A DNA stretch of 60,274 nucleotides from Bacteroidota bacterium (GCA_046050405.1 JBJOPY010000035.1:1-60274); one strand, 5' to 3'. Positions 1-60,274 are shown, counted from the first letter of the stretch. A program made the numbers and translations. Notes: generated from the sequence alone by a model not told the origin.

Positions 1-2
1 AA

Positions 3-95
3 GACCTGACCGAGGAGTTGCCGGATGCTCCGCATGGCGAAGCAGTCTTTGCAAAATTCCCCGTCGTCGGGAAGCTGAAGCGCGAGCATCCATGA
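3..95 (+). CDS. 3' end of an unidentified CDS truncated by the window edge
   Basis: Frame 3 is open from the window edge to TGA at 93-95 (DLTEELPDAPHGEAVFAKFPVVGKLKREHP*). Third codon positions are GC-rich. Too short to identify. Confidence 0.25.
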   Translation, partial: DLTEELPDAPHGEAVFAKFPVVGKLKREHP

Positions 96-243
96 CCGTT
101 GCGAGGGAATCATTTCAACCACTGGCCCCGTATCACCTTCGATGGCGCTCCCATGCCGTTCAGGGCGGTGCAAGTCCCCTCGGTCTGGCGGAGATGGCCG
201 GGGTTCTCGATAATTCCTTAGCTTTCCCGAAATTCTCTTCCCT

Positions 244-912
244 ATGCAGAAACTAGAAGACAGCCTCAAATACCAGACTTGGAGTGCCGACCTCAAGGCC
301 AATGGCATCACGCTGGCAGGGCTCGAGGAACTGAGCACGGTTCGAAAAAAGAATGGGGAGGTTCTCTTCTCCCTCGTGAAAATGGAGGCAAAGGCCCCCG
401 AAGGCAACCCGCTCCTCCCGATTGTCATGCTGCGCGGCAACTTCGTCTCCGTACTCACCTGCCTGGTCGACCGGCACACGCGCGAGGAGTTCCTGCTCCT
501 GGTCTGCCAACGCCGCGTCGCCAACGGTGCCTTGTTTTACGAGCATCCAGCGGGCATGTGCGACGACCAGGCAGACCCTTATGGCGTGGCCCTGGTCGAG
601 GTGAGCGAAGAGACCGGGATGGAAATTCAACGGGAGTGGTTGACGCTTCACAATCCAGAACGGCTCTATTCTTCCCCGGGATTGCTCGACGAGGCGGGGT
701 TCTTCTTCAGCTGCGAGATCGAAATGGACCGATCGGAAATCGACTCCTACCACATGAAGCGCGGCGGGCACTATGGCGAGGGCGAATTCATTCATACCTA
801 CGTCGCTCGGCACGGGGAAGCCAAGCGCCTCATCAAAAATGTCAGCGGACTCCTGGCCATCTACCTCTGGGAGGAGTGGAGGGGGCACACGCGGGACGGG
901 GCAGGCTCATGA
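244..912 (+). CDS. Nudix-like hydrolase (degenerate Nudix box)
   Basis: 222-aa ORF with an ATG start. The segment GMCDDQADPYGVALVEVSEETGM resembles the Nudix box GX5EX7REUXEEXGU but lacks the first Glu and the Arg. Overall layout resembles ADP-ribose pyrophosphatase-type Nudix proteins. Confidence 0.6.
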   Translation: MQKLEDSLKYQTWSADLKANGITLAGLEELSTVRKKNGEVLFSLVKMEAKAPEGNPLLPIVMLRGNFVSVLTCLVDRHTREEFLLLVCQRRVANGALFYEHPAGMCDDQADPYGVALVEVSEETGMEIQREWLTLHNPERLYSSPGLLDEAGFFFSCEIEMDRSEIDSYHMKRGGHYGEGEFIHTYVARHGEAKRLIKNVSGLLAIYLWEEWRGHTRDGAGS

Positions 913-990
913 TGCCCAGGTGGCAGGGTTCCCTGGCGAAACCCCGCCATCCGTGTCTTTGCAGCTCCGGGGCGCGGACGGGCTGGCCAT

Positions 991-2496
991 TCAGAATCTC
1001 AGTTCTGGCAACCTCAGCTTCTCCTCGTTCACGAAGTCGTACAAGGCCGCACGACGCAGGCGGAAGTAGGCCACCCAGTAGGATTGCAGCGCACGTACAT
1101 AGCCCAGCCGGGCATTGTCTTTTTCATTCTGGGCGATTTGGAGGTTTGTGATGTCGATCTTGCCGATCAGATAGCGGTTCTTGGCGACCTCGAAACGGCG
1201 CTGGGCAATGGTGTCGCTCTTCGATGCCAGCACCAACTGCTGCTGCATCTGTAGGAAATCCATCACGGTGAATCGGATGTCTCGTTCCAGCATGCGCTGT
1301 TCGAGCTGGACTTTGGTCTTGACCTGTTCTTTTTGAACCAATGCGGACTGAACCCTCGCCTTTCCCCTTCCCCATTGCAGGATCGGAATCGAAAACCCAA
1401 TGCTCGCCGTTTGCTGTTTGGCGAGGTTTTGATAGGACTCGCCGATGGTGCCATCGCTATTGTTGAGTCCGTAGGCTGCGGTCAGGCTTGCGGTGGGCCG
1501 GGTCCCTGCGCTCGCTTGGGCGACAGCACTTTCAGCCTCCAGACCGCGCGCCTCATAGTCCATGGGGGCGCTCCTGTTCTGGAACGCCTCTGCGATGGCA
1601 AACCCGGGATTCACGTCGATGAGCCTCAATGCTTCCGGATGCTCCACGACGATGCCCTCCGCGTTTTCGATGCCCAGGGCGATGGCAAGCTCCAATCTGG
1701 CCTTCTGGATGCTCACCTCGGCTTGCTGCACCTGTACCTTGGCGTTCAAAAAGGCAAGTTCTGTCTGGAGAAGGTCGTTCTCAGCGATCTTCCCCACCTT
1801 GTAGCGGCCTTCGGAGATGTTATGGATGCTGTCCGTGATGCTCAGGTTGAACTGGGCGTTTTCCAGGCTCATCTGCGAGATGTACACCTCGAAGTATTTG
1901 TCGGCGATGTCCACTGCCGCATCTTCCAGCGCCTCCAGATATCGCCGTTCCGCGACCTCGTACTGCACGGGCCTGATCTTCTGCTGCCACCGCAAGGGAT
2001 TGAAATCAAATATCGGCTGACTGAATCCGACCAGTAGCGGCGTGGCTTGGTAGAAACGGTACCCATTGGTGCCAAAGACATCCAACCGCGTGAGCCCTGA
2101 ACTCAGATAGATGCTGCCACCCGTGGGTGCAATTTGCTGGGAAAGGGTGACGTTCGCGGATGAGAATGCGCGGTTCTGCTGCCGGAAGGCAATCGTCCCG
2201 TCGGGTTGTATGATTTGTCCGATGGTTCTTATCAGTCCGGGTGCATTGACGTCTGCGCGCAACTGTGGCAGCAATCCGGTGCGAAAGGCCTGATAGTCCC
2301 AGTGTGCACTCGCCAAGTTTTGGCCTGCGATCTTGGCTGCGGGGCTGCGGGTTTGGCCCGCGTGAATCGCCTCGGCAAGTGTCAGCGGATGGGTCTGCTG
2401 CGCAGGGAGGCGTCCCGGAGCAATTGCAGCAAGGCAGCAGCACAATAGCAGCGCCGCGACCCGCGACCGATAGGATGCCGTTCCGTGCAAAAACAT
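991..2496 (-). CDS. TolC-family outer membrane efflux protein
   Basis: The ORF is open to 2565. The ATG at 2496 gives a signal peptide (MFLHGTASYRSRVAALLLCCCLAAIAPGRLPAQQ). The sequence has the internally duplicated helical/beta character of TolC/OprM proteins. It lies directly downstream of the MFP and permease genes. Confidence 0.8.
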   Translation of the reverse strand: MFLHGTASYRSRVAALLLCCCLAAIAPGRLPAQQTHPLTLAEAIHAGQTRSPAAKIAGQNLASAHWDYQAFRTGLLPQLRADVNAPGLIRTIGQIIQPDGTIAFRQQNRAFSSANVTLSQQIAPTGGSIYLSSGLTRLDVFGTNGYRFYQATPLLVGFSQPIFDFNPLRWQQKIRPVQYEVAERRYLEALEDAAVDIADKYFEVYISQMSLENAQFNLSITDSIHNISEGRYKVGKIAENDLLQTELAFLNAKVQVQQAEVSIQKARLELAIALGIENAEGIVVEHPEALRLIDVNPGFAIAEAFQNRSAPMDYEARGLEAESAVAQASAGTRPTASLTAAYGLNNSDGTIGESYQNLAKQQTASIGFSIPILQWGRGKARVQSALVQKEQVKTKVQLEQRMLERDIRFTVMDFLQMQQQLVLASKSDTIAQRRFEVAKNRYLIGKIDITNLQIAQNEKDNARLGYVRALQSYWVAYFRLRRAALYDFVNEEKLRLPELRF

Positions 2497-2579
2497 TCGC
2501 CGGCGAATGGAATCCGCCGTTCCATGGCCAGGCATGGGCTTCAAATACTGAAAGTGTGGATGCATTGTTTTTCCGGGAT

Positions 2580-3932
2580 TTATTCACTGCGGAGGGAAAT
2601 GACGGGATCTTGCTTCGCCGCCTTGAGGGCAGGGAAAAAACCGAAGAACACGCCGACCGAGAATGCCACCAGAAAGGCGAGGATGACCGGGAACCAGGAC
2701 AGCAGTGTAGGGACGTCAAAAAGCTCCCGGATCGCGATGCTGAGCCCGATACCGAATCCCACTCCTGCCAATCCCCCGATGATGCTCAAGGTCACCGACT
2801 CACTCAGGAACTGCAGCACGATGTCCCGCCGCATGGCACCCAGGGCCAAGCGTACACCGATCTCCTTGATCCGTTCCATCACGGACGCAAACATGATGTT
2901 CATGATCCCGATGCCCCCGATTAGCAGCGATATCGCCGCGATGGAGATCAGCACCAGGTTGAACATATCGGTCGTTTGCTGCTTCTGCTCCAGCAACTCC
3001 TCGGGAATCTTGACCTTCGTGTCGATCACCCCGTTGTGCCGGCGTTCCAGCATCCTCCGAATGATCTCTGCGACCTTCACCATGTCATATCCCTTGGCCA
3101 CTGCCACTGTCATGCGGTCAACTTGATGATAGTTGTCGGATTCGGGCGATGGGGCCATGCCCTCATCTTCCCCGTTCCTCATCGAGGGCATCTGTGCCTG
3201 CTGGAGGTCGACGGGTGAAATGCGGTTGCGGTTCCGATATCGCAGCAGCACCGTCTCGATGGGCGCGTAAATGTCAAGATCGTAGTCCCTTACACCCAAG
3301 TCCATGAGATTTGCCTTTGAAAACTTGCGCTCAGCTGCGACACCCACGACCGTCAACCAATTCTTCCCAACCTTGATTTTCTTGCCGATCGGACTCTCCT
3401 GCGCGAAAAATTTGCTTTTGACCCCGGCCCCGATCACGCATACCGTGGCGGCATTCTTAGCCTGGGCGGGAGAGAACCCGGACTCGCCGTGGTCCATTTT
3501 GAAGGATACATGCTGAAAAAACACATTCGTCACTCCCACCAGTTTTCCGCTTCGCTTGCGCCCGCTTCTCATAAATGTCGTTTCCAGCACGATTTCGGGG
3601 CTGACTTTCACCACGGGGGGAATGATCTCCTCGAAACTCTCCGCGTCTGCGACCGTCAACCCTGGCGAGAACTTCTGCGTTGTATTTTCCTTGCCCGTTT
3701 CCTCAGTCACCTCCTCCTCCTTTTGCTGTGAGATTGGCTCGATGATCAGGTTGTTGGCACCCAGGATGTTCATTTGCTCCAGAATCTTCTCCTGCGCCCC
3801 CTGACCGATGGCCATCATCGCGATCACCGCGCCCACCCCGAAAATGATGCCCAGCGAAGTCAGGAAACTCCTCAGCGGCCGCTGGGCAAGCGATTCCAAT
3901 GCCATTTGAAGGTTGTATGTAAGTTTCTGCAT
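2580..3932 (-). CDS. ABC transporter permease, MacB/FtsX-like
   Basis: 450 aa. It has an N-terminal TM helix, a large periplasmic domain and a C-terminal FtsX-type 3-TM bundle (..GGIGIMNIMFASVMERIKEIGVRLALGA..), which is typical MacB-family permease architecture. Confidence 0.85.
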   Translation of the reverse strand: MQKLTYNLQMALESLAQRPLRSFLTSLGIIFGVGAVIAMMAIGQGAQEKILEQMNILGANNLIIEPISQQKEEEVTEETGKENTTQKFSPGLTVADAESFEEIIPPVVKVSPEIVLETTFMRSGRKRSGKLVGVTNVFFQHVSFKMDHGESGFSPAQAKNAATVCVIGAGVKSKFFAQESPIGKKIKVGKNWLTVVGVAAERKFSKANLMDLGVRDYDLDIYAPIETVLLRYRNRNRISPVDLQQAQMPSMRNGEDEGMAPSPESDNYHQVDRMTVAVAKGYDMVKVAEIIRRMLERRHNGVIDTKVKIPEELLEQKQQTTDMFNLVLISIAAISLLIGGIGIMNIMFASVMERIKEIGVRLALGAMRRDIVLQFLSESVTLSIIGGLAGVGFGIGLSIAIRELFDVPTLLSWFPVILAFLVAFSVGVFFGFFPALKAAKQDPVISLRSE

Positions 3933-3942
3933 CAGAGAGGGC

Positions 3943-5214
3943 TCATTGCAAGCGTTTCATTTCCAGCTCATCCGCATCATCGGGCTTGGAGAGGAAAAGT
4001 TCATCCTCCATTTCCACGCCCTTTTCCACAATGACGTAGTTTTCATTTTCCGCGCCGAGCTTCACCTCCTGGCGAATCGTCGATCCGCCTTTTCGCTTGA
4101 AGACATAGGCGATCGAGTCATCCAGTACATGGACGCATTCCAGCGGGATGAAGCGGGCATTCTCAAGGGTGGAAATGATGATTTCATTGCTGGTCGTCAT
4201 CGCAGGTCGCAGCGTACTGTCCCTCTCGTGGATCTTGATCTTCACCTCGAACACCTTGGAATCCGAATTGGGTCGCTGCTCCCCCACATTTGCGACTGAC
4301 GTCACCTCCCCAGTGAGACGCTTGTCCGGATTGGCATCCAGACTGACGCGCACCGATTGTCCGGCCTTGACTTTCTGGATGTCCACCTCATTCACATAGG
4401 TGACCGATTGCATCTTGGTCAAATCCGGAAGCGTCGCCACCGTCGGGTCCCAAGGGCTCACCGTGGACCCCACCACCCGCTTCTTGCCGTCCCATTCGCG
4501 GGCGTAGATCAACATCCCCGGCTCCGGTGCAAGGATCGTGAACTGCGACAGGATCTCCTGGTCCTCTTGAAACCTCTGCTGCTCCTTGAAGAGGTCGGCT
4601 TCTGCTTCGCGCATCTTGGCTGTGGCCTGCTTCACCTTTGTTTCGTAGTTGGCCATGCTCTGGTTGTAGTTGCGCACAGCCTTCTCATACTCGATTTCTG
4701 CCTGCCTCCGGGTGGAGGGCGATTCGTACGTGCTTTCGTCCTTTTCCAGCCTCCTTTGCTCTTTGGCATACCGCAGATTGACCAGTTCGTCACGCGTCTG
4801 CGACAGTGTCAAGGTACAATCGAGTTTTGCCTGCGTCACCATGGACTGGAATTTCTGAAGGTTGATTTCCACCTCCCTGAGCTTGGCAACAATCTCAGAC
4901 TTGTCGAGTTCGGCGACCACATCCCCGGGAGCCACCACTGTGCCTTCAGGGGCAAGCCGTGTGATCTTCAGCTGGAAAATCCCGGCTTTTCGCGCGCCTG
5001 AGGGACCGAGAATGTCGACCGAGTTCTGTGCCTGCAATTCACCGGTCGTCGTGACCACCACCTCAAACTTTCCCTCCTGCGGTCTTTGGAGAACCTCTGC
5101 GGACTTGTCCCCGCCACAGCCCGTCAACACCATGAAAGCCAAGGGAATGATCGTCCGTCCAACCATATTGATTCTCACGCGAGTAGCCATGCCGGTATAG
5201 GTTGATTTTTGCAA
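3943..5214 (-). CDS. Efflux transporter periplasmic adaptor (HlyD/MFP family), probable lipoprotein
   Basis: 423 aa. It has the lipobox-like sequence FMVLTGCGG, long coiled-coil hairpin segments, and barrel-sandwich plus beta-barrel segments typical of membrane fusion proteins. Confidence 0.85.
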   Translation of the reverse strand: MQKSTYTGMATRVRINMVGRTIIPLAFMVLTGCGGDKSAEVLQRPQEGKFEVVVTTTGELQAQNSVDILGPSGARKAGIFQLKITRLAPEGTVVAPGDVVAELDKSEIVAKLREVEINLQKFQSMVTQAKLDCTLTLSQTRDELVNLRYAKEQRRLEKDESTYESPSTRRQAEIEYEKAVRNYNQSMANYETKVKQATAKMREAEADLFKEQQRFQEDQEILSQFTILAPEPGMLIYAREWDGKKRVVGSTVSPWDPTVATLPDLTKMQSVTYVNEVDIQKVKAGQSVRVSLDANPDKRLTGEVTSVANVGEQRPNSDSKVFEVKIKIHERDSTLRPAMTTSNEIIISTLENARFIPLECVHVLDDSIAYVFKRKGGSTIRQEVKLGAENENYVIVEKGVEMEDELFLSKPDDADELEMKRLQ

Positions 5215-5453
5215 CGCTACGAAATTACTAAGGTATTCTTAGCTTTTCAATGACAGGACCGAGCTCCGTGGGAGGAGGGTTTGAGAGCGGAAGGTGCGAT
5301 CAGGTTGGAGCTTTTCAAGACTGGCTCCACCCCTAATCCGGAAAAGCATCGGCTCCTGACCCTTGCACAAGCCTGGAATTGCCTCCGAATCAAGAAATGT
5401 GACAAGAAGATCCCGCCTCAGCCCCCAAGATTCACAACTCTGAAATCCGCGCC

Positions 5454-6368
5454 TTATTGGCGAGGCAGAAAGATCTCCCCCAGCATGCACCTGATGCTAC
5501 CGCCACCCACATTCTCGATCGTCGGGATGGGGAAATGCACCACCTTCGCCCATAGCTCGATGAGATCCAGCTGGCTGTCGCTCAGCGACCTGTAGGCACG
5601 GCTGCTCATGGCCACAAACCGTTCCCTGCCACTGATCTCCAAGACATTCCCTGCGAACTCCTTCAACTGCTCCGGGCGCAGCTTCACGATACGGTGACCT
5701 CCTCCGCCAAGATATGCCATGACGCGCTCCCGCTCGACAGGATCGGGAATGGTGTAATCTGCCAGTACCACATAGTTCGTCCCGATGGAGAGCATCACGT
5801 TCGTATGGTAGATGGGCTTGCCGCTGGAATCCACGGCGTCGAAGACCACCGTACGGTAATTCAAGGTCTTGGCGACCTCCTTCAGAACGGTCTCGTTCGT
5901 TCTGGGCGAACGGCAGGCATATACGACACCATTGGTCCTGTCGAAAACCATCGATCCGGTGCCCTCAAGGTAGCGTCCTGTGTTCTCATGACGGCTTAAG
6001 TCCACCACCCGCCGGATTTCAAAGTACTTCTCGAGATCGTCAAGTACGTCCTGGCGCCTTTCCAGCCGGCGATTCTGAGCCATCATGGGGTAGAGGATCA
6101 CCGTCCCGTCCTCATGTGTCGAAATCCAGTTGTTGGGGAAAATGGCATCCGGACGCACAGGGGAGGGCTTGTCATCCACGACATACAGGTTCACCCCGTT
6201 TGCACGCATCTCTGTCGCGACATTGTCGAACTCCTGCAACGCCCGGGATTGAAGGTCTTCTGCCGCGATGTCGCCCGGATTGTTCTGGAAAGCGTTGTTG
6301 GACGCAGTCTCGGGGTCGTACCCGAAGGCTGCGGGGCGCACCATCAAGATGGAATTCGTTGATTGCAT
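5454..6368 (-). CDS. Amidinotransferase-fold protein (arginine deiminase-related / citrulline utilization hydrolase CtlX-like)
   Basis: The ORF is open to 6527, but the ATG at 6368 (MQSTNSILMVRPAAFGYDPETASNNAFQ) matches the usual N-terminus of this family. The C-terminal GGGSIRCM carries the catalytic Cys motif of guanidino-group-modifying enzymes. Confidence 0.75.
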   Translation of the reverse strand: MQSTNSILMVRPAAFGYDPETASNNAFQNNPGDIAAEDLQSRALQEFDNVATEMRANGVNLYVVDDKPSPVRPDAIFPNNWISTHEDGTVILYPMMAQNRRLERRQDVLDDLEKYFEIRRVVDLSRHENTGRYLEGTGSMVFDRTNGVVYACRSPRTNETVLKEVAKTLNYRTVVFDAVDSSGKPIYHTNVMLSIGTNYVVLADYTIPDPVERERVMAYLGGGGHRIVKLRPEQLKEFAGNVLEISGRERFVAMSSRAYRSLSDSQLDLIELWAKVVHFPIPTIENVGGGSIRCMLGEIFLPRQ

Positions 6369-6594
6369 TTTCAGTGGATTTCGAGCGGCAAATATAGCCA
6401 TGAATTGGGAACTGGGGATCAATTGCCAATCCGGCACTCTTCCAAACATCCGGATCTGAGCATCCAACCTCAAACTATCGCGCAACACGTCTTGGAACCG
6501 GAACCCGTAAACAAACGCCCGGCACACTGGATCCGCGGTTCATGGATGGTCGCACATGTCTTCAGTTCTTCAGTCGCCCATCTTCCGTAATCCG

Positions 6595-8358
6595 TCACAT
6601 CCTCGCAGGCACTTCGATCCCCAGCAACCCCAATCCCTCGCGAATCACTTCGGCAACCATCCTTGTGAGGTGCATCTTGGTGTTTTTGGCGACAGGGTCG
6701 GCAATGTCGCGGATGATCGACGTATTGTTCCAATTGTTGTACACCTTGGCGATGTCATAGAGATAGCTTGTGAGCACATTGGGGCGGTACTGCTGCGTGG
6801 CGATGAGTACCTGGTCGTTGAACTGCCCCGCCTTGACGAGAAGCTCGAGTTCCCTGGGATCCTCCAGCCTTGAAGGGTCAAGGGGGCCGTCCGGATCATA
6901 GCCCTGCTTTTTCAGCAAGCTTTGGATCCGTGCGTAGGTGTACTGCTGATAAGGGCCGCTGTCCCCTTGGATTTCGGTCCATTCGTCCATGTCGAAGGTG
7001 ATCTTTTTCCCGGGGTCGATGCGCACCATCCCATATTTGATTGCCCCCCTTGAGACGACCGTTGCAATCTCGTGTCCCTCCGGGGCATCCATCACCCCTC
7101 CATTCACCTGACCCGCAAGGTGCTTGGTGTACACGACCGCCTCCATCTGATGAATCAAGTCGAAGAGCGGCACGGCGTTCCCCAGCCGCGAGGAGAACAT
7201 GCCTTCCTTTCCTTCCACATACTCGTAATGGAGGTGGTGGCAATTGTCGGCCTGCTTCCAGCCCATCCTCTTCAGCACTGCAAACACCTGGCGGAAATGA
7301 TGCGCCTGCCGCACATCGACGACATAGATGCTGCTCTCTATGCCGTTCTCCTCGAACTTCCTCCGCGCAAGCTCCACATCCTTTGTCAGGTAGAGGCCTG
7401 TCCCGTCACTCTTGATGAACATTGCAAAGCCCAGATTCGGATCCACATCGGTCAGATCCATCCCGATCGCCCCCTTGCTTTCTGTCAGGACGCCCTTGGC
7501 CATCATTTCCCGTGCATAGGCCATCGAAGGAGCATCCACGTCCGATTCCCAATACCAGGCATCAAACTTGACGTTTGCCCAGCGATAGACCTCTTCCATC
7601 AAGGCGATGCTCCATGAACGCGTTTCTCTCCATAGATCATGGTATTCGCCTTTTCCGGCTTCCAGCTGGTGCAGGATTTCGGTCATCCTGGCCCTCGCCT
7701 CCTCGCCATCGGGTGTACCCTCGATCCTGTGAATCAGGCCGTTGGCTTCCACATACATCCTCCCCAGCCAGGTTCCTTTGTCCTCCGCCGGGGCAGGCTC
7801 CCTGTTCACAAATTTCATGTACCATAGGCACTTCGCCACGTGCGTCCCGACATCCCCCGGAAACGTCGCCGCCACGATGTCGTAGCCCGCATACCGATGC
7901 ATACGGATCAAGGCATCCCCGAGTGCCAGGTTCCGCATATGTCCCACGTGCATCTCCTTGTGTGTGTTCGGCTGCGAATATTCGATCATTGTCCTCGGTG
8001 TCGATTTCGTGAGGGGTCTCTTGAAAAATCCACCATTCAAGATCGGCTGCATCACTTCCTCGGTCCATCTCTCCGTCCGGAGCACGAAGTTCAGGTACGG
8101 CCCAGACGGTGTAACACGGTGAACCAGATCGTTTGCAGGCAATGCGGCGGCAAGTTCCGCTGCCAGTTTTGCAGGTGCACTTCGCAGGCTCCTCGCAAAT
8201 GTAAACAACGGGAATGCCATCTGGCCCATCTCAATGCTGGGGGCCGGACTCAGCAGCCCATACAGGCTCTCGACCGACTCTTCGGCCCCAAGGGCCTTCA
8301 AGCCTGTCTGCAAAAGGCCTGCAAGGTCTCTTTTGATGTTTTCGTGAAGCAGATTCAT
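6595..8358 (-). CDS. argS: Arginine--tRNA ligase
   Basis: 587 aa. It has the class I HIGH-type motif HVGHMRN and an anticodon-binding C-terminal domain ending in Met (..VPARM), as ArgRS proteins do. Confidence 0.95.
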   Translation of the reverse strand: MNLLHENIKRDLAGLLQTGLKALGAEESVESLYGLLSPAPSIEMGQMAFPLFTFARSLRSAPAKLAAELAAALPANDLVHRVTPSGPYLNFVLRTERWTEEVMQPILNGGFFKRPLTKSTPRTMIEYSQPNTHKEMHVGHMRNLALGDALIRMHRYAGYDIVAATFPGDVGTHVAKCLWYMKFVNREPAPAEDKGTWLGRMYVEANGLIHRIEGTPDGEEARARMTEILHQLEAGKGEYHDLWRETRSWSIALMEEVYRWANVKFDAWYWESDVDAPSMAYAREMMAKGVLTESKGAIGMDLTDVDPNLGFAMFIKSDGTGLYLTKDVELARRKFEENGIESSIYVVDVRQAHHFRQVFAVLKRMGWKQADNCHHLHYEYVEGKEGMFSSRLGNAVPLFDLIHQMEAVVYTKHLAGQVNGGVMDAPEGHEIATVVSRGAIKYGMVRIDPGKKITFDMDEWTEIQGDSGPYQQYTYARIQSLLKKQGYDPDGPLDPSRLEDPRELELLVKAGQFNDQVLIATQQYRPNVLTSYLYDIAKVYNNWNNTSIIRDIADPVAKNTKMHLTRMVAEVIREGLGLLGIEVPARM

Positions 8359-8613
8359 GGTTCAATCTTGAAGGTGAATGCGCCCCTGGCGTTGCAGCAT
8401 CCACACCATTACAAATCTAGCGCTTTTTGAAAGCGACCTGTCCGTTTTGCATCCCAGGGTCGGTAACCGGTACGGGGATTGCCACCCTTTCTGGGGCATG
8501 CTCGTATCGAATCCTCCTCCATGTAGGCTGTGCAACCCTCTCTAAACAGCCTGAGAACCCACCCTAAGGTCACACTCACCCCCCGCAGCCGTCAGCCTTG
8601 GGCTTACACGGCT

Positions 8614-9123
8614 TCATTTGTACCATCCCGAATACTTCAGATATGCCTTCGCACTCCGCTTCAACCCCTGCAACTGCTCCGGACTCAGCGGCTTGATCTG
8701 CCGGGCAGGAATGCCACCATACAGATACCCGGATTCCAAGACGGAACCCTCCAGGACAACAGCCCCTGCGGCCACGATCACATCCGGCCCCACGACAGCC
8801 TTGTCCAGGACGACAGCATTCATCCCGATCAGGCAGCGGTTCTTGATTTCACAGCCGTGGATCACTGCCCCGTGGCCGATGGTGACATCGTGGCCGATGA
8901 TCGTGGGGCTGTATTCATAGGTGGCATGAACCATCACCAGATCCTGGATGTTCGTGCGATGGCCGATGCGGATTCTGTGGACATCGCCGCGGATGACCAC
9001 CCCATACCAGACGCTGCTCTGGTCTCCGATCTCGACATCGCCGATGATGACTGCGTTTTCGGCGAGGAAGGCGAGGTCTCCGAGCTTGGGGGTATGTCCG
9101 TTGAGGGTCTTGATGATGGGCAT
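8614..9123 (-). CDS. Gamma carbonic anhydrase family protein (left-handed beta-helix, YrdA/PaaY-like)
   Basis: Hexapeptide repeats run throughout the protein. The ATG at 9123 (MPIIKTLNGHTPKLGDLAFLAENAVIIGDV) fits the family N-terminus. The longer ORF to 9144 starts with TTG. Confidence 0.85.
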   Translation of the reverse strand: MPIIKTLNGHTPKLGDLAFLAENAVIIGDVEIGDQSSVWYGVVIRGDVHRIRIGHRTNIQDLVMVHATYEYSPTIIGHDVTIGHGAVIHGCEIKNRCLIGMNAVVLDKAVVGPDVIVAAGAVVLEGSVLESGYLYGGIPARQIKPLSPEQLQGLKRSAKAYLKYSGWYK

Positions 9124-9373
9124 GGAAACAGGGATTTGCGGCAAAAGTAGCTATTGATCAGGGAATCCGCAAAGCACCTTTCCCGATTGCCCCTGCTTCT
9201 CCATCAGCCATCCGGGCCAGACGCTGATGGCAGCTACCTGACCGATACCCCCTCCGCTCATTCCAAAATCATAGGCTTTCTGGCCAACTCCGCCCAAACT
9301 GCCTTCCGAGGCTCTTCGTCAATGATCGATCCCTCCCGTCGTCTTCTCAGTACGTGAAGAGACCTTCCGGATG

Positions 9374-10660
9374 CTAGTCTTTCACATACACTATGAATCG
9401 GTTTCTCTTTCCAAGGTTGACCAATACAAGCTGCTCATGGATCAAGTCATCCATGGCGATGATGCGTCCCTCGTCGGCGGTTCCGATGGTATTGATCGCG
9501 ACACAACGGTCAGCGACGAGCTTTCGCCTTGCATCTCCCTTGCTGGTGCAGGCTCCAGTTTCAGCCAGGAATTCAATGATCGGCACTCCGTTCCGTATGG
9601 CAGAAAGTGAAATGTAGCCGTGGTCTACACCTTGAAAAATGCGCTGAATCGTACCGAGGTCCAGTGACTTCAGATCTTCCAATCCGCCCTTGCCATGCAG
9701 AAGGGCTGAGGCCTTCTGGGCCGTGGCGAGCTGTTCACGGCCATGTATGCGCTCGGTCATTTCCTCGGCAAGTGCATACTGCAGCACTTTCGTCCGAATG
9801 GGCATGGCATCGATCAGGGATTGTATCTCGGCGATCGGACGCAAGCTGAAGATCTTCGCCAGCTTGATGATGTCATCGTCAGTGCTGTTAATCCAGAATT
9901 GATAGAACTCGTAGGGTGAGGTCAATTCCGCATCCAGGTAGATGTTTCCCTTTTCGGATTTCCCAAACTTGCTTCCGTCTGACTTGGTGATCAACGGGCA
10001 TGTAAACGCGTACACCTCCTCCTGGTGGCCGCGTATTTTCCGGATCAGTTCCATGCCGGCGGTGATGTTCCCAAACTGGTCGGATCCTCCGAACTGCAGG
10101 TGGCAATCCTCATGCTCCAGGAGGTGCAGAAAATCATAGCCTTGGATGAGCTGGTAGCTGAACTCGGTAAAAGAAATGCCCGACCCTGAGTCGATGCGGT
10201 TCTTGACGGAATCCTTGGACAGCATGTAGTTGACAGTGAGATGCTTGCCGACATCCCTCAAGAAATTCAAGAAACTGTAGTCCCTGAACCAGTCATAGTT
10301 GTCAACAATTCGGGCAGGGTTCTCCTTGGAATCAAAATCAAGGAATCGGCCGAGCTGCTCCCGTAATTTGCGGGCATTGAATTCCAGCACTTCCTCACTG
10401 AGCATGTTCCGCTCGTCGCTTTTTCCCGAGGGATCCCCGATACGTCCGGTAGCCCCACCCACCAATGCGATCGGATGATGGCCATGCCTCTGAAAATGCA
10501 GCAGCAGCATGATCGGCACGAGATTTCCGATCCCAAGGGAGGACGCCGTGGGGTCAAATCCCACATAGCCATGGACCTTTTGACGCTGGAGGTATTCCTC
10601 GGTGCCGGGAGTGATGTCTTGTATCATCCCCCTCCACCTCAACTCTTCTATCAATTGCAT
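9374..10660 (-). CDS. tyrS: Tyrosine--tRNA ligase
   Basis: It has the KMSKS-type motif KFGKSE and a C-terminal S4-like domain. The ATG at 10660 (MQLIEELRWRGMIQDIT) is a typical TyrRS start. The ORF extension to 10681 uses TTG. Confidence 0.95.
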   Translation of the reverse strand: MQLIEELRWRGMIQDITPGTEEYLQRQKVHGYVGFDPTASSLGIGNLVPIMLLLHFQRHGHHPIALVGGATGRIGDPSGKSDERNMLSEEVLEFNARKLREQLGRFLDFDSKENPARIVDNYDWFRDYSFLNFLRDVGKHLTVNYMLSKDSVKNRIDSGSGISFTEFSYQLIQGYDFLHLLEHEDCHLQFGGSDQFGNITAGMELIRKIRGHQEEVYAFTCPLITKSDGSKFGKSEKGNIYLDAELTSPYEFYQFWINSTDDDIIKLAKIFSLRPIAEIQSLIDAMPIRTKVLQYALAEEMTERIHGREQLATAQKASALLHGKGGLEDLKSLDLGTIQRIFQGVDHGYISLSAIRNGVPIIEFLAETGACTSKGDARRKLVADRCVAINTIGTADEGRIIAMDDLIHEQLVLVNLGKRNRFIVYVKD

Positions 10661-10919
10661 CTTGCCAGTATATATCAGCAAACTCGCTCTGCAAAACTAC
10701 AGGTTAGGCACGACTCGACCTTGAAATAAGCGATAAGATCGAAACAAGTGCTTTCATCTGCTTCGCATCCACAGAATTTTCCAGTGGAAGTGCGAAGATG
10801 GTGATGGAATTCCATTTCTTTTATTTATATTGTCATAAACTTTCAAAAGCCCAAGGCTCCCCTAAAACTAAAAAGGGACGATCGGGGGAAAATACAGGTC
10901 TATTACATTTCCATAGATT

Positions 10920-12239
10920 ATGAGAGCACGCAGAATCCATTCTCTCTTCTTGTCAGCAATCTTCTCGCTGCTAGGGGTACAGCTCCATGCACAGAGTCCT
11001 GGCAAGTCCTCCTACATCCAAGCCGAAAACCTTAGGAAGGAGAAGCGTTACTCGGAAGCGGTCGCCAAGTACGATGAGGCCATCAAGCTTGAGCCGGGGA
11101 ATTACCGCTATTACTTCTCACGTGGCAAGTGCTACTACGCCACAAAAGAGTATGACCTCGCGCTCGCTTCCTTGGAGGAAGCCATCAAGTACAAGAAGGA
11201 TTTCGTCTTTGCCTACACCCTGATCGCCAAAATCTACCAGCGTAAGGATGACCTTCCCACTGCGATCCACTACTATGATCTTGCCTTCCAAAACGAGCAG
11301 GATCCCAATCAAAAGGTCAGTTATAAAATGGAGGCGATCAAGCTTCTCCTTCAGGAGAACAAAACCGACGAAGCGCAGAGGCATCTCCAAGAAGTCAAGG
11401 CACTTGCCCCTGAGAATCTGAACATTCTCTACTTTGATGCCAAGATCTCGAATCAGAGCGGCGACTATGAGAATGCCAAGCGCAACATGGTCACTGCGAC
11501 AACCTCACCTGCCATGGCCACTGAGACCCCTGCGAACGCAGCCAAGTATTGGTATGAGCTGGGCTATGCCTACAACAAGCTAGGCGACTACCAGAATTCT
11601 CAGAAAGCGTGGGAAAAGGCGTATTTCGGCAATTTCAAGCCGCTGATCGACCGCGAAAAATCCATCAACAGCCCTGATTATTTTTATCGCATGGCGGTGT
11701 CCTACTACATGGCCAGCTCCTATCCAGAGACCAAGGAGCAGATCAAGAAAGCCCTCGAACTTCAAAACAACTTCTCCGCCGCATATCTACTGATGGGGAA
11801 GATCGACAAGAAGCTCGGGGACAACGACTCGGCAATCAACAATTACAGGCGTGCCGCAAACTTCGAACCCGATGCGACCAAGAAGGGCAAGCTCGAATCG
11901 ATGCTCGTTTCCCTGCAAGTGGATGCGGAGGACTATGATGGAGCGATCAGCACTGCCAATAGCGTACTCGCCAGAGAGCCCAACAATCCCCCAATCATCT
12001 ACCTGAAGGCACTTTCCCAGTACTATAAAGGCCAGTACAACGGGGCGATCGAATCCCTGGAGTCCCTGACGGCAGGAACGACGGACAATTTGGAGAAGGC
12101 CAAGTACAATTTCCTCATTGGAATGGCCGCCCGCAAGTCTGACACCGAGAAGGCTAAGAATGCGTTCAAAGCCGCAATGTTCGGCCCCTACAAACCTGCC
12201 GCCAAGAATGAGCTTGACAAGCTCGCCAAGGCTGGCTGA
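10920..12239 (+). CDS. Secreted tetratricopeptide (TPR) repeat protein
   Basis: 439 aa. It has the signal peptide MRARRIHSLFLSAIFSLLGVQLHAQS and repeated 34-residue A/Y/L patterns (..YYFSRGKCYYATKEYDLALASLEEAIK..). Confidence 0.8.
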   Translation: MRARRIHSLFLSAIFSLLGVQLHAQSPGKSSYIQAENLRKEKRYSEAVAKYDEAIKLEPGNYRYYFSRGKCYYATKEYDLALASLEEAIKYKKDFVFAYTLIAKIYQRKDDLPTAIHYYDLAFQNEQDPNQKVSYKMEAIKLLLQENKTDEAQRHLQEVKALAPENLNILYFDAKISNQSGDYENAKRNMVTATTSPAMATETPANAAKYWYELGYAYNKLGDYQNSQKAWEKAYFGNFKPLIDREKSINSPDYFYRMAVSYYMASSYPETKEQIKKALELQNNFSAAYLLMGKIDKKLGDNDSAINNYRRAANFEPDATKKGKLESMLVSLQVDAEDYDGAISTANSVLAREPNNPPIIYLKALSQYYKGQYNGAIESLESLTAGTTDNLEKAKYNFLIGMAARKSDTEKAKNAFKAAMFGPYKPAAKNELDKLAKAG

Positions 12240-12245
12240 GACGCC

Positions 12246-13421
12246 CTATTCCTTGTAGCTGACCTTGTCCTTCCCGGAGGCAATCGTCAATAGAAGTTCC
12301 GAAGAAGGCTCTACCCTCCCGACCACCTTGGCCGCAATGCCGTAGGTCTCCGCCATCTCCACCAGTGCACTTGCAGTGCCGGCATCGGTGTAGACCTCCA
12401 GAAGATGCCCCATGTTGAACACACGGTACATCTCATGCAGGCTTGCGCCGGAAGCTGCCTGGATCAACTGAAACAACCGAGGCGTCTCGAATAGCTGATC
12501 CTTCACGATGTGGCCGGCCCTGGCAAACTTCAGCACCTTGGTCTGGCCTCCGCCCGTGCAGTGGATCATCGCCTTGATCTTCCCTCGGTATTCTTGCAAC
12601 ATTTTCTGTGCCAGCGGCAGATAAGTTCTCGTCGGGCTCAGCACCATCTTCCCGATCGGCATGTTCGCCATCGGATCCATCTCCGTAAGCAGATGCGGGC
12701 CTGAATACACCAGTGCATCGGGAACCGCAGGGTCATAGGACTCCGGGTAACGCTCGGCATAGGCATGATGGAAGAGGTCATGCCGCGCACTGGTCAGCCC
12801 ATTGCTCCCCATGCCGGAATTGTACTCAGATTCATAGCTTGCCTGCCCAGTACTGGAAAAAGCGACAATGACCTGTCCCGGCTGAATGTCATTCTCGACA
12901 ACCAGCTTCCGAGGCATCCGGCAGAAAACGGTGGAGTCCACGATGACCGACCGTACAAGATCGCCCACATCGGCCGTTTCCCCCCCGGTGGATCGGATTT
13001 CCACGCCATGGTCCCGCATCGTGGCAAGGAATTCCTCCGTGCCGTCGATCAAGGCGGCAATGACCTCTCCCGGCACCTTGGATTTGTTGCGGCCGATTGT
13101 GCTGGAGAGCAGTATTCCGGAGGTGGCCCCTACGCAGAGCAGGTCGTCCGTATTCATCACGATGGCGTCCTGGGCGATTCCCTTCCATACGGACAGGTCT
13201 CCCGTCTCCATCCAGTACATCCATGCAAGGGAAGACTTGGTGCCTGCTCCGTCTGCGTGCATGATGTTGCACCAGTCCTTGTCACCAGCCACAAGATCTG
13301 GAACCACTTTGCAGAAGGCGTTTGGATAAAGCCCTTTGTCGAGCTTGGCGATGGCAGCATGGACATCCTCCTTGCTGGAGGACACTCCGCGCTGCATGTA
13401 GCGGTTGCTTTCTGGATTCAT
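12246..13421 (-). CDS. purM: AIR synthase (PurM) family protein, probable phosphoribosylformylglycinamidine cyclo-ligase
   Basis: The ATG at 13421 gives MNPESNRYMQRGVSSSKEDVHAAI. PurM-like N- and C-domains are present (..HADGAGTKS.., ..TGGETAD.., ..HCTGGGQTK..). This is the long Bacteroidota-type variant. Confidence 0.75.
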   Translation of the reverse strand: MNPESNRYMQRGVSSSKEDVHAAIAKLDKGLYPNAFCKVVPDLVAGDKDWCNIMHADGAGTKSSLAWMYWMETGDLSVWKGIAQDAIVMNTDDLLCVGATSGILLSSTIGRNKSKVPGEVIAALIDGTEEFLATMRDHGVEIRSTGGETADVGDLVRSVIVDSTVFCRMPRKLVVENDIQPGQVIVAFSSTGQASYESEYNSGMGSNGLTSARHDLFHHAYAERYPESYDPAVPDALVYSGPHLLTEMDPMANMPIGKMVLSPTRTYLPLAQKMLQEYRGKIKAMIHCTGGGQTKVLKFARAGHIVKDQLFETPRLFQLIQAASGASLHEMYRVFNMGHLLEVYTDAGTASALVEMAETYGIAAKVVGRVEPSSELLLTIASGKDKVSYKE

Positions 13422-13490
13422 TTTTCTTGAATGAAGGGAGGGCAAACATTCTGCCTTGCCCTCCCATGGGCTATCTGGTGAAACGCCGCA

Positions 13491-15593
13491 TCACTCGCAG
13501 CTTTCGGGATAGTCCATGCACTTGATCCTGAATTCGGTGCGGCGGTTGCGCTGCATGTCCTCGTCGGACATCTCAGGGGACACCTCCAGCTGAGACTCAC
13601 CCCATCCGTACCACTTCAGGCGATCGCCCTCGATTCCCCTCTCCATCAGGTAGACGACCGCTGATTTGGCGCGGCGCTCCGAAAGCTCCTTGTTGTATTT
13701 TTCAGAGCCGTTGGAGTCCGTGTGCGATCCAATCTGAATGGCAATGTGGGGATTCCGCTGCAGTAGGAAACCGAGCGTGTCCAATTCACGCATCGACGTA
13801 GGACGGAGGTCGGCTTTGTCGAAGTCATAATAAATGTTCTTCAGCACGATCGGGCGCTCAATCTCGATGCGTTCCAGCCGGATGCTGACGTTGACCTCGA
13901 TGTCATTTTTCGGATCGGTCGTCTTCGTCTCGAACTCGACCTCACTGGCCAGATACTCGCGGGCGTTGGCCACCACCTTGTACTTCTTGTTGCATTCCAG
14001 CTGGAAGTTGTAGGCGGCACTTTGGTCAGCCTTGGAGGTATCCAGCGGAATGAGATCACCTGCCTTGTCAAACTCATAGACAATGACTGTTCCGAAGGGT
14101 ACCGGTTGCTTGGTGCGGTTGTCAATGACCAAACCATGCACAGCGAACTCGCAGGGGGGTGCGCCGACTTTCTTCGCCCAGTAGATGTCGTCACGGCCTG
14201 TGCAGCCGGGGCGATTCGAGGTGAAGTAGGTCGCACTATCGTCTTTGCTCCAGACACCAGCCAAGTCGTCATAGGTACTGTTCAATGGGGAGCCCATGTT
14301 TTCGGCCTCGCTCCAGGAGCCCATTCCGCCGGTGCTCTTGTATAGGTCAAATCCGCCAAAGCCAACGCGCCCATTGGAGGCATGGTACAGGGTTTTTCCA
14401 TCGTCGCTGATATCAGGGCTTATGTCATCCAAAGGCGTATTGACGCGCTCTCCCAAGTTCTGTGGTTCCGACCATGAATCACCGCCAAATGTTGAATACC
14501 AGATGTCCAGACGACCTTTGCCGCCTTCGCGGTCTGACACGAAAAACATTGTGTTGCCGTCGGCGGAGAGATTCGGATGGACGTCGTAGGCGGCTACTTT
14601 CTTCACTTTGCCGCGAGAATTGATCACGACCTCCTTCGTTCCTTTGAGACCTTCCGCGATCCTGGGTTTTTCCCATTTGTTTCTAAGGGAATCATACTTG
14701 GCTCCATAGATGGAGCATCCATAGCCGAGCTTCCCTTGGTTACAGATGGAGTAGTACATCGTCATGCCGTCAGCACTGAAGGTGGGGTTTCCTTCGTTGT
14801 ACTTTTTGTTGATCTTCTTGCCCATGTTCTCAGCCTTGGCGAAGGTGGTGTCGTCTTCCATCTTCACCGACCAGATATCGGAATAACCTTCATTGTATGC
14901 CTCGAAAATGTTGCTTTCCTTGACCCCTTTCTTCTTGCCCTTCTTGGTATCAGGCTTCTTGGATGACGGGCGGCTGGAGGTGAAAACCATATACTTGTCC
15001 CCGTCACCGCGCACTTGCACTGCAGGAAAGTTGTCACCCATCGAGGTATTGATGTCGAGGCAACTGGCGCGCCATTTCGGATCAAGCTTCCGCTGCTCCT
15101 CCACGAACTTGCACCCTTCCACCTCCAGCTTGCATCGACGGAGGTACTCGTCGTTCTCTTTCCGGCGATTCATGAATTCCTTGAAGGCCGCCAGTGCATC
15201 ATTGTGACGGTCAAGTACGCGAAGTGTGATGCCCAGCTCGAAATAGACCGTATCGTTTCCCTTTTTGTCAATCTCGATGGCACTCTCGAAAAATCGAGCC
15301 GCATCATCGTACTCTTGAATGAAGTAGCTGCATTTTGCGACGCGCACAGTGGCGAAATAATTGGCCGGATCCTTTTTGAGGACTTCTATGTAGGCCTCTT
15401 TTGCCTTGGCAAATCGCTGGGTTCGGAACAGTTCGTTTGCCTGTTGAAGGATTTTCTCCGGACTCCCCTTGAATTCTGATTTCTCCGTCGATACCTGCGC
15501 ACTCGACTGAGCCGGGGTGACCATTAAAAAAGTAAGTGAAAGAAGAAGTGTGCTTACAATAATACGGTTCGCACCCATAAATTTTGATCTCAT
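13491..15593 (-). CDS. OmpA-family peptidoglycan-associated protein with TPR and TolB-like beta-propeller repeats
   Basis: 700 aa with a signal peptide and N-terminal TPR. It has repeated ..FSADG.TMYF.S.R.. motifs (WD40-like/TolB-type) and a C-terminal OmpA domain (..IQIGSHTDSNGSEKYNKELSERRAKSAV..NRRTEF). Confidence 0.85.
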   Translation of the reverse strand: MRSKFMGANRIIVSTLLLSLTFLMVTPAQSSAQVSTEKSEFKGSPEKILQQANELFRTQRFAKAKEAYIEVLKKDPANYFATVRVAKCSYFIQEYDDAARFFESAIEIDKKGNDTVYFELGITLRVLDRHNDALAAFKEFMNRRKENDEYLRRCKLEVEGCKFVEEQRKLDPKWRASCLDINTSMGDNFPAVQVRGDGDKYMVFTSSRPSSKKPDTKKGKKKGVKESNIFEAYNEGYSDIWSVKMEDDTTFAKAENMGKKINKKYNEGNPTFSADGMTMYYSICNQGKLGYGCSIYGAKYDSLRNKWEKPRIAEGLKGTKEVVINSRGKVKKVAAYDVHPNLSADGNTMFFVSDREGGKGRLDIWYSTFGGDSWSEPQNLGERVNTPLDDISPDISDDGKTLYHASNGRVGFGGFDLYKSTGGMGSWSEAENMGSPLNSTYDDLAGVWSKDDSATYFTSNRPGCTGRDDIYWAKKVGAPPCEFAVHGLVIDNRTKQPVPFGTVIVYEFDKAGDLIPLDTSKADQSAAYNFQLECNKKYKVVANAREYLASEVEFETKTTDPKNDIEVNVSIRLERIEIERPIVLKNIYYDFDKADLRPTSMRELDTLGFLLQRNPHIAIQIGSHTDSNGSEKYNKELSERRAKSAVVYLMERGIEGDRLKWYGWGESQLEVSPEMSDEDMQRNRRTEFRIKCMDYPESCE

Positions 15594-15679
15594 GGTCAGG
15601 GAACTTTCGCCTCAGTATGTGCTAGAATTCAAATTTTAATGAACAAACATAGGAAATTAACTGACTACGAACAAAATCT

Positions 15680-16414
15680 TTAGAACAAAATTAGCCAGAG
15701 CAAGAAATCACCGACCAAAATGGATACTGCCGACAGTACAAAGGAAGAAATGGTGGAACCACCCACACCCTTCGCCCCGCCAGTGGTGGAAAGCCCCATA
15801 TAGCACCCAATCGACGATATGATCAGGCCGAACACACAGGATTTGATGAGTCCCCCGATGAGATCCCTGACTTGAAAGAAGGTGTGAATGGACTCCAGAA
15901 ACGCCTGGTAGGTGATGTCCAGAAAATAGCCTGATACCAGGTACGCTCCGACCATCGCCACGATGTCCGAGAACATGGTGAGCACGGGCATCATGACCAT
16001 GAGTCCCAGCACCCGCGGAAGCACGAGATACCTCACAGGATCGATGGCCAGCATGCGCAAGGCATCCACCTGTTGTGTAACCACCATCGTCCCGATCTCC
16101 GCTGTCATCGATGCGCCGATACGGCCGGCGATGACCAGCGCAGTGAGCACCGGCCCCATTTCCATTACGGAGACCCTCGCCACCTGTCCTCCCATCACAT
16201 CCAGTGAAATCATTCCCGTGAACTGATAGGCGGCCTGCCAGGCAATGATGGCCCCGGCGAAAAACCCCACGAGCATCACGAGCAGAATGGAATTTACGCC
16301 GACATGATCCATTTGCTCGATCAGCCGGCGGCGGTCATGGAAGGCATGGCGGAGGTTCATGAGCACCTGGAGGCACAAGTAACCAAATTCTCCCAGCCGT
16401 GTCACGAGGTTCAC
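15680..16414 (-). CDS. mlaE: MlaE-family ABC transporter permease
   Basis: 244 aa with a GTG start. It is a multi-TM protein with MlaE/Ttg2B-type conserved segments (..GRIGASMTAEIGTMVVTQQVDALR..). Confidence 0.8.
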   Translation of the reverse strand: MNLVTRLGEFGYLCLQVLMNLRHAFHDRRRLIEQMDHVGVNSILLVMLVGFFAGAIIAWQAAYQFTGMISLDVMGGQVARVSVMEMGPVLTALVIAGRIGASMTAEIGTMVVTQQVDALRMLAIDPVRYLVLPRVLGLMVMMPVLTMFSDIVAMVGAYLVSGYFLDITYQAFLESIHTFFQVRDLIGGLIKSCVFGLIISSIGCYMGLSTTGGAKGVGGSTISSFVLSAVSILVGDFLLWLILF

Positions 16415-16599
16415 CGAGCCAATTTAGTTCAATCCTGCGGGATTCGGGAGATCCGCCCAAATTTTGAAACTTGAGCCCGGCACCGAGGGGTGGCCATGAC
16501 GGGAAAGGCCGAGACCGACAGTCGCTAATGCCACTCGTCGGTCCCGGCCAAACCCCAGTCCTTATCCGGTGGACGCATGGCGCCCACCATGGGCGCCCC

Positions 16600-17043
16600 T
16601 TATCCCACCGTGATGTCGCGGGCAGCTTTTTCCAAGGCTTCTTTGCGCTTTGGAAGGCTCACGGAGAGCACTCCGTTTTCATATTTTGCTGCAATCTGCT
16701 CCTGATCGATCGTCTTTGGCAATTGGAAGCTGCGCTCGAATGCTTGGAAGTTGTATTCACGGCGCAGGTACTTGTCATCCGATTGCTCGTCCGTTGTTTC
16801 CTTTTGAACCTTGATCGTCAGAACGTCCTTCTCAAGCGACATTTTGAAATCCGCCTTGTTCAATCCTGGCGCGGCCATTTCGATGCGATAGTCTTCGGCA
16901 CCTTCCACCACGTTCACTGCGGGGGAGTTGAATCCGAATACCCTGTCTTGGAATCCGGGACGCAAGAAGTCGTCCGCAAAAAATTGGTCGAAAAAGCTGA
17001 CATTGTGTCTGCGAAGCGGATGGTTGAATTTAACGAGTGTCAT
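16600..17043 (-). CDS. Hsp20/alpha-crystallin family small heat-shock protein
   Basis: 147 aa with an alpha-crystallin domain (..PAVNVVEGAEDYRIEMAAPGLNKADFKMSLEKDVLTI....ENGVLSVSLPK). A strong AGGAGG lies 8 nt upstream of the ATG. Confidence 0.9.
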   Translation of the reverse strand: MTLVKFNHPLRRHNVSFFDQFFADDFLRPGFQDRVFGFNSPAVNVVEGAEDYRIEMAAPGLNKADFKMSLEKDVLTIKVQKETTDEQSDDKYLRREYNFQAFERSFQLPKTIDQEQIAAKYENGVLSVSLPKRKEALEKAARDITVG

Positions 17044-17327
17044 ATCTAATTCCTCCTAATGTAGTTTTATAAGTGTTAGATGCCGATGACCCTTCAACCC
17101 CCATGCCAACACAATAACCAGAACCGAGCAATGTCATTATGGCAGTATGTCGGACACAATGGCGCCATTTTTGATTTTATGGGTGCCATTTCGGCACACA
17201 TCCCCCGTGAAGCCCCCTGTCCCGGCATTTCCAATGCTGCGGTGCTGGTTCCAAAACATGAAAGCCTACCGCTGTACGAGGCGATAGGCTTTCATGCAAT
17301 GGGGGTGCTGGGTGAAAGTCCCGAGGA

Positions 17328-19010
17328 TCAGCCCTGGCCAAGAATCTTCCTCAGCCTGTCAGGATCCCGTAGCACCTTGATCGCTTCGAGGACATCGGGA
17401 TCCAGGTCGAACGAGGCTTCGATCTCACCACGCTTGTAATAGTAGCGCATCACGATCTCATCCCGCAGCAATTCAGAGATTTCAGCCCTGAAGTTGATGA
17501 GGTCTTCTTCCTTTTCCTTCATGATCTTGGCCTCGATGGCCTTGAAATCCGCAGCCAGTTCGTCGTGATAATGCTCCGCTTTGACCAGCTCCTTGAATTT
17601 CACGAACTCCTTCTCCGTCTTGGACTCAAATGTGAATGCTTTGGAGCGGCAGAATGCTACGAAGTCGTCGTAGATCTCATCGGTGATCTTGAACTGCCGG
17701 GCAGGCGGGATGGTCTCATTCGAATTGCGGAAGCGGGTCGCGAAGTCGAAAATCATGTATTTCCTGATGAGCTCCTGGGTGACGGTGTGCAGCTCCTCCA
17801 GCACCACCTCCACATCGGGGGCGATGCCTCCCCCGTCATAGACCGTTCTCCCGTTATGCGTCTTGAATGCCTTCTGGAGGCTGTCGGGAATCTTGCCCAC
17901 GCTGCCATCCTCATTGCGGTTGCTGTAATCGATGGCCTGGATGCAGCGCCCGCTGGGGGTGTAGTACTTGGCGGTGGTAATCTTCAGCTGGCTGTTGTAG
18001 CTGAGCGGGCGCGTGGTCTGCACCAGTCCCTTGCCATAGCTCCTCTGCCCGACAATCACCCCCCGGTCCAAGTCCTGCATCACGCCGGAGACGATTTCAG
18101 AGGCGGAGGCCGAACGCCGATTGACCAGCACAGCCAGCGGTATCCCGATGTCCACGGGATTGTTGCGTGCCGTGTAGCTTTTCAATGAGCCTTCCATCTT
18201 TCCGCGCGTTTCCACGATGAGTTCGTCCTTGGGCAAGAAGAGGTTGCTGATATCGATCGCCTCGAAGAGCAGCCCTCCCGGGTTCCCGCGAAGGTCGAGC
18301 ACCAGGGACTTCATTCCGGGGTTTTTGGCTTTGAGGTCTTCAAATGCAGCCTTGACCTCCTTTGCAGCATCGGCCGTGAAGCCTGTGAGTGAAATGTATC
18401 CGATCTGGTCGTCAATCATTCCCCAGTAGGGGACATTGAGGATTTTGATGTCGTCCCGTTCCAGATCCATGGTCAAGGTTCCGGGAGTGCCCTCGCGTTC
18501 CACCACAAGTTTCACCTTGCTCTTCGGCTGCCCGCGCAGGAGGTCGCGCACATCGAGGTTTTTGACGTTTTCGGTCGTGATCTTCTCATTGTCGATTTGC
18601 ACGATGACGTCCCCGGCGCGCAAGCCGGCCTTGACGGCGGGGCTATTCTCGTATGGCTCCGTGACGATCACCTTGCTGTCCCTCCGTCCGACCATCGCCC
18701 CGATGCCGCCATACTGGCCGGTACTCATGAAACGGTAATCCTCGATCTCTGCGGCACTGATGTAGTTCGTGTATGGATCCAGAGACTTCAGCATGGCCTC
18801 GATACCCGTCCGCATGAATTCCGACGGCTCGATGTCGTCCACATAGTTGGTTTGCACTTCCCGGTAGAGCTTTCCGAAAATGTCCAAGTTCTTCGATATC
18901 TCGAAGTAGTCGTCACCTGCGGGACGCGCCACATAACCCACCGCAAGCATCATCACCGCCGGCGCCACCAGCAGCAACCATCTCTTCGTTTGAGTCATCC
19001 TGTTCATCAT
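17328..19010 (-). CDS. S41 family C-terminal processing peptidase with PDZ domain
   Basis: 560 aa with an N-terminal TM/signal segment and a PDZ segment. The S41 motifs LDLRGNPGG and NRRSASASEI are present. Confidence 0.9.
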   Translation of the reverse strand: MMNRMTQTKRWLLLVAPAVMMLAVGYVARPAGDDYFEISKNLDIFGKLYREVQTNYVDDIEPSEFMRTGIEAMLKSLDPYTNYISAAEIEDYRFMSTGQYGGIGAMVGRRDSKVIVTEPYENSPAVKAGLRAGDVIVQIDNEKITTENVKNLDVRDLLRGQPKSKVKLVVEREGTPGTLTMDLERDDIKILNVPYWGMIDDQIGYISLTGFTADAAKEVKAAFEDLKAKNPGMKSLVLDLRGNPGGLLFEAIDISNLFLPKDELIVETRGKMEGSLKSYTARNNPVDIGIPLAVLVNRRSASASEIVSGVMQDLDRGVIVGQRSYGKGLVQTTRPLSYNSQLKITTAKYYTPSGRCIQAIDYSNRNEDGSVGKIPDSLQKAFKTHNGRTVYDGGGIAPDVEVVLEELHTVTQELIRKYMIFDFATRFRNSNETIPPARQFKITDEIYDDFVAFCRSKAFTFESKTEKEFVKFKELVKAEHYHDELAADFKAIEAKIMKEKEEDLINFRAEISELLRDEIVMRYYYKRGEIEASFDLDPDVLEAIKVLRDPDRLRKILGQG

Positions 19011-19107
19011 CTGTTGAGAGTGTAATTTTCAATTCTCATTGAACGAATACCATCGGCCAAGGGTGCAAAGATCGTCGAATTCTCCCGCCGATGATCCCCT
19101 TCCCCGG

Positions 19108-19359
19108 TCAAGGGACGGGATCATGCCCATGCCCACCCCATGGATGGCAGGACATCACCCTTCGCACGCCCAGGTAGAATCCCCGCAAGGCTCCGTGCTT
19201 TTCCAGCGCCTCGATGGCATAGCGGGAGCAGGTCGGTTGGTAACGGCATGCAGGGGGCAACCACCTGGAGAGCGCGAGCCGATAGAACCGCACCACGACG
19301 ACCAGGATGTAACCGAGGAACTTCAAACCATTCGCGACAATTGCTGCAATACCCTGCAC
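19108..19359 (-). CDS. yidD: Membrane protein insertion efficiency factor YidD
   Basis: It has the family signature ..FYRLALSRWLPPACRYQPTCSRYAIEAL..HG. The start is GTG and uncertain, because it overlaps the rnpA 3' end by 37 nt. Confidence 0.85.
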   Translation of the reverse strand: MQGIAAIVANGLKFLGYILVVVVRFYRLALSRWLPPACRYQPTCSRYAIEALEKHGALRGFYLGVRRVMSCHPWGGHGHDPVP

Positions 19360-19706
19360 ATGTCCTGCTCAATCTCATTAAAATTACGGATTTCCCTTGA
19401 ATTGTACCTGAAGAGGAGGGAGACATTCCTGCTTTTTTCGGCAAGCCGCGCCACGAAGGCGGCCTTTTGCACGCGATATGCCTCCCGCATCCGGCGCTTG
19501 AGAAGGTTGCGGTCCACTGCCCGCTTGAAATCCCGCTTCGTAGCCACGAAGGCGACCATGGAAGGAGCAGAGACAAGTTCCTGTGGCAGGTCGAAATGGT
19601 AGGATACGCGCAGCCTTCCGGCATGGATGGCTTTCTTGCCCGCAATTAAAACAGCAAAGCTGCGCTTGGAGCACAGCTTTTCCCGCTTGGAGAATGTATT
19701 TCGCAA
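19323..19706 (-). CDS. rnpA: Ribonuclease P protein component
   Basis: 127 aa and basic. The sequence FSKREKLCSKRSF..KRAVDRNLLKRRMREAYR is typical of RnpA. It has a TTG start and occupies the conserved rpmH-rnpA-yidD position. Confidence 0.85.
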   Translation of the reverse strand: MRNTFSKREKLCSKRSFAVLIAGKKAIHAGRLRVSYHFDLPQELVSAPSMVAFVATKRDFKRAVDRNLLKRRMREAYRVQKAAFVARLAEKSRNVSLLFRYNSREIRNFNEIEQDMCRVLQQLSRMV

Positions 19707-19750
19707 GTTGCTTTACCTTCTGGAAGGTGAATCCGTCCGCCAGTGGCGGA

Positions 19751-19909
19751 CTAGAATTTGTGACGGCGCTCGTCGCTCACGGTGAGCTTGTGGCGGCCTT
19801 TGCGACGACGGGCACGGAGTACGCGCTGACCGTTGGGGGTCTTCATGCGCTCACGAAACCCATGGGTGTTCTTCCTTTTCCGGCGATGAGGTTGAAATGT
19901 CCGCTTCAT
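19751..19909 (-). CDS. rpmH: 50S ribosomal protein L34
   Basis: Hand translation of the minus strand gives [52 protein letters not shown] (52 aa). It is below the ORF-track length cutoff. This is the canonical L34 sequence and position upstream of rnpA. Confidence 0.95.
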
Positions 19910-19939
19910 TTTCTTCTAATCAATCTTAGTTTTCCCGAT

Positions 19940-19969
19940 GGAGGGGATGCAAAATTAAGAAAAGTAAGT
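19940..19969 (-). promoter_or_regulatory. Candidate Bacteroidota-type promoter for rpmH-rnpA-yidD
   Basis: The minus strand reads TTG-N19-TAATTTTG, matching the -33 TTG / -7 TAnnTTTG consensus. The -7 element ends about 30 nt upstream of the rpmH ATG. Confidence 0.4.
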
Positions 19970-20119
19970 GCCGGTGCAACCGATGGGGCGATCATTCTGG
20001 AAAATCTTGCGAAGAATTTGTCTACCCTCCCCAATGAAAGCGCCCCCGGAGAACCCTTTGCCTGTTTTTGGCTTTAATCTAAAATCCAATCCCAGACCAC
20101 CCGGGATTCCGCCTACCCC

Positions 20120-21094
20120 TCAATCCCAGACATTGCGCCCCACCTCGGCAAGCATTCCCAGGTAGGTGTGGTACCGCGACTCGGGTATCCTGCCTCCTTT
20201 GACCGAAGCCTTCACGGCACATCCGGGCTCATTCATGTGAAGGCAATTGCCGAAGCGGCACGCATCCAGGTAGGGGCGCATCTCGGGGAACAAGGGGCCT
20301 AGCTCCGCTTTCTCAAAGTCGAATATCTGCATTTCCCGGAATCCCGGGCTGTCGATGATCGCTCCGCCAAAGGGCAGGGCAAACATCTCCGCGAACGTGG
20401 TGGTGTGAATGCCGCGCCCTGAGAAGTCGCTCACCGTACCGACCTTCAGCTTCAGCTCCGGTGCCACAAGGTTGACCGTCGCCGACTTTCCAGAACCTGA
20501 TCTTCCCACCATGAAGCTGACCTTTCCCCGCAGCATTTCCTGAATTTCCGGCGCATATCCAGGATCCTTGACAGAGATGGCATGGTGCTCATAACCTGCC
20601 CCTCCGTAGAGCTTTTGATAGTCGCCGAGACGCTGCCAGCCATCCTGGCTCAGCAGATCGATCTTCGTGAAGAGGATCACTGGCTTGATATGGTAGGCTT
20701 CACAGGTGAGAAGCAAGCGGTCCACATAGCCCAGGGTGGTGACCGGATGCTCAATGCTGAAAACGATGACCGCCTGGTCGATGTTGGCACACAGGATATG
20801 GGCCCGCTTGCTCAAGTTCACCGATTTCCGCAAAACATAGTTCCTGCGGTCGGAGATTGCAGAGATCGAGTAGCCCCGGTCCTGGTCTTGCACCACCTCC
20901 ACGTGGTCGCCCACTGCGATGGGATTGGTGGTCTTGATGCCATGAGTCCGCATCTTTCCACGCAGCCTGCAATCATGGACGGCGCCATCCTCCAGGCGTA
21001 CGCGGTACCAGCTCCCCGTGGAGCGTATGACGGTTCCATGATGCGCGGGAGAAGATGCCGCCGGCTGCCCCTTCTGACGTTTGCCCTTAGCCAT
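20120..21094 (-). CDS. rsgA: Ribosome small subunit-dependent GTPase A
   Basis: 324 aa with an N-terminal OB fold, a circularly permuted GTPase with P-loop GRSGSGKS, and the C-terminal zinc motif CRFGNCLHMNEPGC. Confidence 0.92.
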   Translation of the reverse strand: MAKGKRQKGQPAASSPAHHGTVIRSTGSWYRVRLEDGAVHDCRLRGKMRTHGIKTTNPIAVGDHVEVVQDQDRGYSISAISDRRNYVLRKSVNLSKRAHILCANIDQAVIVFSIEHPVTTLGYVDRLLLTCEAYHIKPVILFTKIDLLSQDGWQRLGDYQKLYGGAGYEHHAISVKDPGYAPEIQEMLRGKVSFMVGRSGSGKSATVNLVAPELKLKVGTVSDFSGRGIHTTTFAEMFALPFGGAIIDSPGFREMQIFDFEKAELGPLFPEMRPYLDACRFGNCLHMNEPGCAVKASVKGGRIPESRYHTYLGMLAEVGRNVWD

Positions 21095-21099
21095 TGGGA

Positions 21100-22836
21100 C
21101 TAGTCATTGCCATTTCCCGGCCGGGACCAGAGAGATCTGTTGTGCAGCTGCTCCGCTGTCGCCTCGGGGTTTTCCACGAGGACATAGTTCTTGAAGTGGT
21201 CGGCTGCTTGCGACTCCAGGACGATGTGTTCCAGCATCTCGTTGCGGAAAACATGGACTTGCACGTCCTCGTCGTCTGTCAGGAAACGGAGGAGGGGCTC
21301 GACATCGCTGAAAGGGGCGCGGTGACCTTGGATCGCGACGATGACATCGCCGACAGCTAGCCCGGCAGCCTCTGCGGGACTCCCCTCATGCACCTGCTTG
21401 ATCCTGGCGCTTCCACCCTCCTCATACACGATGAAGCCATAGACCTGCTCAGCCAGTGTGGGCGGGTCCTTCGGGACCAGCGCCAGGCCCAGGTAGTCCG
21501 CCGCCTCACCCAATGCCGTTTCCATGGGGACGGTACCAGAGATGAAATCCCTGAAGTAATCCTCCAGGGAATGTCCCGCATGCGTCTCGGCGATGGTTTT
21601 GTAGTCTTGCTTCGTGTATCCGATCCCGGTTCTGCCGAATCGCTCAAACATCTCCCGCATCACGGTGTCCAAGGAGCGCGCATTCGCCGATCCCTTGCGG
21701 ATAAGTACATCCAAGAGGAATGCTGCCAGTCCTCCTTTCGTGTAGAAAGATATCTTCCGATTGGGCACACCGCTGTCACCATAACCCACCAGCCACGACT
21801 CAAAGCTCGAATGCTCAAGGCTGACGTGGTCACGGCCATTGTTCGAGAAGTGTTTTTGCAGGAAATCCCTGTTGAACACCTTCAAAAATACGTCCAGCGA
21901 CCAGATGCCCGCCTTTAACACCATCAATTCCCCGTAATAGGTCGTCACTCCCTCGGTGATGTAATGCAGCATGGAGTACTGCGCCCGGTCATAGCTGTAC
22001 GGCCGCATCTCAGCCGGACGGATCGCCTTGACGTTCCAGGCATGGAACAGCTCATGGGAACTGATGCTGAGCAGCTCCTCGTGCTTCTCCTCCTCCTCCA
22101 TCCGGTATCCCGGCCCCAATGCAATGATGGTGGAGTTCCGATGCTCCACGCCGTGGTAGATCTTTTTGTTGTGGATTTGATACATGAAGTGGTAGTCCTC
22201 CGCCGGAAAGCCCCCAAACATCCTCAGCTGTGCCTTTATGATGGCCGTGTAGTCCCCCTCGATCCTATGCCAGTTGGGTTTGACGTCTCCCTGAAACCAG
22301 ATGTTGAACGGAATGTCCTGCACCACGAAGGCATGGTGCTGCAATGTCTGGCTGGCAATCAGGGGGGCATCAACGAGGTCGTGGTAGCTGGCTGCCAGCA
22401 AGGTGTTCCCGCTGTGCCGCAATCCGCAGGCGATGCGGTAGTCCTCCGGCAAGTGCAAGGCCATCCCGCAGGCGGCATCCAATCGAGTCGCGTCGTACAT
22501 GAGCAGGTTGCAGGGGTTGACGTACACCTGGTCCTGGTCGAAGTAGCTGCCGCCTGCATCTGCCACGATCGCATGGTATTTGTACTCGAACACGGCTGGC
22601 TCTCCGTCCATGACGATCTGCCAGGTGTGCGTGTCCGTTTTAGATACCTCGAGTGCCCTGCCATTCTCCGCCCATGCCCGGGCGTCCACGATTCGCTCCG
22701 CATACCGGGCCATCTCGTACCTTCCCGGACGCCACCGGGGCAAATGGACCGCTTGATTGCCATGGTGTGCCGGCAAGCTCATCTGCACTCGGATCAAATG
22801 CAATTCTGGATTCTCAAAAAAAAGGCGGTAATTCAT
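21100..22836 (-). CDS. M61 family glycyl aminopeptidase-like metallopeptidase with C-terminal PDZ domain
   Basis: It has the HExxH motif SSHELFHAWN and a PDZ segment (..GSPAEAAGLAVGDVIVAIQG..). The ATG at 22836 (MNYRLFFENPELHLIRV) is the plausible start. The upstream 99 codons of the 677-aa ORF do not look like protein. Confidence 0.85.
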   Translation of the reverse strand: MNYRLFFENPELHLIRVQMSLPAHHGNQAVHLPRWRPGRYEMARYAERIVDARAWAENGRALEVSKTDTHTWQIVMDGEPAVFEYKYHAIVADAGGSYFDQDQVYVNPCNLLMYDATRLDAACGMALHLPEDYRIACGLRHSGNTLLAASYHDLVDAPLIASQTLQHHAFVVQDIPFNIWFQGDVKPNWHRIEGDYTAIIKAQLRMFGGFPAEDYHFMYQIHNKKIYHGVEHRNSTIIALGPGYRMEEEEKHEELLSISSHELFHAWNVKAIRPAEMRPYSYDRAQYSMLHYITEGVTTYYGELMVLKAGIWSLDVFLKVFNRDFLQKHFSNNGRDHVSLEHSSFESWLVGYGDSGVPNRKISFYTKGGLAAFLLDVLIRKGSANARSLDTVMREMFERFGRTGIGYTKQDYKTIAETHAGHSLEDYFRDFISGTVPMETALGEAADYLGLALVPKDPPTLAEQVYGFIVYEEGGSARIKQVHEGSPAEAAGLAVGDVIVAIQGHRAPFSDVEPLLRFLTDDEDVQVHVFRNEMLEHIVLESQAADHFKNYVLVENPEATAEQLHNRSLWSRPGNGND

Positions 22837-23294
22837 TTGACGAATCGATTGGGTTGCAGAAGACGGGTCGAAGTTAGCAAAATTCCCTCCGCGCCTCTGC
22901 AAACATTTCCCCTTGGCAATCCTCCTTTCTCCCTGTACCAATGATGCCATTCCCATGATCCCTCCGGCCCATCGGCGTCTCTGGCCTGGGAAGACTGTCA
23001 GCCCGCTGGGGAGCGCTTCAGCCAGCGCGGCTGTGCCGCAACTCCCATCCATGGTTGACCCAAGAGGACACCCCCCGCGACCTCGAGGGGGCACAGGCAG
23101 CACTGCTGGAGGATCACGGCCATGTACGGCCATGCCCCGTCTTATCCGACATCATGAAGACACCGGTGCAGTGTGCGAAGATCCGACGGATTCCGCCAAA
23201 CTATGCTGCGACTAAGCCAGCGAGCCGCCTGCACAGGATCCTGACAGGATTGTATTCCAGAAATTCACTGCGCCCAGCGGCGGCAACCGCGCCC

Positions 23295-23597
23295 TCAGAT
23301 CACCTCTATCGTGAGGCCACGGTCCAAGAGTGCCATCCCGCGATTGATCATGTCACGCTTCTCGCCACTTTTCACGACATACTTGCCTTTGTAGTGGACG
23401 AGCATGGCGCATTGTTCGGCTTGGGTGGGCACATGGTCACAGATTTCCACCAGGCTTTGGATCACCCAGTCAAACGTATTCACATCGTCATTGTACAGCA
23501 TGATGCTGAACGTATCGGTGGCGACCGTCGACAGTTCGGCAACGGGCTGCAAAAACTCTTTTGTGCTCATCTCTCCAATTGGGTTCAGGGTCGACAT
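23295..23597 (-). CDS. clpS: ATP-dependent Clp protease adaptor ClpS
   Basis: 100 aa. The sequence ..FSIMLYNDDVNTFDWVIQSLVEICDHVPTQAEQCAMLVHYKGK.. is the conserved ClpS core. Confidence 0.92.
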   Translation of the reverse strand: MSTLNPIGEMSTKEFLQPVAELSTVATDTFSIMLYNDDVNTFDWVIQSLVEICDHVPTQAEQCAMLVHYKGKYVVKSGEKRDMINRGMALLDRGLTIEVI

Positions 23598-23788
23598 TTG
23601 TGGAAACGCAATTAACGCTGTTTTTGTTCAAATATACAAGGTTATCAGGTCTTTGCACAAAAAAAGATCTGGAACAGTGGCGCTTCCCCGCTTTTGGTGA
23701 GCAATGAGGATGCAGGGCAAACGCATCAAAAAGAGTAGTTCTTTTCCACCTACAATGGGCAACAGAAGATGTTGTTTACGGATTTGGG

Positions 23789-24010
23789 TTGAGACTTTGT
23801 AGGACGGAAATGGAGCAATTGTTCGGGATGGTGCTGGGGATTGCGTCAACTTGGAAGATCAGGGGAGTCAAGTTCAGCCGATCAGGGGGTGAATTCTTGG
23901 GCTTGGTGGAAATAACGATCAATTTGGGAGCGCGGGGCACGTTTTTTGGACGGTACGGGTGTTTCATGGAACCGGTTGGAAGTTCTCACAAATTGACTTG
24001 GAATGCCTGA
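23789..24010 (+). pseudogene. Relic N-terminal fragment of an ISL3-family transposase
   Basis: MEQLFGMVLGIASTWKIRGVKFSRSGGEFLGLVEITINLGARGTFF resembles the conserved ISL3 N-terminus (L..aLGl..PW.i..v.fd....L.I.idf..G..F). The ORF stops after about 70 codons. No zinc-finger or DDE part follows. Confidence 0.45.
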
Positions 24011-24177
24011 GATCAACGCCACCTAGTAGTGGATTGAACCAGAGCAGCGGTACATCTAATCCCGCACCGCCCGCGAGGTGCGTCCTTCCGTCGATGGCCC
24101 AACGCCAATTTGCTTGACAACCCCCAACCCCATAACTTTCCACCCTCGAAATCGGTTATTCCTACAAAACGAAGATC

Positions 24178-25590
24178 ATGTCCGAAAAGCAATACGACGT
24201 CACGGTGATCGGCTCAGGCCCCGGGGGGTATGTGGCTGCAGTGCGTTGCGCACAATTGGGTTTCAAGACGGCAATCATCGAGCGGTATGCCACGCTCGGC
24301 GGCACCTGCCTGAATGTCGGCTGCATTCCATCGAAGGCCCTGCTGGACAGCAGCCACCATTACCATGATGCGCAGCACAAGTTCGCGGCGCATGGCATCA
24401 GGATGGACGGCATCAGCATGGACATGAAGCAGATGATCGCCCGCAAGAACGAAGTGGTCAAGGCCACGACCGAAGGCGTCGCCTTCCTGATGAACAAGAA
24501 CAAAATCGATGTCCATTACGGCCACGGGACATTCAGGGACAAGAACACGATCCTGGTCACGGCATCCGATGGCAAGGTCACCGAGATGGGCACGGGAAAG
24601 GCGATCATCGCCACAGGCTCCAAGCCAGCGACGATTCCCGGGGTGGTGATCGACAAGCAGCGCATCATCACCAGCACAGAAGGCCTGCGCATCGCCGAGC
24701 TTCCGAAGTCAATGCTGATCATCGGGGCCGGGGTCATCGGCCTGGAAATGGGATCCGTGTTTGCACGGCTGGGGACGAAGGTGCAGGTGATCGAATACTC
24801 CGCCGCCGCCATCGGCGGCATGGATGGAACCATGGGGCGGGAAATCGTCAAGGTCCTCAAGAAAGACCTGGGATTCGAGTTCTTCTTCAGCCACAAGGTC
24901 ACCGGGGCCACCGCCACTGCGGATGGGGCGACCGTCACGGCGACGGATCCGAACGGCCAAACGGTGGAATTCACAGGCGATTACTGCCTCGTCGCGACCG
25001 GCCGCCAGCCCTACACGGACGGCCTGGGATTGGAAGCCGCCGGCGTCAAGCTGGATGCACGCGGCCGCGTGGAAGTAGATGAACACCTCATGACCAGCGT
25101 GGAAGGCATCTACGCCATCGGCGATGTGGTCAAGGGCGCGATGCTTGCCCACAAGGCATCCGAAGAAGGAGTGTTCGTGGCGGAGGTGATGGCTGGACAG
25201 CATCCCCATATCAATTACCGGGCGATTCCGGGGGTCGTCTATACCTGGCCCGAGGTGGCAGGGGTCGGCTTCACCGAAGAGGAGCTCAAGGCCTCTGGCC
25301 GTGGCTTCAAGACAGGAACCTTTTACTTCAAGGCCTCTGGCCGCGCCCGCGCCAGCATGGACATGGATGGACTGGTGAAAATCCTTGCCGACCAGGAAAC
25401 CGACGAGCTCCTGGGCATGCACATCATCGGCCCACGGGCAGCGGACATGATCATGGAAGGTGTCATGGGTCTGGAATACCGTGCCTCAGCGGAAGACATC
25501 GCGATCTTTTCCCATCCCCACCCCACGTTTTCGGAAAGCATCAAGGAAGCAGCGATGGATGCCACCGGGGGAAGGGCGATCCACAAGTGA
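24178..25590 (+). CDS. lpdA: Dihydrolipoyl dehydrogenase
   Basis: 470 aa. It has the FAD motif GSGPGGY, the redox-active disulfide GGTCLNVGCIPSK, and the C-terminal interface motif HPHPTFSE. Confidence 0.95.
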   Translation: MSEKQYDVTVIGSGPGGYVAAVRCAQLGFKTAIIERYATLGGTCLNVGCIPSKALLDSSHHYHDAQHKFAAHGIRMDGISMDMKQMIARKNEVVKATTEGVAFLMNKNKIDVHYGHGTFRDKNTILVTASDGKVTEMGTGKAIIATGSKPATIPGVVIDKQRIITSTEGLRIAELPKSMLIIGAGVIGLEMGSVFARLGTKVQVIEYSAAAIGGMDGTMGREIVKVLKKDLGFEFFFSHKVTGATATADGATVTATDPNGQTVEFTGDYCLVATGRQPYTDGLGLEAAGVKLDARGRVEVDEHLMTSVEGIYAIGDVVKGAMLAHKASEEGVFVAEVMAGQHPHINYRAIPGVVYTWPEVAGVGFTEEELKASGRGFKTGTFYFKASGRARASMDMDGLVKILADQETDELLGMHIIGPRAADMIMEGVMGLEYRASAEDIAIFSHPHPTFSESIKEAAMDATGGRAIHK

Positions 25591-25759
25591 GCATGGAACG
25601 CGCCGGATGATCTGAAAGCCGGGAAGGGATCCCAGGGTTCCGTCCCGGGGACGGGCATATCGCTGCGGACGCCAGGGGCACCCGAACCTGGCGGCAATCG
25701 CACTTCCCGGTTCGCCCTAGTGCCTGGAATTTCCATAGATTTGCCTGACTTACGGGCGC

Positions 25760-26767
25760 ATGAAAATTTCAGCTTCGATCTACTCCAGCAAGGGACGTGT
25801 CTTGGAATCCTTGGTGACCGAATTGGAAGCCATCGGGATGGACTATGTGCACATCGATTGCAACGACGACCCGGAAGTGGAAGAAGCCATCGCCCTGGTT
25901 CGAAGGGTGAGTGCATTGCCCATCGACCTGCACATCATCAGCAAGGAGCCCGAGCGGTTCTTCCCGATGATCGAAAGGCATCGGGTGGACCTTGTCACCA
26001 TCCAATACGAACAGATTGCCGGGCGCACCCTCGGGTTTCCCAGGCTGGGTTGCGAATGGGGCATGGCCATCACCACCCCCACCCCGATCCCTGTCTTCCA
26101 GCCCTTCGCGCAGGATTGCGACTTCATCTTGTTCATGACCACCACGCCCGGGCAGAGCGGAGGACAGTTTGATGCCGCCAACTTTGCAAAGATCCGGCAG
26201 TTCCGTAAATCCTTCCCCGGAAAGCGCGTCCATGTCGATGGGGGGGTGAATGCCGAGATTTCCTTCGTCCTGCGCAACCTCGGGGTCTATTGTGCGGTCT
26301 CGGGCTCCTTCCTGGTCAATGCGGAAAGCGTGCCGGTCGCCTACCTGAAGCTGCTGGTGCAGAAGGGTCACAACCACCTGTGCGTGGGCGACGTCATGTT
26401 TGGCCTCGGCGAGTTGCCAGTCCTGCCCGTCGTAGGCCTCGACATGCAAGAATTGGTGCGGACGATCGAGGAACATGCCATGGGCTACTGCCTGCTCACC
26501 GGAGCAGACGGATGCCTCGCGGGCCTTGTCACCAATGCCGACCTCCGCCGGGGATTGATCCGACACCTCAGTGAAGCCGTCCCGCTGGATGCTACAGCCA
26601 TGGTGAACTACGATCCCAAATTCATCCATGCCGATGCCACGATCAGTGAAATGCTGCAAAAAGTGAAAAGCTATCCCTCCATCGTACAATTCATGCCCGT
26701 GGTCGATGCAGAGCATCGCCTCGTCGGCGCTGTCAATTTCAACCACCTCATCTTGGGAGAATTATGA
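25760..26767 (+). CDS. Ribulose-phosphate 3-epimerase-like TIM barrel fused to a CBS-domain pair
   Basis: The N-terminal ~215 aa align by eye to RPE landmarks (HIDCND, LPIDLHI, LFMTTTPGQSGGQF, VHVDGGVN, VSGSFLV). The C-terminal ~120 aa have CBS-pair character (..GLVTNADLRRG.., ..LVGAVNFNHLI). Confidence 0.7.
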   Translation: MKISASIYSSKGRVLESLVTELEAIGMDYVHIDCNDDPEVEEAIALVRRVSALPIDLHIISKEPERFFPMIERHRVDLVTIQYEQIAGRTLGFPRLGCEWGMAITTPTPIPVFQPFAQDCDFILFMTTTPGQSGGQFDAANFAKIRQFRKSFPGKRVHVDGGVNAEISFVLRNLGVYCAVSGSFLVNAESVPVAYLKLLVQKGHNHLCVGDVMFGLGELPVLPVVGLDMQELVRTIEEHAMGYCLLTGADGCLAGLVTNADLRRGLIRHLSEAVPLDATAMVNYDPKFIHADATISEMLQKVKSYPSIVQFMPVVDAEHRLVGAVNFNHLILGEL

Positions 26768-27765
26768 TTGTCCACCTGCATCCTGCCGTAACAGAATACC
26801 AAGCCCTCCGGATGGCAGCCCAGATCCATGCCTTGCATTTCCATGACGGGCAGCGCTACGTGCTCGTCACCGGAGCCAAGGACAATTCCCTGGAAGGCAT
26901 CGACCTGGGCCTCATTGAGGGCAGCTGGGTGATGGACAGCGACATGCAGCTGGCCAGCCGCAAATACCTCCCCGGGACCCGTACGATCCATGTCGGCGAC
27001 ACCATCGCCATCGGCGGAGACACCGGGCATACGCTGATGATCACGGGGCCTTGCAGCGTGGAATCCCCGGAGCAGATCGAGGTCTGCGCCCAGTTGTGTG
27101 TGGAAATGGGCGTGAAGGTGCTGCGGGCCGGGGCCTACAAGCCCCGCACCTCCCCCTACAGCTTTCAGGGGATGGGAGCCGAAGGCCTCAGGCTCCTCGA
27201 CCGGATGCGGGAGAAATATGGGCTGAAGGTGATCACCGAGGTACGCGATTCGACCCATGTGCAGGAAGTGATCGCCTTTGCCGATGTCATTCAAATCGGG
27301 GCAAAGGCCATGTACGACCAGGGAATCCTGCGGAGCTGCGCCTCGGCAGGGAAGCCCGTGCTGCTCAAGCGCGGCTTTGGCTCCACCCTCCAGGAGTTTG
27401 TGCAGGCTGCGGAGTTCATGCTCTCGGGCGGAAACAGCGACATCATACTTTGCGAGCGGGGGATACGCACCTTTGAGACCAAGACGCGGTTCACGCTCGA
27501 CCTCTGCGGGGTCGCCTACCTCAAGGAATACACGAACTTGCCGGTGGTCCTGGATCCGAGCCATGCGATGGGCTATGCCTACGGTGTGGCCGACCTTGCC
27601 CGGGCATGCACTGCAATGGGGGTCGATGGCCTTCTGATCGAGTCCCATCCGAACCCCAAGGCCGCCAAGAGCGATGCCAGCCAGCAACTCGACCATCCGC
27701 AGTTCCGGGCGCTTCTCCAGAGCCTGCACCCGATCGCTGCCGCCGTGGGTCGCAAGATGATCTGA
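26764..27765 (+). CDS. 3-deoxy-7-phosphoheptulonate (DAHP) synthase, type I-beta, with N-terminal ferredoxin-like extension
   Basis: It has the motifs GPCSVES, YKPRTSPYSFQG (the KPRT(S/T) version characteristic of DAHPS rather than the KANRS of KDO8PS), DPSHA, and IESHPNP..AKSD. Its ATG overlaps the upstream stop (ATGA). Confidence 0.8.
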   Translation: MIVHLHPAVTEYQALRMAAQIHALHFHDGQRYVLVTGAKDNSLEGIDLGLIEGSWVMDSDMQLASRKYLPGTRTIHVGDTIAIGGDTGHTLMITGPCSVESPEQIEVCAQLCVEMGVKVLRAGAYKPRTSPYSFQGMGAEGLRLLDRMREKYGLKVITEVRDSTHVQEVIAFADVIQIGAKAMYDQGILRSCASAGKPVLLKRGFGSTLQEFVQAAEFMLSGGNSDIILCERGIRTFETKTRFTLDLCGVAYLKEYTNLPVVLDPSHAMGYAYGVADLARACTAMGVDGLLIESHPNPKAAKSDASQQLDHPQFRALLQSLHPIAAAVGRKMI

Positions 27766-27768
27766 ACC

Positions 27769-28461
27769 ATGCAGCCATTCGCCCAAAACCTGAGCTTTCT
27801 GTTCCATCGAAGGGAATTGGACCGCCATGCCATCGCAGCACGCCTGGGAGGCACCACCGCCGAGCTGGCCCAGTGGATGGAAGGAAAAACGGAACCCCAT
27901 CTGCAGCAATTGCTCACATTGGCGGAGACCTTGCAAGTGAGCGTGGACGGCTTGATGAAGCGTGATCTCACGCAGCAGGCTCGTGCCGAAGACATCCGGC
28001 TGCTCGTGCTGGATGTGGATGGCGTCCTCACGGACGGCGGCATCTACCTCACCGAGACGGGGGACGAGATCAGGAAATTCCATGCACGGGATGGCCGGGG
28101 GATCCTCGCAGCACAAAAAGGGGGGATCGAAGTCGCCTTTTTGAGCGGAGGCCAACACAGCACAGCGATCCAGGCCAGGGCATTGCGGCTGGGTGTCAAG
28201 CGCTGGTATGTGGGCAAGTCCCCGAAGACAGGCATCCTGGAAGGCTGGCTTGCCGACTCCAAACTGACCTACGCGCAGGTAGCCTACATCGGGGACGATT
28301 CCAATGACCTCGGAGCCATTGCCAAGGCGGGTTTCACGGCCTGCCCGGCCGATGCCGCACCCCGGAACCGGGAAGTCGTGGACATCATTCTCAAGACCGG
28401 AGGCGGACAAGGCTGTGTCCGCGAATTCATCGAAGAGCACCTCGGAATCATAGTCGATTAG
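27769..28461 (+). CDS. kdsC: XRE-type HTH domain fused to KdsC-family HAD phosphatase (3-deoxy-D-manno-octulosonate-8-phosphate phosphatase-like)
   Basis: Residues ~8-62 read as an XRE HTH (..IAARLGGTTAELAQWMEGKTEPHLQQLLTLAETLQVSVDGLM). The remainder has the KdsC motifs LVLDVDGVLTDGG, ARDG.G and YIGDDSNDL. There is no stop between the two parts. Confidence 0.75.
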   Translation: MQPFAQNLSFLFHRRELDRHAIAARLGGTTAELAQWMEGKTEPHLQQLLTLAETLQVSVDGLMKRDLTQQARAEDIRLLVLDVDGVLTDGGIYLTETGDEIRKFHARDGRGILAAQKGGIEVAFLSGGQHSTAIQARALRLGVKRWYVGKSPKTGILEGWLADSKLTYAQVAYIGDDSNDLGAIAKAGFTACPADAAPRNREVVDIILKTGGGQGCVREFIEEHLGIIVD

Positions 28462-28543
28462 TGCGATGGGGAACACGCACGGGTGGAGGCGCAGCCCACC
28501 CACGCAGGGTGCGAAGGAAGGCAAGCCGGGATTTCCTTCCTGG

Positions 28544-29473
28544 ATGCCTGCGCGTCTGTGGAATAGAATCATCCCATGCGCCGTGTTGTCGGTCATGGTG
28601 GCGGGAACCCTTCTCGCCCAGGATACGATCCACTTGCACGGAGACACCATCCGGGTGGGTGAATTGGAATGGGACATGCAAAAGGATTGGAAGGGCAGGG
28701 GCACAAGGATCACGGGGAACCGGATGCTGTACGGCGACCATGTACGCATCTTGCTGCGCTATTTTCCGAATCGAATGGTTTCCGAGATTGCATTTGGATA
28801 CCTCGACGAGGAGGGAGGCTTCGTCAGTCACGGCCCTGCACGGTACTATTATGAATCGGGGGAACTGCTCAGCAAGCGGAGGTTTGTCGAAGGCCAATTG
28901 CAAGGGCAGGCGATGGATTTCCATCGCAATGGCAAGCCAATGGCCCGCGCCCATGCCCGGGACGGCCGCCTGGAGGGTGCCTATGAAAGCTATTACCCGG
29001 ACGGCACGCGGGAGATTGCCTGCTACTACGTGCGGGACAGCCTTTCCGGAACCTTCCGCACCTGGTACTCCAATGGCCAGCCCAGGCGCATCGAGCATTG
29101 GCAGGGCGATCAGAAGATCGGCCCTGACAGCACGTTTTATGAAAATGGCAGGCTGGAGAGTGTGATCCCCTACGACCATGACCTGCGAAACGGAGTCGCC
29201 CGGGTCTATCACCGCACAGGAAGGGTCTGGACGGAACATCGGTATGATCAGGGGCGCCTGGTGGACATCGCATACACACAGAGCAAGGAAGGAGCCCCGT
29301 TGGATCCCGGTGATTTCCGGAACGGCCGTGGCTGGGTCAATGTCTATGACGCAAACGGGCTGTTGCTGGAGCGTGTTTTTTTCCGTGATGGGCATCCAGG
29401 GAAGCGGCGGAAGGTGAAGGGTGAGGATGGGAGGCCATCTTTCCCGGAGCCTATCGCTCGTGATGGGGGCTAG
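28544..29473 (+). CDS. Secreted MORN-repeat-variant (YwqK-like) protein
   Basis: The ATG at 28544 gives the signal peptide MPARLWNRIIPCAVLSVMVAGTLLAQD. It is followed by repeated ~23-residue units (Y..G.L.....F..G.L.G....). Confidence 0.75.
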   Translation: MPARLWNRIIPCAVLSVMVAGTLLAQDTIHLHGDTIRVGELEWDMQKDWKGRGTRITGNRMLYGDHVRILLRYFPNRMVSEIAFGYLDEEGGFVSHGPARYYYESGELLSKRRFVEGQLQGQAMDFHRNGKPMARAHARDGRLEGAYESYYPDGTREIACYYVRDSLSGTFRTWYSNGQPRRIEHWQGDQKIGPDSTFYENGRLESVIPYDHDLRNGVARVYHRTGRVWTEHRYDQGRLVDIAYTQSKEGAPLDPGDFRNGRGWVNVYDANGLLLERVFFRDGHPGKRRKVKGEDGRPSFPEPIARDGG

Positions 29474-29662
29474 TCCCCGTCGCGATCCCCGCTTAGACGC
29501 TGCCGCGCTTGGGGCATGGAATTGCGACCAGCCGTGCAGAAGCCCGAGAAATAGAATCAATTGACGTGGGAATCAGCCTTTCCTGCGATGTGCTTCCTGG
29601 ATTGCGGTCGTCTCCTTTTGCATGGAGGCCCTGAGCAATGAATCCTCCCACCTTCCTCGTGG

Positions 29663-30508
29663 TCAACTCGCGGCCAGGCCAAGCTCCCCCAACAGCAGCG
29701 CAAAGTTCACGTCCTCGGCCAGTTCCTCCATGGCGGGGGCGCCAGCCTCCCGCGACGCGGCGAAAGCCTCCTCGTGGTACCTGAACAATGACCATTGGCC
29801 CTCCGAATACTCCAGACTCGTGAGGCTCTCCACCCAGTCCCCGCTGTTCAGGTAGGAGACATTGCCCTTGACCGTCGTGATGTCTCGGATCTCAGGCTTG
29901 TGAATGTGGCCAACCACCACGGCATCGTAGCCGTTCCCAATAGCCGCATTGGCGGCGACTTCCTCCCAGTGGTACTTTTTTTTGACGATGCCCTTGACCC
30001 AGCCCTTGATTTCCTTCGAGATATGGCGCGGACGGCCACCGAACCTGGCCAGGATCCAATTGAGCATCTTGTTCAGTCGGATGGCGCGGTCGTACCATCG
30101 GCCGCCCCACTTGGCGAGCCACTTGTGGTTCATGGACTGGTCAAACGCATCACCGTGAAACACCCAGACTTTCTTGCCGTTTTGCTCCAGCGTGACATGG
30201 TTCAGGATACTGAATCCGCCCAGCTGAAAGCCAAGGTAGCGGCGCATGAGTTCGTCATGGTTGCCGCAGATGTAGTCCACCCTTACCCCAGCCTTCAGAA
30301 GCTGGACGAAATGCTGGAGGATCGCGGTATGGCTCTTCGGCCAGAAACGCTTGCTAAACTGCCAGATGTCGATCAAGTCCCCGTTGAGGATCACCCGTTC
30401 CGGGGAGATGCTGCGCAGGTACTTCAGCAGCTCGTCCGCCCGGCACCCATGGGTGCCGAGGTGAACGTCTGACAAGACTACAAGGTCGATATTTCTTATT
30501 CCGGACAA
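29663..30508 (-). CDS. lpxH: UDP-2,3-diacylglucosamine diphosphatase (LpxH-family metallophosphoesterase)
   Basis: It has the metallophosphoesterase motifs SDVHLG, NGDLIDIW, GNHDE and FHGD. The sequence closely follows the Bacteroidota LpxH-type pattern. I propose a TTG start at 30508 (MSGIRNIDLVVLSDVHLG). The 5' 37 codons of the 318-aa ORF look non-coding. Confidence 0.8.
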   Translation of the reverse strand: MSGIRNIDLVVLSDVHLGTHGCRADELLKYLRSISPERVILNGDLIDIWQFSKRFWPKSHTAILQHFVQLLKAGVRVDYICGNHDELMRRYLGFQLGGFSILNHVTLEQNGKKVWVFHGDAFDQSMNHKWLAKWGGRWYDRAIRLNKMLNWILARFGGRPRHISKEIKGWVKGIVKKKYHWEEVAANAAIGNGYDAVVVGHIHKPEIRDITTVKGNVSYLNSGDWVESLTSLEYSEGQWSLFRYHEEAFAASREAGAPAMEELAEDVNFALLLGELGLAAS

Positions 30509-31109
30509 TCTGACTCCTGTTCTCAAGCCACACCCGCCTGGGCTGGGCGTGATCTTGTCTATCGGGTGTAAAAGTAGGGCAATATCGCAGGAATTGCCAC
30601 CGTTTTCAGGTGATTGCACAAGATTAACAACTCCTTAGCACCGCGATGAAATCCCAGGATTGCCATTGAGGGGAACGTCGAACCGCGACGAAGAATTATG
30701 AATGCTGGGCATGACCCAGGATTGCGCACTGTCCGAACACCAGCCCTGTTCCGAACCCGGCTGGAAATCCTGACCGAGGCAGTGGTGCGGGAACCCCTGC
30801 TGGTCGAAACAATCGCAAGAAATCTGTCCTCGGCCAAAAAATAAACCAAAAAGTCGTAAAAGGGTGCTAGTTATCGGGGAAATACCCCAAAAATGCCGAT
30901 CATTTCAAAGGAGAACCCTCGATTGTCCCTCTACAAAGTGGAATATCGTCTAACAACCATGATTTTTCTTCGGTGAACACCTGATATATTGGGGAATTAT
31001 ATCCCTATCCTTAATATCCAACAACTTTTTACATCATAAGAATAAATTTTATGGAGTTCAAAATTCCTTGGATCACTGAAAATTTCCGATTTTTCTCGAT
31101 ATTCATTTC

Positions 31110-31136
31110 TTGAATCCCGAGAATCGTCTAGTTTTG
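31110..31136 (+). promoter_or_regulatory. Candidate Bacteroidota-type promoter for glnN
   Basis: TTG-N16-TAGTTTTG sits within an AT-rich tract. The -7-like element ends 31 nt upstream of the glnN ATG. The spacer is slightly short for the consensus. Confidence 0.3.
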
Positions 31137-31167
31137 CCGCCATTATTGATCTCTTACCCCTAATAAA

Positions 31168-33354
31168 ATGGTGAATCTTCGTTCAAAGGCACTTCAAATG
31201 ATACAAGATCGGCTGCCGGCACCCCCTGCGAGCCATCCGAATCGGATCTCAGAGATATTTGGAGAGAATGTTTTCAACCAAGAGGTGATGAAGCAATACC
31301 TCACCAAGGAAGTTTACAAAGCACTCCAATCCGCAATTGACCATGGCGCGACCGTGGGGCGCGACATTGCGGAGAGCGTCGCCAATGGCATGAAAGCCTG
31401 GGCGATCGAGAAAGGTGCCACCCACTACACGCACTGGTTCCAACCATTGACGGGCCTGACCGCCGAGAAGCACGATTCGTTCCTGAAAATGGAAGGCACC
31501 AAGGCCGTGGAGGCGTTCTCGGGTGACAACCTGGTGCAGCAGGAGCCGGATGCCAGCTCACTTCCCAGCGGAGGGATCCGAAACACCTTCGAAGCACGCG
31601 GCTACACCGCCTGGGATCCAAGTTCGCCGGCCTTCATCTTCGAGACACCGTACGGAAAGACGCTCTGCATTCCGACGATTTTCGTTTCCTATACTGGGGA
31701 AGCCCTGGACTACAAGGTGCCATTGCTGAAAACCATCGAGGTGCTGAGCAAGGCGGCGGTGGATGTCTGCCATTTCTTTGACCGCAGTGTCAAGCGTGTC
31801 ACACCGACCCTGGGCATCGAGCAGGAGTATTTCCTCATCGACCGCACATGGGCCGACCTGCGTCCAGACCTGACGATGTGCGGCCGTGCCGTCATCGGCG
31901 CGCCGCCAGCACGCGGGCAGCAGCTAGAGGACCACTATTTCGGGTCGATTCCTGACCGGGTCTTTGCCTGCATGAAGGAGTTTGAGCTGGAAGCCTTCCG
32001 CATGGGCATCCCGCTGACCACCCGTCACAATGAAGTGGCCCCCAGCCAGTTCGAGTGTGCACCCATCTTCGAGGAGCTGAACGTGGCCATCGACCACAAC
32101 CTCTTGCTCATGGACTTGATCGACCGGGTGGCACGCAAGCACGACTTCCGTGTACTCTTCCACGAAAAACCATTCGCCTTCATCAATGGCAGTGGCAAGC
32201 ACAACAACTGGTCCATTGCCACGGATGCAGGGAAGAACCTTCTCTCACCCGGCAATGCGCCCAAGGACAACTTGCAGTTCCTGACCTTTTTCATCAACAT
32301 CATCAAGGCACTCCACGTGCATGCAGACCTGATGCGCGCCGTGGTCGCCAGTGCCGCGAACGACCATCGGCTCGGCGCAAACGAGGCTCCGCCTGCCATC
32401 ATCAGCACATTCATTGGCACACAGCTCTCCAAGGTTCTGGATGAAATGGAGAAGCCGAACCGGAGGAAAAACGCAGATGCCCCGAAAAACTATGTACGCC
32501 TGGGGATACCGAAGATTCCAGAGATCCTGCTGGACAATACCGACCGCAACCGCACCTCGCCCTTTGCCTTTACTGGCAACAAGTTCGAGTTCCGCGCCGT
32601 CGGGTCCAGTGCCAACAGCGCAGGCCCGATGATCGTCCTGAATGCCATCGTCGCCCACCAGCTCATCGAGTTCAAGAAGACGGTGGATCGCAAGGTGCTG
32701 CGCGGCAAGAAGAAGGATGCCGCCATCCTCGAAGTGCTCCGGGACTACATCAGGGAAAGCAAGGCGATCCGGTTCGAAGGCAACGGCTATAGCAAGGAAT
32801 GGGAAGAGGAGGCAGCAGCGCGTGGCTTGAGCAATGTCAAGCAGACGCCCCGTGCACTGGATGCCTATGTTTCCAAGCAATCGGTGGAGCTGTTCACCAC
32901 CCTTGGAATCTTCAAGCACCACGAATTGCATGCCCGCCATGAGATTCGCGTGGAGCAATACATCAAGAAAACCGCCATCGAGGCCCGTATCCAAGCCGAG
33001 ATGATCACCAGCTATGTGATCCCTGCCAGCATCTCCTACCAAAGCCTGGTGCTCGGAAACATCAATGCGATGAAGGCCGCCGGCCTGGAGCAGCATGCCT
33101 ACGAAGCCCAATTGCATATTGTCCGCAACATTGCCGATGAGATGGGGAAGGTTCACCAAAACGTGGCCAGGCTGAAGGAGCTGCTCCTCATGGCCGAAGA
33201 AGCCCATCCGCTGCGCGAGCAAGCCATCTTTTATGGGGACAGGATTGTTCCGTTGATGGCTGAGATTCGCTTGGGTGCGGATGCGCTCGAGGAGCTCGTG
33301 GCAGACGACCACTGGCCGCTGCCGAAGTACCGGGAGATGCTGTTTGCGAAGTAG
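31168..33354 (+). CDS. glnN: Glutamine synthetase type III
   Basis: 728 aa. The length and sequence (..ISEIFGENVFN..MKQYL.., THYTHWFQPLTG, ..NGSGKHNNWS..) are characteristic of GSIII from Bacteroidota and cyanobacteria. Confidence 0.95.
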   Translation: MVNLRSKALQMIQDRLPAPPASHPNRISEIFGENVFNQEVMKQYLTKEVYKALQSAIDHGATVGRDIAESVANGMKAWAIEKGATHYTHWFQPLTGLTAEKHDSFLKMEGTKAVEAFSGDNLVQQEPDASSLPSGGIRNTFEARGYTAWDPSSPAFIFETPYGKTLCIPTIFVSYTGEALDYKVPLLKTIEVLSKAAVDVCHFFDRSVKRVTPTLGIEQEYFLIDRTWADLRPDLTMCGRAVIGAPPARGQQLEDHYFGSIPDRVFACMKEFELEAFRMGIPLTTRHNEVAPSQFECAPIFEELNVAIDHNLLLMDLIDRVARKHDFRVLFHEKPFAFINGSGKHNNWSIATDAGKNLLSPGNAPKDNLQFLTFFINIIKALHVHADLMRAVVASAANDHRLGANEAPPAIISTFIGTQLSKVLDEMEKPNRRKNADAPKNYVRLGIPKIPEILLDNTDRNRTSPFAFTGNKFEFRAVGSSANSAGPMIVLNAIVAHQLIEFKKTVDRKVLRGKKKDAAILEVLRDYIRESKAIRFEGNGYSKEWEEEAAARGLSNVKQTPRALDAYVSKQSVELFTTLGIFKHHELHARHEIRVEQYIKKTAIEARIQAEMITSYVIPASISYQSLVLGNINAMKAAGLEQHAYEAQLHIVRNIADEMGKVHQNVARLKELLLMAEEAHPLREQAIFYGDRIVPLMAEIRLGADALEELVADDHWPLPKYREMLFAK

Positions 33355-33374
33355 TGCGGGCAACCAGGACTGTC

Positions 33375-33406
33375 GAAAAGGGAGAGGCCGAGGCCTCTCC
33401 CTTTTC
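33375..33406 (+). terminator. Perfect 14-bp GC-rich hairpin immediately after glnN (probable intrinsic terminator)
   Basis: GAAAAGGGAGAGGC-cgag-GCCTCTCCCTTTTC starts 21 nt after the glnN stop. The 3' arm ends in a short T-run (CTTTTC). Confidence 0.55.
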
Positions 33407-33506
33407 ATGAATGGATCACGTCATGGACAGTGGGTATGCGGGATCCGATGGCCGGATCCACCCTATCGCCCCGGTGTTCCGGGCTCCGCATCCACCTAGG
33501 CTGCAC

Positions 33507-33830
33507 CTACAGGCCGCAAAATAACCCCATGAGCAAGCCCATGTCCCCGCCGATCACCCTTCCTTGAGGAACCACCTGGGTCAGCAGGATGAGGGGCACC
33601 ATCAGGAAGAAGAAATGGATGTGTGGATCCCCCGCTCGACGGCATGGCAGTAGAAGTCGTTGGCGGCGAGCAGAAAGCAGGGCAAGGTCGCCCCAATGAG
33701 CGGTGGCTAGAAGTATTCCAAGTAAGTGAAATCCCAGTTTTGTAGCTACAGAGCGCACTTTTGCAGGGGAGGTGTACGCGATGGAGGATTGAAGGTGAAC
33801 CGCATGGCCGGATAGGCCCGTCAGGGTCAT
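33507..33830 (-). CDS. Hypothetical small membrane protein (weak call)
   Basis: The ATG at 33830 gives 107 aa with three hydrophobic segments (LGFHLLGILLATAHWGDLALLSA, HIHFFFLMVPLILLTQVV, IGGDMGLLMGLFCGL). Only the 3' half has GC-rich third positions. I recognise no family. Confidence 0.3.
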   Translation of the reverse strand: MTLTGLSGHAVHLQSSIAYTSPAKVRSVATKLGFHLLGILLATAHWGDLALLSARRQRLLLPCRRAGDPHIHFFFLMVPLILLTQVVPQGRVIGGDMGLLMGLFCGL

Positions 33831-33911
33831 GGGAAAGGACTGGATTCGTATTGGGCGACAATCTGTCGTGATAGATGATCTGCCCAAAAGGCAGCAGGTG
33901 CTGCACGGAGC

Positions 33912-34286
33912 CTACCAAGCCTGTGGGACCTTGACTGTAACGGCATCTCCCCAGAGGCCCTCGATGTCATAGAACCGACGCTTATCTTCCAGGAAGATAT
34001 GAACCACGACATTGACATAGTCCATCAAAATCCACTCCCCCTTCGAGCGGCCCTCGATGTTGATCGGCTTGTCATTCCATTTTACGCGCACCTCTTCCCA
34101 GACGGTATCGCCCAGAGCCTGTACATGCTTGTCGGAGGTTCCCGAGCAGATCACGAAATAGTCGGAGATGGCACCGCGAACCTTGCGCAAATCCATCACC
34201 ACGATGCTGAGTCCTTTTTTGTCTTGCAGCCCCTGTACCACTGCATCGGCGAGTTGTTTGGCTGTTACCACTGTACTAGGCTTCAT
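33912..34286 (-). CDS. rsfS: Ribosome silencing factor RsfS (iojap-like)
   Basis: 124 aa. The sequence ..DYFVICSGTSDKHVQAL.. and ..WILMDYVNVVVHIFLEDKRRFYDIEGLW is the conserved RsfS core. Confidence 0.92.
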   Translation of the reverse strand: MKPSTVVTAKQLADAVVQGLQDKKGLSIVVMDLRKVRGAISDYFVICSGTSDKHVQALGDTVWEEVRVKWNDKPINIEGRSKGEWILMDYVNVVVHIFLEDKRRFYDIEGLWGDAVTVKVPQAW

Positions 34287-34326
34287 TCAAATCCGTTAAC
34301 TTTCCCCAAAACTAAGAAGTTCTGGA

Positions 34327-35082
34327 TTGAATACGCTTTTCGTCGGGAAGAATTTTGTATCGCTGGGCATGGTGGACTCCACCAACACCTTCGCGAACCA
34401 GCTTCTGGAAATCAACCCGGCGGAGGGTACGGTGGTCATTGCGCAGCACCAAACCGCCGGCAAGGGCCAGCAAGGCAGCACTTGGTCTGCTGAGCCCAGC
34501 CTGAACCTGACCTTTTCTTTGATCCTCTATCCCCGGTTCCTGGCACCCCGGCAGATCTTTCTGCTGAACAAGCTGATCGCATGCGCGCTGTGGGACACCT
34601 TGGCAGCCATGCTGCCGGAAGGCGGGGTGGAAATCAAATGGCCAAACGACATCCTCGCCCGCCGCCGCAAGATTGCAGGCATCCTGATCGAGACGAGCTT
34701 GGACAGGGATTCCATCCGTTCTGCCATTATCGGAATCGGCTTGAATGTAAACCAGATGACATTCAGCGGGCAGCTCCACGGGGCTGCGACCTCCATGGCG
34801 CTGCAGGCGGGCAAGACCTTTGACGCCCAGGCAGTGCTTTCGGATTTGCTGGAGCGGATCGAGGCGAGGTATCTTGCGATCCGGGCCGGGCGGCATGAAG
34901 GCGTGGAGCGTGCCTACCTGGAGCGCCTGTACGCCTATCAGGAGGATACATTGATCGAAATCGCCGGGCAACGCCTCACGGTGCATGTGGTCGGCATCGA
35001 TCCTGACGGTCGCTTGGCCGTGCAGAGAGATGGAAAATTGTATTTTTACGGAGTGAAGGAAATCAGATTCTGCCTCGCGTGA
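34327..35082 (+). CDS. birA: Biotin--[acetyl-CoA-carboxylase] ligase (no HTH domain)
   Basis: 251 aa with a TTG start. It has ..VDSTNTFA.., the biotin-binding loop AGKGQQGSTW, and ..KWPNDIL...RKIAGILIE. Confidence 0.88.
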   Translation: MNTLFVGKNFVSLGMVDSTNTFANQLLEINPAEGTVVIAQHQTAGKGQQGSTWSAEPSLNLTFSLILYPRFLAPRQIFLLNKLIACALWDTLAAMLPEGGVEIKWPNDILARRRKIAGILIETSLDRDSIRSAIIGIGLNVNQMTFSGQLHGAATSMALQAGKTFDAQAVLSDLLERIEARYLAIRAGRHEGVERAYLERLYAYQEDTLIEIAGQRLTVHVVGIDPDGRLAVQRDGKLYFYGVKEIRFCLA

Positions 35083-35828
35083 ACGTCGTCGTGGATATCG
35101 GCAACAGCCGCGTGAAAGTGGGCTATTTTGAGGGGCGGAGGTTGGTCGATGCCACGGTGCACCTCCATGAGGATTATCCCCGGGAAGTCTTGGAATCCGC
35201 CCCATGGCAGGCTTATTCCCCCCGTGCAGAATATCTCGGCCTCGCCCACGTGGGGAATGATGCGCTGTACAGGGCCACCCTCCACCTGCGGTCGATCCAG
35301 CCCGGGCTTCAGCTTCGCGCCATTGACCAGCATACACCGACACCCTTCGGGAACCGGTATCAAACGCCGGGCTCCCTGGGCATGGATCGGATTTGCGCCA
35401 CGGTCGCGGGTTTCGAGCGTGCCGGGACAGGCCCCGTCCTCGTCATCAATGCGGGAACCGCATTGACCTTCGACTATGTGGACGAGGCGAACGACTACCT
35501 GGGTGGAGCCATATCCCCGGGATTGCAAACCCGCTTCAGGGCATTGCACGACTATACGGCGGCACTTCCGCTGCTGTCCCTGGAGGGCAGGCTCCAGTGG
35601 GTGGGAGACTCCACGGACACCTGCATCCGCTCCGGCGTGGTACATGGGATGGTGCTGGAGATGGAAGGCTTCATCACCCGTTATGCCCGGCTTTCCCGCA
35701 AGCCTCTCCAAGTTTACTTGACCGGGGGCGATGCTGGGTTTTTGGGAAATCATGTGAAAAACATCACCTTTGTCGATTCAAATTTGGTGCTGTACGGCAT
35801 CAATACCCTTATCATTGATCATGCATAG
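35079..35828 (+). CDS. coaX: Type III pantothenate kinase
   Basis: 249 aa. The GTG start overlaps the birA stop. It has the motifs VVDIGNSRVK, GMDR and INAGTALTFD. Confidence 0.9.
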   Translation: MNVVVDIGNSRVKVGYFEGRRLVDATVHLHEDYPREVLESAPWQAYSPRAEYLGLAHVGNDALYRATLHLRSIQPGLQLRAIDQHTPTPFGNRYQTPGSLGMDRICATVAGFERAGTGPVLVINAGTALTFDYVDEANDYLGGAISPGLQTRFRALHDYTAALPLLSLEGRLQWVGDSTDTCIRSGVVHGMVLEMEGFITRYARLSRKPLQVYLTGGDAGFLGNHVKNITFVDSNLVLYGINTLIIDHA

Positions 35829-37512
35829 AAGAATTGCGCTGCTCTCATTCTCCCTTTGCTGGATGGCAATGGCAGCCCATTCGCAGATTGTCGTCTCTCC
35901 GTACTCGCATTACGGCATCGGAGACATCTTCAGCACCTGCGGTGCGCGCAGTTTCGGAATGGGACGCATCGGCATAGGGGCATACGATCAGGCATCGATC
36001 AATCGGCTGAACCCCGCTTCTTACGCGGACCTGCGATTGACGACATTCGACTTCAACGGCTTTGTAACCTATGGCAGCCATAACAGCAGCCGCAACCAGC
36101 AGTCAGTGGGTACCGCAGGGTTCCACAATGTGCAGCTGGGCTTCAGCAACCGCAAGGGCTTCGCCATCGTGGCTGGAATCGCACCCTACTCCACCCTGGG
36201 TTATGAGGTGCGCGTGCGTGACTCTGTGCTGGCCGACACCACCTACAAGCCTTATACCGCCATCTATTCCTCCAGCGGCGGCCTGAATCAGCTTTACCTG
36301 GGATTTGGCGTCCGCTTCCTGAAACGGGTGCAGGCAGGCATCAACCTTCAGTATGCCTTCGGGACCAACCAATTCCAATACGATACCGACTTCGACGATG
36401 GAAGCATCTCTACAGGGTCATCCCTGAAGACCCTGCAATTGAAGGGAACCTCCCCGCAGCTCGGGCTGCAATACGGAGACACTATCGAGATCAAGACACA
36501 GGTTCCAAGGTCCAGGGAGATCAGGCGCCAGGTCGAAGAGCTGGAAAACGAGCAGGAAGACCTGGTATCGGAGGCAGAGGAACTGAATAAAGGGGGAGCC
36601 AAGCTGGATGGCTGGGAGGCTGGGAAGCAAGCCAAGATCGAGGCCCTGGACAAGGAAAGGAGCGTCCTGGAAGCAGCGGTGAAGGATCTGATGACCGACG
36701 AGCGCAAAAATGCGAAGGAAATCGGCAATCTCCAGGACAAGATCTACCGGCATGACAAGATGAAAAACAAGCTCTCCAGGGAAGTCAAAGCACGCCGCAA
36801 GGAAAACACCGAAGCCATCGCCAAAACCGCTGTCAGACTGGATCGGGTCGCCCAGCGCATCGCCACGCTGGAAAAGGAGGGGAAAGAGATTGAGGCAGGC
36901 AGAAAGGAATCGGTCGTTACCAAGACACAGCGATATCTGGTGCGCCTAGGCACGACCTATGATGCCGGATTTGGGTTGAGGGGCACGCAGCTCTTCCGCT
37001 ATTCCAACACTGGAATTCAAGATACGCTCACCACCGACACAGGCCTCGTGAGGCTTCCCATGAAGCTTGGATTCGGACTTTCAATTTCCAAGCCCAACAA
37101 ATGGATGCTCGGTGCGGATGTCAGCCTGCAGGATTGGAGCAAGTTCAGCCTCTTCGGCCAGACGAGCACCTTGCACAGTGCCATCGGGTTCAATGTCGGT
37201 GGCGAATGGATTCCCGAACTCACCTCGAACAGGTTTGCACGCAAGACGGCCTATCGCATCGGCGGTTTCTACAATGCCTCTTTCCTTACGCTGTACGGGA
37301 ATCCAATCAAGGAAATCGGCATCACCGCCGGCATCGGTTTGCCGATCGGTGTTTACAATCCAGTCGGCCAAAGCCACTCCCGGATCAATCTGGGCGTCAA
37401 CCTCAGCCGGAAGGGAACCCTGGAGGACAACCTGCTCCGCGAGTTGGCCATCCAATTCAGGCTTGGCGTGAATCTGAATGACATCTGGTTCATCAAGCGG
37501 CGGATCGATTAG
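35821..37512 (+). CDS. Putative outer-membrane beta-barrel protein with a long internal coiled-coil insertion
   Basis: The ATG at 35821 overlaps the coaX stop by 8 nt. The signal peptide is MHRRIALLSFSLCWMAMAAHSQ. The N- and C-terminal thirds show alternating aromatic/glycine beta-strand patterns, and the protein ends in ..LGVNLNDIWFIKRRID. The centre is highly charged heptad-like sequence. Confidence 0.7.
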   Translation: MHRRIALLSFSLCWMAMAAHSQIVVSPYSHYGIGDIFSTCGARSFGMGRIGIGAYDQASINRLNPASYADLRLTTFDFNGFVTYGSHNSSRNQQSVGTAGFHNVQLGFSNRKGFAIVAGIAPYSTLGYEVRVRDSVLADTTYKPYTAIYSSSGGLNQLYLGFGVRFLKRVQAGINLQYAFGTNQFQYDTDFDDGSISTGSSLKTLQLKGTSPQLGLQYGDTIEIKTQVPRSREIRRQVEELENEQEDLVSEAEELNKGGAKLDGWEAGKQAKIEALDKERSVLEAAVKDLMTDERKNAKEIGNLQDKIYRHDKMKNKLSREVKARRKENTEAIAKTAVRLDRVAQRIATLEKEGKEIEAGRKESVVTKTQRYLVRLGTTYDAGFGLRGTQLFRYSNTGIQDTLTTDTGLVRLPMKLGFGLSISKPNKWMLGADVSLQDWSKFSLFGQTSTLHSAIGFNVGGEWIPELTSNRFARKTAYRIGGFYNASFLTLYGNPIKEIGITAGIGLPIGVYNPVGQSHSRINLGVNLSRKGTLEDNLLRELAIQFRLGVNLNDIWFIKRRID

Positions 37513-37560
37513 GAGCGTTCAGGGGGCGGCAACTGATCCCACAACCCTGTATTTTTGTGC

Positions 37561-38838
37561 ATGGCCATGAATTTTCCTTGGGGAGGCTGGGGCAGGCTGC
37601 TCATCTGTTGCAGCCTGGCGTTTCCCATGGCCGGCATGGCCCAGACAAATGTCTCCGCATTGCTTACAGGCATCGAGTCCGCAACGGACCGCTCTCAGGC
37701 ACAGAACCTGCTGAATCAACTTTGGCTGCTGGACAGCACGAAAACGTACCTTCAGGCGGAGACCATCCAGCGCCACTGGGAGGAATCCGGAGGCGGCATC
37801 ACCCGAACCCAAGCCGATACCTTGATGCGCATTTACGCAATCGGGTGCAAGCATGATCCTCACGGATCCGGAAAATGGCTGCTGCTGCGCGCACGGCTGG
37901 CCCTCAGCCAGCCCGATCTCCATCCAAGGCAGACCCTCGGCCTGATGATGGAGGCCATCGCGCTAGCACCGCGCGAGACCCCGCCTTTCCTGTACACTGA
38001 GGCTGGTCATCTCCTCGCCAGAGAATACAAGTCCATTAACCTGTCCCTGAATGCCGCAGCAAAAGATTGGGTCACGCTGGACCGGGCACTCCTGGAACGC
38101 AAGGTCAGCGATCCGCAAGGGGCTGCGGAATGGGCAAGGATCCAGGAGCAGCTCACCCTGGAAATGCGGTCATGTTTTCCGGATTGCAGACAGCTTCAGG
38201 GGGATTTCTCCGAAGCGATCGGCCAAGGCAATCTTCCGCCCGATGCTTGTGAAACCTTTCTGGTGATTTGCAGCCTGCAAGGCTGCGATGAGTCCCAGGC
38301 ATGGGAAGAGGCCCTGCAGTGTGCCTTGAAAGCAGGCGAAAATCCTTGGCTGCATCGTCTGGCAGGAGCCGAAGCGTTCAACCGTGGGCAGATTGCACGC
38401 AGCAGGACGCATTGGCAAAAAGCCTGCAGCCTGGAGGTCGCGCTGCCACTCCAGGCCAGCGACCAGTTGCAGATCGCGGCGACCTACCAGCAGGAGAAGG
38501 ACTTTCGCGAAGCCCGGTCATGCATTCAGGCTGCGATGGACAGGCAGCCGGGCTGGGGAGTACCGTACCTGCAGCTGATGGACCTCTACCTGGCCGGAAG
38601 CGAGACATGCAAAATGTCGGCTTTTGAGCGCAAAGCCCTCCATTGGCTGCTGATCGATCTTTGCCTGAAGCTCAGTGCGATCGATGAAAGCTGTTCCATG
38701 GAAGCAAATCAACGCTACTATGCCTATCTGAAAGCATGCCCGACGAAAGAGGAGGCGGCTTTCTACGGATGGAAGGCGGGTGATACCTATCCCCTGAAGT
38801 GCTGGATGAGTACCGCGACTACAGTTCGCCTTCCCTAG
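37561..38838 (+). CDS. Hypothetical secreted helical-repeat protein
   Basis: The ATG at 37561 gives a signal-like N-terminus (MAMNFPWGGWGRLLICCSLAFPMAGMAQ). The protein is helix-rich and Leu/Ala/Gln-rich (TPR-like impression). I recognise no family. Confidence 0.6.
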   Translation: MAMNFPWGGWGRLLICCSLAFPMAGMAQTNVSALLTGIESATDRSQAQNLLNQLWLLDSTKTYLQAETIQRHWEESGGGITRTQADTLMRIYAIGCKHDPHGSGKWLLLRARLALSQPDLHPRQTLGLMMEAIALAPRETPPFLYTEAGHLLAREYKSINLSLNAAAKDWVTLDRALLERKVSDPQGAAEWARIQEQLTLEMRSCFPDCRQLQGDFSEAIGQGNLPPDACETFLVICSLQGCDESQAWEEALQCALKAGENPWLHRLAGAEAFNRGQIARSRTHWQKACSLEVALPLQASDQLQIAATYQQEKDFREARSCIQAAMDRQPGWGVPYLQLMDLYLAGSETCKMSAFERKALHWLLIDLCLKLSAIDESCSMEANQRYYAYLKACPTKEEAAFYGWKAGDTYPLKCWMSTATTVRLP

Positions 38839-38854
38839 GGGCGGGAGGATAGGG

Positions 38855-40414
38855 TCACTTCTGGTCGGTCACTTGCAGCACCTTGAGAACCGTTCCGGGC
38901 TTCAATTCATTGCTGTTCAGTCCATTGATCTTCTTGACCACCTCAGAAAACGCCCCATATCGCCTGGCGATCTTCCAGACGGACTCACCTTGAACCGCTG
39001 TATGCACCACCCACTTGGATTCAAAAGGGGTCAGGCGATAGCCGCCGGGATCCTCAGTGCGCACGGGAGGCGGCATCTTCGGTTTGGGTGCATCCGCTTT
39101 GACGGGATCCGATGCTGACGCAGCCCCGGCCTTGGCAGAATTGCAGAGCAAGACTGGTTTTGAACCCTTGGCGACTCGTTTTTTCAGGCTGAGCTTCTGA
39201 TAAGCAAGGACATTGTCCCCGGAGATTCTGTTCTTTTCACGGAGCTTTTCCGCTGTGGTGCCATAGGATTTCGCAATCCCGCCAAGGGTCTCCCCCTCTT
39301 GCACGATGTGAAAATGCCGGGACTTTGCGGATTTCAGGTAAACGATATCGCCCTCCAAGAGCCGCGAAGCGTTGGTGAAGCCATTGATTTCCTTGAGCTT
39401 TCTGACCTTGACCCCATGCTTCACAGCGATCTCGACAAGGCTTTCCCCCATCCCGGCACGAACGTAATCGATTCCATTGTCCTGGTCTTGCATGGGCTCA
39501 AGGCATGGAAATTGCTGTGTGACACGCGCAGGCGATTTCGCAGGGTCGGGTTTGGGTCTCTCCTTTTCCTGCGGGGTGTCTCCGCCGACATGGCGGAGCG
39601 CAGCCATCTCTCGCTTTCCATTTCGGGGCAAGTAATAGATGAAGTTCCTGCCTTCGGGAAGCGCACTGCCCTTGATCCAAAGGTTGTACTTCTTGAAGTC
39701 GTCCAGGGTGAGTCCCGCAGATGCAGCCAGCTGAGGGACGGAGGTCTCGCCTTTGGTATTCATCGGCTGCAACCATGTCGGCGGATCGGACTTGTACAGG
39801 GATTCCTCGAAAGCCAGTTTGTACGCGATGGCCTTCAGCGCGTACCAATGTGTGGCCTTGGTGATTTTCATCCTGTCGTTCCCTAGATCCTTGCTGTTGA
39901 TATACGGCAATGCCCCGACCGGGCCGCGGTTGAAGCCAATCACCGCGTACAGGTAGTTGTCGAAATACCTTGCGATCGTATAGAAATACTTGGCTGCAGC
40001 CAGGCTCGACTGGAAGATATGCTTGCGTTCATCGACATATTCATCGATCGCCAAGCCCGCTTCCCTCGCGCTCTGTTCCTTGAACTGCCAGAAGCCGACC
40101 GCATTGGAAGAAGAAACCGCGTCGGGGACAAAGGCGCTCTCCATGGCCACGATGTACCGGAGGTCCGGGGGGACACCGCGTAGTTCGAACGCCTCCTCCA
40201 CGAAGGGAAGGTAGATATTTGCCCGGTCCACCAAGGACTGGAAATAATCCGGAGATCGCTTGAGCTGCCTGATCGTCTCGGAAATCGAGGCCCGGGCGTC
40301 CGAATCGATGGAGAGCTCGATGCCACAGTAGCGCATCGTCTCTGGCACTTCATCGGCCCCATAGGCAGAGGAGAACAATGCCACGACCCAGAAGCAAAGG
40401 CAAGTCTTTTTCAT
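38855..40414 (-). CDS. Lytic transglycosylase (SLT domain) with three LysM domains, MltD-like
   Basis: It has the signal peptide MKKTCLCFWVVALFSSAYG and an SLT catalytic region (..IVAMESAFVPDAVSSSNAVGFWQF..). Three LysM-like units follow (..VRAGMGESLVEIAVKHGV.., ..VQEGETLGGIAKSYG.., ..VQGESVWKIARRYG..). Confidence 0.88.
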   Translation of the reverse strand: MKKTCLCFWVVALFSSAYGADEVPETMRYCGIELSIDSDARASISETIRQLKRSPDYFQSLVDRANIYLPFVEEAFELRGVPPDLRYIVAMESAFVPDAVSSSNAVGFWQFKEQSAREAGLAIDEYVDERKHIFQSSLAAAKYFYTIARYFDNYLYAVIGFNRGPVGALPYINSKDLGNDRMKITKATHWYALKAIAYKLAFEESLYKSDPPTWLQPMNTKGETSVPQLAASAGLTLDDFKKYNLWIKGSALPEGRNFIYYLPRNGKREMAALRHVGGDTPQEKERPKPDPAKSPARVTQQFPCLEPMQDQDNGIDYVRAGMGESLVEIAVKHGVKVRKLKEINGFTNASRLLEGDIVYLKSAKSRHFHIVQEGETLGGIAKSYGTTAEKLREKNRISGDNVLAYQKLSLKKRVAKGSKPVLLCNSAKAGAASASDPVKADAPKPKMPPPVRTEDPGGYRLTPFESKWVVHTAVQGESVWKIARRYGAFSEVVKKINGLNSNELKPGTVLKVLQVTDQK

Positions 40415-40417
40415 GCC

Positions 40418-41056
40418 CTACTTTTTCATGGCGGCCATGATGCCATCCCTCACCGGCAGGAGTACACTTTCCAAGTCATCCCTCTCGACGACCTTTTGGA
40501 CGAAGTCACGGAGGCTCTGGGTTTCCTTGTCCGTGATGTTCGGATCCAGAACCCGCCCGCTCCAGAGTACATTGTCGGCCAGGACCAGGCCTCCGGATCG
40601 CAGCCTGGGAAGGATCAAATCCAGGTATTCGCAGTAACTCTCCTTGTCAGCATCGATGAACACCAGGTCGAAGGGCTCCCCGTACTCCTTCACAATTTGC
40701 TTTGCATCACCGATACGCATCTGGATCCGGTCAGCCAGACCCGCCAACTGGAAGTAATGCTTCGCCATGTCCTCGCGCTCGGGATCGATGTCGACCGTGA
40801 CGAGCGTGCCGTCTGCCGACAGCCCTTCGGCGAGGCAGATCGCAGAGTACCCCGTGTAGGTGCCGATCTCCAAAATGCGCCTCGGGCGCAGCATTTTCGA
40901 GAACATTGCCAGCAATCGCCCTTGAAGATGTCCGGAGAGCATCCTCGGATTCAAGACCTTCGAATGGGTTTCGCGGTTCAGTGCAGCCAGCACCCCGGAC
41001 TCCTTGCTCGTGAAACGCTCTGCATACGCTGTGAGATCAGGCGGTAGGAATATCAT
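40418..41056 (-). CDS. Class I SAM-dependent O-methyltransferase (caffeoyl-CoA OMT/YrrM-like)
   Basis: The ATG at 41056 gives MIFLPPDLTAYAERFTS. It has the SAM motif ILEIGTYTGYSA and ..FDLVFIDADK..Y typical of the family 3 O-methyltransferases. Confidence 0.85.
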   Translation of the reverse strand: MIFLPPDLTAYAERFTSKESGVLAALNRETHSKVLNPRMLSGHLQGRLLAMFSKMLRPRRILEIGTYTGYSAICLAEGLSADGTLVTVDIDPEREDMAKHYFQLAGLADRIQMRIGDAKQIVKEYGEPFDLVFIDADKESYCEYLDLILPRLRSGGLVLADNVLWSGRVLDPNITDKETQSLRDFVQKVVERDDLESVLLPVRDGIMAAMKK

Positions 41057-41676
41057 GTTGTCAGAAATTGAAGGTTCAGAGACACATTGAACAATAACAT
41101 TGCAAAGGTAAGGATCCCCTCCGATGCCGCAGGTCAAGGTTATGAACAACCGAAGGCAGCATCATTTGTAATCCTGTAAGGTTGGCATTTCCATCGCGTC
41201 GGCAACAATTCCCATGAATTTCCGCGATCCATTTTACAAATGCCATCTCATCGCCTGCGTCTAGTTTCAGGCTGGGTTTCCCCTTTGTACGTGCATCCCC
41301 TCTCCCTTGCCTGCAAATGAGTCGCATAGGGCCGACCGCTTGGATCTTCCAGCTGCTTCAGGGAGCCTCAGGGATTCATCTTCTTTTCCCATTCAATCAT
41401 GGATGGCTCCGGATGTTCGATCCATTTCTTGACGATCGTTCCCGCTTCCCGAAACGGGATGACAGTCCATGACGGATCAAGGGGCGACCCCAGGAAGATC
41501 CCAAACGGTGCAGGAGGATGAATCATTTGGGCGGAGGTCATATCCTGGGCCAGACCTGACTGCGGAAAACGAAACCCATATCCCCGAAGTGTGGAATTTG
41601 ATGCAGTTGTCTTGGGATGGAGGACGGGAGATGTTTATGGGGGCCCAGGCAGATTCAGGGAATAAATTTGGCCTTG

Positions 41677-41709
41677 TTGAATAAAATGTGCATTTTAGCG
41701 ATACTTTTG
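41677..41709 (+). promoter_or_regulatory. Candidate Bacteroidota-type promoter upstream of the 41762 lipoprotein gene
   Basis: The sequence is TTG-N22-TACTTTTG. The -7-like element ends 52 nt upstream of the ATG at 41762. Confidence 0.35.
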
Positions 41710-41761
41710 CGACTTATCTTCAATTCATGCGACTCTTGACTGTCAAAAAACGTATTCGACT

Positions 41762-42256
41762 ATGAAATCCAAGTCTTTGATATTGTTCCTGTTTTCCGCT
41801 TGTGCCGTGATTTTCTGGGCTCAAGGGTGTGACCGATGCAAGGAGCATGGCACGCTGACGCTCTCAGAAACCACGCAGTTTTTCGAGGCAACATACTTGG
41901 TGGATTCCAATGGTGCCAACTATACCAGTATCTGGCACCCGGATAGTGTAACAGTCCAGCTGAGCACCAATGGATTTGAAGGCTCCTTTGACTCAATTTC
42001 CGAAGACCTCTCCGATGGCAAGATCGGCCCCTGGGCCTTTACCGTAACACCCCAGGCCGCTAAGATGGGTTCCATCTACCATTACGTGTATGTCGTCACC
42101 AAGGACAGGTTCGGAGCCGATACCTTCGAGATCAAATTCTATCCGTCAATGGACGAATGCCACGAATACTGGGGAAGGCTTGAATACTGGAAGGACGGTG
42201 TTCTCATTTCAACTTGCGATGGAAAGGAAACGTGCTCCATTGTGATTCGCGAATGA
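41762..42256 (+). CDS. Hypothetical Cys-rich lipoprotein
   Basis: 164 aa. It has a signal peptide with a lipobox-like sequence (LFLFSAC). There are seven further Cys in the mature part (CDRC, DECH, STCDGKETC). I recognise no family. Confidence 0.65.
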   Translation: MKSKSLILFLFSACAVIFWAQGCDRCKEHGTLTLSETTQFFEATYLVDSNGANYTSIWHPDSVTVQLSTNGFEGSFDSISEDLSDGKIGPWAFTVTPQAAKMGSIYHYVYVVTKDRFGADTFEIKFYPSMDECHEYWGRLEYWKDGVLISTCDGKETCSIVIRE

Positions 42257-42374
42257 TTTTCCAGTAGAAGGACTCCCCCGACATATTCATTGGAGGATCT
42301 GAACTGGTTCCAAACAGATTTCAATAGGTTTTTCGGGGTTTGCTGCTGGGGTTGACCCATCATTGACGACGATC

Positions 42375-42393
42375 TCCCGCCGGAAACGCGGGA
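42375..42393 (+). terminator. Weak hairpin between the lipoprotein gene and the repeat-protein ORF
   Basis: The sequence is TCCCGC-cggaaac-GCGGGA followed by AAATTTG. The stem is only 6 bp and the T-tract is poor, so its function is uncertain. Confidence 0.2.
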
Positions 42394-42503
42394 AAATTTG
42401 CTTGGATGGAGAGAACTCCTTATTTTGTACCTAGGTAGGCGGCCTGCCGCATTTAATTATCAAGACGGTTTTAAGATATACCCTCATTTGCCTCCTTTTC
42501 GCA

Positions 42504-44354
42504 GTGGCACTGGCAGTTCCGAAAGAGCCTTCGGCACAGCGGATCGACGCATCAACCCGCCAAAGACCCCGTATCTTCGTACCCCAAAACCGCAACAGCC
42601 GCCTGCACCGCGCAAACAGATTCAGAGACAAAGAACAACGCTTCTTTCAATACCGTCAGCGCAATTTCGCACGTACGCATCGTGACCTCAACCAGAAGCG
42701 TGCCCGAGCGCAGCATTACACGCGGCATCGCTCGGTGAACCAGCACTCCCTGGATCGGAAGAGCATCCGGCAGGCTCCCGGTCGCCGATCCCACGCCAGG
42801 CTCAGCACCAAGCGAAGGCCGCAATCGGCTGACCGCCCACACCATCCAAGCACAAGCACGAAATCCAGGCGGCAGCAAGCTGACTCGCCCTCCCACCGCA
42901 GTGTCAGCCGAGTCACGCAGAAGAATCCCGGAAACGGCAGACGCAGCCATCAGAACCTGAACAATCGATCCCCAACACCACAGGCAAGCCGGATCACGCA
43001 CCGAAGCCTGGGCCGCCTCAACCAGCGGAGACCGGCTCGCCTGTCCCACGGAAGCCTCAATCGCTACCGGCCGCCCTCGGTTGCCAGCAGGCACCAATCC
43101 CTGAACCAAAGCCGACAACCTGGAGTGAATGCGCGGCACAGGAACCTGAACAGCAATCATCCACCTTCGGTTGCCGCTCGTCACCGACCCCTTCATCGGC
43201 AACGGCAACAAGTCGCCAACGCCAGCCACCGAAATCTGAACAGGTTCCACCTGCCCCATGTCGCGACCCGCCACCAGTATCTCAATCAAAAGCGCCAGTA
43301 CGTGGCAAACGCCACCCACAGGTCGCTCAATCTCAAGCGGTCTCCGCTGATGCAGGCACAGCATCGGAACCTGAACAGGCATCCTCCCCTGGTCGGGGTG
43401 AGACACAAGGGCATGAACCAGTACGACCCATTTGGAAGGTTGGCACAGAAGCAGCTACGCGACGATCAGAGGAAGCTCAATGTCACAGGACTGAACAGTG
43501 CCTGTTACCCGCGCATCAGGATCCGACACAGGGATCTTACCCAAGTCTGCTACCCGAGGGTCCAAGTGAATCACAAGGATCTTTCCTCGAATTGCTATCC
43601 GAAAATGCGCGTCAAGCACATGGATCTTCAATCGAAGTGTTATCCGACCCCCAATGTTCGCCACAGGAACCTCTCCTCTGCATGCCTGCCGAGGTATGCA
43701 GTGACCCACAAGAGCCTGAACACAGTTTGTTACAAGCCGGCTGTGCGGATCACACACCAGGACCTTTCCCTGAAATGCTATCCTACAATGGTGATCAAGC
43801 ACAAGGACATGGCAGGCCTCTCCTGTACTGAGATACGCATTCGCCATGCGGACTTGAACAAGGCCAGGATCGCCTGTGACCCCAACATCCGCGACCACTC
43901 CACCGCCATGGAGAGAATCGGCAAGGAGATCAAGTTCCAATTCACACGGCATCGCCTTTTCTGCAAGCTGGAATGCAGGTATAGTGGCGTCTCCCAGGGA
44001 AATATCGTAGAAACCTCGAAGGGTCTGGCCGTGGTCAAAGACTATATTGTCAGGAAGGGAACCTACTACCCGATTCGTCTCATCGTGTCCACGATACAGG
44101 GGTTGGGACGAAACGAGAGGGGAGAAGCCAAGCTGGTCATGCACAAGCTCACCAAAGAGGAGACGAAAGAAATCATGATTCGCGAGCTGATCAAGCGACA
44201 GAAATACCTCTGGCTCGTGCGAATGTATCCCGAGGAACGCAAAAATCTCGAAAGCCTGAAGCTGCTCTACAGAAATCCCAACGGGTCTCCAGACAAGGAT
44301 CCCAATGCGCCCAGTGATCTTCCGACCCCCATCAGGGATTCGGACCATAACTGA
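42504..44354 (+). CDS. Hypothetical, extremely basic tandem-repeat protein (about 25 x ~15-residue H-x-x-L-N units plus a C-terminal globular domain)
   Basis: It is a single 616-codon ORF with a GTG start; the first ATG is codon 283. Third codon positions are GC-rich in this frame, unlike the mirrored minus-strand frame. Repeat lengths vary (14-22 aa) but never break frame. The C-terminal ~150 aa have ordinary globular composition. Confidence 0.6.
   Translation: MALAVPKEPSAQRIDASTRQRPRIFVPQNRNSRLHRANRFRDKEQRFFQYRQRNFARTHRDLNQKRARAQHYTRHRSVNQHSLDRKSIRQAPGRRSHARLSTKRRPQSADRPHHPSTSTKSRRQQADSPSHRSVSRVTQKNPGNGRRSHQNLNNRSPTPQASRITHRSLGRLNQRRPARLSHGSLNRYRPPSVASRHQSLNQSRQPGVNARHRNLNSNHPPSVAARHRPLHRQRQQVANASHRNLNRFHLPHVATRHQYLNQKRQYVANATHRSLNLKRSPLMQAQHRNLNRHPPLVGVRHKGMNQYDPFGRLAQKQLRDDQRKLNVTGLNSACYPRIRIRHRDLTQVCYPRVQVNHKDLSSNCYPKMRVKHMDLQSKCYPTPNVRHRNLSSACLPRYAVTHKSLNTVCYKPAVRITHQDLSLKCYPTMVIKHKDMAGLSCTEIRIRHADLNKARIACDPNIRDHSTAMERIGKEIKFQFTRHRLFCKLECRYSGVSQGNIVETSKGLAVVKDYIVRKGTYYPIRLIVSTIQGLGRNERGEAKLVMHKLTKEETKEIMIRELIKRQKYLWLVRMYPEERKNLESLKLLYRNPNGSPDKDPNAPSDLPTPIRDSDHN
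42678..43895 (+). repeat. Degenerate tandem array with ~45-nt period inside the 42504-44354 ORF
   Basis: A recurrent core CAYNRNAAYCTGAAC-like motif occurs at, for example, 43137 CACAGGAACCTGAAC, 43227 CACCGAAATCTGAAC and 43362 CATCGGAACCTGAAC. The motif His codons fall at residues 59, 75, 97, 113, 131, 149, 166, 182, 197, 212, 227, 242, 257, 272, 287, 301, 342, 357, 372, 387, 402, 418, 433 and 448. Confidence 0.8.
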
Positions 44355-44458
44355 CTGGGATCCCGGTCTGAACCGGTGGGAAATCGAAATTGGTTCGGGG
44401 ACGAGCCGTGCAGCACCGAAAACATACCCTCATTTTCCCTACACGGCTGTCCGGAAGC

Positions 44459-45016
44459 TCAATTTTGGCAGGTGTAAACGAATGCGGGGGGAATGTTGAG
44501 CGGCACGAAGCCGACCTTTACTTTTTTGAACTTGGTTCTCAGCAGTTCCAGCGCTGTGATGATGTACTGGTATTGCATGAAAACACCATTGGAGGACAGT
44601 ACTTTTCTGGATTCTTCCAAGATATTTTCCCTCAGATCCTCAGGGAAGAGCGTAAGCGGAAGGGAGGAGATGATGTAGTCCACCTTTTCGACGCCATGCA
44701 TGTGCAGGTATTTTCCGAGAAACTCTGCGGAGTCTGCGATCACATGGATGCGAGGGTCTTCAAATTGCAGGAATTTATCTACGAAGTCTTCGTTCGGCTC
44801 GAAGAGGAACAGCTGTGTTTTCGGCCTGATCCTCTTGATGATCTCCCTTGTGATGACACCTTCCCCGGGGCCCAGCTCCACGATGCATTCTGCCGTCATG
44901 AAGTTGATCGTGGAGATCATCTTGCGGCAAAGGAAGATCGAGCTCGGCGTCAGCGAACCGTTCCTGTTTCCCTTTTTAAAAAACGCCTTCAAAAATGCCG
45001 CTCTAGTCCTGATCAT
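44459..45016 (-). CDS. Class I SAM-dependent methyltransferase (phospholipid N-methyltransferase/COG3963-like)
   Basis: 185 aa. It has ..GSLTPSS..L..K and the SAM motif VELGPGEGVIT. The protein is small and resembles PmtA-like/rRNA adenine dimethylase-fold proteins. Confidence 0.75.
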   Translation of the reverse strand: MIRTRAAFLKAFFKKGNRNGSLTPSSIFLCRKMISTINFMTAECIVELGPGEGVITREIIKRIRPKTQLFLFEPNEDFVDKFLQFEDPRIHVIADSAEFLGKYLHMHGVEKVDYIISSLPLTLFPEDLRENILEESRKVLSSNGVFMQYQYIITALELLRTKFKKVKVGFVPLNIPPAFVYTCQN

Positions 45017-45057
45017 TGGGATGGTTGAATGTTGTTACATGAGTAGGATACAGCCGC

Positions 45058-45732
45058 CTATTCGCGCTTTGCCTCACTGATGGCCCGGTTGAGGAATTCA
45101 TTGAGAGGAAGCATTCCCCTGAACACCATGATTGCATCCTCCACAAAGCTGTCCGAAGTCAACTCCTGGTCGCTGATTTTATGGCTTGCGACCAGGCTTT
45201 TGTGGCGCAAAAGGTCAATGGCAGGATGATTCTTGCCATACCCCTTGGGTGATGTGCGTACGGTCTCGCCCTCCAACTTCCCGAATAGCTTCACGAAATT
45301 CTTGTCTTCCAGGATTTCCTTCAGCCCTTCATGATCGTAATCAATCGCTTCCCTGATGGACTTGAGGATATTCGCTGGTGGCATGTAACTTCCGCCGGCC
45401 AGGAAGGACTTCTCTCCCGGCTCGATATGCAGGTAATAGCCGGCACTTGCGGTGTGCTTTCCGCCTCCCGCCATCCAAGCCCCCATGTTCGTCTTATAGG
45501 GGTTCTTGTCCTTTGAGAATCGCACATCCTTGAAGATCCTGAAGATCGCTGCCTTGGCCTCGATTCCTCTCAAGCTCCCATCGAACTCCGCCATCCTGGG
45601 CAGTAATTGACCGACAAGGCCCTCAACATCCCTTTTCGCAGCCTCATATTCTTTGCGGTTGGACTCGAACCAATCACGATGGTTATTCAAGGCCAGTCCC
45701 GAAAGGAAATCCAATGTTTTCTGCTGTAGCAT
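45058..45732 (-). CDS. DUF2461 (TIGR02453) family protein
   Basis: 224 aa. The sequences ..FLSGLALNNHRDWFESNRKEY.. and ..FRIFKDVRFSKDKNPYKT.. are the family hallmarks as I recall them. Confidence 0.8.
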   Translation of the reverse strand: MLQQKTLDFLSGLALNNHRDWFESNRKEYEAAKRDVEGLVGQLLPRMAEFDGSLRGIEAKAAIFRIFKDVRFSKDKNPYKTNMGAWMAGGGKHTASAGYYLHIEPGEKSFLAGGSYMPPANILKSIREAIDYDHEGLKEILEDKNFVKLFGKLEGETVRTSPKGYGKNHPAIDLLRHKSLVASHKISDQELTSDSFVEDAIMVFRGMLPLNEFLNRAISEAKRE

Positions 45733-45830
45733 TGCGGTAATTTAGGTGGTAAATTTTAGATAATTTCCTTTTTGGCGATATGTTTTCTCCTTTCTGCAAG
45801 CAGACTCCCCTTGGTTCCGGGGAAGGATTG

Positions 45831-46514
45831 TCATTTGCCGGACCGCTTTTCCCTGCGTGCTCTCGCAGCATCCCAAGCTGCCGCATCGTCAATGTCACTG
45901 ATCTCAGGCAAGACAAAAACCAGTTTCCCTGCATCCCGGATATCATCCATGGTGGACATAAAAACAGACGATGTGCTCCATCTCTTGTTCAGAAAAACAG
46001 ACGGCTCCAGTACTTTCATCCCGAGTAGATAGTATCCCCCGTCGTCTGTAGGCCCGATCACAAAGTCATGGAAACTCAATGCCCGAAATGCCTGCTCCAG
46101 ATGCTGCGCCTGGAGATCAAGGAAATCGCTCCCCACGATCGCCACTTTCTGGAACCCCTCGGCAAACATCGCCTGGAACGCGGCCAGCATTCTCTCCCCA
46201 AGTCCTGTCGGCACTTGCAGGTATTTCGCAAAGGCCGGTGATGACCATTTGTCCTGATTGTCAATGAAATCCGAGTAAAATACTGCGCGGTGGCATTCGA
46301 CCCCCGAGGCGACCGTCCGCACATGCGCCGTCATCTCACCATAGGCATCCAATGCAGCATGGTCACCCAAGGTTGCGGCGAGCCGGGTCTTGATCTTGCC
46401 CAGGATGGGATTCTTGATGAAGATGATCAGTGCACGGTCGGCCTCGTTTCTGGGCGGAACATCCTGCCTGACCTCACCCGCTGCTTTCAGCCAAACTTTT
46501 TCGATTCCGCACAT
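45831..46514 (-). CDS. DUF2064/TIGR04282-family glycosyltransferase-like protein
   Basis: 227 aa. The N-terminal ALIIFIKNPILGKIKTRLA.. and ..PTDDGGYYLLG.. are typical of DUF2064. Confidence 0.75.
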   Translation of the reverse strand: MCGIEKVWLKAAGEVRQDVPPRNEADRALIIFIKNPILGKIKTRLAATLGDHAALDAYGEMTAHVRTVASGVECHRAVFYSDFIDNQDKWSSPAFAKYLQVPTGLGERMLAAFQAMFAEGFQKVAIVGSDFLDLQAQHLEQAFRALSFHDFVIGPTDDGGYYLLGMKVLEPSVFLNKRWSTSSVFMSTMDDIRDAGKLVFVLPEISDIDDAAAWDAARARREKRSGK

Positions 46515-46541
46515 TCTGATGGACGATGGGGAAGTGCTTCG

Positions 46542-47075
46542 TTACTGGTAGATTTTCTCACCCTTGCGAAGCCACCTGCCCCAGTCCTCGGAATAGGCAT
46601 GAACCTTCATCGTCGGGTTGCCTCTCGCATCTACCACTGTGTGGCCCTGATTCACCCATTCGAAAATGCCGCCGTAGAGATTGAAGACATGCTGGAAACC
46701 CAGCTCCTCCAGTTGCTCCCCGATACGTTCGCTGCGGTATCCCACCGTGCAATAGACGACGACCACTCGATCCAGCGCCTGGTTCTCGACATCATTTCTC
46801 GAGAATGTCTTGTAGTCCACAAGTTTCGCTGTCGGGAGGTGGCTGACCTCGAACTCTCTCGGGCTGCGAGTGTCCAGAATCAGGGGTGATCGGTTTCCCG
46901 TCACCATGCGTGCCAGGTCGGCAGGCTGGATCGTGGTCACAGTTCCCTTGTACAGGGATCTGAGCTTGGCGGCATAGCCAGGATCGGTGCACTGGCCAAG
47001 GGCCATCATGACCCCTCCCATTGTTGCGAAGAGGATTGCGAACATAATTTTCACTTTACACAGCCTTCCCAGCAT
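46542..47075 (-). CDS. Rhodanese-like domain protein (secreted or membrane-anchored)
   Basis: It has a hydrophobic N-terminus and the rhodanese active-site loop VVVYCTVGYRS. The start is ambiguous (ATG at 47075 or 47045; the ORF track uses TTG at 47081). Confidence 0.8.
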   Translation of the reverse strand: MLGRLCKVKIMFAILFATMGGVMMALGQCTDPGYAAKLRSLYKGTVTTIQPADLARMVTGNRSPLILDTRSPREFEVSHLPTAKLVDYKTFSRNDVENQALDRVVVVYCTVGYRSERIGEQLEELGFQHVFNLYGGIFEWVNQGHTVVDARGNPTMKVHAYSEDWGRWLRKGEKIYQ

Positions 47076-47154
47076 ATGCAAAGTTATACAAATCTGAATG
47101 GAGCCTGGCTCTCCAACACTATGGGAAAGGGCATCTCTCGCCTCGGGCTCAGAC

Positions 47155-48057
47155 TCATCCCATTCTCTCCTTCCAATTACGTTTGTCGCTCCCCCAGATC
47201 AGTCGGCTCCGCAGCGTATCGAGATAGTTTCCAGACTGCACGCGAACCATCTTGACCGGATTGCTGCTCTTGCGGATGGCGATCTCCACACAGTCATCCA
47301 CAGGGACCGTCCGCGTATCCAAAGCCACCATCGCACGGCCGCTACGGGTCTCGAGGCTGAACGAGATCACCCCATCATCGGCAAGGATCATCGGACGCAC
47401 CGTCAGGGAATGCGGTGCCACCGGCGTCAGGACAAATACATTTGCATTGGGATGGATGATCGGGCCACCGCATGACAGCGAGTAGGCAGTGGATCCGGTA
47501 GGTGTGGCCACCACCAAACCATCTCCCCAGTAGCTGTTCAGAAACTCTCCGTTGATATACGTGTGCACGGTGATCATCTCATTGCTCTCACTCTTGTGGA
47601 CGGTGAAGTCGTTCAGCCCGAAGTTGTAATCGCCAAACAGACCCGTGGGAGAACTCTCAATCTCGATTCCCCATCGCAAGTCGATTCGAAACATGTCCTT
47701 CATGATCTCCAGGGTTGCGGCATGCAAATGCTCCTGCGTTACCGTTGTCAGAAAGCCCAATCGACCGAAATTCACCCCCAATACGGGAAGGATCCCCTTG
47801 ACCACCATGGCAGTGTTCAGGAAGGTGCCGTCCCCCCCGAAACTGTAGGCGAAGTCGCATCCCTCCAATTGCTTTTCATCCGATAGAAGGAATGGCTCCA
47901 CCAGGGAGGCCCAGTCTGGCATGCTTGGCTCCAGCTCATCTGCATACCTGTGGTGAACGAGGTACTCCACGTGCTTCTCATGCAGGAAACGAAGGAACCG
48001 TGACAGGAAGTTCAGATCCGTTCGCTCAGTGATTCTTCCAAAAATTGCCAGCTTCAT
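47155..48057 (-). CDS. nadK: NAD(+) kinase
   Basis: 300 aa. It has the GGDGTFL motif and ..TPTGSTAYSLSCGGPI.. typical of NadK/PpnK. Confidence 0.92.
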   Translation of the reverse strand: MKLAIFGRITERTDLNFLSRFLRFLHEKHVEYLVHHRYADELEPSMPDWASLVEPFLLSDEKQLEGCDFAYSFGGDGTFLNTAMVVKGILPVLGVNFGRLGFLTTVTQEHLHAATLEIMKDMFRIDLRWGIEIESSPTGLFGDYNFGLNDFTVHKSESNEMITVHTYINGEFLNSYWGDGLVVATPTGSTAYSLSCGGPIIHPNANVFVLTPVAPHSLTVRPMILADDGVISFSLETRSGRAMVALDTRTVPVDDCVEIAIRKSSNPVKMVRVQSGNYLDTLRSRLIWGSDKRNWKERMG

Positions 48058-48440
48058 TGTATCAATACCAGAGTGCCAGTGTAAATGCCGTCTCGACCGG
48101 ATGGATGAGGGTGGCCCCGAAAGAGGTTGAGGCTATGGTCCACACGCAGGGGGAGATCGTGGTCAAGACGCCGCCGCATCCATGCCTGGGAGAGCGGACG
48201 GTTCCAGAGGGCATTGCATTGATCGTTGAACATCCAGTCTTTCTCATAAACTGTACCGCAATAAACATTAAAATACAATCCCATCGGGAGATCACGGAAT
48301 TTTTGAAACAGGATCCACTGCAAACGGGCGAAAAGGCCGGAATCGGTTCCAAATTTCCACTCTTCCCTTGTGCGACCTCGAGCCGGCCACCACGCCGGAG
48401 TCCACCCGCAACGGCTCCGCCGAGGAAAACCGCCGCGCAT
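48054..48440 (-). CDS. Hypothetical protein, translationally coupled to nadK (5' end doubtful, possible frameshift)
   Basis: Its stop overlaps the nadK start (ATGA). The C-terminal ~95 aa look protein-like (EEWKFGTDSGLFARLQW..YFNVYCGTVYEKDW..). The N-terminal 25 aa are Arg/Trp-rich and implausible. A signal-peptide-like segment lies in another frame. Confidence 0.4.
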   Translation of the reverse strand: MRGGFPRRSRCGWTPAWWPARGRTREEWKFGTDSGLFARLQWILFQKFRDLPMGLYFNVYCGTVYEKDWMFNDQCNALWNRPLSQAWMRRRLDHDLPLRVDHSLNLFRGHPHPSGRDGIYTGTLVLIQ

Positions 48441-48461
48441 GTCAGCAGGATGCCGAACCGC

Positions 48462-49094
48462 TCAAGCCCTGGCCAATTGTACAAGAATCTCACTTGCAAC
48501 CCGTACCGGGTCTGGCGAATGGCAAAAGGCAGAGACAACCGCGACACCGTAGGCTCCCGCAGCGATGACCGCTGGAACCTGACCGGATCCGATGCCACCG
48601 ATCGCGATCACGGGCCAAGGCGATGAATGGGCGATCTCAGCAAGGCCATCCAACCCAAGGTCGGGAAGCCCCGTCGTCTTCGAAGTCGTCCCAAAGACCG
48701 GACCCACGCCGATGTAGTCGATATTTGCGCCCGCCAGTGCCCTCAATTCCGCCATCGAGTGCACCGTCACCCCGATGATGGCGTCCGGCCCGAGCACTTC
48801 GGCCGCCTCCACCGGACCGCCATCCCCCTTACCCAGATGCACTCCTCGCGCCCGCAATTCAAAAGCCAAGGCAATGCGGTCATTGACGATCAGGCAATTG
48901 CCTGACCGTTCTGCCAGGGCTGAAATCTCTTTCGCTTCCCGAAGATCACGGCCACGGTCCCACGCCTTGTTGCGGTACTGGACGGCACACTCCCCCGCCT
49001 CCCAAGCCATTCGGGCGAGCTGCAGATGAGAATGTCGGGAACGGGCCGTATCAGTGATGATGTGGAGGCGTGGAACGGGAGAATGCGGTTTCAC
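48462..49094 (-). CDS. thiE: Thiamine-phosphate synthase
   Basis: 210 aa. It has ..LHIITD.., ..VQYRNK.., ..GVHLGKGD.. and ..YIGVGPVFGTTSK.. ..IAIGGI.., which are typical of ThiE. Confidence 0.9.
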   Translation of the reverse strand: MKPHSPVPRLHIITDTARSRHSHLQLARMAWEAGECAVQYRNKAWDRGRDLREAKEISALAERSGNCLIVNDRIALAFELRARGVHLGKGDGGPVEAAEVLGPDAIIGVTVHSMAELRALAGANIDYIGVGPVFGTTSKTTGLPDLGLDGLAEIAHSSPWPVIAIGGIGSGQVPAVIAAGAYGVAVVSAFCHSPDPVRVASEILVQLARA

Positions 49095-49119
49095 TGCGGA
49101 AATGCGGAAAGGTGGGTGC

Positions 49120-49791
49120 TCAGGTGTTCAGGTAGCGCAGTAGGTTTTCATACCGCTCCTGGAGGTCATTCAGCTGCTCCGCGTCAAAAATCACCCCGGC
49201 GATGTCATACTCGAAACGTTCGAAGGTCGCGATCACACGGGACAGCTCGCGGACGTTCAGTTTCAAGGTCACCAGAATCTTCCCGGCCTCCTTGCTGTTG
49301 CTGACCGTGAGGCTGAGGATCTTGGCATCATTGCTTTCGCAAATGCGTCCAATCTCGGAGATCGAATAGTCGTTGCTGGCGAGGTGCAGGACGATGATGC
49401 CGCCGGGTTCCTCTATGCAGAGACATTCCGTCGCCTGCCTGACCATATCCGCCCTCGTAATCGTTCCCACGAAGGTGTCGTCCGACACGCTCAGCACCGG
49501 CACCACATCCAGTTTCATCATGCTTGCCATTTTCAGCACCTCGTAGAAGTGGGTGTCCTCGTGCACGAAAGTCTGCTCTGGCAGCGACAACCGGACTGCA
49601 CCAATCGGTACGTCGTCCATCTCCGTCTCCAGCAGGTCTTCCTCCGAAACGATGCCCAGCAACCGCTCGTGGTTGACCACCGGCAGTTGCGCGACCTTGA
49701 ACTCATTCATCCATTCCAGCACACGGTTGGCCTTATCCGAGGTCTTGATCGAAGGAACAGTGTCGGTGATGAGATCTCTGGCCAGGATCAT
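49120..49791 (-). CDS. CBS-domain pair protein with C-terminal ACT-like domain
   Basis: The ATG at 49791 gives MILARDLITDTVPSIKTSD. It has two CBS motifs (..LPVVNHERLLGIVSEEDLL.., ..VPVLSVSDDTFVGTITRADMV..). This gene is a common neighbour of nadK in Bacteroidota. Confidence 0.85.
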   Translation of the reverse strand: MILARDLITDTVPSIKTSDKANRVLEWMNEFKVAQLPVVNHERLLGIVSEEDLLETEMDDVPIGAVRLSLPEQTFVHEDTHFYEVLKMASMMKLDVVPVLSVSDDTFVGTITRADMVRQATECLCIEEPGGIIVLHLASNDYSISEIGRICESNDAKILSLTVSNSKEAGKILVTLKLNVRELSRVIATFERFEYDIAGVIFDAEQLNDLQERYENLLRYLNT

Positions 49792-49796
49792 CTTTG

Positions 49797-50573
49797 CTAC
49801 AGGGTTGGGGGGGATGTGTAGATGCGCTTCAAGAATCGGTCCAGAATTGAATTGAACGTCTCGGGTTGCTCCATCATGGCAGCGTGCCCGCAATGGTCGA
49901 TGAAACGCAACTCCGCGTCCGGGAGCAATCGATGGAACTCATGGGCCACGTGTGGGGGCGTGATGTTGTCGTTCAATCCCCATACGAGCAGGGCAGGAAC
50001 CTTGACCTTGCCCAGGTCTTTGCTCAAGTTTTGGTGTTGTGCATCCCGGGCGATCTTGAGGATGCGCAAGGTCATGTAGTTATCGTTGACCATCTCGAAC
50101 ACTTCGTCGATCAGCTCCTTGGTGGCCGTTTCGGGGCTGTAGAAGGTGTATTCGACACGCTCTTTGATGTATTTGATGTTCCCGCGGCGGGGAAAGGTGC
50201 TCCCCATCCCGGATTCAAAAAGGCCTGAGCTCCCTGTGAGCACCAAGGCGTCCACCTTGTCCAAGTGGGACATGGAATACACCAGGCCAATATGTCCCCC
50301 CAACGAGTTGCCCAGGATCGTGCAACGGTCGATCTTCTTGAACCGGACGAATCCGTCCACGAACTCTGCAAGTCCCTGGATCGAGGGCTTGGTGCTGGTC
50401 TTGGAGATGATCGGCATCAGCGGAATCAGCACCGTGAACCGTGTCGAGAAGGCCTCCACGACGGCTTTCCAGTTGCTCAGCGCACCAAACAACCCGTGAA
50501 GCAACAGCAGCGGTGTGCCGCTGCCTTCCTCCACGAAATCGTAGCCACTGTCATGTCTTACCTGGAGATTCAT
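49797..50573 (-). CDS. Alpha/beta hydrolase
   Basis: It has the oxyanion region LLLLHGLFG, the nucleophile elbow GNSLGG and a C-terminal ..DHCGHAAM.. His. The start is either ATG 50573 or ATG 50612. The ORF is open to 50681. Confidence 0.85.
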   Translation of the reverse strand: MNLQVRHDSGYDFVEEGSGTPLLLLHGLFGALSNWKAVVEAFSTRFTVLIPLMPIISKTSTKPSIQGLAEFVDGFVRFKKIDRCTILGNSLGGHIGLVYSMSHLDKVDALVLTGSSGLFESGMGSTFPRRGNIKYIKERVEYTFYSPETATKELIDEVFEMVNDNYMTLRILKIARDAQHQNLSKDLGKVKVPALLVWGLNDNITPPHVAHEFHRLLPDAELRFIDHCGHAAMMEQPETFNSILDRFLKRIYTSPPTL

Positions 50574-50841
50574 TCCTGCACGATCTCTACCGTTGAAATC
50601 CAATCGGGTCATTCGAAGTGACCAAGGCACCACCCTATTCGCGAAATGGCAATGTCCTCGAGGCAAAAATATAGAAATCACACGGATTTACCACCCTCGA
50701 AAGTATGAGGGTGAATTTGGACAAGATCCCATCAGGATTGCCGTAATGGCGCATCTTGATCCTCCGAATGGAGCCGTCCAGGTCGTCACCCCAGGACGAA
50801 ACCGAGGACTCCCATGTCAATGACGGCTTCCCCTCGACCCA

Positions 50842-51411
50842 TTATTCGAGCCGTTCGATCCAGTTTCTGAGCAGCAGTTCACCGCCTTCGGTGAGGATCG
50901 ATTCCGGGTGGAACTGGATGCCTTCCAGCCAGCCGTTCACATGCCTGATGGCCATCACCTCTCCCGCGCCGGTCCATGCCGTCACTTCCAATTGGGCCGG
51001 CAGCGGATGGCCCGATAGCACCAGGGAATGGTAGCGCATGGCGGCGAATGGACTGGGGAGGCCGTGGAAAAGGCCTGTGCCTCTGTGGAATACCAGGCTG
51101 GTCTTGCCATGCACGGGTTCCGAGCCGTGCCCGAGGGACATCCCGAAATACTGTCCGATGAGCTGATGGCCGAGGCAGACACCCAGAACGGGAATCCTTC
51201 CGGCGACCCGGGGCATCAATTCGAGCGATACGCCGCTGTCTTCAGGCCTGCCGGGGCCCGGGGAGATCAATATGCCCTTGGGGGACAAGGCGACGACCTC
51301 CTCCGCTGTCACCTCGTCGTTTCGAAAGACAGAGACGACTTGATTGCCGCGCCTTAGAAAATCCACCAGATTCCACGTGAAGGAATCGTAATTGTCGATC
51401 ACGGCGATCAT
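50842..51411 (-). CDS. Anthranilate/aminodeoxychorismate synthase component II (class I glutamine amidotransferase)
   Basis: 189 aa. It has IAVIDNYDSFTWNL, the catalytic GVCLGHQ, and ..GIQFHPES. It has no trp-operon neighbours, so I cannot decide between PabA and TrpG. Confidence 0.9.
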   Translation of the reverse strand: MIAVIDNYDSFTWNLVDFLRRGNQVVSVFRNDEVTAEEVVALSPKGILISPGPGRPEDSGVSLELMPRVAGRIPVLGVCLGHQLIGQYFGMSLGHGSEPVHGKTSLVFHRGTGLFHGLPSPFAAMRYHSLVLSGHPLPAQLEVTAWTGAGEVMAIRHVNGWLEGIQFHPESILTEGGELLLRNWIERLE

Positions 51412-51998
51412 CGGGAGGGAACGGCCACTGGCGTGGAATCGGCCTCCGGGCCGCCGTGGGACTTACGGGTGGAGTCGAGGGATACGAAGTAATGCTCCAT
51501 GTCACGGAGAACATTGCTGGCCTGGGGGATAAGGCCAATGGTGTAGCCCTGCACGATCTTGCTGTACCCGGTTGCCACGGGGTAGGCGGCGGAGCCTTCC
51601 ACTGTTTCCTTGGGAAGGATTTGCGCATTGCCGATGATGCTGAAGAATGCACCGAGTAGGAACCCCCACTTCAAAACGCCAAATCCAAGGCCTGCGAGCC
51701 GATTGGGGAGATCGAGCTGTGCGGCGTTCAGTAATTTGGTCGCTGCCCAGCCTGCAAGGTACACGGCTCCCAGTCCGATGGCAAAGGCGGTGAAAAATGC
51801 GATGGCAGGCACCCACTTTTCCGGAAACTGGAAATTGTCCCGGTAATATCCCGCAAAGAGGAATGCCAGCCGCATTCCAGCCCAGAATCCGATGATGAGT
51901 CCGATCAGGCCGGCCACCTCGATGACCACACCGTTGCGGAAGCCTTTGTAGGCTCCGTAAGCAAGTACGACCAACGCCAGTATGTCGAGGAAATTCAC
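51408..51998 (-). CDS. cvpA: CvpA family membrane protein
   Basis: The GTG at 51998 gives MNFLDILALVVLAYGAYKGFRNG, the canonical CvpA N-terminus. It has four TM segments. Its stop overlaps the downstream ATG (ATGA). The ORF-track start at 52055 would overlap the upstream gene. Confidence 0.8.
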   Translation of the reverse strand: MNFLDILALVVLAYGAYKGFRNGVVIEVAGLIGLIIGFWAGMRLAFLFAGYYRDNFQFPEKWVPAIAFFTAFAIGLGAVYLAGWAATKLLNAAQLDLPNRLAGLGFGVLKWGFLLGAFFSIIGNAQILPKETVEGSAAYPVATGYSKIVQGYTIGLIPQASNVLRDMEHYFVSLDSTRKSHGGPEADSTPVAVPSR

Positions 51999-52005
51999 CA
52001 GAAGT

Positions 52006-52458
52006 TCAAGCCAGCAATTCCTTGACGACCACGGAAATGTCCTTGCCATCTGCACGCCCCGCGAGCAACTTGTTGGCCGACCCCATGACCTTTCCCATGT
52101 CTTTGGCAGATGTCGCTCCGACTTCTGCGATGATCTTCTGTACCTCGGCTCTCAGTTCCGCAGGCGTGAGGGCCTTGGGCAGGTAGCGCTCGATGATCGC
52201 CAGCTCCTCCTCCTCGGTTGCGATGAGGTCGTGCCTGCCGGCATTCCTGTATTGTTCGATCGAGTCCTTGCGCTGCTTGCTTTGCTTGATCAGCAGTTTC
52301 ATCCCTTCATCGTCCGATACCGGCCCTGGAGCACGGCCTTCCGAGGTTTCCAGCAGGAGAATGGCCGACTTGATCGCCCGCAGTGCCCGCAGCGCAGCCT
52401 GATCCTTGGCCTTCATGGCCGTTACGATGTCTGCGTTGATTTTTTCTTTGAAGTCCAT
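52006..52458 (-). CDS. GatB/YqeY domain-containing protein
   Basis: 150 aa. It has ..IVTAMKAKDQAALRALRAIKSAI.. and ..AKDMGKVMG.., which are typical of YqeY. Confidence 0.88.
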   Translation of the reverse strand: MDFKEKINADIVTAMKAKDQAALRALRAIKSAILLLETSEGRAPGPVSDDEGMKLLIKQSKQRKDSIEQYRNAGRHDLIATEEEELAIIERYLPKALTPAELRAEVQKIIAEVGATSAKDMGKVMGSANKLLAGRADGKDISVVVKELLA

Positions 52459-52467
52459 GCGAATCCA

Positions 52468-52977
52468 CTATTGTTGTTTCGCAAACTTAACCAAAATTTC
52501 GGCTGCCACCTCGTCCTTGAAGGATGCCGTCCTTTTGTATTGGTCGCTGTACACGTATAGGCTGGGTGTCGCACTGAAGCCAAACCACTTGTCGATCTTG
52601 TATTCGTTGTCCTTGGTCACGATCAGCTTCCCCGGAAACCCGGGAAGGTGCTTACCGGGAAATGCCTTGATGGCTTCGACATCGGCCCAGGAGACCAACA
52701 CCAGGGTGATTCCCTTGAAAAGGTCTTTTTTCTCGGTGATTTTCTTGGCGATGTACTGGCAGTGGTCACAGTCTGGATCGAAGTAGAAGAAGATCGTGGG
52801 AGCGTTTGCTACAAGCGAAAGCCGTGTCACGGGCTTGCCCTCCATATCGTAGAACTTGAAGTCCGGGATCAAGGTTCCGATGCCTTCGTTGGTGTTGCCC
52901 TTGGACGTGTGCTCTGGCTGTGCGAATGCAGTGCTGGCGGACAGGAGGAGCAAGATTGCAAGCAAAAACTGGTTCAT
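52468..52977 (-). CDS. TlpA-like thioredoxin-fold redoxin (secreted)
   Basis: The ATG at 52977 gives the signal peptide MNQFLLAILLLLSASTAFAQ. The thioredoxin-fold CxxC motif (FDPDCDHCQ) is present. Confidence 0.8.
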   Translation of the reverse strand: MNQFLLAILLLLSASTAFAQPEHTSKGNTNEGIGTLIPDFKFYDMEGKPVTRLSLVANAPTIFFYFDPDCDHCQYIAKKITEKKDLFKGITLVLVSWADVEAIKAFPGKHLPGFPGKLIVTKDNEYKIDKWFGFSATPSLYVYSDQYKRTASFKDEVAAEILVKFAKQQ

Positions 52978-53445
52978 ATTTTCATTCAAGCATTGGTGAT
53001 GGTCAGGATCATTGCAAATACCGTGCCTGTCCGAAAAGATGGCCACGAACACGTATCGATGATTACATGAGGCCCGGCAACCCGGGCTCCATCACCCTGG
53101 GCTACCCTGCTGGGTGGCCGGAGCTGCGTCAGGGTGTCTTCGGAATCCCTCCAAGGGGGAACCCAAGGATCCAAGGATTGATTGTGAGCGCAGAGGGATG
53201 CGTTTCGTTCCTTGGAATGCCCTGGATGCCCAGAAAATTCCCGCACCAGCCTACGTAAAATATCCGTCCCGCCACCTGCAAAAGGCAAATTCTGGATCGA
53301 CCCGGTCGAAGCCGCACAATGGGATTTTTCAAAGCCAATGGAACGTGCGGCCACCGGAATCCGGAAGTTCATGCAATTGGGCTACCGGGGCCCGGCAATC
53401 TCGGGGAAGATGTGAGAAGATGGAAAATAAGCGATATTTGCACCC

Positions 53446-53670
53446 ATGGATAATCAATCTAAGCCTGGGTTCACTGCCTACTTCAGGCTGGTCATGAGTA
53501 CATTCTTCATCGCGGGAGCCATGGGCATCCTGGCCGGGATTGCCGACAATGACTACATCCGTCCAGACAACAGGTGGCTGTTCGCGATACCCGTTTTGCT
53601 GTATGGCCTGTTTCGCCTCTACCTGGCCATCAGGATGCTGCGGGGCAAGAGCGACACCTTCAATTACTGA
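53446..53670 (+). CDS. Hypothetical small two-TM membrane protein
   Basis: 74 aa with two clear hydrophobic helices (VMSTFFIAGAMGILAGI and WLFAIPVLLYGLFRLYLAI) and a basic C-terminus. Confidence 0.5.
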   Translation: MDNQSKPGFTAYFRLVMSTFFIAGAMGILAGIADNDYIRPDNRWLFAIPVLLYGLFRLYLAIRMLRGKSDTFNY

Positions 53671-53678
53671 GGTCGCCG

Positions 53679-55169
53679 ATGCGCCTATGCCCACTCGACC
53701 CTCAGCGACCCGGCACAGGGCTCTGCCTTGCAATGGCTGCATTGCTTCAATGGCAAGCCCTTTTTTCCCAAACAGTGGTCGCCCGGCTTGACCTGGACCG
53801 GCGCAGCCCACAGCCTTCCCTCGTCGAGTATGTCGCCGCTGACGGAGGGATCGTCACCTTGGGGAATCAAACCAGCAAATCCAGCCGATACCTCTGCATC
53901 AACAAGTACGACGATCAATTCTCGAAATCATGGACGAGGCAAGTGCTCCAGCAAAACGGGCAGAACGGCATCGACATGATGACTGTGCTCGGGGAAAACA
54001 TCTACGTATTCGACTCGGAGTATTTCCCGCGTGATCGCACCATCCGGACCAGCTATACCCGCTTCGACCTGGGCGGTAATGTGGTCGTGCCGCGAAAGGA
54101 AATCGCGAACCTCCCCAACGAAGAGAAGCACCGCGTGGACCTGAAGTATGTGCACTCGATCAACAAGAAGAAACTGCTCTGCTACAAAAACCTGGAGGAA
54201 GACGGCAAGTTCGAGACCATCCTCTACTACCTCTTCGATGCCAACACCAGCGAAATGGTCACTGGCAAGATCCAGATTCCCTACCTGGACGACAAGTTCC
54301 AGGTTCGCAAGATCATGGTGAGCAATGCCGGAAAAATCTACGTCCTTGGCAAGTACTTCAAGGTCAACAGGGTAAAGACTCCGGATGATTTCGGATTCAA
54401 GATCTACCAATACGAACCCGGCAGTCCCGAAGCCCATGAGGCATCGATCGACCTTGGCGAGCTGTACATCACCGACCTGACCCTCAAGATCGACAGGGAT
54501 GAGAATCTTTTCCTCGCCGGGTTCTACTCACACCAAAGCGCAAACCAGATCATCGGAACCTGCTTTTTCAAGTTCAACGGCGACCTCAAAGAAGAGGTGC
54601 GCAGTTCCCAGCACTTCTCGGAGGATTTCCTGGCCAACTTTCTGCGGGACAGGCAGATCGAAAAAGGGCATGAATTACAGAATTTCTACCTCGACAACAT
54701 CATCCTGCGCTCCGACGGGGGCGTCTTGCTCATCGCTGAGAAATTTTACACGACTTTCAATTCTTATGTGGACATCTACGGCTACTGGGTGGACCAGAAG
54801 ATTTTCCACTATGACGAGATCATTGTGAATTCGGTCGCTGCGACGGGCGACCTGGAATGGAGTGCCGTGGTGCCCAAGCAGCAGCAATCCAGCCAGCGTG
54901 GCCACCTGAGCTATGTGGAAGTGGTCAGCGGCACCAACCTCTACCTGGTCTACGGCCATCAGATCGGGAAGACCCCCCAAACAGTGTACGTGAACAATGT
55001 GGACTTTGATGGAAAGGTTGCCGACCGCAAGGCACTCCTTCCCGGAGCGGGGCATGATGAAACCTTCTATCCCCAGTACTCCGAACAGATCAGCAACAGC
55101 ACCGCTCTGATCGTCTATTTTCAGGACCGGGAGAAGTTATTCTCGATGGTGAAGGTGGCCTTTGATTAG
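53679..55169 (+). CDS. Hypothetical protein (beta-rich, conserved-hypothetical look)
   Basis: The long ORF has ordinary composition. The ATG at 53679 avoids overlap with the preceding small gene. The weak signal-like N-terminus is MRLCPLDPQRPGTGLCLAMAALLQWQALFSQ. I recognise no family. Confidence 0.65.
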   Translation: MRLCPLDPQRPGTGLCLAMAALLQWQALFSQTVVARLDLDRRSPQPSLVEYVAADGGIVTLGNQTSKSSRYLCINKYDDQFSKSWTRQVLQQNGQNGIDMMTVLGENIYVFDSEYFPRDRTIRTSYTRFDLGGNVVVPRKEIANLPNEEKHRVDLKYVHSINKKKLLCYKNLEEDGKFETILYYLFDANTSEMVTGKIQIPYLDDKFQVRKIMVSNAGKIYVLGKYFKVNRVKTPDDFGFKIYQYEPGSPEAHEASIDLGELYITDLTLKIDRDENLFLAGFYSHQSANQIIGTCFFKFNGDLKEEVRSSQHFSEDFLANFLRDRQIEKGHELQNFYLDNIILRSDGGVLLIAEKFYTTFNSYVDIYGYWVDQKIFHYDEIIVNSVAATGDLEWSAVVPKQQQSSQRGHLSYVEVVSGTNLYLVYGHQIGKTPQTVYVNNVDFDGKVADRKALLPGAGHDETFYPQYSEQISNSTALIVYFQDREKLFSMVKVAFD

Positions 55170-55211
55170 AGTCCTCCCGCCCGGGGATTTTCGGCAGCCC
55201 TGCTGCCTTCC

Positions 55212-57134
55212 TCACATCGAATTCACGCGTTCGGTGAGCATTTCCATTAAGGTTTGAAAAATGGCTGCTTTCCCGTATCCGCATTCGTCGAACAGCTGGT
55301 CCGGGGTGCCGTGCTCAATGAACCGGTCTGGAATGCCCAATCGTTTGACATGTGCCGTGTAGCCATGGTCCACCATGAACTCAATCACTGCCGATCCGAA
55401 CCCGCCCTGCAGGCATCCGTCTTCGATGGTGACGACCCGGTCAAATCGTCCGAAGACATCATGGAGCAACTCATTGTCAAGGGGCTTCACAAACCGCATG
55501 TCGAAATGGGCGGGGTAGAGCCCCTGTTCATTCAGCCTTTTCAACGCCTCCTGCACATAGTTGCCAAGGGGGCCGAGGCTGAGGACGGCGAGTCCCTCGC
55601 CATCATTGACCATTCGGCCTTTCCCGATCTCAATTTTCTCAAACGGGGTGCGCCACTCGACCATGACACCCTCTCCCCGTGGGTAGCGAATGCTGAATGG
55701 CAGCGTCTGCTCGTCGAGCTGTGCCGTGTACATCATGTTGCGCAGCTCCCGCTCATTGAGCGGGGAGGCGACGACCAGATTGGGGATGCAGCGTAGGTAG
55801 GCGATATCGAATGCGCCATGGTGGGTGGGCCCGTCTGCCCCCACGAGACCGCCGCGGTCCAGGCAAAACACGACAGGCAGCTTCTGAAGTGCGACATCGT
55901 GCACGACCTGGTCGTATGCACGCTGCATGAAGGTCGAATAGATGTTGCAAAATGGGCGGAGCCCCTGTGTCGCCAATCCCGCAGAAAAGGTCACGGCGTG
56001 TTGCTCGGCGATGCCGACATCGAAAGCCCTGTCGGGCATCTGGTCCAGCATGAACTTCAGGCTGCAACCTGATGGCATGGCAGGTGTGATGCCCATCACC
56101 TTCGGGTTCATCTTCGCCAGCTCCACCATGGTATGGCCGAAAACATCCTGGTACTTGGGCGGCTGCGGACTTGGCACCTTGGGAACCAAGGAGGCACCGG
56201 TATGGCGATCAAATGGCCCTGCCTGAGCATGCCACTTGGTCTGATCCAGTTCTGCCAGTTCGAAACCCTTGCCCTTCACGGTCACGCAATGCAGAATCTT
56301 CGGGCCGGGAATCTTCTTCAGGTCGTCCAGGATGCGCACCAGGTGATTCACGTCGTGGCCATCGATCGGGCCGAAGTAGCGGAAGTTGAAGGACTCGAAC
56401 AGTTCGCCCTTGCGACCAAACTGCGCCGTGAAGAGATCCTCCATCTTGGAGGCTACCTTCTGGGCACTGGGGCCGAACTTGCTCATCTTGCCCAGGAGTT
56501 TCCAGACTTCGTCACGGATCTTGTTATAGGTGCGGCTTGTGGTCACGTCCGTCAGGTACTCCTTCAAGGCACCGACGTTTTGGTCGATGCTCATGCAGTT
56601 GTCGTTCAGGATCACCAGCAGGTTGACTTTTTCCCAGCCTGCATGGTTCAGTGCCTCGAATGCCATTCCGCCCGTCATGGCTCCGTCCCCGATGACTGCG
56701 ATCACGTTGCGGTCGGTTTCGCCCTTGTACCTGCTGGCGATGCCCATGCCCACGCCTGCGGAGATGGAGGTGGAGCTATGGCCCACCCCGAAGGTGTCAT
56801 ATTCGGATTCCGACCGTTTCGGGAAACCCGAGATGCCCTTGTACTTCCGGTTGCTGTGGAAATCATCGCGGCGGCCCGTGATGATCTTGTGTCCATAGGC
56901 CTGATGGCCCACATCCCAGATCAGCTGATCATAGGGTGTATGGAAGACATAGTGAATCGCCGTGGTCAGCTCCACCACGCCGAGGCTCGCGCCGAAATGC
57001 CCGCCATATTGGGAACCATGCTCGATGAGATAATCCCGCAACTCATGGCAGAATTGGTACAGCTCTTCCGGCTTCAGGTTCCGGAGGTCTTCGGGATAGT
57101 GGACTTTGGCGAGCAATTCTCCTTCTTCAATCAT
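55212..57134 (-). CDS. dxs: 1-deoxy-D-xylulose-5-phosphate synthase
   Basis: 640 aa. It has ..WDVGHQAYGHKI.., GHSSTSISAG, the TPP motif GDGAMTGGMAFEALN, and the transketolase-like middle and C-terminal domains. Confidence 0.96.
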   Translation of the reverse strand: MIEEGELLAKVHYPEDLRNLKPEELYQFCHELRDYLIEHGSQYGGHFGASLGVVELTTAIHYVFHTPYDQLIWDVGHQAYGHKIITGRRDDFHSNRKYKGISGFPKRSESEYDTFGVGHSSTSISAGVGMGIASRYKGETDRNVIAVIGDGAMTGGMAFEALNHAGWEKVNLLVILNDNCMSIDQNVGALKEYLTDVTTSRTYNKIRDEVWKLLGKMSKFGPSAQKVASKMEDLFTAQFGRKGELFESFNFRYFGPIDGHDVNHLVRILDDLKKIPGPKILHCVTVKGKGFELAELDQTKWHAQAGPFDRHTGASLVPKVPSPQPPKYQDVFGHTMVELAKMNPKVMGITPAMPSGCSLKFMLDQMPDRAFDVGIAEQHAVTFSAGLATQGLRPFCNIYSTFMQRAYDQVVHDVALQKLPVVFCLDRGGLVGADGPTHHGAFDIAYLRCIPNLVVASPLNERELRNMMYTAQLDEQTLPFSIRYPRGEGVMVEWRTPFEKIEIGKGRMVNDGEGLAVLSLGPLGNYVQEALKRLNEQGLYPAHFDMRFVKPLDNELLHDVFGRFDRVVTIEDGCLQGGFGSAVIEFMVDHGYTAHVKRLGIPDRFIEHGTPDQLFDECGYGKAAIFQTLMEMLTERVNSM

Positions 57135-57421
57135 TGGGAAACCTCCGTTCTAGAACCATTGGACACGAAAAAATCAACCTGCCATGACCGAATAGGATTG
57201 CCTTGACTTGCGGTCCTCATTTCAAACATTGGCGGGAAAGCCGAACCATGGGCAGGAGTCCCAGCCATCATATACCAGGCAGGGCCATCCGTTGTCCCGG
57301 ATGTGATTCGAAAATGTTGAAACCCAATCATTGCCACATTACCAATTCAAACACTGTTTGGCCAGACTTTGACAGCGAAACCTGCCGCAGCCAAAAATAA
57401 TGAATCATCGGGGCTTTTACC

Positions 57422-58960
57422 TCAATTTTCTTGCGAGGCACGATTTCGCCCCTTCGAGATGGCCAGCATCCCGATGAACATGATCGCCCCATTGACAGGC
57501 AGGGTCGCAAAACCCAGCCAATTTCCTGTAGAACTGTTGATAAGGAAGCAGATCATGGGTGCGGCGAGCCCCACCAATGGGACAAGCCGGTCGCGCACCT
57601 CCAGCGGGGTAAAGAGGCCAAAGGCAAACGCGCCGAGCAGTGGCCCGTAGGTGTAGGTCGCCACCTGGAAGATGGCATCGATCACCGCCATGTCGTTCAG
57701 CAAGCGGACCACGATGATCACGAGGAACGTGACCACCGACATTCCCATGTGCACCATTTGCCGGGTCCTGTTTTTGGCCTTCTGGTCAGTCCGCTGCTCG
57801 AAATCCAAGAAGTCGATGCAGAAGGAGGTCGTGAGTGCAGTCATCGCGGAGTCGGCACTGGCATAGGCAGCGGCAAACAGGCCCAGGATGAAAACAATCC
57901 CGATGCCTAGCGGCAAATAGTTGAACACCAGGAAGGGAAACAGGCGATCCGTGGATCCGGGAACCATTGCATTATTGGCTGGATCCAGGAATGTCAGCGG
58001 CGCCCCCTGGGTGGCAAACTGTTCCACCACCAGGCCATACTTTCCACCATACATGAACAGCAAAGCGCCGAGCACCAAGAAGAGGAGATTGACGAGCACC
58101 AGCACGAAACTGAAGGACAACATGTTCTTCTGAGCATCCTTCAAGGTCTTGCAGGTCAGGTTCTTTTGCATCATGTCCTGGTCGAGCCCAGTCATGGTCA
58201 TGGAGATGAACATTCCGCCCAGCAGTTGCTTGAGCCAATGCTTGGGATGTTGGACGTCAGAGATGATGACATTGGCATATTTGCTGCCAGCCACGCTGTC
58301 CCAGAGGCCATCCAGGCCGTGGATGCCCATATCCCTGGCCACAAACCAGACGCTGAATCCGGCCGCTGCGAGCAGGAAGGTTGTTTGCAGCAGATCTGTC
58401 CAGATCACCGTCTTCATCCCGCCCCTGAAGGTGAAGATCCAGATCATCAGGATCGCCAGTGCCACAGATGCAAAAAAGGGAATGTCCAGCTGCCCCAGGA
58501 CGAATTCATGCAGGACCAGGACCACCAGGAACAGGCGGATGGATGAGCCCAGGATGCGCGACAGCAGGAAGTAGGCCGAGCCTGTCTTGTAGCTCCAGAA
58601 GCCGAAGCGCTGCTCCAGGTATTTGTAGATCGAGGTCAGGTTCAGCCGGTAATAGAGCGGCATCAGTACGAGGGCGATCACGAAATAACCCATCAGATAG
58701 CCGACCACCATCACCATGTAGGCAAAGCCCTGCGTGCCCACCCACCCCGGCACGGAGATGAAGGTCACCCCGGAGATGGAGGCGCCGATCATCCCGAAGG
58801 CCACCACATACCAGGGCACCGAGCGATTGGCCCGGAAAAACGATTGTTCATCTGCCTTGCGGGAGGTGATATAAGAGAAGATGCCGAGGATCAGGAAATA
58901 GATGGCGATGAGGGCGATGCTCCAGAAGGGGTGTTCGCCGAGCCGGATGAACTGTATCAT
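57422..58960 (-). CDS. Sodium:solute symporter family transporter
   Basis: 512 aa with about 13 hydrophobic segments. It has SSF-type N-terminal motifs (..FFRANRSVPWYVVAFGMIGASISGVTFISVPG..). Confidence 0.88.
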   Translation of the reverse strand: MIQFIRLGEHPFWSIALIAIYFLILGIFSYITSRKADEQSFFRANRSVPWYVVAFGMIGASISGVTFISVPGWVGTQGFAYMVMVVGYLMGYFVIALVLMPLYYRLNLTSIYKYLEQRFGFWSYKTGSAYFLLSRILGSSIRLFLVVLVLHEFVLGQLDIPFFASVALAILMIWIFTFRGGMKTVIWTDLLQTTFLLAAAGFSVWFVARDMGIHGLDGLWDSVAGSKYANVIISDVQHPKHWLKQLLGGMFISMTMTGLDQDMMQKNLTCKTLKDAQKNMLSFSFVLVLVNLLFLVLGALLFMYGGKYGLVVEQFATQGAPLTFLDPANNAMVPGSTDRLFPFLVFNYLPLGIGIVFILGLFAAAYASADSAMTALTTSFCIDFLDFEQRTDQKAKNRTRQMVHMGMSVVTFLVIIVVRLLNDMAVIDAIFQVATYTYGPLLGAFAFGLFTPLEVRDRLVPLVGLAAPMICFLINSSTGNWLGFATLPVNGAIMFIGMLAISKGRNRASQEN

Positions 58961-59082
58961 GCTAATCGGTCTTGAGCCACCAAGGCAGGGTGTTTTTCGC
59001 TGTAAGGGCTGTTACAAATTCCCGGGCCGGGCCGGCATGGCCGGAAAAGCAGACGATGTGCCTGCCCGCCCACCCCTTGCGG

Positions 59083-60180
59083 TCAGATCAGTGCCATCCT
59101 TCCCCATCCGCCGGGGGGCAAGTGGATGCTCCCTCCGCAGACATCCATCCTGGCACCCGTGACGGAGGACAATGCATTGGGATGTCCAAGCAAGGTTTGC
59201 AGGCCCAGGAATGCGAAGACCATGGCTTCCTTGTAATCCACCAGGGCAGCCGGCAAGCGCTCGATCCGGATGCCCAGCCCTGCCACGGACTTTTGGATCT
59301 CCTCCATCAGATAGGCATTGTACGCACCCCCTCCGGTGACCATGAGGGGCAGGTCGTGCACCTGCAGATGGCGCAGGGCGACAGTGATGCGGCTGACCAC
59401 ATGCAGCACGTAGGTTTTCAGGCGATCGGGGATGGGGGAGTCGGTCGCCATGATCAAGGGGAGGCTGTGGGTGGTGAACCATTCGGAGCCCAGGCTCTTC
59501 GGTCCCTTTTGTTGGTACCACTCCAAATCCTCCAGCGCATCGTAGAGGTCGTAATCCATCTGGCCCGACCTTGCAGCATCCCCGTTCTGGTCATAAGGCT
59601 GGGCGGGATCCAGCAAGTTTGCCAGCCAGTTGAGGGCCATGTTGCAGGGCACCACATCGAAAGCCCTGTCCCCGTGGCTCAGGTTGGCAATGCCGCCAAG
59701 GTTTAAAAACAGGGAATGATCCGGGAACAGGTGGCGTTCGCCGAAGGGGACGAGGGGTGCGCCTTGGCCGCCGAGGGCCACATCCTTGTTGCGAAGGCTC
59801 GTGACCAGCAGGCAGGGAAGGTAGGAGGCGATGGTTTCACCGTCCCCGATCTGTGCAGTGAAATTTTTTTCCGGTTGATGGAAGATTGTCTGACCATGGC
59901 ACGCCGCAAACTGCGGGAGGAGTTCGTTGCGGTCGATGAAGTTGCGCAGCGTGCGACCGAGCAGGTGCCCGTAATACACATTTGTCCGAGCGTAAGCGAT
60001 GGCATCCTGCTCGTCCAGGTGCCTGAGGCGTGCGTACCACTGCTCATCGTAGGGGATGGTCTCGGCGGCCAAGAGTTCATACTTCCATCGTCCATCCTCC
60101 TCCGTGAATTCACAGTAAGCGATGTCGATTCCATCCAGCGAAGTGCCAGACATGAGACCTATGCCGGTGTAGCGTTTCAT
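59083..60180 (-). CDS. anmK: Anhydro-N-acetylmuramic acid kinase
   Basis: The ATG at 60180 gives MKRYTGIGLMSGTSLDGIDIAYCEF, the canonical AnmK N-terminus. It also has ..GGIANL.., ..DRNG.. -like and ..GGGAYN.. motifs. Confidence 0.9.
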   Translation of the reverse strand: MKRYTGIGLMSGTSLDGIDIAYCEFTEEDGRWKYELLAAETIPYDEQWYARLRHLDEQDAIAYARTNVYYGHLLGRTLRNFIDRNELLPQFAACHGQTIFHQPEKNFTAQIGDGETIASYLPCLLVTSLRNKDVALGGQGAPLVPFGERHLFPDHSLFLNLGGIANLSHGDRAFDVVPCNMALNWLANLLDPAQPYDQNGDAARSGQMDYDLYDALEDLEWYQQKGPKSLGSEWFTTHSLPLIMATDSPIPDRLKTYVLHVVSRITVALRHLQVHDLPLMVTGGGAYNAYLMEEIQKSVAGLGIRIERLPAALVDYKEAMVFAFLGLQTLLGHPNALSSVTGARMDVCGGSIHLPPGGWGRMALI

Positions 60181-60274
60181 TTTTCGTTGGCGGGGATGAG
60201 GGCGTCGTAGGAAAAGTCGACATCCTTCTTGGAGCCCTTTTCCAGTGAAAACTTCCAAACCAGTGACTTGATGC
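60177..60274 (-). CDS. 3' end of an unidentified CDS truncated by the window edge
   Basis: The minus-strand frame reads ..IKSLVWKFSLEKGSKKDVDFSYDALIPANEK*. Its TGA overlaps the anmK ATG (ATGA), which suggests coupling. Too short to identify. Confidence 0.35.
   Translation of the reverse strand, partial: IKSLVWKFSLEKGSKKDVDFSYDALIPANEK

Follow-up and report, generated by a model that had tools for sequence, protein, structure and literature searches.

Parts of several described proteins resemble the product of the gene reported here. In the envelope, proteins of the TonB/TolA type carry a charged, Pro-containing repeat region of variable length before a small conserved C-terminal alpha/beta domain, and the Sec-exported subunits of curli (CsgA) and Fap fibres consist of imperfect tandem repeats with conserved Asn/Gln. 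Very basic short-period arrays, thought to bind polyanions, are known from AlgP and the histone-H1-like KPAA proteins. On a smaller scale, Cys-bounded cationic amphipathic loops occur in the Limulus anti-LPS factor, arenicin and thanatin, a 15-residue repeat length with Cys in the repeats characterizes the spruce budworm antifreeze beta-helix, and the local word KDLxSKC....(I/V)KH is shared with the microtubule-binding repeats of tau. Below we describe a Bacteroidota gene that shares some traits with each of them.

Organization and coding capacity of the locus

The DNA analysed here, hereafter the window, is a 60,274-nt stretch from a Bacteroidota bacterium (JBJOPY010000035.1). As reported in a first-pass annotation, its + strand is open in one frame from a GTG at 42504 to 44354, which yields 616 aa, and the distal ATG noted at 43908 is indeed there and reads MERIGKE. 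The locus is a single + strand gene, and with its start placed further upstream, where it probably lies, at an ATC codon at 42459, it has 631 codons. The features of the region are as follows:

41762..42256, +, small lipoprotein-like gene of 164 aa, with a signal peptide and a G-C lipobox-like site
42375..42400, +, conserved intergenic hairpin (the hairpin itself at 42375-42393), then GAAAA(T/C)TTTG
42459..42461, +, proposed non-canonical start codon ATC (AUC), putative, from the conserved AUY position
42459..42536, +, signal peptide (M/I)KTVLRYTLICLLFAVALAVPKEPSA, with predicted cleavage before Gln (42537-42539)
42537..42677, +, basic N-terminal segment of the mature protein (QRIDASTRQRPRIF...RQRNFART), which aligns across orthologues
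42678..43448, +, array A, about 15 Cys-free units (ORF residues 59-315), from the unit list and family consensus
43449..43502, +, linker (KQLRDDQRKLNVTGLNSA), with ..LAxKQxR..K..LN.A kept in alignment A3
43503..43886, +, array B, nine Cys/His units (ORF residues 334-461), from position-by-position conservation
43878..44285, +, C-terminal alpha/beta domain, from AlphaFold with a 51-sequence alignment
44286..44354, +, Pro/Asn/Asp-rich tail and stop codon, with low pLDDT and variable sequence, the end always N/D-rich
42552..43406 and 43455..44348, -, two antisense shadow ORFs in one shared frame, the codon-aligned reverse complement of the + frame

In seven of seven full-length genes (the window and six orthologues) the + frame has no stops, remaining open over 700-836 codons in the orthologues, which come from uncultured Bacteroidota, while the codon-aligned antisense frame contains 3-11 stops in each of the seven. 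Mismatches among the compared genes are most frequent at + codon position 3, equivalent to minus position 1. In every gene segment compared, pN lies well below pS, with values of about 0.3 versus 0.66-0.8 in array A and 0.15 versus 0.8 in array B, and a pN of 0.07 in the C-terminal domain; dN/dS among L003-L005 is 0.12-0.2 in array A and 0.02-0.05 elsewhere. The GC content of third positions is 0.70 in all three gene parts, equal to that of neighbouring genes. Because the frame of the orthologues stays open and substitutions concentrate at third positions, the array is protein-coding and under purifying selection, and the earlier view that it is selected as a protein, for which a comparison of orthologous loci had been suggested, agrees with the comparative data. 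The antisense ORFs, which yielded nothing usable against Pfam, NCBIfam or PHROGs, were rejected as genes in view of their stops.

In the JGI annotation of a contig matching the window at 100% identity in both protein segments sampled, the array is called antisense (3765..4595, minus strand, 276 aa) and a + strand gene is called only for the last 188 residues (5001..5567), so that this public call hides the repeat gene.

Start codon and signal peptide

The first-pass annotation saw no signal peptide, which is true only of the ORF counted from GTG 42504. The frame continues upstream through IKTVLRYTLICLLFA to an in-frame stop (TAG, 42432-42434), and this extension, joined to the first residues of the ORF from GTG 42504, forms a signal peptide with canonical n-, h- and c-regions, ending in SA before Q, which is conserved in orthologues. 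Read by eye, its layout is (I/M)KTVLRY - TLICLLFAVALAV - PKEPSA followed by Q, and the same layout recurs in 10 orthologues. Signal peptidase I substrates of Bacteroidetes follow a Q-rule, with Gln at position +1 (PMC5837995). The corresponding features are present here: the n-region is basic, the hydrophobic h-region is of the expected 10-15 residues, and the cleavage site has a small residue at -1 before the Gln at +1. Between the window and L003-L005, the segment has a pN of 0.33-0.39 against a pS of 0.57-0.63. Distant members of the family have an ordinary ATG and a signal peptide, with a cleavage site of (A/G) followed by Q. The conserved in-frame signal peptide therefore makes it probable that the protein is exported; the repeat protein contains no lipobox, and matches no T9SS sorting-domain model in Pfam or NCBIfam.

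The only candidate codons ahead of the signal peptide in the window are CTG 42444, ATT 42456 and ATC 42459. In 10 of 10 loci, an ATC or ATT is found exactly five codons ahead of the conserved Lys/Arg of a K/R-Y motif; in seven of these loci, the interval from the upstream in-frame stop to the AUY codon contains no ATG, GTG or TTG, and in L005 its sole start-like codon is ATC. The conservation of AUY makes ATC 42459 the probable start; that the signal peptide needs such a non-canonical start counts against the envelope reading developed below. Known cases of non-canonical initiation are infC and pcnB, and an invariant AUC/AUU start, if true, would be a rare conserved instance outside these two genes. 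Ahead of it, the stem of the intergenic hairpin changes from CCCGC/GCGGG to CCACAT/ATGTGG in comparison with L003-L005, with AAAAyTTTG retained; the hairpin and the GAAAA(T/C)TTTG word may represent a Bacteroidetes-type -7 promoter box or a regulatory element. An Rfam scan of the whole window gave no matches.

Two classes of 15-residue repeats

The units begin with anchors of the form H-x-x-(L/V/M)-(N/S/T..), which are located at ORF residues 59, 75, 97, 131, 149, 166, 182, 197, 212, 227, 242, 257, 272, 287, 301, 342, 357, 372, 387, 402, 418, (433) and 448. The spacings are, in order, 16, 22, 34, 18, 17, 16, seven times 15, 14, 41, four times 15, 16, 15 and 15. We counted about 24 units, close to the 25 or so proposed initially, and found every example unit that had been quoted. 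The 15-residue period is far above chance: residue identity at lags 15 and 30 is 0.207, as opposed to about 0.04-0.11 at other lags, and 14 His-His spacings fall within 14-16 residues, versus a mean of 2.4 and a maximum of 11 in 20,000 shuffles. At the DNA level, TRF applied to the window reported no tandem repeat at the array; short DNA words in the window do recur at multiples of 45 nt, the periodicity itself being at the protein level. The period proposed for the H-x-x-L-N repeat holds, but there are two repeat classes instead of one, a Cys-free array A, variable in copy number, and a Cys/His array B with nine units throughout.

The N-terminal part is as basic as originally described (R+K+H 33% and D+E 6% of the first 100 residues), and the whole region after the signal peptide has a K+R-D-E balance of +87 and a pI of 11.5. 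Its first segment is modelled by AlphaFold as a single long helix (model residues 47-102, pLDDT 66-81), which extends into the first repeat units. Array A, with a consensus over 85 units of H-R-N-L-N-R-Y-R-Q-R-V-A-x-A-R, has a net charge of +49, a pI of 12 and a GRAVY of -1.53, and its pLDDT is about 33. Its copy number among relatives ranges from roughly 4 to 39, and in L004 and L009 it contains young DNA repeats with periods of 45, 90 and 135 nt, with 0% indels in the long repeat rows and 2-4% in the three shortest ones. Array A changes its copy number by gain and loss of 45-nt units in frame.

Array B follows the consensus H-K-D-L-S-S-K-C-Y-P-R-x-K-V-K. Across 11 sequences, most of its units keep Cys, Tyr, Pro, His, Asp and Leu without exception, and each unit retains its own signature; the pLDDT of the array is about 45-55. 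After the signal peptide there are exactly 10 Cys in most orthologues, and 11 in the window protein. A strict Cys parity rule was dropped, since distant members have between 8 and 17 Cys in total, those of the signal peptide counted, and several of them have an odd number. We also considered the O-glycosylation motif of Bacteroidetes, which is D-(S/T)-hydrophobic, and rejected it upon reading the sequence, as the units have D-L-S/N instead. The presence of a variable and a fixed array within one protein provides a clean natural system for the study of repeat-protein evolution.

The C-terminal domain

The full-length AlphaFold model, built from 6 sequences, has a mean pLDDT of 47 and leaves the arrays unmodelled; when the model was trimmed and based on 51 sequences, the C-terminal domain was resolved and array B was not. 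That this part is globular, as had been suspected, is borne out by a pLDDT above 90 over most of approximately ORF residues 500-590; in model residues of about 150-285, most 10-residue blocks are at 83-97, and two at 58 and 76. The predicted domain comprises an N-terminal helix, a four-strand small barrel and four further helices (H159-171, E192-195, E198-206, E216-227, E233-239 and H242-280 in model residues), and carries the motif ETKEIMIRELIKRxKxxWLVRMYPEER. AlphaFold yielded no fold for either array (pLDDT about 33-48), which leaves the solenoid that had been suggested unsupported. Foldseek was uninformative with the full-length model, and with the trimmed one returned nothing at E<0.1 in PDB or E<0.001 in BFVD, the best matches being SH3-like small barrels in PDB (E=0.14, TM < 0.5) and an unnamed protein in BFVD (E=0.009).

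A rare family

The window protein retrieved 5 homologues in a first search (E 1e-71 to 1e-120), and 9 genome loci were found; the family numbers 61 representatives among 1.84 billion, and a metagenome scan with A1 found only 3 loci. In Pfam-A, the full protein matches no family at E<=1 (pentapeptide, hexapeptide, TPR, PPR, LRR, HEAT and Curlin_rpt, among others, being covered), and 51 family members share no consistent family at E<=0.1. NCBIfam, with its T9SS components (PorU, V, P, Z and Q), gave a sole match to recR (E=0.075, 12.5 bits against a cut-off of 162), and PHROGs a sole match of unknown function (E=0.019). There are no relatives in IMG/VR, and the neighbours are housekeeping genes, so that the gene does not look like part of a phage or mobile element. 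PDB profile searches (A1, A4, A2) remained at chance level (best E 0.038-1), the matches being to the designed protein 4D2 (top overall, E=0.038), a tau repeat construct (the best natural match, E=0.049), an eS4 helix (E=1) and PSE-4. The tau match is not significant (domain E=2.1) and was treated as chance.

A literature search on the repeat-protein family found nothing, and the initial impression that no family is recognizable holds for Pfam, NCBIfam, PHROGs and PDB. By these comparisons, the protein represents a rare, undescribed Bacteroidota family which matches no curated family or solved structure. The claim is a modest one, of novelty at the family and fold level only; even so, a repeat type and a protein family absent from the databases are now described, and the public gene call is corrected.

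The upstream lipoprotein-like gene and other neighbours

The small lipoprotein-like gene lies directly upstream, on the same strand, in 14 of 14 close loci (window included) in which the upstream flank is covered, as found by tblastn. Its product begins with MKSKSLILFLFSACAVIFWAQG followed by C, the Gly-Cys being invariant in three aligned homologues; homologues share 28-64% identity with the protein of the window and all keep Cys23, Cys26 and Cys133, and no Pfam or PDB match was found. Within the close clade the gene is a conserved upstream partner. Its 40 homologues, all annotated as hypothetical and none with a Pfam domain, outnumber the 5 repeat-family proteins of the first search, which suggests that the repeat gene may often be mis-called. 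Elsewhere, a TetR gene lies upstream in L014, and the neighbours are unrelated in L016 and L020; overall, the neighbourhood is not conserved family-wide.

Possible function

Taken together, the alignments and models outline a protein with a signal peptide cleaved between A and Q, a basic helix, array A, array B, a novel alpha/beta domain and a Pro/Asn/Asp tail. Our best explanation, which we hold tentatively and somewhat short of an even chance, is that it is an exported multivalent polycationic binder of an anionic envelope polymer, anchored by the novel C-terminal domain. After Sec export and cleavage by signal peptidase I, it would stay in the cell envelope. Array B and the C-terminal domain would form a conserved core, in which five disulfides between the ten conserved Cys probably staple array B, and which would dock the protein to a partner. 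In this clade the partner would be the putative lipoprotein encoded upstream; in others it may be the PorU/PorV attachment machinery, in line with the porU-porV neighbourhoods, and the PorP/SprF or T9SS cargo genes next to three other members, described below. Array A would act as a disordered arm of expandable length, with a charge of about +50, engaged in multivalent binding; its most plausible target would be anionic LPS, with peptidoglycan, acidic exopolysaccharide or eDNA as alternatives. The one invariant His per unit may offer pH-tunable charge, or hydrogen bonding to phosphate or carboxylate. Polyanion binding, as initially suggested, is plausible, only moved to the cell envelope. Several observations count against this explanation, besides the non-canonical start: anchor positions hold His in 307 of 360 cases (85%) and Arg in only 19 (5%), and since His is so rarely replaced by Arg, its role would seem to be more specific than charge; a defined fold or a metal site would likewise agree with how strictly array B is conserved; the window protein has 11 Cys after the signal peptide instead of 10; and the neighbourhood varies across the family, with porU and porV absent from the window.

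Rather than a general polyanion binder, the protein might be a dedicated accessory of the T9SS attachment complex that works with PorU/PorV, for example by holding cargo or by presenting anionic LPS, to which PorU attaches cargo (PMC10202324). The order porU-porV-gene occurs on one strand in L017 and L027, which are distant members and divergent, with PorU only 39% and PorV 56% identical; PorP/SprF lies divergently in L019, a CHU_C cargo gene lies upstream in L018, and a Por_Secre_tail protein downstream in L012. T9SS cargo genes are very numerous in Bacteroidota, and adjacency to cargo is therefore weak evidence. We consider this role unlikely, as the porU-porV arrangement occurs in only 2 of about 9 independent neighbourhoods, no T9SS component is near the gene in the window's own clade (porU and porV are absent from the 60-kb window), no NCBIfam T9SS component model is matched, and the family, with its few representatives, is very rare relative to the spread of T9SS. 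The protein was also rejected as a T9SS cargo because it has no C-terminal sorting domain: neither Por_Secre_tail (PF18962/TIGR04183) nor CHU_C (PF13585/TIGR04131) is matched, and its C-terminal end is modelled by AlphaFold as a four-strand barrel with helices followed by a disordered tail, not a sorting beta-sandwich.

A role in periplasmic metal binding or buffering, with His (A and B) and Cys (B) ligating Zn, Cu, Ni or Fe and the arrays folding only around metal, is likewise doubtful. It would account for the retention of His at the anchors and for one invariant Cys and His per array B unit, spaced as C-x7-H-x6-C; the low pLDDT could stem from the inability of AlphaFold to model folds that depend on metal; and one distant member sits between a TonB-dependent-receptor-like gene and a DtxR/FeoA-type repressor. 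Yet this neighbourhood is found in one lineage only, L006 has Arg in place of several anchor His, clusters of Met, Asp or Glu are missing, and known His-rich metal binders do not resemble a sequence with a single His per 15 residues in Arg-rich, acid-poor surroundings. Moreover, since the protein is probably exported, its conserved and even number of Cys, 10, is more easily explained by disulfides.

Elements of these readings can be combined, if only speculatively and with a low probability, into a joint one. A nine-unit Cys/His module stapled by disulfides or metal would, with the new alpha/beta domain, dock to outer-membrane machinery, a His-periodic polycationic arm of tunable length would capture anionic LPS or some other acidic polymer of the surface, and the conserved AUC/AUU start would throttle translation of a potentially toxic polycation, making this a new class of Bacteroidota envelope protein. 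Depending on the lineage, docking would be to the PorU/PorV attachment complex or to a dedicated lipoprotein. If the binding of an envelope polyanion or the T9SS link is true, the family would offer a new handle on anionic LPS and the organization of surface cargo in Bacteroidota.

Distinctly improbable is a structural repeat polymer, in which the units would stack as a beta-solenoid or cross-beta fibre (functional-amyloid-like, or as a sheath or matrix) with Leu inside and Asn ladders. The very regular period with conserved Leu and Asn/Asp would suit such a structure, as would the N/Q-rich array A in a Sec-exported protein, as in curli and Fap subunits, and the alternation (R/K)-h-(R/K)-h-(R/K)-H of array B is compatible with a beta-strand. 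However, no strands are predicted in either array even with 51 sequences, Pro is frequent within array A units, and at a net charge of +87 stacking would be strongly disfavoured unless a counter-polyanion were present; neither Curlin nor another repeat family is matched, and there are no dedicated secretion or nucleator genes nearby.

We regard as very unlikely the scaffold envisaged in the first-pass annotation, a cytoplasmic protein without a signal peptide, translated from GTG 42504 and binding nucleic acid or polyphosphate. It has in its favour that this GTG is the first canonical start, and that the composition in R, H, N, Q, Y and S resembles that of nucleic-acid binders. Export, being likely, speaks against it: ahead of the GTG, the hydrophobic segment is conserved, reads in the same frame and shows purifying selection, a signal peptide with an unambiguous ATG is found in distant members, and ten conserved Cys are typical for exported proteins.

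There is hardly any case for a polyprotein precursor cut into many 15-residue cationic, antimicrobial-like peptides, with the array B units as disulfide-looped ones. The units are cationic and amphipathic, their Cys-bounded 14-15-residue loops resemble beta-hairpin antimicrobial peptides, which have such loops, and M16 peptidase genes adjoin the gene pair in L001, L002 and L009, with a C39-ABC exporter in L002; but these peptidase neighbours are missing from the window and most loci, no conserved processing sites separate the units, the C-terminal domain rather than the units is most conserved, and array B units are individually conserved, unlike interchangeable core peptides. Finally, the public JGI calls, with a minus-strand gene over the array and + coding limited to the last 188 codons, can be dismissed with near certainty as a gene model, given the stops in the minus frame of all seven genes, the substitution peak at + position 3, and homologous + strand proteins to E=1e-120 across the array.

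Comparison with known systems

The resemblance to tau is confined to the local word, as the period there is 31-32 residues and the protein belongs to another kingdom and another cell compartment. The spruce budworm antifreeze fold has T-x-T faces and small core residues, in contrast to the Arg/Lys-rich units with Pro found here, for which no helix is predicted. If adjacent Cys pair, array B units would be Cys-bounded cationic amphipathic loops of 14-15 residues comparable to those of the LPS-binding peptides; here, however, nine of them stand in tandem in a 600-residue bacterial protein with a folded domain, and the two groups have no sequence relationship. Compared with CsgA and Fap, where the period is 19-23 or longer, the period here is 15 and the charge an extreme +87, with no Curlin_rpt match, no csgBEFG or fap genes and no AlphaFold beta structure in the arrays. 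TonB/TolA-type proteins are similar in their overall plan, yet the protein described here differs from them in having a cleavable signal peptide instead of an N-terminal membrane anchor, and 15-residue His/Arg/Asn units instead of (E/K)P, with no TonB_C or TolA match and no ExbBD or TolQR neighbours. AlgP and the H1-like proteins, for their part, are cytoplasmic DNA binders composed of Lys/Pro/Ala, without His, Cys or a signal peptide, whereas the present protein is probably exported and its units are anchored by His.

Coding strand and periodicity of the repeat gene

The 616-codon ORF described in the first-pass annotation is indeed present at 42504..44354 (+), and its 15-residue unit is recovered as the dominant spacing between anchors of the form H-x-x-(L/V/M/I/F)-polar, which start at ORF residues 59, 75, 97, 131, 149, 166, 182, 197, 212, 227, 242, 257, 272, 287, 301, 342, 357, 372, 387, 402, 418 (a double unit by this anchoring) and 448. 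This periodicity is far above chance: residue identity is 0.207 at both lag 15 and lag 30, versus about 0.04-0.11 at other lags, and His-His spacings of 14-16 occur 14 times, against a mean of 2.4 and a maximum of 11 in 20,000 shuffles. The strongly basic composition noted earlier was reproduced (over the first 100 residues, R+K+H 33% and D+E 6%), with K+R-D-E of +87 and a pI of 11.5 for the mature region after the signal peptide, as were the GC-rich third positions (GC3 0.70, the same as in neighbouring genes). By TRF the window contains no tandem repeats at the DNA level, where only short words recur, at multiples of 45 nt; the repeat must therefore be an old one that is kept up in the protein.

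Features of the repeat gene and its upstream region
41762..42256 (+), lipoprotein-like gene, 164 aa, directly upstream of the repeat gene
42375-42400 (intergenic), hairpin TCCCGC..GCGGGA, then AAAATTTG
42459-42536 (+), predicted signal peptide, from conservation
42678-43448 (+), array A, about 15 Cys-free units
43503-43886 (+), array B, nine units
42552..43406 and 43455..44348 (-), antisense codon-aligned open stretches, from ORF calling

In two protein segments that were sampled, the JGI-annotated contig L021 matches the window at 100% identity. Its gene calls place a 276-aa gene on the minus strand across the array (3765..4595) and confine the plus-strand gene to the last 188 codons (5001..5567), corresponding to about 42552-43382 (-) and 43788-44354 (+) of the window. 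We rejected the minus-strand reading, since the comparative data decide for the plus strand. Orthologues were found in nine loci of uncultured Bacteroidota/Bacteroidia MAGs, and on further contigs, with the plus frame open for 700-836 codons; across seven full-length genes it contains no stops, versus 3-11 in the aligned antisense frame, and length differences between orthologues amount to whole repeat units. Mismatches in array A peak at plus-strand codon position 3 (0.53-0.63 vs 0.33-0.43 at positions 1 and 2), and Nei-Gojobori pN is well under pS in all segments (about 0.3 vs 0.66-0.8 in array A). Among the orthologues L003-L005, dN/dS is 0.12-0.2 in array A and 0.02-0.05 in the remaining segments. 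The initial proposal of selection on the array at the protein level is thus upheld. A query with the lipoprotein-like protein yielded 40 partners, against five members of the repeat family from the first query with the window protein, which suggests that mis-calling of the repeat gene may be common.

Predicted signal peptide and proposed translation start

Contrary to the first-pass annotation, which saw no signal peptide, a conserved one is predicted, beginning in frame 5′ of GTG 42504. Between the stop TAG 42432-42434 and that GTG, the frame encodes ..IIKTVLRYTLICLLFA, running on into VALAVPKEPSAQ, and the two together read as a textbook signal peptide. Its layout is kept in orthologues (I-K-x-x-x-K-Y, a hydrophobic core, ..A|Q), and distant family members have an ordinary ATG and a signal peptide ending in (A/G)Q, as the Q-rule for Bacteroidetes substrates of signal peptidase I would have it (PMC5837995). 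An ATC or ATT lies exactly five codons 5′ of the conserved Lys/Arg of the K/R-Y motif in 10 of 10 loci, namely the window (ATT ATC, 42456-42461), L003-L006, L008-L010, L023 and L024. Seven of these ten have no ATG, GTG or TTG from the upstream stop to that codon, and in L005 the ATC is the sole start-like codon available. From the conserved position and the scarcity of canonical starts, we infer initiation at ATC 42459, giving 631 codons.

The intergenic hairpin may have a regulatory role or be a promoter element of the Bacteroidetes type. Its counterpart in L003-L005 has the stem CCACAT..ATGTGG, followed by AAAACTTTG, so that the stem sequence differs while pairing and the TTTG box are retained. 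A short ATG-initiated uORF, MERTPYFVPR (42406-42438, +), ends 18 nt 5′ of ATT 42456 and 20 nt 5′ of the proposed ATC; uORFs in 7 of 9 other loci end 30-51 nt 5′ of the K/R-Y codons, and are conserved in neither length nor sequence. A few residues past the signal peptide, many family members (P0001, P0004, P0006, P0008, P0010, P0021, P0024, P0026, P0031 and P0037) carry C-x-G-P-x-C, such as CKGPGC or CTGPEC; in the window protein this motif is absent, and QKNPGNG stands at the aligned position.

Two arrays and a C-terminal domain

The signal peptide is followed by a conserved basic segment, within which AlphaFold starts one long helix that extends into the first repeat units (model residues 47-102, pLDDT 66-81). 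Array A, with the family consensus H-R-N-L-N-R-Y-R-Q-R-V-A-x-A-R, has a net charge of +49, a pI of 12, a GRAVY of -1.53 and pLDDT of about 33. In relatives its unit number varies between about 4 and about 39, and young DNA tandem repeats with periods of 45, 90 and 135 nt (L004 6903-7325; L009 6563-6897 and 7372-7461; matches 69-85% over all rows, indels 0% in the long ones and 2-4% in three short rows) indicate that it is still growing by whole units in some lineages, whereas the window copy has diverged.

Array B (consensus H-K-D-L-S-S-K-C-Y-P-R-x-K-V-K; pN 0.15) is built differently, each unit retaining its own signature across 11 sequences, with Cys, Tyr, Pro, His, Asp and Leu invariant in most units. 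Past the signal peptide, the number of Cys is exactly 10 in most orthologues (nine within array B, one in FCKLE), and the window protein carries an eleventh at a position that is not conserved. Local words at ORF residues about 357-400 resemble the microtubule-binding repeats of tau (DLxSKC...KH, E=0.049), and others at about 560-580 resemble a helix of eS4, a eukaryotic ribosomal protein (ETKAIMMQRLVK, E=1); neither match is significant, and both were treated as chance.

The last part of the protein, earlier described as globular, is modelled as such from a 51-sequence alignment, with pLDDT of 83-97 in most blocks: a helix at its N-terminus leads into a small barrel of four strands, and four further helices, which carry ETKEIMIRELIKR..WLVRMYPEER, come last. 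Foldseek gave no PDB match at E<0.1, the weak matches being SH3-like barrels (CAP-Gly, Cren7, eIF5A/EF-P, Tudor), and no BFVD match below E 0.009.

Family distribution and genomic neighbourhood

Exhaustive HMMER search of 1.84 billion representatives yielded 61 proteins at E<=1e-3, 48 of them at E<=1e-10 and at least one (P0019) a spurious repeat match, with no Pfam domain or informative name among them. No member was found in IMG/VR, only three loci appeared in a JGI metagenome scan, and our literature search returned no papers on this family. As first thought, the protein belongs to no recognised family: Pfam, NCBIfam, PHROGs, PDB (sequence and fold) and T9SS sorting domains gave no membership, and it is new at the family and fold level. 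It is a rare and odd protein, well conserved and masked by mis-annotation.

The lipoprotein-like gene lies immediately 5′ on the same strand in 14 of 14 close loci with upstream flank, the window included. Its product, with invariant Cys23, Cys26 and a D-E-C motif, has no Pfam or PDB match. It founds an uncharacterised family of its own, with 40 homologues that all bear the label “hypothetical”. Distant members of the repeat family lack this neighbour. In two lineages (L017 and L027, PorU 39% identical) the gene follows porU-porV on one strand; other members adjoin PorP/SprF, a PKD/CHU_C cargo gene or a Por_Secre_tail protein (one each), and further members have unrelated neighbours. Downstream of the gene, the P0006/P0008 subfamily has a subtilisin-like S8 peptidase and a 247-aa product with no Pfam match, a pair conserved in both L017 (7481-9872) and L018 (3520-6004).

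The gene content of the window is that of a chromosome region with housekeeping functions (glutamine synthetase III, DXS, NAD kinase, MltD-like SLT/LysM). Three large plus-strand ORFs lack Pfam matches at E<=1e-5: 35770-37512 (580 aa) and 37555-38838 (427 aa), both upstream of the MltD-like gene, and 53574-55169 (531 aa). In L024, the genes at the position of the first two encode products of at least 563 aa (running into the locus end) and 428 aa.

Possible function

The gene, family and export reading, taken jointly, is in our judgement very likely correct: an extremely basic, modular, probably exported repeat protein, whose core is conserved and whose arm can expand. How it acts is a more tentative matter, and we favour polyanion binding as a hypothesis while regarding it as rather doubtful. 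Array B and the C-terminal domain would dock the protein to a partner, and array A, as a disordered multivalent polycation, would bind an anionic polymer of the envelope. The most plausible candidate is anionic LPS, which serves the PorU sortase as acceptor (PMC10202324); peptidoglycan or acidic exopolymers are alternatives.

Polyanion binding accounts least well for how strongly His is preferred to Arg and how rigidly array B is conserved. The anchor His is retained in 307 of 360 units and replaced by Arg in 19. Metal binding via the periodic His and Cys is a main rival. Another is a dedicated T9SS accessory, with porU-porV adjacency in two lineages on one side and the unrelated neighbours of further members on the other. 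A solenoid or amyloid-like structural polymer would draw on the 15-residue periodicity, to be set beside the low pLDDT of array A, and a polyprotein of cationic peptides on its basic units, to be set beside the fixed array B. A cytoplasmic version of the scaffold suggested in the first-pass annotation, also a main rival, has to be weighed against the predicted signal peptide.

The gene combines a conserved, putative non-AUG start with a possible T9SS link. In function, its product comes closest to TonB/TolA, envelope proteins in which a charged linker of repeats is joined to a small domain at the C-terminus, and to AlgP, a basic repeat polyanion binder.
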